Shown here one piece after another: positions 1 through 43,413 of a stretch of DNA of 43,413 nt. The first letter of the stretch is position 1; each line of letters starts with the position of its first letter. The translations under genes and the position numbers were made by a program. The stretch comes from Candidatus Shapirobacteria bacterium (GTDB taxonomy: Bacteria > Patescibacteriota > Microgenomatia > UBA12405). Below the pieces are notes generated by a model, which was given only the letters and a program-made list of their open reading frames with translations, was not told where the DNA came from and did no database searches. The stretch spans positions 8,793-52,205 of the forward strand of contig JAQVQI010000001.1 in NCBI GenBank assembly GCA_028701645.1, read 5' to 3'.

Positions 1-13
1 ATAAATATTTAGT

Positions 14-2020
14 ATGATTACTCTCGATTCTCCAGAAATTAAAAATATTTCCCCCGAAAAAATTGGTGAAATCCTAATTGATGCCAAAAAAGCCTATTAC
101 ACCGGAGGCAAGCCCATAATGGATGACTCTACTTATGACACTCTTGAAGAGATTTTACGCAAAAAACTGCCATACCATCGGGTTTTCACCAAAATTGGTC
201 ACAAAAATTTTGACTCTGGCTTTGACAAAAAACACCATATTATGACCATGGGTTCATTAAATAAAGTAAATACTTACAACGATTTAACCCACTATTTTGA
301 ATTAAAAAGTGCCGCCGCAGGCAACGTTAATATGCGTCGCATATCTTACGTTGTCCAACCCAAATGTGATGGTATTTCTCTAGAAATTATTTACAAAAAT
401 GGTGTGCTTGTCGAAGCCATCACTCGCGGTGACGGCCATATCGGAGATGTAGTCACCCAAAATGTCGTCAAAATGAAAAACGCGGTGATGAATATATCAA
501 AGGGCCTTGATCCGAGCAAAGTCGAAGGGTTTACTGGTTCGGTCCGTTGCGAAATCGTCATGACGAATAAAGATTTTAAAAAGTTGAACCAAATACCAGA
601 TGAAAAATATTCCAACTCTCGTAATGCCGCCTCAGGTATTTCTCAGCGCCTAGACGGTCAATACAGTGAATATTGCAGTCTCTACGCTGTTGATGTTTTT
701 TATGACTTCCCTTTTCAAGGGAGGATACCCGAAGGGCAGGTCAGTTTCAATACTGAAACCGATAAAATTAATTTTCTCAAAGCCCACGGTTTTACTACCG
801 TCGACAATTTTTTATGTAATGATTTTTCTGAAATTGAAACTATTTATCAAAAATTTTTAACCAAAACCCGAAATAACTATCCATACGAAATCGATGGTTT
901 GGTTATAAAAGTTGACAACCAAGAAATACAACATTGCCTTGGTGTTAAAAACAATCGACCAAAGGGGCAAGTCGCCTACAAATTCCCAGCTCGCACCAGT
1001 CAAACTCGGATTGTTAATGTCGAATGGCAAGTCGGCCCCATGGGGACTATCACTCCGGTTGCCCAAGTTGACCCTATTGAGATTTCTGGAGCAGTTATCA
1101 GTTATGCCTCACTAGCCAATTACGATTTAATCAAAGAAAAAAATATTAATATTGATGATATTGTCGAAATCCAAAGAAGGGGAGACGTAATTCCACATAT
1201 CGAAAGTACTATCGTTAAGGTTAATCCTGGACACATCATCGCTCCCACAAATTGTCCTTCGTGCAAGACCAAACTAATCAAAGATAATAAATTTTTAAAA
1301 TGCCCCAATCTCAAAAATTGTCCCGCTCAAATATTAGGTTCACTTAAACTATTTTGTGATACTTTAAAAATTAAAGGAATTTCTGATAAAACTGTCAATA
1401 AACTTTATCAAGCCGGGCACATTCGTCTACCTGGAGATTTTTATAAATTAACTGTTTTTGAATTTGAAAACCTAGTCGGACTGGGTAAAAAATCAGGGAC
1501 CAATATTGTTCAACAAATTCAAGCCAAAAAAACCTTAACTCTTAAACAAATTTTAGATTCTGCCATTATTCCCAATTTTAGCTCCCAAAGAATTACTCAA
1601 ATTATCAATGCTGGTTTTAACACTCCAGACAAAATTTTAAACATTGCCATTTCTCAATTAGAAGCCCTCCCGGGAATCCAAGTCACCTTAGCCCAAAAAA
1701 TATTTCAAGGTATCCAAGACCGAAAAGATTTTATTGAATCAATTCTTAATAATGTAACTATTCAAGAATCTAAAATCATAAATCATAAATCAGAAATTTT
1801 TGGAAAAAATTTCGCTATCACCGGCACCCTTTCTGTCCCCAGAAAAACTCTAGAAGACAAAATTATTTTGCTCGGAGGAAAAATAAGTGAGTCTGTTACC
1901 TCAAATACAAGTTATCTTATTACAAACGACGTAAAACCTAATTCAAGTAAGTTTATTTCTGCTCTAAAATTCAACACTAAAATCATTTCTGAAACCGAGT
2001 TTAACCAATTAGCAGTTTAA
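14..2020 (+). CDS. ligA: NAD-dependent DNA ligase
   Basis: 668-aa ORF. Adenylation KxDG motif (PKCDGIS), 4-Cys zinc finger (CPSCKTKL..CPNLKNCP), HhH region and BRCT-like C-terminus. Confidence 0.95.
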   Translation: MITLDSPEIKNISPEKIGEILIDAKKAYYTGGKPIMDDSTYDTLEEILRKKLPYHRVFTKIGHKNFDSGFDKKHHIMTMGSLNKVNTYNDLTHYFELKSAAAGNVNMRRISYVVQPKCDGISLEIIYKNGVLVEAITRGDGHIGDVVTQNVVKMKNAVMNISKGLDPSKVEGFTGSVRCEIVMTNKDFKKLNQIPDEKYSNSRNAASGISQRLDGQYSEYCSLYAVDVFYDFPFQGRIPEGQVSFNTETDKINFLKAHGFTTVDNFLCNDFSEIETIYQKFLTKTRNNYPYEIDGLVIKVDNQEIQHCLGVKNNRPKGQVAYKFPARTSQTRIVNVEWQVGPMGTITPVAQVDPIEISGAVISYASLANYDLIKEKNINIDDIVEIQRRGDVIPHIESTIVKVNPGHIIAPTNCPSCKTKLIKDNKFLKCPNLKNCPAQILGSLKLFCDTLKIKGISDKTVNKLYQAGHIRLPGDFYKLTVFEFENLVGLGKKSGTNIVQQIQAKKTLTLKQILDSAIIPNFSSQRITQIINAGFNTPDKILNIAISQLEALPGIQVTLAQKIFQGIQDRKDFIESILNNVTIQESKIINHKSEIFGKNFAITGTLSVPRKTLEDKIILLGGKISESVTSNTSYLITNDVKPNSSKFISALKFNTKIISETEFNQLAV

Positions 2021-2037
2021 TCAATTGACTGCTAATA
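2007..2037 (+). repeat. Conserved hairpin AATTAGCAG-N13-CTGCTAATA, copy 1; the loop contains the ligA stop codon
   Basis: Stem TTAGCAGT (2009-2016) pairs with ACTGCTAA (2028-2035). The same arms recur at 15621-15651. Confidence 0.7.
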
Positions 2038-2179
2038 CAGCTTCAAAAAAATATTTTCCCAACGCTTAGGGAAGATAATACTATCAATGTATATTATTCA
2101 ATATCACTAGATATCTATATACTATTATATATATCTATATATAATAAATATCTTCTGTTTTGAATGTTAAAATAAACCA

Positions 2180-2713
2180 ATGAAACTTATCATCGGATTA
2201 GGCAATCCTGGTCTTAAATATCAAAATACTCGCCACAATCTAGGCCAAAAAATAATCACCGATTTTGTACAAGCTAATCATGATTTTTCCTTCCAAGAAA
2301 AAAAATCACTTCAGTCTAAATTAGTTGAGATAGGGCAGGGGACTGACAAAATAATTTTTGCCATCTCTACTGATTATATGAATAATTCTGGAATTACAGT
2401 TCAAAAAATTTCCCAATATTATAAAATTGACTCCTCAGATGTTTATATTATTCATGATGATCTTGATTTAGAAGTAGGGGAGTACAAAACCCAATTTGAT
2501 CGAGGTCCAGCTGGACATAACGGTATTAAATCTATAATCGAAAAATTAGGTACACAACAATTCCACCGGATTCGAATTGGAATTGGAAAGTCTACCAATA
2601 ATATTCCAACAGAGGATTATGTTTTACAACCTTTTTCAAAATCAGAATTAGATATAATAGATTCCATCACTTCAAAAATTTTTGAAGAAATAAAAAAAAT
2701 AATCAATTCATAA
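2180..2713 (+). CDS. pth: Peptidyl-tRNA hydrolase
   Basis: 177 aa. N-terminus MKLIIGLGNPG..Y..TRHNLG and an HNG motif are typical of Pth. Confidence 0.93.
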   Translation: MKLIIGLGNPGLKYQNTRHNLGQKIITDFVQANHDFSFQEKKSLQSKLVEIGQGTDKIIFAISTDYMNNSGITVQKISQYYKIDSSDVYIIHDDLDLEVGEYKTQFDRGPAGHNGIKSIIEKLGTQQFHRIRIGIGKSTNNIPTEDYVLQPFSKSELDIIDSITSKIFEEIKKIINS

Positions 2714-2759
2714 TTTTAAATTTATTTTTAATTATTAATTCGTAATTAGTAATTAATTT

Positions 2760-2833
2760 GGGCCCATAGTCTAGTGGTAAAACATCTCAGTCGCACTGAG
2801 TCGTCGGCGGTTCAAGTCCGCCTGGGTCCACCA
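2760..2833 (+). tRNA. tRNA-Ala (anticodon CGC), CCA encoded
   Basis: Hand-folded cloverleaf. Acceptor GGGCCCA/TGGGTCC with the G3:U70 alanine identity pair. Anticodon loop GTCGCAC (U33, CGC, A37). T arm GGCGG-TTCAAGT-CCGCC. The D stem has one mismatch. Confidence 0.8.
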
Positions 2834-4365
2834 TGGTAAAACTTATAAAATCAATTACTAAATCTATTGGATATGGTGTCAAAAACGATCCAGAAATTGA
2901 TCGTCTCAAAAAAAAACATCCCAAATTTTTTAATTTTATAAAAAAAAGACTAACCAAAAATCACAAATATGGTCGACATCTCACTGTTGGGATTTTGGTC
3001 ACTCTTGTGTTTGTCTATTTTTTTTATGGTATTGTCCGTAGTTACATCGGCCAAGAAAGTCTAGTTCAATTTGACCTTCGAGTAATCAATTTATTTAGTT
3101 TGCTCCGTCATCCAAAACTTAACCAACAAATGCTTTTTATTACCTATCTGGCAAAAGGAGAAATCATCGTTGCTGGTTTATTGGTTTTTAGTATTATTCT
3201 TTTTTTACACAAAAGATGGCGATTATTATTTACTTTATTAATTTCTGTTGGTGTTGGAGAAATATTCGTCTGGATTATTAAAAACACTATCGATCGGCCA
3301 CGCCCATCTCTCGTCAACGCTCTTGTCGCCGAATCTTCATATAGTTTACCCAGTGGCCACACCTTTGTTGCTATCGCTTTTTATGGACTGTTAGTTTATT
3401 TTGTCATTCAGTCTAATAGAAACAAATTTTTAAAAATTATTAGTTTTATTTTTGGAATTTGTCTTATTACTCTGGTTGGATTATCAAGAATCTATCTTGG
3501 CGCTCATTGGCCATCAGATGTTTTTGCCGGAGTCGCTTTTGGGTCTGCCTGGCTATCTATTTTGATAACCTCTTTTAGAATCAAAAAGAAATTTAATCCT
3601 CCTAAAAAAATTCAAATTAATCTCAAACCCAAAACCTTACTTATTTCCAGTATTTTATTGGTTACTATTTGGGTGGTTTATATTTTTTATTTTTTTTATA
3701 CCCATCCATTAATAGAAAAACAAATTATTACTATTCCTAAAAAGACAATCGATATCTCTCAAATTACCACCCAACTTTTTAAAAACCTCCCCAAAATTAG
3801 CGAGTCAATTAGTTCAGTTCCGTCAGAACCAATCAATATTATTGTTGTTTCAGACCAAAAAACACTAGACAAAGCTTTTGTTAATTCTGGCTGGTATTTA
3901 CTAGACGAACCAAGTCTAAGTTCTTATACTCAAATTGTTACTTCTATTATTTTAAAAAAACCATACCCTCAAACTCCAGGACTTCCGGTATTTTGGGACA
4001 CTTTCCCTTGTCCATTTTCTTATGGACAACCAACTCATCCTAGTTCAATTAGCTCCCGACACCACATTCACTTTTGGGACACCAACTATATCACCCCTGA
4101 AGGCCAAACTATTTGGGTAGGTACAGCTCATTTTGATGAAAAAATAAAAAAGAAATTTAAAATTATTTTACCTTTTCACACTACTCAACTTATCGTTGAT
4201 GAAGAAAGAGAAAACATAAAAAACACCTTAGAAAAAAATGGTTTTCTTAGTTCATTTGAAAAAATAAATCTTACTGGACTTCTTTATGGCACCAAAAAAA
4301 GTGGTAACAATTTTCTTACCGACGGTCAAGCATATATTCTTTATTTAAAAGATGAGACAAGATAA
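2833..4365 (+). CDS. PAP2-family phosphatase (membrane) fused to an LssY-like C-terminal domain
   Basis: PAP2 motifs KNTIDRPRP, PSGH and SRIYLGAHWPSDV in a multi-TM N-terminal half. The C-terminal ~230 aa (HHIHFWDT..WVGTAHFDE) resembles my recollection of the LssY_C family. The ATG shares its A with the tRNA-Ala CCA end. Confidence 0.75.
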   Translation: MVKLIKSITKSIGYGVKNDPEIDRLKKKHPKFFNFIKKRLTKNHKYGRHLTVGILVTLVFVYFFYGIVRSYIGQESLVQFDLRVINLFSLLRHPKLNQQMLFITYLAKGEIIVAGLLVFSIILFLHKRWRLLFTLLISVGVGEIFVWIIKNTIDRPRPSLVNALVAESSYSLPSGHTFVAIAFYGLLVYFVIQSNRNKFLKIISFIFGICLITLVGLSRIYLGAHWPSDVFAGVAFGSAWLSILITSFRIKKKFNPPKKIQINLKPKTLLISSILLVTIWVVYIFYFFYTHPLIEKQIITIPKKTIDISQITTQLFKNLPKISESISSVPSEPINIIVVSDQKTLDKAFVNSGWYLLDEPSLSSYTQIVTSIILKKPYPQTPGLPVFWDTFPCPFSYGQPTHPSSISSRHHIHFWDTNYITPEGQTIWVGTAHFDEKIKKKFKIILPFHTTQLIVDEERENIKNTLEKNGFLSSFEKINLTGLLYGTKKSGNNFLTDGQAYILYLKDETR

Positions 4366-4651
4366 ACCTTCTCCAATTTCAGTTCAGCTCGAAAAGTTTA
4401 AAGACACACTTGAAAAAAGACAAAAATACGTCAAGATGGAGTATCAATCATACGGTCTAGAATTAGCCAAAGAGCTACAAGACTGGAAAAATCGATCTCT
4501 TTATATTCGCCTAGCCAAAAATACTGATAGAAAAACTTTAGAAATTGCTAGATATTTTGTCAAAGACCAAAGCCCTGGGACAATCAAAACTCCATATAAA
4601 TTATTTATGTGGAAACTTGGACAATTGAAAGAAAATAAGCCTAAAATATAG
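4352..4651 (+). CDS. Hypothetical small basic protein
   Basis: 99-aa ORF in an operon-like position between the PAP2 gene and the exporter genes. No recognisable motif. Confidence 0.45.
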   Translation: MRQDKPSPISVQLEKFKDTLEKRQKYVKMEYQSYGLELAKELQDWKNRSLYIRLAKNTDRKTLEIARYFVKDQSPGTIKTPYKLFMWKLGQLKENKPKI

Positions 4652-4679
4652 TATTATTAGTGATATAATATCAAGCTGT

Positions 4680-5741
4680 ATGTCATTTCTAAAAAAGAAT
4701 CTAAAAAAGATTATTATCATTCTAATTGTTCTTCTAGTTTCTGGTTTTGGTATCTACAAAATTAGTGCCAAAGACAAATCTAAAGACACACCTAAGTTTG
4801 ATGTCAAAAAAGAAACAGTGGTAACTCCCAAAAGAGAAACAATTAAAGAAGAAATCACCCTAACCGGGTCAATAGATGCCGGTACCAAATCAAATCTTCA
4901 ATTTAAGACCAGCGGTCAACTGGCTTGGGTTGGTGTCAAAGTAGGGGATAAGGTAAAAAAATATCAAGCTATTGCCTCACTCAACAAAGAAGAATTAAAA
5001 AAAGGGCTGACAGCTGATTTTAATAATTATCGATCAGCTTTGGCCACCTTTGACGATGTTCAAGATGAATATAAATATGAAAAAGAGAGTTTAATTCTTA
5101 CCGACGAAATGAAACGAATTTTAGTTCGATCTCAAAACACTCTAGGTAATGCAGTTATTAACTATGAGCTCCAAGATTTAGCTATCAAATACGCTACTTT
5201 ATATACACCAATTAGTGGTATTGTTGTTGCTATTGACGAACCCAACAGCGGTGTCAATATTACTCCTGCCTCAGCCACTTTTTCGATTATCGACCCTACT
5301 AGTATTTATTTTAAAGCTCAAATTGATCAAGAAGATGTCAATCGAATCAAAATTGGTGATAAAACCACAATCAAATTAGACAGTTTCCCCGACGAGTCAA
5401 TTGAATCAGAGGTCACCTATATTTCTTTTGTCCCAATTGCCGGACAAACTTCAACAGTATATGAAATTAGATTCAAATTAAACGGTACTGATAATCAAGA
5501 ATTAAAATATCGATTAGGGATGGATGGCGACGCTATTATCTCTCTTAAACAAATAGACAATAGTCTTACTCTCCCAATCGAAGCCATCAATCAAGATGAA
5601 AATCAATCTTATGTTTTTATCAAACCGGCCGACAACGACCAATTAATCAAAAAAAATATTACTACTGGTATTGAAACTGACACCACTATTGAAATTTTAG
5701 AAGGACTATCCGAAAATGACCAAGTTGTTATCTCCAAATAA
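4680..5741 (+). CDS. HlyD/MacA-family membrane-fusion (periplasmic adaptor) protein
   Basis: N-terminal TM anchor, lipoyl-like/beta-barrel signature (GSIDAG..FKTSGQLAWVGVKVGDKVKKYQ) and a position upstream of the MacB-type ATPase and permease. Confidence 0.8.
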   Translation: MSFLKKNLKKIIIILIVLLVSGFGIYKISAKDKSKDTPKFDVKKETVVTPKRETIKEEITLTGSIDAGTKSNLQFKTSGQLAWVGVKVGDKVKKYQAIASLNKEELKKGLTADFNNYRSALATFDDVQDEYKYEKESLILTDEMKRILVRSQNTLGNAVINYELQDLAIKYATLYTPISGIVVAIDEPNSGVNITPASATFSIIDPTSIYFKAQIDQEDVNRIKIGDKTTIKLDSFPDESIESEVTYISFVPIAGQTSTVYEIRFKLNGTDNQELKYRLGMDGDAIISLKQIDNSLTLPIEAINQDENQSYVFIKPADNDQLIKKNITTGIETDTTIEILEGLSENDQVVISK

Positions 5742-6429
5742 TCGAAACATTATTTTGGAATTAAAAAATATTACTAAAACTTACACTACTGGCACTAATT
5801 CTTTTAATGCTTTAGACGGTATTAATCTAAAAATATATGAAGGTGAATTTATTTCCATTACCGGACCTTCTGGTTCTGGTAAGTCGACCTTGATGCACAT
5901 CATTGGTTTGCTTGACAACCCCACTTCTGGTGAAGTTAATCTAAATGGTCGCAATATTGCCAAACTAAAAGAACACCAGTTAGCCCAAATTCGAAATGTC
6001 ACTTTGGGTTTTGTTTTTCAGCAATTTAATTTATTGGCCAAAACATCTTCTTTAGAAAATGTTTTATTACCCCTTTTGTATTCTGATGTTCCCAAAAGAG
6101 ATCGACAAAAAATTGGACTAGACTTACTGGCCAAAGTTGGACTTCAAGATAAAACCAACAATACCCCAGCCCAATTGTCTGGCGGCCAACAACAACGAGT
6201 TGCCATTGCCCGAGCTTTAGTCAATAATCCTAAAATTATTTTAGCTGATGAACCAACAGGAAATTTGGATAGTAAATCTGGTGAGGATGTTATGAAGTTT
6301 TTTCATCAATTAAACGAAAAAGAGGGGAGAACCATTGTTTTTGTCACTCATGATATGGATTTAGCCAAAGAAGCCAATCGGACTATTATTATCAAAGACG
6401 GAAAAATTTTAGAGGAAAAACATGCTTAA
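5716..6429 (+). CDS. ABC transporter ATP-binding protein (MacB/LolD type)
   Basis: Walker [10 protein letters not shown], signature LSGGQQQRV, Walker B ILADEPT. Confidence 0.92.
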
Positions 6430-7639
6430 ACCATCGTTCAACGATCTTCTCAAATCCAGTTTCAAATCGATTTTAAAAAATAAAAGCCGGACTATATTGA
6501 CCTCTTTAGGCATAATTATTGGTGTAACTTCAGTAATTTTGTTAACTTCTATTGGTAATGGTCTTAAAAAATATGTCACCGATCAGTTTGATTCTTTAGG
6601 CGCCAACTCAATATTTATTTCTCCAGGAAGAGTTTTTAACGACAACGGAGGATTTTCTCAAAGCGGAGCCATCATGACAACCAGTTTTTCACTTAAAGAT
6701 GTCACTAACTTAAAAAGAAAATTAGACAATGTTGAAATTACCCCCGCTAATGGTGTCTTTGTTGATATCTCGTCTCCTTTCAACACTCAAAAATCAATCG
6801 AGATTGATGGTTCGACGCAAAATTTTGGTATCAATAATAATCTAGCCCCATCAGAAGGCAATGGTCGCTGGTTTACGGAAGAGGAAAATAGTAAAAAAAC
6901 TCCAGTAATAATTCTTGGTTATCAATTAGCTCAAGATTTATTTCCAAACTCTTCTGCTCTTGGAAAAAAAGTAATTGTCAAAGGAAAAACCTTAAAAGTT
7001 ATTGGCGTAAGTGACAAAAAAGGCTCATCTTTTGGTGGTCCAAGTTTTGATAAACAAGGCTATATACCTCTAAATGTGGCTTTTGATCTAGCCGGCAACA
7101 ACGATATTCAAAGCATTATTGTAAAAGCTAAAAACAAAGATTCAATTGAGTCAACCAAAAAACAAATTACCAAAATAATGTTAGAAAAATATGATGAAGA
7201 TGCTTTTTCAGTTTTTGACAGCTCTCAACTTTTAAGCTCAATCAATTCTATTATTAGTGTTCTCACAATTTCCTTAACCGGAATCGCTGCAATTTCTTTA
7301 GTTGTTGGCGGAATCGGGATAATGAATATTATGTTAGTTTCTGTCACTGAACGAACTCGAGAAATTGGACTTAGAAAAGCAATTGGTGCTTATCCTCGAG
7401 CAATTTTAATTCAATTCTTAATCGAGGCCGTAATTTTGTCTTGTATTGGTGGTACTACTGGAATACTTTTAGGGTATTTAGGAACTTTAGCCATAAAATC
7501 ATTTTTTCCCGCCCAAGTCACTATTTCTTCAGTAATTCTCGCTTTTGGAGTTTCTTCTCTAGTAGGTATAATTTTTGGTGTTGCCCCAGCTCGCAAAGCC
7601 TCCAAGCTTTCACCCATCGAAGCCCTCCGATACGAATAA
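6422..7639 (+). CDS. ABC transporter permease (MacB/FtsX type)
   Basis: 405 aa. N-terminal TM, large extracytoplasmic MacB_PCD-like domain and a C-terminal FtsX-like 3-TM bundle. Confidence 0.9.
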   Translation: MLKPSFNDLLKSSFKSILKNKSRTILTSLGIIIGVTSVILLTSIGNGLKKYVTDQFDSLGANSIFISPGRVFNDNGGFSQSGAIMTTSFSLKDVTNLKRKLDNVEITPANGVFVDISSPFNTQKSIEIDGSTQNFGINNNLAPSEGNGRWFTEEENSKKTPVIILGYQLAQDLFPNSSALGKKVIVKGKTLKVIGVSDKKGSSFGGPSFDKQGYIPLNVAFDLAGNNDIQSIIVKAKNKDSIESTKKQITKIMLEKYDEDAFSVFDSSQLLSSINSIISVLTISLTGIAAISLVVGGIGIMNIMLVSVTERTREIGLRKAIGAYPRAILIQFLIEAVILSCIGGTTGILLGYLGTLAIKSFFPAQVTISSVILAFGVSSLVGIIFGVAPARKASKLSPIEALRYE

Positions 7640-7656
7640 TCTGCTATTATTTATTA

Positions 7657-8220
7657 GTGAAACACGAATTTCGTTACCATTTATTAGCTTCATTAGCCTT
7701 GTTTTTTTTAGTCTCTATTTTTTTGGTGATTATTAAGTCACCAAATATCCAGATATTATACCTATTTTTAGGCATATTTGTTGGATCAATTATTTTAGAC
7801 ACCGATCATCTAATCTTTTGGTTTTTTCTCAAACCAAACACTGAAGAAAGCCGTTTAGCTAAAATAACTATTAAAAATTTTGACATAAAATCACTCACAA
7901 AACTTATCAACGCCAGCCATTCAAGTCACCACAATCTAATTTTTCATCACTATTTTTTTCAATCAATTTTAGTTTTATTTACTTTTTTTATTTTTACTTC
8001 AACCTCTAATTTGTTTGTTCTTTCATTAGTTGTCTCTTTAAACCTTCATCTTTTGGTTGATGAATATCTTGATTTTTTAATCAATCCCAAAATTCTTCAA
8101 AAATGGTTGTTTGCCAGAGAAGAAAAACAACTCCCAGTTAAATTTCTCAACCGTTATTTAGCTATTTTTAGTATCTTTTTAATTATCTTTATAATTCTTT
8201 TGTTTTACTCCCAACTATGA
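7657..8220 (+). CDS. Polytopic His-rich membrane protein, possibly a membrane-bound metal-dependent hydrolase
   Basis: The track ORF 7441-8220 overlaps the permease. The first in-frame start after the permease stop is GTG at 7657. About 5 hydrophobic helices, with LDTDH and SHSSHHNLIFHH motifs. Confidence 0.5.
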   Translation: MKHEFRYHLLASLALFFLVSIFLVIIKSPNIQILYLFLGIFVGSIILDTDHLIFWFFLKPNTEESRLAKITIKNFDIKSLTKLINASHSSHHNLIFHHYFFQSILVLFTFFIFTSTSNLFVLSLVVSLNLHLLVDEYLDFLINPKILQKWLFAREEKQLPVKFLNRYLAIFSIFLIIFIILLFYSQL

Positions 8221-8708
8221 TGGTCTCAAGCCCGGAACTTTTTCTCCAAGCCAAAAAATATCTTTCAGGACACCAAGACGAACTTGTCAACGATGTCGAA
8301 ATAATTTTAAAACGACTTCAAATTCAAGACCCCATAAGTGATTTTTCTTTTTTAGTATCTCCCATTGCCAAAGCCTATGAAGGTTTTCTAAAAGAATTTT
8401 TTTTAAAACTAGAAATCATAACCGACACTGATTTTGAAAGCGAACGGTTTAGGGTAGGAAAAACTCTTAATCCCTCACTTCGCTACAAACGTTTTTCGGT
8501 TTTTCAAAAATTAACAGAAATTGACCCAAAAGGGGAGGAGTTGGCAGAAAATCTTTGGGACGCCTGGAAATTTGGACGTAACGAAATATTTCACTATTTT
8601 CCAAATAACTATAAAAATCTTACCAGACTCGAAGCCGAAGACCGAATTAACTTACTACTTAGAGCCATTATCATGGCTGGACTTTTTTTGGAACAAAACC
8701 AAAAATAA
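8217..8708 (+). CDS. Hypothetical all-alpha protein with an HEPN-like RNxxxH motif
   Basis: 163 aa. ATGA start/stop overlap with the upstream gene. GRNEIFHY lies near the C-terminal third of a helix-rich sequence. Confidence 0.55.
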   Translation: MMVSSPELFLQAKKYLSGHQDELVNDVEIILKRLQIQDPISDFSFLVSPIAKAYEGFLKEFFLKLEIITDTDFESERFRVGKTLNPSLRYKRFSVFQKLTEIDPKGEELAENLWDAWKFGRNEIFHYFPNNYKNLTRLEAEDRINLLLRAIIMAGLFLEQNQK

Positions 8709-8762
8709 TAATCAAATTTTTAAATTAAAGTTATAATTTTCATAGTGTATAATTAAAAACAT

Positions 8763-8954
8763 ATGCCAAAAATAATTATCGACCAAGACAAATGTATCGG
8801 GTGTAATACCTGTCCTTTATTAAATCCAGACGTTTTTGAAATGGACACGTCTACTTATAAAGCTAAAGTAAAAGCCCAACCAACAACTATTGATGAAATG
8901 ACTCAAAACGCCATAGATTCTTGCCCGGTCCAAGCAATTTCTAGTGAAAATTAA
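8763..8954 (+). CDS. Small single-cluster ferredoxin
   Basis: 63 aa with CIGCNTCP ... DSCPV cysteine ligands. Confidence 0.8.
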   Translation: MPKIIIDQDKCIGCNTCPLLNPDVFEMDTSTYKAKVKAQPTTIDEMTQNAIDSCPVQAISSEN

Positions 8955-8973
8955 TATTAATAATTAAAAACTT

Positions 8974-10002
8974 ATGACTAAAAAAATAAAAAAAGAAAAA
9001 GAAGTTTCAGTCGTTAAGACAACCACCAATAAATCAGTCCAAATCCCCTTGGTTGGAGTTATTATTTTTTCAGTTTTACTCGCTGCTTCATCTTTTTTTG
9101 CCGGAGCCGCTTGGTTTAAAATGGGAGGATTAACTTCTACCGCCGCAGCCAAAGCCAATTCAACTTTTGAACCTAGTAAATCAGACAAACCTGATTTTCA
9201 ATTTTATGTTATGAGTTTTTGTCCTTACGGCAATCAAATGGAAGATCTAGTTAAGCCAGTGGCTCAACTTCTCAAAGACAAGGCCAATATTCGACCTCAA
9301 TATATTTTTGAGAAAATTGAAGGTGGTTTAAATGATTATTGTAAAAAAAGTGTCCCAGATCCGGCTAATTGTCCTACCTATGTTCAAAACAGCCAAGGAC
9401 AGCTTACACTCGAAGGATGTAAATCTGAGATTAGCAAAATGCTAACCGACTGTACCAATGAAAGTAAATATCTAAAAATTGGTAATAGTTTTTACGGATC
9501 GCTACATGGTCGAATGGAAGCTAACCAAAATGTCCGAGAAATTTGTGCTTTCAACATGAGCGAGGACAAAGCTAATTGGTGGACTTTTGTCGACAATGTT
9601 AATAAAGCCTGTGATGACAAAAATGCCGATACATGTTGGGAAGAACAAGCCAAAAAGGCTGGTTTTGATACCAACAAAATTACTGAATGTTTCAACACTC
9701 AAGCCGCAGAGTTAATCGATAAAGAGATTGCTCTTACCACCCAAAACCAGGTTCAAGGATCTCCAACTTTAAAAATTAACGGAGTTGATTTCCCTCCAGA
9801 ATCAGCTTATACCCAGGATGGTAAAGGTAGTTTAAAAATCGGGAAAAAAGTCTTTACTCAAGACCAATTCAGAACCCCTGAAGCTATCAAAGAAGCTATT
9901 TGTGCTTCTTTTAACAAAGCTCCAAAAGAATGTAAAACCACCATTGAAATGCCAAAAGCGGAAAATGGACAAGTCCAAGTTCCTGCCGAAGGTGGTTGTT
10001 AA
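8974..10002 (+). CDS. Membrane-anchored thioredoxin-fold (DsbA-like) protein
   Basis: N-terminal TM, CPYG redox motif (FYVMSFCPYG), many paired cysteines and a GSPTLKING motif. Confidence 0.7.
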   Translation: MTKKIKKEKEVSVVKTTTNKSVQIPLVGVIIFSVLLAASSFFAGAAWFKMGGLTSTAAAKANSTFEPSKSDKPDFQFYVMSFCPYGNQMEDLVKPVAQLLKDKANIRPQYIFEKIEGGLNDYCKKSVPDPANCPTYVQNSQGQLTLEGCKSEISKMLTDCTNESKYLKIGNSFYGSLHGRMEANQNVREICAFNMSEDKANWWTFVDNVNKACDDKNADTCWEEQAKKAGFDTNKITECFNTQAAELIDKEIALTTQNQVQGSPTLKINGVDFPPESAYTQDGKGSLKIGKKVFTQDQFRTPEAIKEAICASFNKAPKECKTTIEMPKAENGQVQVPAEGGC

Positions 10003-10017
10003 CAAATTTTGTATTTC

Positions 10018-10050
10018 AAAACCCCTCCAAATGTATTAGGAGGGGTTTTT
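10018..10050 (+). terminator. Rho-independent terminator
   Basis: AAAACCCCTCC-loop-GGAGGGGTTTTT directly after the DsbA-like gene. Confidence 0.7.
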
Positions 10051-10137
10051 GTTTGATAAAATATCATCATTGCTATAAAACAAAACTCATATCAAATTCA
10101 AAAAAAATTTAATTTTTATTTTATTTAATTTTTTTTA

Positions 10138-10680
10138 ATGAAACTAAATTCACACCAGATTCGAGCTTCTAACGTAGGGGAGTCACAAAAACTTCTAACC
10201 AAGATTAAACGCAACCCTTTAGTTTTAATTTTAGACAATGTTTTAGACACTTACAACATCGGTTCATTTTTTAGACTAGCCGATGCTCTTGGTGCTCAAA
10301 AAATTTACCTTTGTGGCCCAGTCGTTACTCCACCAAATATTAAAATTCACCGTGCCTCAATTGGCACCTGGAAATGGATCGATTGGCAACAATTTGAATC
10401 AACACTTGATTGTCTTCGTCAACTAAAACAACAAGGCTATCAAATAGTTGCCTGTGAACAAGACAAACGAAGTGTTGATTATCGTCTAGCTAAATACAAG
10501 ACTCCAATTGCCCTTATAGCCGGCAGTGAATCATTTGGTATCTCGCCTCAAGTATTAAAAGAAGTCGACAAAGTTGTTGAAATCCCGATGTATGGGATAA
10601 ATATTTCTCTCAACGTCTTAGTGGCCACCTCAATAATTGGATACGATATTCTCTCGAAAATATTGCCTAAAATTAGGTAA
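10138..10680 (+). CDS. TrmH/SpoU-family RNA 2'-O-methyltransferase
   Basis: 180 aa. SpoU knot motifs (LILDNVLDTYNIGSFFRLADA; IAGSESFGIS; IPMYG..SLNV). Confidence 0.85.
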   Translation: MKLNSHQIRASNVGESQKLLTKIKRNPLVLILDNVLDTYNIGSFFRLADALGAQKIYLCGPVVTPPNIKIHRASIGTWKWIDWQQFESTLDCLRQLKQQGYQIVACEQDKRSVDYRLAKYKTPIALIAGSESFGISPQVLKEVDKVVEIPMYGINISLNVLVATSIIGYDILSKILPKIR

Positions 10681-10711
10681 TATTTTAATCAAAAAATATC
10701 CAAAAAACTAA

Positions 10712-10732
10712 TCTTAAATTAGTATAAATAAT
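10712..10732. repeat. Direct repeat TCTTAAATTAGTATAAATAAT, copy 1, upstream of the candidate gyrB promoter
   Basis: Near-identical to 10796-10817, which has one extra A. Confidence 0.7.
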
Positions 10733-10758
10733 GCCTATCTTTCAATATAATTTGCTTA

Positions 10759-10787
10759 TTGTAAAGCTATTTGGGCTCTGTTAGAAT
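10759..10787 (+). promoter_or_regulatory. Candidate gyrB promoter
   Basis: TTGTAA - 17 nt - TGtTAGAAT (extended -10), about 80 nt upstream of the gyrB ATG. Confidence 0.4.
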
Positions 10788-10795
10788 GAATTTGT

Positions 10796-10817
10796 TCTTA
10801 AATTAAGTATAAATAAT
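10796..10817. repeat. Direct repeat TCTTAAATTAAGTATAAATAAT, copy 2
   Basis: See 10712-10732. Confidence 0.7.
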
Positions 10818-10839
10818 TATTTTTTATTAAATTTTTTAG

Positions 10840-12807
<1,968 letters not shown>

Positions 12808-12855
12808 ATAAATCTTATAAATTACAAAAACTTATTAAATATATTAAAAATTGTG

Positions 12856-12871
12856 TCCCGAATAATCGGGA
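12856..12871. repeat. GC-stem hairpin TCCCGA-ATAA-TCGGGA in the gyrB-gyrA spacer
   Basis: Seen directly. The same element with conserved flanks recurs at 24770-24784. Confidence 0.75.
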
Positions 12872-12892
12872 ATAAATAAAGATTGAAAAATT

Positions 12893-15574
12893 ATGACTGA
12901 TGAAAAAAATACGATTGTTAATGACGTTATAAGAACTAATAGTAATATTGGCAAAGTAATTGAAGTTGATATTGTTCCAGAAATGGAAAAGTCTTATTTA
13001 GACTATGCCATGTCAGTCATCGTTTCTCGCGCCCTTCCTGATGTCAGAGATGGTTTAAAACCTGTTCATAGACGAATTATTTATGCCATGGATCAAATGG
13101 GACTTGGTAGTGGTAAAAATACTAAATCTGCCAAAGTAGTCGGGGAAGTTTTAGGTAAATACCATCCACACGGTGACTCTTCTGTTTATGGAGCCTTGGT
13201 TAGATTAGCCCAAGATTTTTCTCTCCGCTATCCATTAGTTAAAGGTCAGGGTAATTTTGGTTCTATTGACGGCGATCCACCAGCCGCTATGCGTTATACC
13301 GAAGTAAAAATGGATAAAATTTCTCAAGAAATGATTATCGATATCAACAAAGAAACAGTTGATATGATGGACAATTTTGATGCCACCATTCAAGAACCAA
13401 CCGTTTTACCATCTCGAATTCCTAATCTTTTAATGAACGGGGCCGATGGTATTGCTGTTGGTATGGCTACTCGAATTCCACCTCACAACCTCAAGGAATT
13501 GTGTGCCGCTATCGATATTATTTTAGACAAAAGCAATCTAGAAATTATTGAACCAGAAATTGAGTTAAACAATATTCTTGCTCCACCAAAAAACACCCAA
13601 GAGCTTGTTCTTCGGCCTGTTTATGAATTAGAAAAAATAAAATACAATTTTGAAACCAATGCCACAATTGAAGAATTAACCAAAGTTATTCAAGGACCAG
13701 ATTTTCCAACTTATGGCGAGATTTACGGCAAAACAGGAATTATAGAAATGTACAACACCGGTCGAGGTAAATTTTCAGTCAGAGGTAAAACAAATATTGA
13801 AGAAACAAAATCTGGCAAAATCAGAATCATCATTACTGAGCTTCCATATCAAGTCAACAAAGCTGAATTTGTCAAAAAAATTGCTGATTTAGTTCGTGAT
13901 AAAAAAATTATCGGTATCTCTGACCTTCGAGATGAATCAGATCGACACGGAATTCGAGTTGTCGTGGAAATCAAAAAAAATGGCAAACCAAAATCAATTC
14001 TCAATAAATTATACAAATACACGCCACTACAATCTTCATATTCAGCCAACATCTTAGCCCTCGTCAACGGCATTCCTCAAACTCTAAACCTTCGACAAAT
14101 ATTACTTTTATTCCTTCGCCACCGAGAAAGTATTATTCGTCGTCGAACAGTTTTTGACTTAAAAGGTGCCATGATGAGATCTCATATTTTGGAAGGTCTC
14201 AAAAAAGCACTTGATTTTATCGATGAAGTTATTAAAACTATCAGAACAACTAAACCTGATGAAGACGCTAAAACCCGTCTTATAGATAAATTTGAATTTA
14301 CCGATCTTCAGGCTCAAGCTATTTTGGAAATGCAACTCAAAAAACTATCTGGTCTTGAAAGACAAAAATTAGACGATGAATTTAACCAAGTTCAGGCCAA
14401 TATTAACTACCTAACAGCCATATTAACCAAATCAGAAGAAATGATAAATGTTCTCAAATCAGAAAACAAAGAAATATCAGAAAAATACGGCGATTCACGA
14501 CGAACAAAGATATACGTTCGCGGACTAGAAGACTTTAGTGAAGAAGATTTAGTCCCCAACGAACCCGTTTTGGTTACTCTAACTAAAACTGGCTATATAA
14601 AACGAGTCCCAAAAGACACTTACCACAGTCAAAAAAGAGGCGGAATCGGAGTCGTTGGTATGACCACAAAATTAGAAGACGAAATTGAATGTATGCTTTC
14701 CGTTGATACACACGATGACTTGTTGTTTTTTACTAACCGAGGCAGAGTTTTTAAAACCAAAGTATGGGATATCCAAGAGGGAACTAGACAAGCCAAAGGA
14801 CAGGCAGTAATCAATCTTATTAATATTCTCCAAGGAGAAACTGTGCATGCGGTTCTTCCCATCGACAAAGATAGTGACTCTAAGTTTATTTTATTAGCTA
14901 CCCAAAAAGGTGTTATCAAAAAAACTTCAGTTGATAAATTCAAAAATATTCGTCAAACAGGTCTTGCTGCTATAAATCTTGATCCAAAAGATCAATTAAT
15001 CTGGGCAAAACTAACTAATGGCCAAAATCAAATATTTTTAGTTACCAAAAATGGCAAATGTATTCGTTTCAACGAAACAGATGCTCGACCAATGGGTCGG
15101 CATACTCGTGGAGTTAGAGGCATTTTACTCAAAGAGAACGATTATTTAGTCAGTATGGACGTCATTCCGACAACTATCGATAAAATAAAAGATAAATCAG
15201 CCGTCAAACCATTTAGACATTTATTGGGTGTCACCGAAAACGGAGTTGGTAAACGAACTGATGTATATCTCTATCCAATTCAAAAAAGAGGAGGTATTGG
15301 AGTAAAAGTTGCCAATCTTAGTCCAAAAACTGGCAATATAGCCGCCGCCCAAGTGGTGTCCGAAAACGATGATCAAATAATCTTAGTCTCCAAAAAGGCG
15401 GTAACTATCAAGCTTCCACTTAAAAACATCCCCACTCTAAATCGAAACACCAAGGGTGTTATTTTAATGCGCTTCAAATCAACCGAAGACAAGCTTTGCG
15501 CCATGACTGTATTACAAAAAAACAGTGAAATGTTAGAAGGCTCTGAAACAACCGTTGAAACTACTAAAAATTAA
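12893..15574 (+). CDS. gyrA: DNA gyrase subunit A
   Basis: 893 aa. AAMRYTE catalytic-Tyr motif, QRRGGIG-like beta-pinwheel repeats in the C-terminal domain. Confidence 0.97.
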
Positions 15575-15620
15575 GACTCCAAAAGGTGACATTATAGGAA
15601 GTGTGTAATTAATAAGTATG

Positions 15621-15651
15621 AATTAGCAGACATATAATGCTACTGCTAATA
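15621..15651 (+). repeat. Conserved hairpin AATTAGCAG-N13-CTGCTAATA, copy 2
   Basis: 47 nt downstream of the gyrA stop. Arms and flanks identical to the ligA copy, with a different loop. Confidence 0.7.
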
Positions 15652-15804
15652 GGTCAATAAAAACTAGTTTATCCCTAAAATAGGATGATATTCGTCAATA
15701 TCAACATTAAATACCCCAAACCGGTATTTTGTCTAAATTATATTATCAAATTCGCCTTACTATAGGACCGATGTTTTATTTTTATCTCACAATAGGGGAG
15801 TCGT

Positions 15805-16740
15805 CTACTTTTTATTTCCACTATGAAATTTTTCGTGAATTTCTCTGAGTCTTGCATTTGTTACATGGGTATATATTTGAGTCGTAGCAATATTTTTATG
15901 TCCCAATATTTCCTGAACTGATCTAATATCAGCCCCGTTAAGTAACAGGTCAGTTGCCATTGAATGTCGAATAGTGTGAGGAGTCGCCGCCACCGGCAAG
16001 TTTGCTTGTCGAACATATTTTTTTACTAATCTCTGGATAGATCTGGCGGTCAATCTTACTTTTTCCTCTTCAACAATTATTTCATTAGGTCTTAAATTTC
16101 TGATAAACAATGGTTTGTGTTTATCTAACCGCGATTTTAAATATTTATCAACCCAACTAGCAGCTTGGCTAGAGATAAACACAATTCTTGAACGGCCACC
16201 CTTCCCGATAACCCCAAACTCTCTGGTATTCAGATTAATTTGTTCTCTATTTAAGGAAACTAATTCAGAAACCCGCAAACCAGTTGAGAATAATAATTCT
16301 AAGATTGCCCTATCCCGATAACCAGTCTTTCCTGAGTTTAATGGCTGATGCAATAATCTCTCAACCTGTTGTCCATCTAGAAATTTTAATGAATGATCTC
16401 TTGTTTTTGGCACATCAAGTTTTTCTGGTTGCAACACTTTCATATCGTTTTTTATTAACCATTTCAAAAAAGATCTAATTGAAATTATGTAGTACCCTTG
16501 AGTTACCAATTTCATCTCTCCGTTAGTTCCTGACTGCCTTGATAAAAACAATCTAAATTTTCTAATTGATTCCGAATTCATATCATCGACTGTCGGATTT
16601 TCTTTTCCATCATTAATTAGATATTTAATAAATACATCTAAATAATGTTCATAATTTCTGATAGTTAACTTTGAGCAATTTTTTTCAATTTCGAGATGTT
16701 CCAAAAAATGTCTTTTTAATAATTGCAAATCTTTATCCAT
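15805..16740 (-). CDS. Tyrosine site-specific recombinase (XerC/XerD-like integrase)
   Basis: 311 aa. SAM-like N-terminal domain. Catalytic R (GLRVSEL), HxxR (HTIRHS) and H..Y (LGHKNIATTQIYTHV). Confidence 0.9.
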   Translation of the reverse strand: MDKDLQLLKRHFLEHLEIEKNCSKLTIRNYEHYLDVFIKYLINDGKENPTVDDMNSESIRKFRLFLSRQSGTNGEMKLVTQGYYIISIRSFLKWLIKNDMKVLQPEKLDVPKTRDHSLKFLDGQQVERLLHQPLNSGKTGYRDRAILELLFSTGLRVSELVSLNREQINLNTREFGVIGKGGRSRIVFISSQAASWVDKYLKSRLDKHKPLFIRNLRPNEIIVEEEKVRLTARSIQRLVKKYVRQANLPVAATPHTIRHSMATDLLLNGADIRSVQEILGHKNIATTQIYTHVTNARLREIHEKFHSGNKK

Positions 16741-16848
16741 ATTTCCATGTTACCACTTATAACCAAGATTAAATATCTTAAAATCCAGGATACGTAAGTC
16801 ATTTAAATCCACATCTTCATTTCTAGGGCGTTTGGTGAAGTCATTTAT

Positions 16849-16876
16849 ATTTTATACCTATTTTTAGGTTAAATAT
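16849..16876. promoter_or_regulatory. Candidate dif-like recombination site with 11-6-11 architecture
   Basis: ATTTTATACCT-ATTTTT-AGGTTAAATAT. Arms match 8/11 as an inverted repeat. About 110 bp upstream of the recombinase start. Confidence 0.2.
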
Positions 16877-16894
16877 AGATTTTTATTAGTTTTT

Positions 16895-16925
16895 GGGGGA
16901 GTCAAACCAATAAAGGGGGAGTCAA
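16895..16925. repeat. Two copies of GGGGGAGTCAA spaced 20 nt apart
   Basis: 16895-16905 and 16915-16925. A third GGGGAGTC lies at 15795-15802, 3 nt past the recombinase stop. Confidence 0.75.
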
Positions 16926-17204
16926 GTCACCAAAATTAAGCCTGAGGTGAAAAATAAAAGTATTAAACCAAAAGGAGAGAATTAATCAATTTAATTAATA
17001 TTCAAAATTAGCATAATTTATTAGAGTCAATTAAAAAAGAAAATAATTGTTTTTTAAAAAACATAAAAAACACTTCTCCCCCTGTTTGGAAACTATACAA
17101 TGTCGTAAAAGATACATTGTGCGACATGTTAATTTAACTTACCTACCACTAGGGAGATATCGTTATATTTTAATTTTTTATCAACCTTATTTAGTCTTAA
17201 TTAA

Positions 17205-17232
17205 AAATTAGTAATTAGAAATTAGTAATTAA
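17205..17232. repeat. Tandem 14-mers AAATTAGTAATTAG and AAATTAGTAATTAA
   Basis: The 13-mer AATTAGTAATTAA is also exact at 2744-2756 (just before tRNA-Ala) and at 38157-38169. Confidence 0.8.
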
Positions 17233-17235
17233 ATT

Positions 17236-17434
17236 GGCCTCTCTCACTCTATTCTATCCCTCTCCTGTGTGTACACTTTGATATAGTCGCCAAACCTAAA
17301 CTTATCCACAGAGACTATATCATTGTATATCATTATTTTTGACCGTGAAAATTATAGGATATATTGTGAAAATTATTATAGGATGTATATTATAGGACTC
17401 TCCCCTCCCTCACCAACCCCTGGGTCTTTTTTTT
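17236..17434 (+). ncRNA. Candidate C-rich small RNA (speculative)
   Basis: Starts 3 nt after the same 13-mer that precedes tRNA-Ala. CT-rich tracts with UCCC/CCUCC motifs at both ends, an internal 9-bp hairpin, and a T8 run at the end. Confidence 0.2.
17280..17321. repeat. Perfect 9-bp inverted repeat GATATAGTC..GACTATATC with a 24-nt loop
   Basis: Seen directly. The loop carries TTATCCACA. Confidence 0.8.
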
Positions 17435-17578
17435 ATATAAATTCGCTTAACTTATTAATAAATATATATAAATTAGCTTCGGGCTTTATTTATTTTTGTT
17501 ATAAATCTCCTAGGTTTTTTGGATAAACCACCAACTCCTCTTCACTTCCCTATTATGAAATTTTTTCTGTTTAAGATT

Positions 17579-19378
<1,800 letters not shown>

Positions 19379-19436
19379 TTTTCTATGTTAGATTATATCC
19401 TATTTTAGGCTTTATTTTTGCTATATAATTATCTTT

Positions 19437-20381
19437 ATGAAAAATATTATTAAACAAATTTTTATAAAAGCCAAATCAAATCCCAAAAAAATTATTTTAG
19501 CTGATGCCCACGATCCAAGAATTCAAGCAGCTGCAAAAATTGCTCAAGACGAAAAGATTGCTGATATCATTTTATTAAATCAAGAATATATCCAAAAAAA
19601 TTCAAAACTAGCCGAAAATTTAGCCAATAATTTATTTAAACTCCGTCAAGAAAAAGGGTTAACACTCTTAGCAGCTAAAGAGCTAATTACCAAACCTATC
19701 TATTTTGGAACTATGATGGTAAAAGATGGTTTGGCTGATGGTTTAGTTTCAGGTGCCAGCAGTACCACTCATGATACCTTTAAACCAGCTCTTCAAATCT
19801 TAAAAACAGCCCCTAATCAAAAAATAGTTTCTAGTTTTTTTGTTATGGAATTTCCCAACCAAAAATTTGGCCAAGAAGGAATTATGTTTTTTGCTGATTG
19901 TGGGTTAAATATTAGTCCAAATAGTGAAATACTCGCAGAAATTACCAATCAAACGTTAGCTAGTTTTAAACAGTTAACTGGCGCTGTTCCCAAAGTAGCC
20001 CTTCTTTCTTATTCAACCAATAGTAGTGGTACAGGAGAGAGTGTCGACCTTGTTAAACAGGCGACCGAAATTGTTAAAACTCAACACACAGACCTAATTA
20101 TTGAAGGGGAAATTCAAGCCGATGCCGCCATCAACCCCCTCGTCTCGTTTCAAAAAAACCCTGAAAGTATTTTAGGAGGAAAAGCCAATATTCTTATTTT
20201 CCCAGATTTAAACAGTGGCAACATTGCTTATAAACTAGTTGAGCGATTAGCCAATGCCAAAGCTTATGGACCAATTTCCCAAGGAATTGCCAAACCAATA
20301 AATGATCTTTCTCGAGGTTGTAGTATTGATGATATCGTCGCCACCATTGCTATTACTTCAGTTCAAACAAACACTCACTAG
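19437..20381 (+). CDS. pta: Phosphate acetyltransferase
   Basis: 314 aa. PTA_PTB-fold signatures (ILADAHDPRI.., VSGASSTT, SRGCSIDDIV). Confidence 0.88.
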   Translation: MKNIIKQIFIKAKSNPKKIILADAHDPRIQAAAKIAQDEKIADIILLNQEYIQKNSKLAENLANNLFKLRQEKGLTLLAAKELITKPIYFGTMMVKDGLADGLVSGASSTTHDTFKPALQILKTAPNQKIVSSFFVMEFPNQKFGQEGIMFFADCGLNISPNSEILAEITNQTLASFKQLTGAVPKVALLSYSTNSSGTGESVDLVKQATEIVKTQHTDLIIEGEIQADAAINPLVSFQKNPESILGGKANILIFPDLNSGNIAYKLVERLANAKAYGPISQGIAKPINDLSRGCSIDDIVATIAITSVQTNTH

Positions 20382-21163
20382 CGCCAACTCGTAGTAATTA
20401 CGATTCCTAATATAATTGAAAGTGTTATCCAGGCAAAAGTAAGCCAATTTTTTTTAAACAATCTACTTCGTAGCTCCAACTGAACTAAACTAGCAACGAT
20501 ATATACAAACGCCACTAAATATATTGAACCTTTAAAAATACCTACTGGCCAAAATGAAAAAACCAATCCTAGTTGAGATATTAAAAAAGACGGCACCAAA
20601 ACGTATGCCCAAAAGTTTTTATCCTTACCATCATCAGGCAATTCTATAGTGACACTATAAAAAATATACATAAAAATAAGCGATGATATTAAAAAAACAA
20701 AAATTGCGTTCAACCAGTAAATTAATTTGAAAGAAAACAAACTATCGAACAAAAAAAATGCCATTAATAAAACAATCATTAAACCAACGGTAAAAGCGGC
20801 TCGGTACAATGGAGGCGTTCGATTTCCAATCGCCACCAAAAATAAATTTTCTACTAAAAAAATCACATAAGCCATCATTCCAAAAAATATACTTGTCAAA
20901 AATACCGTCAAAAAAGTTTGTGGTAATAAAGCCGAAAATAAACCAAATCCAACAAAAAAACCTATTGGTAAAACAACTGACATCAATCTAATGTATAGGC
21001 TTTGACTAAAAATGATCCCCAAACCAAACCAAAAGCAAAAAGCCACCAAAACCACTCCGACTAATAAACCATAATAATGAGACGAATAAGGAAGATTTAC
21101 AAACAAATAAAAACCAGCAACTGCTACCAAAGAAGAAATCAAATATCTAATCTTTTTTGACAT
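20378..21163 (-). CDS. Polytopic membrane protein, function unknown
   Basis: 261 aa and about 8 hydrophobic helices. Confidence 0.55.
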   Translation of the reverse strand: MSKKIRYLISSLVAVAGFYLFVNLPYSSHYYGLLVGVVLVAFCFWFGLGIIFSQSLYIRLMSVVLPIGFFVGFGLFSALLPQTFLTVFLTSIFFGMMAYVIFLVENLFLVAIGNRTPPLYRAAFTVGLMIVLLMAFFLFDSLFSFKLIYWLNAIFVFLISSLIFMYIFYSVTIELPDDGKDKNFWAYVLVPSFLISQLGLVFSFWPVGIFKGSIYLVAFVYIVASLVQLELRSRLFKKNWLTFAWITLSIILGIVITTSWR

Positions 21164-21165
21164 AA

Positions 21166-21870
21166 CTAATTATAGTCAAAACCAGTATAGACTCCAAGAA
21201 CATCATCATTCGATTCTATCTCTTCAACAAAATCTAAAATTTTGTTTAGTTCATCTTCATTATTTAACATAATCGGATTAATGGCTTTATAAACTGCCTC
21301 CGACCGGACGACTTTTAACCCCAAATCAAGAATATTTTTGACTACCAAATCTAAATCAGTAGTATTAACCCAAATTAAATTTTCTTCAAAATCTAAAACC
21401 CCAAAATCAATCAATTTTAATTGTGTCTCTTCATCAATTTTTTCTAATTCTATTTCTCCAACCTGATTAAATTGAAACATTACCGAGTTAGATTCACCCA
21501 AAACTCCTCCATAATTTTTAAAAATTAATTTTATTTCACTCAAAATTCTATTCTTATTGTCAGTTTCCGCAGTAATAATAATCGGCACTCCAAACGGTCC
21601 ATATCCCTCTAAAATCATTGATACCAAGTTTGCCTTCCTCTCTTCAAATTTCACCAACAATCTCTCAATATTTTCTTTGGGCATATTAACCTCCCTCGCC
21701 TTTTCTATTGCTATCCTCAACACCCCATTAACGTCTGGGTCTGCACTCCCCCCACCGACCCTAATCGCCGTCATTATATTTTTTGCAATTTTTGTAAAAG
21801 TTTCGCTCCTTTTTTGATCCTGAGCTCCTTTTCTATTTTTTATATTTGACCATTTTGAATGTCCAGACAT
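21166..21870 (-). CDS. yebC: YebC/PmpR-family transcriptional regulator
   Basis: N-terminus MSGHSKWSNIKNRKGAQDQKR is diagnostic for the family. Confidence 0.93.
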   Translation of the reverse strand: MSGHSKWSNIKNRKGAQDQKRSETFTKIAKNIMTAIRVGGGSADPDVNGVLRIAIEKAREVNMPKENIERLLVKFEERKANLVSMILEGYGPFGVPIIITAETDNKNRILSEIKLIFKNYGGVLGESNSVMFQFNQVGEIELEKIDEETQLKLIDFGVLDFEENLIWVNTTDLDLVVKNILDLGLKVVRSEAVYKAINPIMLNNEDELNKILDFVEEIESNDDVLGVYTGFDYN

Positions 21871-21873
21871 AGT

Positions 21874-22677
21874 TTAATTATTATTATAACTAGGATATTC
21901 TATCATCTCAGAAAAACTGCTATCAAAATACAACTCAATTTCATTTTTATTTAGAGCCTCATCTTTGACCTTCTGGCAATTAATTATTTTATTAATTATA
22001 AATAAAGAATAAGTGTCAGCCACCTCGTCACCATAAAGAATTTGACAGTTTTTTATTTTATTATCAGAGTTATTTCCAATAAATATTACTGAAAATCCCA
22101 ACCTTTCAAATCGTTTTGCCATAAAATTTGCCAAACCACTCACCTCTGATGTGTTTATAACTGACAATTTTAAATCTTCTTCAATTATCTTAGTTTCGGC
22201 AAAATCTCTAATCATTATTTCATCCAAAAAATCTTCACTAAGATTAACATCGTTTTTTAAAACTTCCTCTTTAGTCAAAAAATTATTAAATAGCATTAAT
22301 TTCCACCAATAAACATTTTTCCAATCATCAACCTTTTTTAAATGTAGTAGTTTATCTGCTTTATAGCCAAAGTTGTAAAAAAAGATATCGTCAACTAAAT
22401 CTGTTTTCTTTTCTTGTTTAAGAATATTATTTAGTGTCAAATTGCGATACCAACTTAAACCCTTAGGAATCCATATTTTAGCTTCCGAATTAATTTTAAG
22501 CACGTTTATCATTTTTCTCTCCTTTGAAATTGACACCAAGGCCAGCCCATCATCAGCCAAAATCCCTATCTTATAATCACTGCCTCTATTCGATTTTTTG
22601 TTAACCATCAAAAATATTATTAATCCAAAAACAAATATTCCTAAAACTATCAAAATATATTTAAGCCTGCTTTTCAT
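21874..22677 (-). CDS. Membrane-anchored protein with a LytR_C-like domain
   Basis: N-terminal TM. The C-terminal segment VINTSEVSGLANFMAKRFERLGFSV resembles the LytR C-terminal domain. Confidence 0.5.
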   Translation of the reverse strand: MKSRLKYILIVLGIFVFGLIIFLMVNKKSNRGSDYKIGILADDGLALVSISKERKMINVLKINSEAKIWIPKGLSWYRNLTLNNILKQEKKTDLVDDIFFYNFGYKADKLLHLKKVDDWKNVYWWKLMLFNNFLTKEEVLKNDVNLSEDFLDEIMIRDFAETKIIEEDLKLSVINTSEVSGLANFMAKRFERLGFSVIFIGNNSDNKIKNCQILYGDEVADTYSLFIINKIINCQKVKDEALNKNEIELYFDSSFSEMIEYPSYNNN

Positions 22678-23338
22678 ACAACTCCAAATGCTTTACCAAA
22701 TCACTTGGTAGCGGTGACTCGAATATTAATCTTTTACCAGTTTTAGGGTCATTTATCTGTAATTCGTGTGCATGCAAAAAAGGTCTTTTTAAAATATCAT
22801 TTTCTCCACCGTATAGACTATCCCCTACCAAAGGCCATCTTAAATAACTCAAATGAACTCTTATTTGATGAGTTCTGCCTGTTTTTAAGTTAATGTCTAG
22901 TAAACTATATTTTTTATTATTTTTGAGATATCGGTTGATTAAATTAAATTCAGTTAAGGCCCTCTTTCCGTCAACGCTAACACCAAACTTACCAAAAGAA
23001 TATTTTGATCTTCCTATTGGCCAATCAATAGCACCACTTGTCGAAGTGTCACCACTAACTAAACAATAATATTTTTTAGCCACCAATCTAGCCTTAAATT
23101 GATGTTTTAAATTTAACAAACTATCATTATTTTTTGCCACCAACACCAAACCCGAAGTCCCTTTATCTAACCGATGAACTATCCCGTTTCTAGGGAGATT
23201 ATTAGCTTTTATTATATGGAGATAATCTTCAAGAGTATCTTCTTCATTTTTTCTTTCTTTTGTAGTTGTCATCCCCGACGGCTTATTTATCACTAAAAAA
23301 TCGTCATTTTCAAAATTTATTTCAATTTTTTTATCCAT
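22661..23338 (-). CDS. RluA-family pseudouridine synthase
   Basis: HRLDKGTSGL catalytic Asp motif and TGRTHQIRVH. Confidence 0.9.
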   Translation of the reverse strand: MDKKIEINFENDDFLVINKPSGMTTTKERKNEEDTLEDYLHIIKANNLPRNGIVHRLDKGTSGLVLVAKNNDSLLNLKHQFKARLVAKKYYCLVSGDTSTSGAIDWPIGRSKYSFGKFGVSVDGKRALTEFNLINRYLKNNKKYSLLDINLKTGRTHQIRVHLSYLRWPLVGDSLYGGENDILKRPFLHAHELQINDPKTGKRLIFESPLPSDLVKHLELYEKQA

Positions 23339-23694
23339 AATTCAGACAAAAATATTATAATTCCTATTTGTATCAACCAATCGGCCAAATTATTATAAAC
23401 CCGCCCCAAATACCAATAATCTCTTACATATCCAAAAATCAATCTATCAATCAGATTAATCCATCCACCCACCGACATTAACCCCAGACTCAATAAATTA
23501 TTTTTAAACCAAATTTTTGTCAAAATAACCACAAAAATAATATTCAAAATTATAAAAAACCCACCATTTATGCCAAAACTAATACCATAATTTTTAATTA
23601 TATTATTAGTCGACGCCAAACTAAAATGAACCAACTCTCCCAATAACCAAATACTTAAAATTACAACAAAGCTAAGCTTCTTTTTCTTTTTCAC
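23317..23694 (-). CDS. lspA: Signal peptidase II (lipoprotein signal peptidase)
   Basis: NYGISFGI and GGWINLIDRLIFGYVRDY motifs. The track ORF extends to 23745; I prefer the GTG at 23694 (VKKKKKLSF..), but the start is uncertain. Confidence 0.82.
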   Translation of the reverse strand: MKKKKKLSFVVILSIWLLGELVHFSLASTNNIIKNYGISFGINGGFFIILNIIFVVILTKIWFKNNLLSLGLMSVGGWINLIDRLIFGYVRDYWYLGRVYNNLADWLIQIGIIIFLSELWIKKLK

Positions 23695-24058
23695 ATTTAA
23701 CACAAGTAGTTGCTGATGGATTAATTGATAACCTATCGGTATCAATCATTTTTCCACATCTTTCACATAAACCATATTTTCCAAGTTTTATATTTGTTAA
23801 TGCTTTTCTAAGTTGAACAATCCTTTTGCTTAAAAATTTAGCCTTAACTTCAGTCTCAAAATGCCCAATTTGTTCATCTAAATCTTCTTCAAGTGAATTT
23901 TCTAAAGTTCTATTATTATCCAAAAAAGGATCAGTACTTTTGAGGTCTTTTTTGGCCCTTTTTGACTTCAACAATTCTTTTTCTAAAAAATGTTTTATTG
24001 GCGATATTAATTTTTGAGGAAAACTAATTTTTTGTTTATCTTCTATTTTGTTTTTCAT
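23672..24058 (-). CDS. DksA/TraR-family C4 zinc-finger protein
   Basis: Coiled-coil N-terminus plus CERCGKMI..(N17)..CVKC. Confidence 0.8.
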   Translation of the reverse strand: MKNKIEDKQKISFPQKLISPIKHFLEKELLKSKRAKKDLKSTDPFLDNNRTLENSLEEDLDEQIGHFETEVKAKFLSKRIVQLRKALTNIKLGKYGLCERCGKMIDTDRLSINPSATTCVKCEKEKEA

Positions 24059-24696
24059 ATTTTTATTTTTTTTAGGATATACAATCCTCCTCCAGAAATC
24101 AAACTAATAATCAAAGCTAAAACAATACTTAATATATTATCTTTTAATATAATTAAAACAATCGTTATCGTCAAAAAGAAAAATAGACCATTAAACAAAA
24201 GTACGAATCCTTTTTTACCACTTTTATACCAAGAAAATGATCGGTATCTTTTTTTAAGCCAGCTTACAAAAAATATATCAATTATCAATAAAACCAAAAA
24301 AATCATCGATCTTAGGTAAAAATTAGTTCTCAACCATTCATCAAATATTAATAAACTAGAAAAAATCAAAGTTGGCCTGACAATATCATCCATCAACGAT
24401 AAAAACTTCCATTGGTTTTTCGTTGATACTATCCAGGTAACCAAAACTAACCCTAAATAACTACCCAAATAATTTGTCCCCGGTTTACTCCAGACCAAAA
24501 ACCAACTACTCCAGTTGTCATTCCAAACTCCCCAATTGACGAGTCCATAAGTAATTCTCCCTCCTATTAAAAATCCCGCCAGGGCTATCCAAGCGTAAGT
24601 TATAGTCTTTTGATCACCATAATCGCTTCTCAAATCCCGCCACAACAAATACATAAAAATTATTAATCCAATAGTTCTAAATATTCCAAAACTCAT
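24055..24696 (-). CDS. Membrane protein, likely a short prolipoprotein diacylglyceryl transferase (Lgt)-like protein
   Basis: Polytopic. GGRITYGLVNWG resembles the Lgt GRxGNFxNxExxG region. Same-strand cluster with lspA. Confidence 0.45.
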   Translation of the reverse strand: MSFGIFRTIGLIIFMYLLWRDLRSDYGDQKTITYAWIALAGFLIGGRITYGLVNWGVWNDNWSSWFLVWSKPGTNYLGSYLGLVLVTWIVSTKNQWKFLSLMDDIVRPTLIFSSLLIFDEWLRTNFYLRSMIFLVLLIIDIFFVSWLKKRYRSFSWYKSGKKGFVLLFNGLFFFLTITIVLIILKDNILSIVLALIISLISGGGLYILKKIKI

Positions 24697-24716
24697 AATT
24701 CATTCTACCATTTTTA

Positions 24717-24747
24717 TTCAACCAAAAAACAATAATTAAGCTATAAT
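24717..24747 (+). promoter_or_regulatory. Candidate promoter of the tRNA-Leu array
   Basis: Perfect TATAAT at 24742-24747, 12 nt before the first tRNA-like fragment. Weak -35 TTCAAC with a 19-nt spacer. Confidence 0.35.
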
Positions 24748-24759
24748 AAACTACTTCAA

Positions 24760-24838
24760 GCCGAAGTGGTCCCGATAATCGGGATAAACTCCACTGGCAG
24801 ATTTACCCGCCGAAGCTCAAGCGAAGGTGGGCGTGCAC
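24760..24838 (+). pseudogene. tRNA-Leu 5' fragment (nt 1-29), copy 1, disrupted by two hairpin insertions
   Basis: GCCGAAGTGG[TCCCGATAATCGGGATAAACTCC]ACTGGCAGA[TTTACCCGCCGAAGCTCAAGCGAAGGTGG]GCGTGCAC aligned by eye to 25191-25219. Confidence 0.7.
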
Positions 24839-24872
24839 AAATCAAAATTTAATAGTACATTTAAAAACTTCA

Positions 24873-24922
24873 GCCGAAGTGGCGGAACTGGCAGACCTGC
24901 CTGCCGGCAGGCAGGCGCGCAC
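24873..24922 (+). pseudogene. tRNA-Leu 5' fragment (nt 1-29), copy 2, with a 20-nt palindromic insertion
   Basis: GCCGAAGTGGCGGAACTGGCAGA[CCTGCCTGCCGGCAGGCAGG]CGCGCAC. Outside the insertion it is identical to tRNA nt 1-29. Confidence 0.8.
24896..24915. repeat. Perfect 20-nt GC-rich palindrome CCTGCCTGCCGGCAGGCAGG
   Basis: Seen directly. Confidence 0.95.
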
Positions 24923-25190
24923 AATATAAACATGTTTTATGTATATGTATTAAAAAGTCTGAAGACTGGAACCTTTTACAAAGGGCTAACAAACAATATA
25001 GAAAAAAGAATTAAACAACATGAACAAGGTCAATGTTTATCTACAAAAAACATATTACCTATTACATTAATACATGTTGAAATATGCTCTTCTAGGTTAG
25101 AAGCCAGAAAAATGGAAAAATACTTAAAATCTGGTTATGGTCGTGAGATAATAGAAGAACTCTTAGAAAGAAACTTAAAAACCTAAATCA
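24923..25190 (+). mobile_element. Candidate GIY-YIG cassette inserted in the tRNA-Leu gene
   Basis: This segment separates the displaced 5' fragment from the intact tRNA. It contains only the GIY-YIG ORF. Confidence 0.4.
24932..25186 (+). CDS. Stand-alone GIY-YIG (URI-domain) nuclease, YhbQ/UPF0213-like
   Basis: 84 aa from MFYVYVLKS. GIY (FYVYVL), YIG (FYKGLT), conserved R (RIKQH) and E (KMEKYLK). The track start at 24827 would translate the tRNA-like fragment, so it was rejected. Confidence 0.85.
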   Translation: MFYVYVLKSLKTGTFYKGLTNNIEKRIKQHEQGQCLSTKNILPITLIHVEICSSRLEARKMEKYLKSGYGREIIEELLERNLKT

Positions 25191-25277
25191 GCCGAAGTGG
25201 CGGAACTGGCAGACGCGCACGACTCAAAATCGTGTGGTAGCAATATCATGGGGGTTCGATTCCCTCCTTCGGCACCA
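25191..25277 (+). tRNA. tRNA-Leu (anticodon CAA), class II, CCA encoded
   Basis: Acceptor GCCGAAG/CTTCGGC. Anticodon arm CACGA-CTCAAAA-TCGTG. Long variable arm. T arm GGGGG-TTCGATT-CCCTC. Confidence 0.9.
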
Positions 25278-25283
25278 AATATC

Positions 25284-26588
25284 TTATTTCTTCTCAATAT
25301 CAAAGAAACTGACTTGTTTCCCGTTAAAATACAAATTGAAACTATTTGTTGGCCCGTTTCGATGCTTTTCAATACTACAAGTAACCATTTCTCTCACCTC
25401 TTCATCCTCTCGATATAAAAACATGACCACATCAGCATCTTGTTCGATACTTCCTGATTCTCGCAAATCCGATAGTCTTGGTTTACCCCCTCGAGCCTCC
25501 ATAGCCCGTGATAATTGAGCTAAAGCCAATATCGGTACTTTTAACTCTCTTGCCAAGTTTTTTAAACCTTGTGAAATTTCAGATACTTCTTGAACCCGAT
25601 TATCCCGAGTACTTCCGTGCATCAATTGCAAATAATCAACTACAATAAATTTAATTTCTTTGTCCACTTGCAACCTTCTAGCTTTTGTTCTTAATTCAGT
25701 TACTGTTAAACCAGGAGTGTCATCAATATAAAGAGGAGCATCAGCCAATATTCCCATGGCTTCCGACAAAGAATCAAAATCCCCTGAAGACAATTGTCCG
25801 GTTTTTAATTTCCAAGCATCAATCATCCCCTGTCTTACCAACAATCTATCAACTAACTCTTCTTTACTCATTTCCAAAGAAAAAAGACATACTGGCATCT
25901 TTTTTTCTACCGCCACATACCGAGCAATATTCAACCCAAAAGCTGTTTTTCCTACCCCTGGTCTGGCCGCTAAAATAATCAAATTACTATCCTGCATTCC
26001 CGCCAAAATACTATCTAAACCCTTAAAACCAGTTGGGACTCCTCTAAGACCTGTCCCTAATTTTTGTAATTCATCAAGTCGATCAAAACTTGCGGTCAGA
26101 ACCTCTTTTAATGAAGTTGGCACTGATTTTAAATGTTTTTGTGACAAAGAAAAAATTTCTTGTTCAGCGACATCTAATAACTGATCTGCCGGTAATGTCG
26201 AATCAAAGGCTTTTTCAGTAATTCTGCCAGCCGCCGAAATCAATTCTCTTTTGGCCGACAAAGCCTTTATAATTTTTCCATAGCTTTCGACATTAGCCGC
26301 CGTAGGGACTTCCCCCGCCAATTTTGTCAAAAAAGCCTTTCCTCCGATTTTTTTTAAAATTTTTTGTTCTTTTAATTTTTCTGAAACAGTTACCAAGTCC
26401 AAAGGCATCCTCTCCTCATAGAGATCCATCATCGACTGATAAATCTTTCCATAATTAGAATTATAAAAATGTTCCGCTCTTAAAAATTCTGAAACCGCCA
26501 ATACTGCATCATTATCAATTAAAATTGACCCCAAAACACACAATTCTGCCTCTTCAGAATTTGGTGGTATTCGAGAAATCTCTTCCAT
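25284..26588 (-). CDS. dnaB: Replicative DNA helicase
   Basis: 434 aa. Walker A ARPGVGKT, LSLEMS, and a RecA-like C-terminal domain with VVMFLYRED. Confidence 0.95.
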   Translation of the reverse strand: MEEISRIPPNSEEAELCVLGSILIDNDAVLAVSEFLRAEHFYNSNYGKIYQSMMDLYEERMPLDLVTVSEKLKEQKILKKIGGKAFLTKLAGEVPTAANVESYGKIIKALSAKRELISAAGRITEKAFDSTLPADQLLDVAEQEIFSLSQKHLKSVPTSLKEVLTASFDRLDELQKLGTGLRGVPTGFKGLDSILAGMQDSNLIILAARPGVGKTAFGLNIARYVAVEKKMPVCLFSLEMSKEELVDRLLVRQGMIDAWKLKTGQLSSGDFDSLSEAMGILADAPLYIDDTPGLTVTELRTKARRLQVDKEIKFIVVDYLQLMHGSTRDNRVQEVSEISQGLKNLARELKVPILALAQLSRAMEARGGKPRLSDLRESGSIEQDADVVMFLYREDEEVREMVTCSIEKHRNGPTNSFNLYFNGKQVSFFDIEKK

Positions 26589-26592
26589 ATTA

Positions 26593-27171
26593 TTAGTTAT
26601 TCTTTAATAGTTTTATTTCTAATCCGTCTGGTAAATCTTCTTTTTTATCCAGTTTAATTGACTCAACCGTCTCCAATCCCTCTTCGTCAGCTTCATCCAA
26701 AAATTTTTTTAAATATTCTTCATCATCAGCCAAAGGAACTAAATAATTTACTCCCCATTTTTTACTCCATTCTTTGACTAATTTATGGCTACAAATATCA
26801 CCAATTTTTGTTGGAGCTATAAGGATATCGGCCGAATCAATCTTTTCGATTCTTTTTGGGCTTAATTCTTGGCTAATTTTTCCCAAAACAGTAATTGCAA
26901 AAGTGTCTATTACAATTCGGTAGACTGTATTTCCATTCTCTCCGTTAATCCCAATTATTTCGACTCCCCCTATTTCGTATTCTCCTCCACCTCTAATAAC
27001 TATTTTTTCGTTGTTTAACAAATCAGTTTGATTAAAATCACCATTTGTATAGACAATAATTCTTGAATTATTTTTATTATCAATTATTTCTTTTTCAGTT
27101 GGATCAATTAAAACACTTTCTTTTTTACCCTTTAAAAATATTGTTGATTTGTTCAAAAACTTTATTTCCAT
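26593..27171 (-). CDS. MBL-fold (UPF0173-like) protein with degenerate metal-binding motifs
   Basis: MEIKFL..FLKGKKESVLIDP and GGGEYEIGGVEIIG match the family layout, but the HxHxDH and downstream His positions are replaced. Confidence 0.45.
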   Translation of the reverse strand: MEIKFLNKSTIFLKGKKESVLIDPTEKEIIDNKNNSRIIVYTNGDFNQTDLLNNEKIVIRGGGEYEIGGVEIIGINGENGNTVYRIVIDTFAITVLGKISQELSPKRIEKIDSADILIAPTKIGDICSHKLVKEWSKKWGVNYLVPLADDEEYLKKFLDEADEEGLETVESIKLDKKEDLPDGLEIKLLKNN

Positions 27172-27238
27172 ATAGTCTCATTTTATCATCAAAGTTAACT
27201 TAAAGTAATTTTTATATGTTATTATCTAAGATAATCCC

Positions 27239-27694
27239 ATGATAAAAGAATTGTTTTTAGCTATCGTTATCGGCGCCATCTTGGGTTTTGGTCTAACTGG
27301 CGGATATTTAACTTTTCGTCAAAAGAATCAAACTCCAAAAATAGCCACAATTAGCCAACCAACGATTATCCCAACACCCACGACTACAACTGTCTCTACT
27401 ACTGTTAATAATCAAGAAGTGATAGATAAAAAAATTACAATTATTTCGCCAGAAGACAATCTTTTGGTTTTTAAGGATTCACTTAATATTAAGGGGAATA
27501 CTTCAAAAAATAGTCAAATAATTATCAATACATCAACTCAAAATTTTTCCGGACAAAGTGATCAAAATGGCATTTTTGACATTCCAATTACCTTAGATGG
27601 CGGTCTTAACATTATTAAAATAAGCGCCATTGACTCTCAAGGAAATCAGATTGATACTGAAATAAATGTTACTTTTTCTACTACTAAAATATAA
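27239..27694 (+). CDS. Membrane-anchored hypothetical protein with an Ig-like beta-rich ectodomain
   Basis: N-terminal TM, PT-rich linker, beta-strand-pattern C-terminus. Confidence 0.5.
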   Translation: MIKELFLAIVIGAILGFGLTGGYLTFRQKNQTPKIATISQPTIIPTPTTTTVSTTVNNQEVIDKKITIISPEDNLLVFKDSLNIKGNTSKNSQIIINTSTQNFSGQSDQNGIFDIPITLDGGLNIIKISAIDSQGNQIDTEINVTFSTTKI

Positions 27695-27697
27695 AAA

Positions 27698-28399
27698 ATG
27701 AAATTATTGTTTGCTATTTTATTTTTATTTGTCTTAAACATTCCAGCCAAAGCTGTCGAACTCACTCCCACACCTGATACTAAAACCACCGAAATTGTTA
27801 ATATTGTTAAACAAATAGTCAGCGAAAGTATTACCCCCACCCCAATAATTAGCGACAAACCCAAGTCTTTTTATGGAAATATTACTAAAATCGAGAATAA
27901 TACAATTACTATTGTTTATAAAAACAAAACCCAATTAATTGAGGTTAACGACGAAACTGTTTATATTGATTTAAAAAGAAACAAATCAAAACTCTCCAAT
28001 TTTAAAGCTGGTCAAGAAATATTAGCTATGGGTTACTTAAATGAAGAGAATGTCCTTAACGGTAAAAGAATTCTTGCCACTGAACTAAAATCAGTAGTAA
28101 ATAAACATCAAACAGTAACGGGTCAAATTGTTGATATTTCCAAAGAAACTTCTATTTTTACTCTAACACCAAATTACAACAAAAACAGCCCTTTTCAACT
28201 TAAAACTGATTCAAAAACTAAAATTGTAGATACTGACAATAAAACAATCTTGTCTTCAAGTGTGATTGTTAATGGTAAAAAAATAATTGCTATTATTCAA
28301 CCAGACTCGAAATTAGAAAATACTTTTTATACAACAAAGATAATTAATTTAGACTCTACTACAAAGATTTCCTCCTCAAACTCGACCGTCAAGCCATAG
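27698..28399 (+). CDS. Secreted hypothetical protein with two similar beta-barrel-like halves
   Basis: Signal peptide MKLLFAILFLFVLNIPAKA. Internal duplication pattern (G.I..I....I.......L..). Confidence 0.5.
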   Translation: MKLLFAILFLFVLNIPAKAVELTPTPDTKTTEIVNIVKQIVSESITPTPIISDKPKSFYGNITKIENNTITIVYKNKTQLIEVNDETVYIDLKRNKSKLSNFKAGQEILAMGYLNEENVLNGKRILATELKSVVNKHQTVTGQIVDISKETSIFTLTPNYNKNSPFQLKTDSKTKIVDTDNKTILSSSVIVNGKKIIAIIQPDSKLENTFYTTKIINLDSTTKISSSNSTVKP

Positions 28400-28544
28400 A
28401 CAAATTTAATTTGTGTTAAAATAAACCACAAATTTGATGATATTGAATTTGAAATTTTTAATTCTTAATTTTTAATCAATTTTAAAAAATTTAAATATTT
28501 AATTTTGAATAAAAATTGTAAATATAAAATTAAAAATTATACTT

Positions 28545-28619
28545 GGTGGTATTAGCTCAATTGGTTAGAGCGCAGCTCTGTGAAAGCTGAGGTTGTCGGT
28601 TCAAGTCCGATATACCACC
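28545..28619 (+). tRNA. tRNA-His (anticodon GTG) with encoded G-1
   Basis: G-1 opposite discriminator C73. Acceptor GTGGTAT/ATACCAC. Anticodon arm CAGCT-CTGTGAA-AGCTG. T arm GTCGG-TTCAAGT-CCGAT. CCA is not encoded. Confidence 0.9.
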
Positions 28620-28658
28620 CACGTCCTCCCTGGTGCTAATCAAGAAGGCCAAAAAAAA

Positions 28659-29366
28659 TCATTCCAATCGAAAACTTTGTCTCAAATTAATTTTCCTTCC
28701 TATCTCTAACCAGCTTTTTTCTGTTTCAACATATCCCTCAAACTCCATTTCTGGTTCAATACAAATATATTTTTTATCATAAGAATTAATTCCATTTTCT
28801 TGTTTAACTCCAGTCCATAATTTAGCGAATTTAAAATTTTCTACTTTCCAAATAATATTTTTCTTACCCACTATCTCAATAATATTTGTATTTTTTAGCC
28901 TTATTTCTGTATTTGTCTTAATCCCGTCAGTAATATCAACTCCGTTTAATTTGGTTCCCTGCCAACCAAACTCTGTATCCCAATAATTGTGTACCGCTAG
29001 ATTAACTTTCTTTTTTTCGTTGGAATTATTTAACACTTCAATATCTTGGCTAAAACCGTCCGTTAATCTAAAAAATTGCGTTACTAACAACCCATCAATC
29101 TCACACTTAATTTCTAAAGCCATATTTGATTTATTCGACACCTGCCAAGTTTCATTCCGGAAAGGACCATGAAATAAAAATCCATATTTATTTACTCCTT
29201 CATTAGCAAAATTTGGGACACATACATGTGTATTCCCTTTCTTACCGTCAATTCTTTCAAAAGTTCCCAAAATAATCTGGTTATTAAAAGCCAAATTGTA
29301 GATCCTTCCACCGTCCAAATCAACTTCGAGTAACCAATCCCTATTTCCTATCTTTACTATATTCAT
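28659..29366 (-). CDS. Aldose 1-epimerase-family (hexose-phosphate mutarotase-like) protein
   Basis: 235 aa. GGRI..L, HVCVPNF and HGPFRN..W motifs fit the mutarotase fold family. Confidence 0.6.
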   Translation of the reverse strand: MNIVKIGNRDWLLEVDLDGGRIYNLAFNNQIILGTFERIDGKKGNTHVCVPNFANEGVNKYGFLFHGPFRNETWQVSNKSNMALEIKCEIDGLLVTQFFRLTDGFSQDIEVLNNSNEKKKVNLAVHNYWDTEFGWQGTKLNGVDITDGIKTNTEIRLKNTNIIEIVGKKNIIWKVENFKFAKLWTGVKQENGINSYDKKYICIEPEMEFEGYVETEKSWLEIGRKINLRQSFRLE

Positions 29367-29400
29367 AACCTATTTTATATCAAAATGTTAAAATTAAACT

Positions 29401-30651
29401 ATGAATCAATCAAATATTAAATCTCAAACCCTAAAGGGTTTTAGAGATTTCTTACCATCTGATATGTATATCAGAAATTATGTCAAAAATACCTTAATTT
29501 CACTATTTGAAACTAGTGGTTTTCAACCATTAGAAACTCCGGCGCTAGAATACACCTCAGTTTTAAAAGGTAAATACAGCAACGAAACTGACGATAAATT
29601 GGGCTATTTTTTTAAAGATAATGGAGATCGAGAAATTGGTCTCCGTTATGATCTAACCGTTCCCACTTCTAAAGTTTTAGCTATCTATAACAATCAAATA
29701 TCATTACCATTCCGTCGTTATCAGATACAGCCAGTTTGGCGAGCCGAAAATACCCAAAAAGGTCGATATCGTGAATTTGTCCAATGTGATATAGATATTT
29801 TTGGGACTAACTCCCCTATTGCTGACGCTGAAATAGTTTCTGTTATTTATCAAGGTGTTCAAAAATTAGGTTTTAAAAACGCTATAATTAAAATTAATAG
29901 CCGTACTGTTTTATCCTCAATTTTATCTCAAAGTGGGATTGATGAACGTCAAAACACAGTACTGCAATCTCTCGATAAATTAGACAAAATAGGTGAAAAT
30001 GGAGTAAAAGATGAACTCATTTCCAAAGGGCTACCTAACGACCAAATTGATCAACTTTTTAAATATATCAAACAAGCTCAACCAGACGAAAATTTAAAAC
30101 AAGTTCTAAACCTTTTAAATTCCTTTGGTATCCCCCAAACCGCTTTTGTTTTCGATCCGACTTTAGTTCGTGGTTGTGATTATTATACTGGTACCATTTT
30201 TGAAGTTGCTGTTACCGAACCAAAAATCGGAGCTATTGGCGGCGGTGGTCGATATGACAATTTAGTCTCTACTCTTGGTGGTCCCCAAATTCCAGCTGTT
30301 GGCTTTTCATTTGGATTTGAAAGAGTTGTTGATGTCATTCAAGAATTAAATCTCTTACCAAAAGAGAATAAATCAACAATCAACATTTTGGTCGCTAATT
30401 TAGGTAGTGAAACTCAAAAAGAAATTCTAGAATTAACCAATAGACTTCGTCAAGAAAACATTTCTAGTATTATTTATCCTGATAACGACAAGTTAGGTAA
30501 ACAAATAAAATATGCCTTATCGATTGATATCCCCTATTTAGCCATCATTGGCACCAACGAAGCTAAAAACGATCAAATTATGCTCAAAAATTTAAATACT
30601 ACAGACCAAAAATTAGTCGATTTCGAAGAATTAGTAAAAATCATTAAATAA
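29401..30651 (+). CDS. hisS: Histidine--tRNA ligase
   Basis: Class II motifs (GFRDFLP, RYDLTVP, FRYQIQPVWRAE, GGGRYDNL) and an anticodon-binding C-terminus. Confidence 0.93.
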   Translation: MNQSNIKSQTLKGFRDFLPSDMYIRNYVKNTLISLFETSGFQPLETPALEYTSVLKGKYSNETDDKLGYFFKDNGDREIGLRYDLTVPTSKVLAIYNNQISLPFRRYQIQPVWRAENTQKGRYREFVQCDIDIFGTNSPIADAEIVSVIYQGVQKLGFKNAIIKINSRTVLSSILSQSGIDERQNTVLQSLDKLDKIGENGVKDELISKGLPNDQIDQLFKYIKQAQPDENLKQVLNLLNSFGIPQTAFVFDPTLVRGCDYYTGTIFEVAVTEPKIGAIGGGGRYDNLVSTLGGPQIPAVGFSFGFERVVDVIQELNLLPKENKSTINILVANLGSETQKEILELTNRLRQENISSIIYPDNDKLGKQIKYALSIDIPYLAIIGTNEAKNDQIMLKNLNTTDQKLVDFEELVKIIK

Positions 30652-30682
30652 AAGTTGCCCTTTTCAAGGGAGATGTCCTTCT

Positions 30683-30710
30683 TTGCAGGAAAGAGGGTTT
30701 CTGCTATAAT
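30683..30710 (+). promoter_or_regulatory. Candidate rpmE promoter
   Basis: TTGCAG - 16 nt - TGcTATAAT (perfect extended -10). The -10 ends 7 nt before the rpmE ATG. Confidence 0.5.
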
Positions 30711-30717
30711 AAGCGTT

Positions 30718-30981
30718 ATGAAACAAGGAATTCATCCAAAATACTATACCGATTGTCAAGTTAGTTGTGCTTGTGGTAATAAATTTACCACTGGTTCAAC
30801 TGTTGAAAAAATCGAAGTTGACGTTTGTTCAAAATGCCACCCGTTCTATACTGGTCAACAAAAATTTGTCGACATTAAAGGACGAATAGACAAGTTTAAT
30901 GAAAAAGTTGCTAAAGGAAAAAAAACTGCTTCTGACAAAGCTATAAAATCCAAAGAAAAAAAATCTAAAAAATCTAACTAG
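30718..30981 (+). CDS. rpmE: 50S ribosomal protein L31 (Zn-ribbon type A) with a Lys-rich tail
   Basis: [10 protein letters not shown] start. Cx[11 protein letters not shown]. The track start (TTG 30655) adds 21 non-conserved residues, so it was rejected. Confidence 0.9.
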
Positions 30982-30990
30982 CTATTCTAA

Positions 30991-31026
30991 AAACCGCTTT
31001 AATTTTACATTTGGCGGTTTTTTATT
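30991..31026 (+). terminator. Rho-independent terminator after rpmE
   Basis: AAACCGC-16 nt-GCGGTTT followed by a T-rich run. Confidence 0.55.
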
Positions 31027-31081
31027 TTAATTAATTTCTATACTTTATAAACTTTATAACTTTCTACTTAATAACTTAATT

Positions 31082-31783
31082 ATGCCTACCCTCAACCCCA
31101 ACATTGCCATTATGGAGTTCTACCCCGGTCCTGGTGGTCAAGAAGCCACCATTTGGGCCAACGATTTAATGAATATGTATATTCGCTACGCCAATAAAGT
31201 TGGTTGGAAAGTTTCCCAAATAGATGATCATATAATTCAAATATCTGGATTTGATGCCTATAACCAATTGAAATATGAAGCCGGTACACATCGAGTCCAA
31301 CGAATTCCTACCACCGAAAAGCGGGGTCGAATTCAAACCTCGACCGCTTCTATCGCCATAATGCCACAAATTGACTCAAAAGAAATTAATTTTAGTATGG
31401 ACGATGTTGTTATCACTGCCTGTCGAGCTGGTGGTAACGGAGGTCAAAATGTCAATAAAGTTTCCACTGCTATTCACCTAGTCCATAAACCCACCGGTTT
31501 AATGTTTGATGTCCGCACTGAACGTTATCAACAACAAAATCGAGAAATAGCTCTAAAATTACTACAAAATAAACTTTGGCAAATTGAAGAAGAAAAAAAG
31601 GCCTCAGAAATTGCTGGAGGTCGATCAAATATTAGTCAGTCTACTCGAGCCGACAAAATTCGTACCTACAATTACCCCAGAAATCAAATAAAAGACCATC
31701 GAATCAACAAGTCTTTCAATAACCTAGACGAAATAATGCAAGGTCATCTAGAAGATCTTTTACTAGAACTTACCATTCTTTAA
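31082..31783 (+). CDS. prfA: Peptide chain release factor, RF1-type, lacking domain 1
   Basis: 233 aa. PxT-type tripeptide ([14 protein letters not shown]), GGQ ([11 protein letters not shown]), C-terminal [16 protein letters not shown]. Aligns by eye to E. coli RF1 from about residue 105. Confidence 0.85.
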
Positions 31784-32910
31784 TTTTTCTTTTCCAGCTT
31801 TACTTCTACTTCAGTCTCTGTTTTATCTCTAAAATATATTATTTTAAGAGTATCCCCAATTTTCTTTTGATTAACAATTCCCGCAATTGAGGTTTCTTTC
31901 ATTTCAATTATTTTTTTACCATCAATTTCAGTAATAATATCTCCTATTTTTAATCCTCCCTTTTGGGCTGGACTACCATCAATAACTGACTGAATATAAG
32001 CTCCAGTTGGAACCTCATTTAACAAAGCCGCTTGTTGAGATATAACTTGATAAGATACTCCTAAATATGGCCTATCAAATTCACCGGTTATTTTAAAATT
32101 ATCAACTGATTGTTTAACTAAATTTATTGGCAAAGCAAAACCTATGTTTTGTCCCCCTTGAGAAACAGCCACATTGACCCCAACTACCTTACCAGACGAA
32201 TCAAACAATGGTCCACCTGAATTACCCGAATTAATCGCCGCATCAACCTGAATTACATCTTCCAACTTTTCCATCCCCAATCCCACTCCTCCAGCAGTAA
32301 TTCCTCTTCCTAATCCAGAGATTACTCCTTTAGTAACGGTTGATCGAAATTCCCCCAAAGCAGTCCCAATTGCAATTACAGTTTGTCCAACCTTAAGCTT
32401 GCCCGAATCTCCCATTTCTACTGGTTTTAAACCAGATTTATTAACCTTAATTATGGCCAAATCATTTACTGGATCACGATAAATATTGACTACTTCAACT
32501 GTTTCATCTTTTCCAATTACGACCTTATATTTCGCCCCCAAGTCTGAAACTACATGTTTATTGGTTACAATCAATCCGTCTTCACTAATTATAAATCCAG
32601 TCCCGATATCTCTCTCAACATTAGTTGACTCTACTTTTCCCTCATATACACCAAACATTTGTCTAAATATATCTAAAGAATTATTTAAAACATCTTTACT
32701 AATTGCTACCGTCACTACACTATTATTAGCCTTTTCAACTACCCTAGTAACCACAGTTTCTTCATCGACTACCTCTATTTTTGTTTCGGTTATTGTCTTA
32801 GGTTTTATAATATTTTTACTCAAAAAAATTCCCAAAAACACCCCCCCTGTAATCAAAATTACAATCAACAACAAAATCAACAATAATGACCTAATTTTTT
32901 GTGTTTTCAT
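31780..32910 (-). CDS. HtrA/DegP-family serine protease with a PDZ domain
   Basis: N-terminal TM. Catalytic triad context TNKHV, DLAII and GNSGGPL. One C-terminal PDZ. Confidence 0.9.
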
Positions 32911-32957
32911 ATTTTTAAATCACTATTAATAAATAATTATTTAGGTAATCTAACAAA

Positions 32958-34172
32958 TTATTTTTCCAAAACAACTTCTTTGGCTTTTTCTAGTTGGACA
33001 TCTTTTTGAGCCGAATCAGTTGATTCTACTATTTCTATATCAGGAGAGATACCTTCTTTGTGGATATTTTTACCACTAGGCAGTAACCATCTTGCGATAG
33101 TTAAATGCAACCCACTTCCATCATTAAAATCTTCAGGCTGTTGAACTGTCCCTTTTCCAAAAGTTTTTACCCCCACCAAACTAGCTCGTTTATAATCATG
33201 CAAGGCTCCAGCTAAAATCTCAGAAGCTGAGGCACTCCCTCCATTTATTAAAACTACCAATTTATCGTTTAACAGATTTCCTCTATTTTTCTCTATGTTA
33301 TAAGTTTGGGTGATTCCTTTAGTTGATTCTTGTTTGACAATCACCCCATCTTTTATGAAATCAGAGGCCACCACTACACTAGCCTGTAAATAACCTCCCG
33401 GATTATTTCTCAAATCTAAAATAATTCCAGCATAATTACTTCCTGATATTTTCTTTTCGTTGTTAATCATAGTTACAATCTCATTCCATTTAGTAAACAA
33501 ATCTTCACTAAATTTTGACATTTTCACCCAGGCAATTTTTTTGTTATCTACTGTTAACCATTCTAATTCCACTCCAGGAACTTCAATATTATCTCTTTTT
33601 AGAACAGATTCAAATCTTTTTTGATTACTTTCTCGATACATTGTTAAAACAACTTCAGTTCCAATTTCTCCTCGTATCAGACTTACAGCTTCATTTAAAC
33701 TAATTCCTGTTGTCTCTTTTTCAATATTATTTTTTTTATCAACAATTTTTAAAATTAAATCACCAGCTTTTATCCCCGCTTTATCTGCCGGTGTCCCCGA
33801 CAAAGGTGACACTACTGCTAAAATCCCATCCTTACTATATCCCAAAGAAATCCCAACCCCACCGAATTCTCCCGCCAGATCCTCGTTTGCACTTTTATTT
33901 TCTTCTGGGGGCAAAAAAACAGTATACGGGTCACCCAAAGACGCCACCATTCCCTGAATCGCTCCATACTTCATTTTTACATTATCCATATCATCTTTTT
34001 CTAAAAAGTCAGTAGATAATTTATCCTTAACTTTCCACATTAAAGACAAATCAAACTGCCCTAAAGTTGATGGAATGATTTTATTACCCTGGCCTATTTT
34101 GTAGCTGACCAAAGCAACAACTGCTAACAAAGCTAAACTTAAAAACAAATTTCTTATATTTTTCAAACGCAT
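32958..34172 (-). CDS. ctpA: S41 carboxy-terminal processing protease
   Basis: PDZ (GIKAGDLILKI), S41 core GGSASASEILAG and FGKGTVQ. Confidence 0.9.
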   Translation of the reverse strand: MRLKNIRNLFLSLALLAVVALVSYKIGQGNKIIPSTLGQFDLSLMWKVKDKLSTDFLEKDDMDNVKMKYGAIQGMVASLGDPYTVFLPPEENKSANEDLAGEFGGVGISLGYSKDGILAVVSPLSGTPADKAGIKAGDLILKIVDKKNNIEKETTGISLNEAVSLIRGEIGTEVVLTMYRESNQKRFESVLKRDNIEVPGVELEWLTVDNKKIAWVKMSKFSEDLFTKWNEIVTMINNEKKISGSNYAGIILDLRNNPGGYLQASVVVASDFIKDGVIVKQESTKGITQTYNIEKNRGNLLNDKLVVLINGGSASASEILAGALHDYKRASLVGVKTFGKGTVQQPEDFNDGSGLHLTIARWLLPSGKNIHKEGISPDIEIVESTDSAQKDVQLEKAKEVVLEK

Positions 34173-34175
34173 TAT

Positions 34176-34922
34176 TTATTCTATCACTAATAATAATCTA
34201 TCAAGTCGAGAATTTATCAACATTTTTTTATTTGTTCCTTGATATTTTAGTAATTTTTCCCAAACTAGATTATCTAATTTAAGTATCGGTAGTTCGGTCG
34301 CAAAGTCTTCCTCTTTAAACTCATTGTTAGTAATCACTCCAACTACCCCAACCACTTCAGCTTTAAGTAAAAAGCCATTCGATAAATTATTAGTAAATAA
34401 AATTTTATTTTTTAAATTAGACGTCAACTCTTTAGCTTCATTTATAACTACATAATCTGACCTTCCCCATGCCTTTCCAGCGACTAACCCTTTACCCTTA
34501 TATTCCAAAGCTTCAAATTCTAAGACTAACTTATCAATGTCAATTTTTGAAACAACACTATTAATTGGGGCCATTATTTCTTTTAGATTATCTTCTCTAG
34601 TTTCTATTTTTAAAAATCCAAACTCGTCAATTTCAATAAAATTTCCACTCATAGGAAAACAAATTTTTTTAGGGAAAAATCCACCAGTCAAACACATTAA
34701 TTCACCACTATTAAACCATGATCCTTTTAGTTTATCGTTCAGTTCTTGAATTTTATCATTATTAAATTTACCAAAAAAATTCGATAAATTTATTGATTCT
34801 ACTTTAAAAAAATTAGCCCTAACTACTGCCTGATTTTCCTCTACCCTATCGCCTAATTTAACCATCACGTCAGAACCTTTTGGAAATTTAATCACCCATT
34901 TAGCTTTAATATTCGTTTTCAT
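34176..34922 (-). CDS. Hypothetical protein
   Basis: 248-aa ORF tightly packed with ctpA. N-terminal lipoyl-like hairpin pattern (VKLGDRVEENQAV). No confident family. Confidence 0.45.
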   Translation of the reverse strand: MKTNIKAKWVIKFPKGSDVMVKLGDRVEENQAVVRANFFKVESINLSNFFGKFNNDKIQELNDKLKGSWFNSGELMCLTGGFFPKKICFPMSGNFIEIDEFGFLKIETREDNLKEIMAPINSVVSKIDIDKLVLEFEALEYKGKGLVAGKAWGRSDYVVINEAKELTSNLKNKILFTNNLSNGFLLKAEVVGVVGVITNNEFKEEDFATELPILKLDNLVWEKLLKYQGTNKKMLINSRLDRLLLVIE

Positions 34923-34943
34923 TACTTTTAATTATAACCAATA

Positions 34944-34980
34944 AACCCTCTCAAGAACAAACTTATTCTTAGAGAGGGTT
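34944..34980 (-). terminator. Hairpin downstream of rpsR, a possible terminator
   Basis: AACCCTCTC-19 nt-GAGAGGGTT. The T tract is weak. Confidence 0.4.
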
Positions 34981-34997
34981 ATTTATTTTAGTTACCC

Positions 34998-35249
34998 TTA
35001 TTTAGTTAAAAAAGGCATCAAAGCCAAGTGTCTGGCTTGTTTTATTGCTGAAGATAATTTTCTTTGATGTTTAGCACAAACACCACTAAACTGTGATCCG
35101 ATTATTCGACCTCTTGGAGATAAAAATTCTCCATATTGTTCATAATCTTCCCAACGAGGAATAGTTTTTGTTTTACAAAACAAACAACCTCTCTCTTTCC
35201 CTTTTCTTTTTGCAATTAAAAGATTATCTTTTTTTTTCTTTTTTATCAT
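34998..35249 (-). CDS. rpsR: 30S ribosomal protein S18
   Basis: CLFCK.., YEQYGEFLSPRGRI, KHQRKLSSAIKQARHLALMPF. Confidence 0.93.
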   Translation of the reverse strand: MIKKKKKDNLLIAKRKGKERGCLFCKTKTIPRWEDYEQYGEFLSPRGRIIGSQFSGVCAKHQRKLSSAIKQARHLALMPFLTK

Positions 35250-35257
35250 ATTTTTAT

Positions 35258-35791
35258 TTAAAATGGCATCTCATCATTTTTTGTTTCTTCTGTTACTTTT
35301 GGAGTTTCAACAGCTTCGGTAGTATCAATATCATCAGGGATGACAATATCTTCAATATTTCCCCCTGTTTCAGAAGTGACGACATCCATCGACTCAGTTG
35401 GAGCTTCGCCGACAGCTAAATCAGCTCCTTCAACCGCACGTTCTCCATTAGCTCCTTTATTATCCAAAATGATCATATCATCAATAATAATTTCAGCAAT
35501 TTGTTTTTTATTGTTTTCAGCATCCATAAACTCACGGTATTGGATTCTTCCATCAACATAAACTCTTCTTCCTTTAGATAATAATTGAGAGCAAAGTTCT
35601 CCTAACTTATTCCAAGCTACAATTCGGTGAAATTGAGCATCTTCTTTTCTTTCTCCCTGTTTCGTTACCCAAACTCGATTGGTAGCTAAACCAAATGAAG
35701 CAACTGCCATTCCACTTGGGGTATAGCGCAACTCTGGGTCACGAGTTAAATTACCAATTAAAGTTACCCGATTAAGACATCTACTAGGCAT
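35258..35791 (-). CDS. ssb: Single-stranded DNA-binding protein
   Basis: OB fold NRVTLIGNLTRDPELRYT and an acidic tail ending DEMPF. Confidence 0.93.
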   Translation of the reverse strand: MPSRCLNRVTLIGNLTRDPELRYTPSGMAVASFGLATNRVWVTKQGERKEDAQFHRIVAWNKLGELCSQLLSKGRRVYVDGRIQYREFMDAENNKKQIAEIIIDDMIILDNKGANGERAVEGADLAVGEAPTESMDVVTSETGGNIEDIVIPDDIDTTEAVETPKVTEETKNDEMPF

Positions 35792-35835
35792 ATATTTTAT
35801 TTACCCCGATACTTACGAGGTTCCCTCCATATTTC

Positions 35836-36123
35836 TTAAACTTTTAATATTAAATATCTAATAATATTTGGCTCTCTATTTAATAATAGATTCAATTCTT
35901 TCATTTTTATTGGTGAATCAGAAGTTAAATTTAAAGCCCAAAAATCACCTTTTGCATTTTTTTCTATCTCATAGGCCAATTCTTTCAAACCTAAGTGATC
36001 TTGATTAATTTCAACTTTATTAGTGTTCAGCCAGGTTGTCACCTTAGTTAAAACACCTTCTTTGTCCTCAACCTTTGGGTTTAAGACTAAGATTAATTGA
36101 TAGTTATTTTTATTTCCTTTCAT
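35836..36123 (-). CDS. rpsF: 30S ribosomal protein S6
   Basis: 95 aa, YQLILVLNP..LAYEI motifs, position in the rpsF-ssb-rpsR block. Confidence 0.88.
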   Translation of the reverse strand: MKGNKNNYQLILVLNPKVEDKEGVLTKVTTWLNTNKVEINQDHLGLKELAYEIEKNAKGDFWALNLTSDSPIKMKELNLLLNREPNIIRYLILKV

Positions 36124-36161
36124 GAGCTCAATAGATTAACATAATAAACTTATTTTAACAA

Positions 36162-37547
36162 TTACTTTAATTTTCTTATTTTACAGGAATTTTGCAAATC
36201 TTCAACAAGAAAGCCACTATCTTCGATCTCTTTTCTTAATTTGTCCGACTCGGCCCAATTTTTGTCTATTCTCGCTTTTTTCCGCTTTTCAACCAATTCT
36301 AATACTTTTTGCGGGATATCAAAATCGGAATTATTATTTGCTAAATTTAAACCCAAGACTTTATCAAAATCCAGAAGGGTTGCCCATTTTATTTCTGGAG
36401 TCAAATTTGATTTCATCATTTTCCAGATCAAAGCAATCGCTTCAGGGGTAGCCAGGTTATCAGATAACCTGTCAATAAACTCTTTTTGAAATTCTTCATC
36501 AACTTTACCCAAAGATTCTGTCTTATAACTTCTTAATTTATTTAAAGCTACTTGGGCTGATTTTAAAGAATCAATTGAAAATTCTATTCCCCTTTTATAG
36601 TGCGACCCAAAAACTAAATATCTATAAGATAATGGATCATGTCCCATTTGGATTAAATCCCTAATTGTATACAAACCTCCACTAGATTTACTGATTTTAG
36701 AACCCTTAAAAGTAATAAAAGCATTATGTATCCAATAGTTAGCGGTCGTTTTACCAAAAGCTCCATATCCCTGAGCAATCTCGTTAGTATGATGAATATT
36801 AATATGGTCCTCTCCCCCAGTATGAATATCAAAAACTTCTCCTAAATATTTTATCGACATAGCCGTACATTCAATATGCCATCCCGGAAAGCCTATTCCC
36901 CAAGGGCTTTCCCATTCCATCTGTCTCTTTGGTAATCCCGAAGTCTTCGAAGGGGAAAATTTCCATAAAGCAAAATCAGAGGGGTTTTTCTTTTCATTAT
37001 TTATCTCTACTCTGGCCCCATTTTTTATTTTTTCCAAATCTAAGTTAGCAAACTTACCGTAATCAATATATTTTTGTGTATCAAAATATATCCCATCACT
37101 TATTTGATAACTAAAACCGTTTTCTTCTATTTTTTTTACTAAATCAATCTGTTCTTTAATATTGTCTGTCGCTTTACATAAAATATCTGGGTGATTTATA
37201 TTTAAATCTTTCAAATTTTCTTCAAACTCTGTTTGATATTTTTCAGCTATCTCCCAAACAGATAAACCTTCCTTTTTGGCCCCTTTTTCCATTTTATCTT
37301 CACCAGTATCAGAATCATTGACCAAATGACCAACATCAGTCACATTCATCACCCAATTGACTTCATAACCAATATATTTCAATGTTCTTACTAAAATATC
37401 CCAACAAATATAGGCATACATATTACCTATATGAGGACTAGAATACACCGTTGGTCCGCACGAATAAATACCAACTTTTCCTTCTTTTATTGGTTTAAGT
37501 TCTTCTTTTTTTCTTGTTGCTGTATTATACAAATACATATTGTGCAT
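36162..37547 (-). CDS. cysS: Cysteine--tRNA ligase
   Basis: HIGN (PHIGNMYAY), KMSKS variant KISKSSG, CGPTVY, WHIEC. Confidence 0.95.
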   Translation of the reverse strand: MHNMYLYNTATRKKEELKPIKEGKVGIYSCGPTVYSSPHIGNMYAYICWDILVRTLKYIGYEVNWVMNVTDVGHLVNDSDTGEDKMEKGAKKEGLSVWEIAEKYQTEFEENLKDLNINHPDILCKATDNIKEQIDLVKKIEENGFSYQISDGIYFDTQKYIDYGKFANLDLEKIKNGARVEINNEKKNPSDFALWKFSPSKTSGLPKRQMEWESPWGIGFPGWHIECTAMSIKYLGEVFDIHTGGEDHINIHHTNEIAQGYGAFGKTTANYWIHNAFITFKGSKISKSSGGLYTIRDLIQMGHDPLSYRYLVFGSHYKRGIEFSIDSLKSAQVALNKLRSYKTESLGKVDEEFQKEFIDRLSDNLATPEAIALIWKMMKSNLTPEIKWATLLDFDKVLGLNLANNNSDFDIPQKVLELVEKRKKARIDKNWAESDKLRKEIEDSGFLVEDLQNSCKIRKLK

Positions 37548-37553
37548 CTATTG

Positions 37554-38096
37554 TTATTGTACCTTATTTCCTTTAAATTCAGCAGTCGCTGATATTTCCG
37601 ACGTATCTGGTTTGTGTTGTTTTTTGTTTACAAAAGCACTCCCTCGGCTCTTTTTTTGTTTAGCTGGATTTGACGACCCAATGTCTAAACTACTGTATTC
37701 TAATTCTTGTTGTTTTTGTTTTTCTTGTTGTTGCTTTTGTTCTTCATAATATTTTTGTTTTTTTTCCTCTTCCCTTTCTTTTTGTCGTCTAAGTTGGATC
37801 AGTTCTTCTTCTACGTTTCTAGACCTTTCTTTTGTTTTCATTTCATTATTTTGATTTTCTCTTTGACCATTTATCTCTCCTTTTATTTTTGCTATTTCTT
37901 GTTGACTTCTCATTTTATCCTGCTGTTTATTTTGCTCCAATTGGGCATCAGATGTCCGTTCCAGTCCCAATAATTCTTTCCCGGTAATTACACTTTCCAT
38001 TATTTTTTGTCCTTCTTCACTTACTTTTTCGACTGTTTCAACCCCTAATTGGCCCAAACCTTTCACGATTCCTTTCAAAATTTTGCCATCCGTCAT
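37554..38096 (-). CDS. Hypothetical K/E/Q-rich coiled-coil protein
   Basis: 180-aa low-complexity charged ORF, 6 nt upstream of cysS on the same strand. Confidence 0.45.
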   Translation of the reverse strand: MTDGKILKGIVKGLGQLGVETVEKVSEEGQKIMESVITGKELLGLERTSDAQLEQNKQQDKMRSQQEIAKIKGEINGQRENQNNEMKTKERSRNVEEELIQLRRQKEREEEKKQKYYEEQKQQQEKQKQQELEYSSLDIGSSNPAKQKKSRGSAFVNKKQHKPDTSEISATAEFKGNKVQ

Positions 38097-38169
38097 AAAT
38101 TTATTTTAACATTTAAAACCTCTTTGTCTCGATTCGTTTCAACACCAACTCCTTAAAATTAGTAATTAA

Positions 38170-38793
38170 TTATATATCTCTTCTTCCATCCAAGGCACGA
38201 CACAAAGTTGCTTGATCAGCATATTCTAGATCTGCCCCAATAGGTAAACCACTTCCAATTCGAGAAATCTTAATTTTTAGCCCTTCCAATCTTTTTTTAA
38301 TATGTAAAGCCGTTGCTTCTCCCTCCATAGTTGGGTTTGTGGCTAAAATAATTTCTAAATTACAATTAAGATACTTTTCGTCAGTCAACATAATTTTTAC
38401 TCTTTGAACCAATTCGTCTATTTTTAGTTCGTCTGGACCAACATGTTCAAGTGGGTTTATTACTCCACCCAATACATGGTAAACCCCTTTATAATCACCC
38501 ATATTCTCAATCGCCATTACATCAATAGCCCTTTCTACTACACAAATTTGTGCCTTATTACGCCTATTATCTTGACATATTGAACAAATATCTTGCTCAC
38601 TTACCGAAAAACATGATTTACATATTTTTATTTCCGTTTTCATTTTTATCAAACAACTTGCCAAATCTTCAACATAGGCCTTTGGAGTGTTTAATAAATA
38701 AAAAGCCAATCGAGTTGCTCCCTTTGGCCCAATACCAGGTAACCGTTCAAAAGCATTAATTAAATTTTTTATTCCCTTTGGAAATTCCGCCAT
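38170..38793 (-). CDS. recR: Recombination protein RecR
   Basis: HhH (LPGIGPKGA), C4 zinc finger (CKSC..CSIC) and a Toprim domain. Confidence 0.95.
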   Translation of the reverse strand: MAEFPKGIKNLINAFERLPGIGPKGATRLAFYLLNTPKAYVEDLASCLIKMKTEIKICKSCFSVSEQDICSICQDNRRNKAQICVVERAIDVMAIENMGDYKGVYHVLGGVINPLEHVGPDELKIDELVQRVKIMLTDEKYLNCNLEIILATNPTMEGEATALHIKKRLEGLKIKISRIGSGLPIGADLEYADQATLCRALDGRRDI

Positions 38794-38807
38794 AAATTAA
38801 TCAAATT

Positions 38808-38889
38808 CCAATAACCAAAATACAAGAAACAAACTTATTATAATTATTTTAATAAAACATTTTGGAATACTTGGTTTATTGGTTATTGG
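38808..38889. repeat. Long inverted repeat filling the ybaB-recR spacer
   Basis: CCAATAACCAA (38808-38818) and TTGGTTATTGG (38879-38889) are a perfect 11-bp pair. An additional ATTCCAA/TTGGAAT pairing lies in the same spacer. Confidence 0.8.
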
Positions 38890-38892
38890 TAA

Positions 38893-39141
38893 TTAAAATA
38901 AACCTTCAAGTCCTCCCATATCTTTCATTCTTTTTGCTGCCATTTCTTGAGATTTTTTCATTGCTTTGTTAACTACTTCAACCAAAATTTTATTTTCCAT
39001 TCCGTTGATAGACAAATCTTTTATTTTTTGATCACCACTAACCTTTATTTTAATTCCATTTTCTTCAATCTCAACAACTTCAGCTTCAACTGCTTTTTTT
39101 AATTTATAGGCCTGAGCCAACATTTTTGCTTTATCGAACAT
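38893..39141 (-). CDS. ybaB: YbaB/EbfC-family nucleoid-associated protein
   Basis: 82 aa, position between dnaX and recR, MAAKRMKDMGGLEGLF tail. Confidence 0.85.
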   Translation of the reverse strand: MFDKAKMLAQAYKLKKAVEAEVVEIEENGIKIKVSGDQKIKDLSINGMENKILVEVVNKAMKKSQEMAAKRMKDMGGLEGLF

Positions 39142-39187
39142 ATTATTTTAATTATTAATTAATAATTATTAATTACCAATTGTATCA

Positions 39188-40768
39188 CTATCCGAATATA
39201 TCCTTAGCTACGTCATACAAATCCTCTTTTTTATCATTTTTTTCTACCAATTGCTCACTCACACTTTCTACTGGAGTATCGTTTTGTATAATCAACGGAG
39301 CTTTTCGGCTTTTTCCCAATACACAATCGAATATTAACTCTACTCCCAAAACTTGAAACAGGCCAGCTTCAACAATTTTTTTGTTTTTAGGTTCTTCCAA
39401 TCTATCCTTATGAAATGGATAGAAAACTTCTAAAATCAACTTTCGGTCAACAAATTTAATTGGTTTAGCGGCTCTCAAAAAAGCTTCAACAGAATGATTA
39501 ATTGGCTTTATAGCTAATAAAATATTTCCCCAAGACTGAATAATTTTATCCAAATCGATTCCAGTTACTTCTAATATCAAAGAATTATTTTCATCTATTT
39601 TTTTTACCAAAACCTCATCTTCTACTTCCTTATTTTCATCCTTTTTTGGTTTTAAAGTTTTTATTATTTTTTCTATTTTTTCAACTTCAGAATCACTTTT
39701 TTCTTCAATTTGTTTTGCAAAAAAACCTTTATTTTTATTTATAAAATCAATTACTGCCAACTCTAATGGTAGCTGGTCAATTTCAGTTTCTTTTTCTTGC
39801 TTCGCCGCTCGAATTAATAGTGAAATCCATTCTTCTAACTGGACTAAATTCAATTCAGATTTTTTACCACTACCCACCTCAAATACTAACAATAACTTAT
39901 TCATAAAATATTCCAAAAATTTTTGTCTTAAAGATACAAAATCAATCCCATCATTAGACATTTTTTCTAATTTTTCTAAAATATTTTTAGTTTTGCCGGC
40001 CAACAAATCTTTTTCAAGCTCCTCCTCATTATAATCACCACTTTTATTTATATAAAAACCAATTACATCGTCAAATGTAATATTTTCCCCAAAAGATAAT
40101 ACTAATTCATTGAAGTTTTTTTGAAGATTACGAAAACTCCCGTCACTTTTATCCAAAATATAATCAATTGTTTTATCATCGATATTAATTTTTTCTCCTT
40201 TAATAATTTTTTGGAGTGAATTTCTTAAAGCTTCCTTATCCCCTTTTCTAAAATCAACTTTTACTAATCTTGACATTACCGTATCTGGTATTTTTGAGAC
40301 ATCGGTGGTGCACAAAATAAAGATAGTATGCTTAGGTGGTTCTTCGATTAACTTCAATAGTGCATTGAAGGCCTCTTTTGTCATCATGTGGACTTCATCA
40401 ATAATAAAAACCTTGAATTTCAACTTACTTGGAGATAAATAAGCCTTATCTTTTAGATTACGAACATCCTCTATCCCTCTATTTGAAGCAGCATCCATTT
40501 CCAAAATATCAATCGATCCTCCTTTTAAAATTTCTTGACAATTCTCACACTGATTACACGGTTCACCATCTTTTCGGTCTTCACAATTGATAGCTCTAGC
40601 TAATATTCGAGCGGCCGAAGTTTTTCCAGATCCTTTAGGCCCAGAAAATAAAAAAGACTGAGGAATATCATTTGATCTTAAAAAATTTCTTAAAGTATTA
40701 GCCACCTCAACCAAATCTAGTTCTGAAATCTTAGCTGGTCTATATTTTAGATGAAAAACTGACATCAA
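39188..40768 (-). CDS. dnaX: DNA polymerase III subunit gamma/tau
   Basis: Walker A GPKGSGKTS, Zn module CNQCENC, DEVHM, SRL sensor. 526 aa. Confidence 0.93.
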   Translation of the reverse strand: MMSVFHLKYRPAKISELDLVEVANTLRNFLRSNDIPQSFLFSGPKGSGKTSAARILARAINCEDRKDGEPCNQCENCQEILKGGSIDILEMDAASNRGIEDVRNLKDKAYLSPSKLKFKVFIIDEVHMMTKEAFNALLKLIEEPPKHTIFILCTTDVSKIPDTVMSRLVKVDFRKGDKEALRNSLQKIIKGEKINIDDKTIDYILDKSDGSFRNLQKNFNELVLSFGENITFDDVIGFYINKSGDYNEEELEKDLLAGKTKNILEKLEKMSNDGIDFVSLRQKFLEYFMNKLLLVFEVGSGKKSELNLVQLEEWISLLIRAAKQEKETEIDQLPLELAVIDFINKNKGFFAKQIEEKSDSEVEKIEKIIKTLKPKKDENKEVEDEVLVKKIDENNSLILEVTGIDLDKIIQSWGNILLAIKPINHSVEAFLRAAKPIKFVDRKLILEVFYPFHKDRLEEPKNKKIVEAGLFQVLGVELIFDCVLGKSRKAPLIIQNDTPVESVSEQLVEKNDKKEDLYDVAKDIFG

Positions 40769-40821
40769 TAGATTAAACCAGAGGTGAACTTAATTTACAA
40801 TAATACTATCTACATCAATAC

Positions 40822-42327
40822 TTATTCATCGTCTCTTTCAGTTAAAGTTTTTTTGACCAAATTTAGATCCAATGTATTAACAACCCCATCCATATTTAAA
40901 TCACCTTCTATCCCACATTTGATTTCCAATCCTGAGTTCAATCTTGATTTGATATAGCCCAAATCAACCGTATTTACCATCCCATCGACACTAACATCGC
41001 CAGACAACAAAGTATATTCACTAAAATCATAAGTTTTATTGCTTTTTAAATCGATATCACAAACAACACTCTCCGCCATTTTCTCTTTTTGCCCATCTAA
41101 ACACATTTTTCTTCTCAAATGCCACGGACCTTTAACTTTTATGTAATTAAAATTATTTACCAAACTATATTTATTACTATCCAGCTTTAAATTTGTTACC
41201 TCAAAAACACGATTTCCTTTAGTGTCTACTTCATCTGTTTCTTCAAAAGCGGCTTCAATATTATCTTCATATTTATTGGTTGGTACATTTTCAATGTTTA
41301 ACATCAATTTTGTTTGATTAACCAAAAACTGGTCGATACAATTTGACCCCGGAAGTATTCCATCAAAAGCTATTTTAAAAGAGATATCAGACCCGAATGG
41401 CTTACTTACCACTACTTTTATATTTGTAGAAATATTTGTCCCTTTTACTTTCGCTATAATTGTGGCCTCGCCTTCCTTGTTGGCACTAACTAATCCATTA
41501 ATATCGACCGAGGCAACACTGGCATTATTACTTTCCCATAAAAAAGAAACTGTTTTTCCTTCAGGAATAGTTTTTGTTGTCAATTTCAATGACTCCCCAA
41601 CTGTCAAAGACAAAGGATTTGGTGTCACTACGATATCGGTTATTGATAAGGCTATGGTTTCAATCGGGATGACCGTTGTCGTTCTTGTTGGAGCTCTGGT
41701 TGGCGCTTGGGTTAGAGCTCTGGTTGGCACTTGGGTCGGGGCTCTGGTTGGTACTTGGGTCGGAGCTCTAGTTGGAGCTCGAGTTGGGGCTCTGGTTGGC
41801 GCTCGAGTTGGTGCCCTAGTCGGAGCTTGGGTTGGAGTTTTGGTTGACGTCGAGACTGGAACTGTAGTTGGGTTTTGTGATAGTGAACCACCCCCCAACA
41901 AAATGCGCAAATCCACTCCTTCAACAGAAGAATCAGGAAGATTACTTGAAGTTGTTTTTTTACAGTGTCTATTTTTACTGCTACAATAGTGGTTAGAATA
42001 GCAATCTGTTGATTTAGAACATTCTCCACCACTTCGAGATTTACATACATTTGAATAGCAAACATAAGGAGATCGACAATCACTTTCACTATTACAACTT
42101 TGATTTAGTCCTTGATTCCCAGTTCTAATTACCCCGTTTTTACACACACCGCTTGAACAAATTAATGGTGGCTGACACCCCGAAGTATATTTACAAGTCT
42201 GACCTAGTTGAGCATAAGCCAAACTCCGATTTTCTTGATTTTGTTGACCCAAATAAGATGTTATAGGCAAAACCAAAGCTAAAAAAAACATCAAAATCAA
42301 AACCTTTTTTTGTCGTGTATTATTCAT
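40822..42327 (-). CDS. Secreted multidomain protein: 3 Cys-rich modules, PT-repeat linker, Big_2 domain, beta-rich domain, dockerin
   Basis: Signal peptide. Three C-x5-C-x5-C-x4/6-C modules. (APTR)n linker. Big_2-like ITDIVVTPNPLSLTVGESLKL..ATIIAKV. Duplicated dockerin F-hand (GDVSVDGMVNTVDLGYIKSRL and GDLNMDGVVNTLDLNLVKKTL). Confidence 0.7.
   Translation of the reverse strand: MNNTRQKKVLILMFFLALVLPITSYLGQQNQENRSLAYAQLGQTCKYTSGCQPPLICSSGVCKNGVIRTGNQGLNQSCNSESDCRSPYVCYSNVCKSRSGGECSKSTDCYSNHYCSSKNRHCKKTTSSNLPDSSVEGVDLRILLGGGSLSQNPTTVPVSTSTKTPTQAPTRAPTRAPTRAPTRAPTRAPTQVPTRAPTQVPTRALTQAPTRAPTRTTTVIPIETIALSITDIVVTPNPLSLTVGESLKLTTKTIPEGKTVSFLWESNNASVASVDINGLVSANKEGEATIIAKVKGTNISTNIKVVVSKPFGSDISFKIAFDGILPGSNCIDQFLVNQTKLMLNIENVPTNKYEDNIEAAFEETDEVDTKGNRVFEVTNLKLDSNKYSLVNNFNYIKVKGPWHLRRKMCLDGQKEKMAESVVCDIDLKSNKTYDFSEYTLLSGDVSVDGMVNTVDLGYIKSRLNSGLEIKCGIEGDLNMDGVVNTLDLNLVKKTLTERDDE
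41680..41838. repeat. 12-bp tandem repeat array encoding (A/V)PT(R/Q), a GC-rich island
   Basis: About 13 imperfect units (GGAGCTCTGGTT / GGCGCTTGGGTT and similar) inside the secreted-protein gene. Confidence 0.9.
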
Positions 42328-42373
42328 TTCTCTTGATTAAATTAAACCAAATTTAATCAAAAAATACCATCAC

Positions 42374-42736
42374 TTATTTGTTTAAATTATCAATTCCATG
42401 AGACAACCACTGATACAAAATAGTCTTTAAATCAGACTTTTGAAATTTAATCTCATATTTTAATTTTTGAGTACAAATAACAATGTCCCCCAACCTGATC
42501 ATTCCATCCTCATCGGCTTTTTTAGACATGGGAAACTCTAATACCTGAGGTATATACGTTTTTTGTCGATGTTGAATATTTAATTTTTTCGCTCTAATTT
42601 TCCCCACAAATAATAAACTCAATTCAACATTTGATTGGTAGCCTTTTTCTATTAAGACCGAATTCGTTATTTTTTTAACCAACTCTTCATCAACCCCCCA
42701 ATTTCTAGGATGACTAATAAGAATTGTGTTATTCAT
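42374..42736 (-). CDS. YbeY-like protein lacking most of the HxxxHxxxxxH zinc motif
   Basis: 120 aa. The family core is conserved (LLFVG..KLN..R.K.Y...VLEFPM, GDIVIC), but the C-terminus ends at SHGIDNLNK. Confidence 0.55.
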   Translation of the reverse strand: MNNTILISHPRNWGVDEELVKKITNSVLIEKGYQSNVELSLLFVGKIRAKKLNIQHRQKTYIPQVLEFPMSKKADEDGMIRLGDIVICTQKLKYEIKFQKSDLKTILYQWLSHGIDNLNK

Positions 42737-42760
42737 AAATCTTAAATCATAAAGAGAAAA

Positions 42761-43195
42761 TCATTGATTAATTTTTTCTTTTACTATCCTCGATACTAAA
42801 CCACCGTCGACTGCCCCTCCTAGTTTAGCCATCACCTCTTTCATAACCAACCCAAAGTTATTACCTTTTTCTTCAATTATTTGTAAAACTATTTTTGTAA
42901 CTTCCTCTTCACTTGTCTCTTTGGGTAAATACTCTTTAACAATTGATATTTCATAGTCCATTTGATCAACTAAATCATTTCTATTTCCTTTAGCAAACAA
43001 AGTCTTTGCTTCTTCTTTATTCTTAAGTTCTTTTCGTAAAACTGAGACTTCATCCCCTTCTGTCATTTGTCCAACCGGAAGTTGTAGCTCTTTTTTATCA
43101 ATCAAAGACACTAAAAACCTTAAAACCTCGACTCTTTTTGAATCGTGATTTTTTAATGCTTCAATACTTTGTTGTTTAAGTTTATCTTTTAACAT
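42761..43195 (-). CDS. GatB/YqeY-domain protein
   Basis: LKDKLKQQSIEALKNHDSKRVEVLRFLVSLI.. is typical of YqeY. The track start (43246) overlaps rpsU by 65 nt; the ATG at 43195 is preferred, but the start is uncertain. Confidence 0.75.
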   Translation of the reverse strand: MLKDKLKQQSIEALKNHDSKRVEVLRFLVSLIDKKELQLPVGQMTEGDEVSVLRKELKNKEEAKTLFAKGNRNDLVDQMDYEISIVKEYLPKETSEEEVTKIVLQIIEEKGNNFGLVMKEVMAKLGGAVDGGLVSRIVKEKINQ

Positions 43196-43403
43196 CGTGT
43201 CTTCTGGAATTTTTAGCTCGTCGACGACATTTGTCTCGCCAAACAACTATTTTCTTTTTGGCATATCTTAATTCAGATGGCTTAACATAAGCAGTTCTTT
43301 TTTTCACTTCATCCGCTATATCTTCTTCAAGACACAAACGACGGAATTTACCAATAATATCGTCTTTGGATTCACCTTTCTTTTTTTGTACTATAATTGA
43401 CAT
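43182..43403 (-). CDS. rpsU: 30S ribosomal protein S21
   Basis: 73 aa. GES..D.I.KFRR...EE.I..E.KKR..Y.KPSE.R..KKK pattern. Confidence 0.88.
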   Translation of the reverse strand: MSIIVQKKKGESKDDIIGKFRRLCLEEDIADEVKKRTAYVKPSELRYAKKKIVVWRDKCRRRAKNSRRHDVKR

Positions 43404-43413
43404 TAACTAAAAA

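Follow-up and report, generated by a model that had tools for sequence, protein, structure and literature searches.

The window that we analysed is a 43,413-nucleotide stretch of a Candidatus Shapirobacteria genome, and all of the features below lie on its + strand. It contains an intact tRNA-Leu(CAA) gene at 25191-25277, with the CCA encoded, which was recovered by ARAGORN and by the Rfam tRNA model (55.8 bits, E = 8e-11). Upstream of this gene are a small GIY-YIG gene (24932-25186, 84 amino acids, stop codon included) and two tandem copies of the 5' part of the tRNA (24760-24838 and 24873-24922), each of which ends at nt 30 of the gene. A preliminary description of the window had reported this arrangement, along with spacers of 34, 9, and 4 nt, and both hold up. 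It had also placed the breakpoint of the two copies at the same nucleotide; this is correct (both copies read GCAC|AA where the intact tRNA continues as GCAC|GACTC), except that the break comes after gene nt 30 rather than nt 29, a difference of one base in numbering. Exact matches to GCCGAAGTGG start at 24760, 24873, and 25191, and this count of three in the window was equalled in 0 of 100 shuffles. The GIY-YIG gene is the sole ORF of the 431-nt insert and the only GIY-YIG gene in the window. We saw no fragments beside the window's other tRNAs (Ala and His).

The two copies were described as plain repeats of nt 1-29, but both are interrupted by GC-rich hairpins. When unit 1 (24760-24838) is aligned to the intact tRNA, nt 1-10 (24760-24769) are followed by a 25-nt hairpin insert (24770-24794, TCCCGA-TAA-TCGGGA), then by nt 17-23 (24795-24801), a 30-nt hairpin insert (24802-24831, TTTA-CCCGCC...GGTGGG), and nt 24-30 with one mismatch (24832-24838). 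Unit 2 begins with nt 1-23 (24873-24895), which comprise the 5' strand of the acceptor stem and the D arm up to the end of the D loop and are identical to 25191-25213 at 23 of 23 positions. At the 3' end of this D loop is a perfect 20-bp palindrome, CCTGCCTGCCGGCAGGCAGG (24896-24915), which we call H, and the copy ends with nt 24-30 (24916-24922, CGCGCAC). No other perfect GC-rich hairpin exists in the 43-kb window, and H has a predicted fold of an 8-bp stem and a CCGG loop (-8 kcal/mol). It is not a terminator: it lacks a T run and was not called as one. The linker from the copy to the ATG, AATATAAAC (24923-24931), has no Shine-Dalgarno sequence; it is conserved in the related locus L001, and the linkers of two other relatives (L236 and L240) are similar. 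At the other end of the gene, a 4-nt junction, ATCA (25187-25190), separates the stop codon from tRNA nt 1.

The 34-nt spacer after the first copy (24839-24872) is a putative remnant of a cassette whose ORF was deleted. Its start, AAATCAAAAT, resembles the L236 linker, AATTCAAAAT, which there leads into the ATG, and its end, TTAAAAACTTCA, resembles the end of the unit 2 ORF, CTTAAAAACCTAAATCA. Together with the opening 10 nt of the spacer, the first fragment can be aligned to the 5' module and linker found directly before the ORF in L236. Unit 1 is homologous to this two-hairpin module and is wholly absent from L001. The earlier suggestion of a deleted cassette, which was based on the end of the spacer, is plausible, and both ends of the spacer match parts of a cassette.

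A scan of 24000-26000 against Rfam, at E ≤ 10, returned the tRNA only, and no ribozyme, intron, or known RNA. We rejected a group I intron with a homing endonuclease in the tRNA-Leu gene because there is no ribozyme match and the tRNA is uninterrupted.

The 84-residue protein matches PF01541 at residues 1-70 (49.8 bits, with the curated cut-off at 22.6; E = 4.5e-13). An alignment of 20 sequences retains the expected catalytic residues (the Tyr of GIY, the Tyr of YIG, Arg, His, and Glu): no variation is seen at Y5, Y16, G18, H30, or E62, and almost none at R26. The AF2 model (pLDDT 94.8) has strands at 2-9, 15-20, and 44-52, in the three-stranded alpha/beta fold of GIY-YIG domains. Foldseek ranked 1zg2, Slx1, 1ywl, and then I-TevI, and also matched UvrC-N; the match to SLX1 (7cq3) had a TMq of 0.68. 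A profile search of the PDB gave 1zg2 (1.5e-13), 1ywl (1.6e-11), and SLX1 (2.5e-5). Based on these comparisons, we assign the protein to the YhbQ/UPF0213-Slx1 branch and not to the Tev/Seg or UvrC branches. Residues 1-70 of the 84 are taken up by the GIY-YIG domain, so a C-terminal region for DNA binding or recognition is lacking; homologues are typically 77-100 amino acids long once N-terminal over-calls are discounted. A GTG-initiated ORF of 119 amino acids also exists, but only because all frames are open through H, and all of the homologues start at a conserved MFYVY, so we do not consider the longer ORF to be a real gene. The GIY-YIG gene appears to be functional: it differs from L001 by 10 synonymous and 1 non-synonymous codon changes and from L236 by 25 and 11, and these ratios (10:1 and 25:11) indicate purifying selection.

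The NCBIfam, PADLOC, and PHROGs libraries gave marginal matches at most: the sole PADLOC match was UzuA (E = 0.0023 over 30 residues), so we do not assign the protein to a defence system, and a PHROG family of GIY-YIG homing endonucleases matched the N-terminus (residues 1-32, E = 4.5e-4). A phage collection yielded two weak matches, both to unannotated Listeria phage records. According to our literature search, bacterial YhbQ proteins have essentially no established function, and the literature searched reports no linkage of YhbQ/UPF0213 proteins to tRNAs.

The arrangement in the window recurs. A profile of the protein matched 5,536 clusters at E ≤ 1e-10 and 23,500 at E ≤ 1e-3 (clustering at 50% identity), and we surveyed 80 genome loci that encode homologues. 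At 42 of the 80 loci, a tRNA on the same strand starts at -23 to +26 nt of the ORF's stop; at 10 loci, the stop codon is the tRNA's own T8-A9-G10. These tRNAs are of many isotypes and the genomes are from Patescibacteria, Bacteroidota, Ignavibacteriota, and other groups. We tested 46 loci for an upstream copy of the same tRNA's 5' part, and such a copy was significant in 30. There is also a mirror form, with an intact tRNA, the ORF, and then a hairpin-disrupted 3' copy; such a copy lies downstream of the ORF in 14 of the 20 loci tested for this form. GIY-YIG genes with an intact tRNA and a partial copy thus occur at dozens of tRNA genes besides the one in the window. Tandem units are found elsewhere too, which agrees with the earlier idea of two rounds of insertion or a tandem duplication: L010 has an array of four units of 316 nt, and L065 has an array of a 312-nt unit (100% identical, with a contig coverage of 753).

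tRNA genes do duplicate in tandem, and unit 1 is clearly decaying, as would be seen if a tRNA gene had undergone ordinary local duplication and decay beside an unrelated small ORF, with no dedicated mechanism. Such events would not place the same ORF, tRNA, and hairpin together at dozens of tRNA genes in different phyla. Nor would they explain the recurrence of an identical 20-mer, given a chance expectation of about 1e-9 for one specific 20-mer in stretches this short. Ordinary tandem duplication is effectively refuted.

The survey also bears on how the partial copies arise. The preliminary description proposed that a cassette inserts after nt 29 and carries a replacement for nt 1-29. However, partial copies end anywhere from about nt 25 to nt 71, depending on the locus; nothing singles out nt 29/30 as an insertion point, and the mirror architecture is equally common. 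Recombination of a hairpin-marked copy with a resident tRNA fits this better than insertion at a fixed site does. Given the varying copy end and the mirror forms, we also rejected a fixed staggered cut (at nt 0 and nt 30) as the source of a long target-site duplication. Where ORFs are related, their tRNAs are the same or related as well, such as Leu isoacceptors, Arg isoacceptors, or Cys, which is expected if spread depends on homology; we looked for near-identical ORFs in different tRNA types among the 80 loci and found none.

The preliminary description had suggested a survey for empty tRNA-Leu(CAA) loci, and such loci exist in close relatives within Shapirobacteria. In L241 and L243 (with DnaB proteins 96% and 89% identical), TATAAT is followed by 13 or 14 nt and then the intact tRNA, with no ORF, palindrome, or fragment. 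The orthologous empty sites are clean in L241, L242, L243, and L244, while L001, L236, and L240 have one unit and the window has two. Because orthologous sites may be occupied or empty, the cassette is an insertion/deletion polymorphism. The window's tRNA is identical through GGCAC to the tRNA of the empty allele L241, which also has TCA directly 5' of the tRNA. On the other hand, the patchy distribution within Shapirobacteria could be the outcome of an ancestral cassette being lost precisely and more than once, instead of gain.

The TATAAT that had been noted at 24742 (24742-24747) is present and is putatively the -10 box of the native tRNA-Leu promoter. It is conserved in relatives: it is 13-17 nt 5' of tRNA nt 1, both in the empty alleles L241 and L243 and in the occupied alleles L001, L236, and L240, where it is upstream of the 5' fragment. 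In the window, it is 431 nt further from the tRNA than in the empty alleles. A scan for consensus promoters did not call this box because there is no -35 match. The only match from the scan is a weak promoter-like sequence at the 3' end of the ORF (25124-25152; TTAAAA-17-GATAAT with TG), as compared to 2.7 matches expected by chance. It overlaps codons for the conserved KSGYGREII motif, so nothing about a promoter can be read from its conservation. This sequence could be the tRNA's own promoter, which would count against a shared transcript; such an independent promoter is possible but is not supported statistically. We found no terminator between the TATAAT box and the tRNA.

We propose that the locus comprises two tandem units of a selfish mobile nuclease cassette that resides in tRNA genes, regenerates the tRNA, and spreads by recombination. 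We consider this reading probable, with considerable room for doubt. It is favoured by the recurrence of the arrangement, by H, by the inheritance of the hairpins, by the empty sites, by the arrays, by the functional gene, and by the lack of a terminator. With the same design at many tRNA genes of distant phyla, this looks like an undescribed family of selfish DNA that spares the tRNA. Each unit would consist of a 5' pseudo-copy of the host tRNA that is disabled by a GC-rich hairpin, a short linker, and a gene for a predicted GIY-YIG nuclease of about 80 amino acids (of the YhbQ/Slx1 type), with its stop codon directly next to nt 1 of an intact copy of that tRNA. The unit would sit downstream of the native tRNA promoter. 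Pseudo-copy, nuclease mRNA, and tRNA are probably transcribed together, and the tRNA would be released by RNase P. The host would retain its tRNA and the element would gain a strong promoter.

Spread and amplification of the proposed cassette would occur by break-induced homologous recombination, with the tRNA sequence serving as portable homology. A crossover 5' of the hairpin, between a marked copy and a resident tRNA, would give pseudo-copy, ORF, and intact tRNA; a crossover 3' of the hairpin would give the mirror form. Unequal events could produce arrays, and recombination between the repeats could produce precise loss. In the window, unit 1 may be the older unit; it would come from a two-hairpin sublineage and have lost its ORF, with unit 2 still intact. 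We suspect that the initiating break is made at a DNA secondary structure (an extruded palindrome or the cloverleaf of a tRNA gene) and not at a long recognition sequence. The preliminary description had suggested a free-standing homing cassette, and this is partly supported: the presence/absence polymorphism agrees with it, but a bare YhbQ/Slx1-type domain of 84 amino acids without a DNA-binding domain makes classical sequence-specific homing doubtful. The small size is a difficulty for our proposal too, as it is not obvious how a catalytic core of 84 amino acids would locate tRNA genes. Also, if the enzyme cuts intact tRNA genes, the regenerated tRNA would still be a target, and about 20 of the 80 homologous loci have no adjacent tRNA.

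The preliminary description took the pseudo-copies for fossils, but they are not inert: their hairpins are inherited with the ORF lineage and one 20-bp palindrome is identical across phyla. Exact H is found 30-68 nt 5' of the ATG in 19 of the 80 loci, whose proteins share only 45-65% identity; the tRNAs concerned are Leu, Arg, Asn, Phe, and Lys, and the genomes are from Patescibacteria and Bacteroidota. In the tRNA copies, H is a clean insertion of 20 nt without target duplication, mostly in the D loop and otherwise at the edges of the anticodon or T loop (we assigned loops and stems by eye, using the sequences at the junctions). Both the hairpin class and the position of H follow the phylogeny of the ORF, and judging from these junctions, the palindrome's position in loops is a lineage-specific landmark. 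Other clades of the ORF have other hairpins (GTCGCC-N3-GGCGAC or CCCGCC-loop-GGCGGG), and these classes vary in sequence. Recombination as we propose it would not explain why H, unlike the other hairpin classes, is invariant across phyla.

Could the hairpin-bearing remnants instead act as RNA, with stable stem-loops, 5' or (in the mirror form) 3', that guard whichever end of the nuclease mRNA is not set by tRNA processing? They might also stop the partial tRNA from misfolding with the functional tRNA or from misdirecting RNase P, and the cassette might then be a domesticated host gene that is co-transcribed with the tRNA and no longer mobile. In every case, the hairpin and the intact tRNA flank the ORF on opposite sides, with the hairpin 5' in type I and 3' in type II, and the stems can differ in sequence while pairing is kept, such as TCCGCC/GGCGGA in L236 versus TCCCGA/TCGGGA in the window's first fragment; the stem of the second insert (CCCGCC/GGTGGG) requires a G-U pair. 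In the 10 loci whose stop codon is T8-A9-G10 of the tRNA, cleavage by RNase P would yield a non-stop mRNA, which might be a brake on expression. However, H is conserved in its sequence and not just in its pairing. Its palindromy extends through the loop (GCCGGC at the centre), and its variants have single-sided, non-compensated changes (L240, L214, and L031), which together indicate a DNA site rather than an RNA helix. H also occurs at sites unrelated to the nuclease mRNA, including inside coding genes; the clean empty alleles of close relatives and the tandem arrays speak against a fixed host function; and no Rfam family matches the region. We think that a role as RNA is quite improbable.

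H is not confined to tRNA genes. Exact copies turned up in 35 contigs from viruses and in at least 120 from metagenomes, with GC contents of 29-71%. Among 169 H sites that we sampled from these contigs, 156 had no GIY-YIG start within 150 nt and no tRNA nearby, and 13 had one or the other; still, when unrelated loci are compared, no ORF family other than GIY-YIG is found repeatedly next to H. These orphan copies often lie in the loop of another hairpin (L132, L179, L200, and L232), and no target motif was evident in the flanks of H. In SecA-, CopA-, PheS-, and AtpA-like ORFs, H is read in frame as LPAGRQ. H is not a sequencing or assembly artefact, as it is present in isolates and MAGs from many laboratories, at specific positions in tRNAs, with natural variants, and in frame in conserved proteins. 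Our proposal for the cassette does not explain how H reached the 156 sites away from tRNAs.

It is possible, and we suggest it only tentatively, that H is itself a 20-bp mobile DNA, among the smallest known, that is moved by a structure-specific nuclease of the YhbQ/Slx1 type. The nuclease would cut extruded hairpins or cruciforms, and H would be copied or ligated into breaks in single-stranded loops. The autonomous form (H with the nuclease gene) would persist at tRNA genes, its home base, by regenerating the tRNA, and orphans would be seeded across genomes of several phyla, including as LPAGRQ in essential genes. If so, nuclease and palindrome would form a mobility system of their own, separate from those based on HUH (REP/RAYT), DDE, recombinases, or classical homing.

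A related reading, which we consider unlikely, is that H is the primary mobile entity, akin to a miniature REP or MITE. The GIY-YIG protein would be a structure-specific nuclease acting in trans on extruded hairpins or cruciforms, H would be moved or copied into breaks in single-stranded loops anywhere, and the tRNA copies and the placement of the ORF would be by-products of recurrent break repair at tRNA genes. These genes, being highly transcribed and prone to form structures, would be the home base of the autonomous copy. The many orphans, the sole recurring ORF family, the clean insertions, the siting within other hairpins' loops, the features of a DNA site, and the Slx1 branch of the protein are all consistent with this. 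But a hydrolytic GIY-YIG enzyme cannot rejoin DNA, so ligation or repair by the host must be invoked. Furthermore, other clades of the ORF use different hairpins, and mobility of H alone does not explain the precise abutment of the ORF's stop and tRNA nt 1.

If our reading of the cassette is correct, it would define a large and apparently undescribed class of selfish elements in tRNA genes of Patescibacteria, Bacteroidota, and other groups that keep the tRNA intact, and it would give the enigmatic YhbQ/UPF0213 proteins of bacteria a testable role. It would also explain a common annotation artefact, namely N-terminally over-extended GIY-YIG ORFs with tRNA fragments and hairpin-bearing pseudo-tRNAs beside them. 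Our results highlight a 20-bp palindrome that is conserved to the base across phyla and has entered essential genes by no known mechanism. Because Zunongwangia, with Z. atlantica 22II14-10F7 as one example, and Melioribacter are cultured carriers, the mechanism is open to experiment.

Among known systems, Slx1 and YhbQ/UPF0213 proteins are the best matches to the cassette's protein in both sequence and fold. Slx1 is a structure-specific endonuclease that works with Slx4 and has a RING/PHD domain; this specificity fits with action on hairpin or cruciform DNA. REP/BIME-RAYT and IS200/IS605 systems have short GC-rich palindromes, with many orphans, few copies beside a small nuclease gene, and no target duplication. 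Their HUH/Y1 transposases cut and rejoin single-stranded DNA and use conserved guide or cleavage tetranucleotides. H resembles these in behaviour only, as a dispersed and mostly orphan palindrome without target duplication: there is no HUH/Y1 transposase, and the only associated protein is a hydrolytic GIY-YIG domain. The mobile GC clusters of fungal mitochondria and the Rickettsia palindromic elements differ from H in sequence and host. GC clusters of yeast mitochondria adjoin free-standing endonuclease ORFs, but we know of no link between either kind of element and duplications that regenerate a tRNA.

Integrase-driven islands and prophages use tyrosine or serine recombinases and att sites, duplicate the 3' part of the tRNA, and are kilobases long. 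They are similar to the cassette in that an intact tRNA and a partial duplicate are present after insertion, with tRNA genes as conserved, safe landing sites. In contrast, the cassette has no recombinase and measures only about 318 nt per unit; the duplicated part of the tRNA can be 5' or 3', and a hairpin is inserted in it. Since the GIY-YIG gene is the sole ORF of the insert and the 5' part is duplicated here, we rejected an integrase-type element. The tRNA fragments that such elements leave have been reviewed, and the review discusses integrase- and CRISPR-derived fragments only (PMC9897764). Our literature search, which included the palindrome as a string, found no description of the tRNA-nuclease-hairpin arrangement.

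The preliminary description knew of no GIY-YIG element that restores a 5' segment of a tRNA in this way, and the claim of no precedent needs to be tempered. By analogy, we consider SegB of phage T4 to be the nearest one: it is a GIY-YIG enzyme that cleaves within tRNA genes and recognises the T-psi-C motif (PMC2330249). Double-strand breaks by SegB and homologous recombination lead to tandem repeats of a tRNA plus segB, aided by microhomology shared by the tRNA's 5' end and segB's 3' end (PMC13096335). As in T4 and T6, the cassette has a free-standing GIY-YIG gene among tRNA genes that is present or absent in related genomes. SegB differs in having a recognition region for a 27-bp site, whereas the cassette's protein is an 84-amino-acid catalytic core of the YhbQ/Slx1 branch, and SegB loci have neither a hairpin-disrupted partial tRNA copy nor a conserved palindrome. 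SegB is found in phages and the cassette in cellular genomes of Patescibacteria and Bacteroidota, so the link between GIY-YIG genes, tRNA genes, and tandem amplification that was recently demonstrated for SegB would extend to cellular genomes.

ARAGORN recovered the tRNA-Leu(CAA) at 25191-25277, as the preliminary description had called it, and Rfam agreed (55.8 bits). The window is AT-rich DNA from Candidatus Shapirobacteria (Patescibacteria), and its only GIY-YIG gene is the ORF at 24932-25186 (Pfam, E = 4.5e-13). The sequence GCCGAAGTGG occurs exactly three times in the window, at 24760, 24873, and 25191, and no shuffle reached this count. The coordinates and spacer lengths first reported for the locus were correct. 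The two upstream fragments had been taken for plain copies of the tRNA's 5' end with a common break point. They do share a break point (both stop at ...GCAC|AA where the tRNA continues ...GCAC|GACTC), but they end after nucleotide 30 of the gene, and both are interrupted by hairpin inserts. Fragment 2 (24873-24922) consists of tRNA nucleotides 1-23, a perfect 20-bp palindrome (CCTGCCTGCCGGCAGGCAGG, 24896-24915, hereafter H), and nucleotides 24-30. Fragment 1 (24760-24838) consists of nucleotides 1-10, 25 inserted nucleotides that contain a 6-bp hairpin, nucleotides 17-23, a 30-nt hairpin insert, and nucleotides 24-30 with one mismatch. Apart from H, the 43-kb window has no GC-rich perfect hairpin, and we found no tRNA fragments at the window's Ala and His tRNA genes. 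(The last base of the tRNA-Ala(CGC) at 2760-2833 is the first base of a same-strand 510-aa ORF at 2833-4365, which is a very tight junction.)

We fetched the orthologous loci of relatives via DnaB, whose gene adjoins the tRNA (L numbers are our handles for fetched loci). Four are empty and three are occupied, so the empty tRNA-Leu(CAA) sites that the preliminary description proposed to look for do exist. L241 and L243, whose DnaB proteins are 96% and 89% identical to the window's, have TATAAT-N13/14-intact tRNA-Leu(CAA), and two further relatives, L242 and L244, also have the tRNA; we found no ORF, H, or extra tRNA fragment at any of these four loci. The empty sites either were never occupied or reflect precise loss between direct repeats. 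L001 (ORF identical at 83 of 84 amino acids; 100% by tblastn over residues 1-83) has a single unit of the fragment 2 type and lacks the 113 nt of fragment 1 and its spacer. L240 (ORF 90% identical) also has one unit, with one mismatch in H. The single unit in L236 (ORF 88% identical) is a 5' module of the fragment 1 design, followed by the linker AATTCAAAAT and the ATG. Fragment 1 and the first 10 nt of the 34-nt spacer align to this module and the end of the spacer matches the end of the ORF, so the first unit in the window has probably lost some 230 nt of its ORF. This supports the earlier suggestion that the short spacer may be a deleted cassette. The L236 fragments share an acceptor-stem variant (GCCGAAAT...TCTTTCGGC) with the tRNA of the L236/L243 lineage, so the partial copies were derived from, or homogenized with, the resident tRNA. 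The tRNA-Leu/dnaB neighborhood is a variable spot: near the empty site, L241 has one 153-aa ORF (3393-3854) and L244 has four ORFs of 78-141 aa (3376-4892), all with no assigned function.

Relative to the ORFs of L001, L236, and L240, the ratios of synonymous to non-synonymous differences are 10:1, 25:11, and 15:9, which indicates that the window's ORF is under purifying selection. Five residues (Y5, Y16, G18, H30, and E62) do not vary, and R26 is nearly invariant. The best profile matches are the UPF0213 proteins 1zg2 (1.5e-13) and 1ywl, followed by SLX1. The nearest structures to the AF2 model (pLDDT 94.8) are 1zg2 and Slx1 (TMq 0.68, 2.5 Å), followed by the catalytic domain of I-TevI. Tests of membership place the protein in the GIY-YIG superfamily and in its YhbQ/Slx1 branch. 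Its family is large, with 5,536 clusters (50% identity, E ≤ 1e-10). Its 84 amino acids leave no space for a DNA-binding domain. The gene has been over-called as 24827-25186, which extends it upstream through the tRNA fragment and H (P0001, 117 aa). Because no frame of H has a stop codon, N-terminal over-calls occur, and many database homologs of 100-126 aa are of this kind.

We used a profile of homologs to retrieve 80 genome loci, from Patescibacteria, Bacteroidota, Ignavibacteriota, and other bins. In 42 of the 80, a same-strand tRNA starts -23 to +26 nt from the ORF's stop codon; these tRNAs are Leu, Arg, Gly, Pro, His, Asn, Ser, Thr, Ile, Lys, Phe, Tyr, Gln, Glu, Ala, and Met. The 5' part of the adjoining tRNA is repeated just before the ATG in 30 of 46 tested loci, well above shuffled controls, and in the alignments these copies are broken by a GC hairpin. 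GIY-YIG genes beside other tRNAs with 5' duplications, which the preliminary description proposed to survey, are thus found at many isotypes. This recurrence excludes plain duplication and decay of the tRNA, to which we give almost no credence. Related ORFs reside in related tRNAs (Leu isoacceptors, Arg isoacceptors, Cys). At 10 loci (L018, L020, L028, L037, L045, L053, L057, L060, L064, and L074), the ORF ends within the tRNA, with the conserved T8-A9-G10 as its stop codon. There, an RNase P cut at tRNA nucleotide 1 would strip the mRNA of its stop codon and could so restrain expression of the nuclease. L022 (3478, 3654), L073, and L033 have full-length tRNA copies beside the intact gene, with H or two hairpin classes in the D or anticodon loop; ARAGORN did not detect them, and they are probably pseudo-tRNAs that annotation misses.

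The arrangement also occurs in mirror form. Where the tRNA lies upstream of the ORF, a hairpin-disrupted copy that covers its 3' part or almost all of it directly follows or overlaps the stop codon (14 of 20 loci). In the flavobacterial tRNA-Arg lineage both forms are found, and the position of H in the tRNA does not differ between them (L005 and L010 versus L024 and L031). L236 combines them: besides its two-hairpin 5' copy before the ORF, it has, 42 nt past the intact tRNA, a fragment of the tRNA-Leu 3' part whose T loop contains H (AGGTTCGA-H-TTCTCTCTTTCGGCACCA, 3344-3430). This fragment is continuous with the native 3' flank, so the intact tRNA is bracketed on both sides by hairpin-marked fragments. 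Arrays are seen in both forms. L010 (2844-4182), from the cultured Zunongwangia atlantica, has four near-identical 316-nt units (tRNA-Arg nucleotides 1-32, H, a linker, and a 78-aa ORF) before an intact tRNA-Arg(TCG), which makes it a tractable experimental system. L065 (1-666) is a 666-nt Melioribacter contig in which a 312-nt unit is repeated at 100% identity, as a collapsed mirror-type array: tRNA-Cys, ORF, and a 5'-truncated tRNA-Cys with a CCCGCC-TTAG-GCGGG hairpin. Its coverage of 753 suggests many copies or an extrachromosomal form.

Exact H lies 30-68 nt before the ATG in 19 of the 80 loci, and H with up to 3 mismatches lies anywhere in the locus in 26. Among these loci are ones from cultured Zunongwangia (Flavobacteriaceae), Chitinophagaceae, and Davies-, Ames-, Levy-, Giovannoni-, and Jorgensenbacteria, although the proteins share only 45-65% identity with the query. 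H is inserted in the D arm, mostly the D loop (after tRNA nucleotides 9-14, 16-17, or 20-23), in the T or the variable loop, or at one or the other edge of the anticodon loop. In tRNA copies it is a clean addition of 20 nt, with no target duplication. Other ORF clades have GTCGCC-N3-GGCGAC (in place of the anticodon arm), CCCGCC-loop-GGCGGG, or a CCCGTTAGA motif in equivalent places. Both the hairpin class and the position of H track the ORF tree; hairpin and ORF are inherited together. Alternatively, the hairpins might serve mRNA or tRNA processing, with a domesticated nuclease gene. This would fit the hairpin's position on the side of the ORF distal to the tRNA and the compensatory differences seen among hairpins other than H, but not the invariant sequence of H, the empty alleles, the arrays, or the orphan copies of H (with no adjacent GIY-YIG ORF or tRNA), and we consider it quite improbable.

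Several hairpin arrangements are more elaborate. L209 (621, 651) and L214 (572, 601) have two copies of H about 30 nt apart in one tRNA 5' fragment, near positions 12-14 and 22-23, which indicates repeated insertion into one pseudo-copy. A second hairpin type, TTTA-CCCGCC...GG(N)GGG, is found in fragment 1 (24802-24831) and upstream of the ORF in L042, where it is nested in the center of H; hairpin elements may thus insert into one another's loops. In the viral contigs L105 (2239-2330) and L082 (8616), a complete tRNA-Met(CAT) has H in its variable loop. ARAGORN calls a 92-nt tRNA, and H may be tolerated as an extra arm. In one ORF clade (L019, L027, L029, L034, L035, L037, L048, L066, and L079), a conserved CCCGTTAGA-like motif replaces H 10-25 nt before the ATG, mostly with no adjacent tRNA; in L035 and L037, tRNA nucleotides 1-10 alone precede it.

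We propose that the unit most likely spreads by break-induced homologous recombination, with the tRNA sequence as the homology. A single crossover, or equivalent synthesis-dependent repair, between an ORF-linked, hairpin-marked tRNA copy and the resident tRNA would yield both forms: 5' of the hairpin, it would give pseudo-copy, ORF, intact tRNA, and 3' of the hairpin, intact tRNA, ORF, pseudo-copy. Unequal exchanges would give arrays, and recombination between the repeats would restore the empty site. The bias towards related tRNAs is consistent with this dependence on homology. The nuclease's kinship with Slx1, the perfect palindromy of H through its center, and the non-compensated variants in L240, L214, and L031 suggest that the substrate is a DNA secondary structure, which could be the palindrome or the cloverleaf of the tRNA gene. 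We infer that the unit is transcribed from the native tRNA promoter because the promoter box is conserved whether or not the site is occupied and we found no terminator between the box and the tRNA. RNase P would then free the tRNA.

This recombination model does not account for the base-perfect conservation of H or its spread to unrelated sites. Exact H is found in 35 viral contigs and at least 120 metagenome contigs, with GC contents of 29-71%. Among the matches listed, 169 H sites include 5 with a GIY-YIG start within 150 nt, 11 with another tRNA nearby, and 156 with neither; GIY-YIG is the only ORF family among these matches that recurs beside H in unrelated loci. It is conceivable, if unlikely, that mobility resides primarily in H, with the nuclease as a helper; this idea overlaps with our main model and, if true, would be more novel. 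Orphan H often lies within the loop of another inverted repeat or amid short tandem repeats. It is also often flanked by short direct or tandem repeats of 7-14 nt (e.g., TCTCGTCTCTCGCT-H-TCTCGTCTCTCGCT), as in L081, L083, L089, L099, L104, L118, and L161; these are either target duplications or the result of insertion into repeat tracts. In contigs with at most 50% GC, 16 H sites among the matches listed are in long ORFs, and 11 of the 16 read LPAGRQ. Coding genes with H include those for conserved proteins, among them SecA-like (L197:1197), CopA-like (L208:12286), PheS-like (L124:5257), and AtpA-like (L154:389) ones. Since 20 nt do not make up whole codons, in-frame sites must have a net insertion other than the clean 20 nt of the tRNA copies, so the in-frame copies are putatively selected derivatives.

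For the window locus, we rejected an integrase element, a group I intron, and a REP/RAYT system. We found no description of such an arrangement in open-access papers, and it may have been described elsewhere. There is a substantial chance, though less than even, that the palindrome component is categorically new. We rate the locus as a nuclease-driven selfish gene at tRNA genes. SegB recognizes the T-psi-C motif of tRNA genes (PMC2330249), and its breaks, with homologous recombination, lead to tandem tRNA-segB units (PMC13096335), so there is an experimental precedent for break-driven tandem units of tRNA and nuclease. In its behavior the locus resembles a free-standing homing endonuclease gene, but the DNA-binding region, one of the hallmarks of the Seg/Tev type, is missing.
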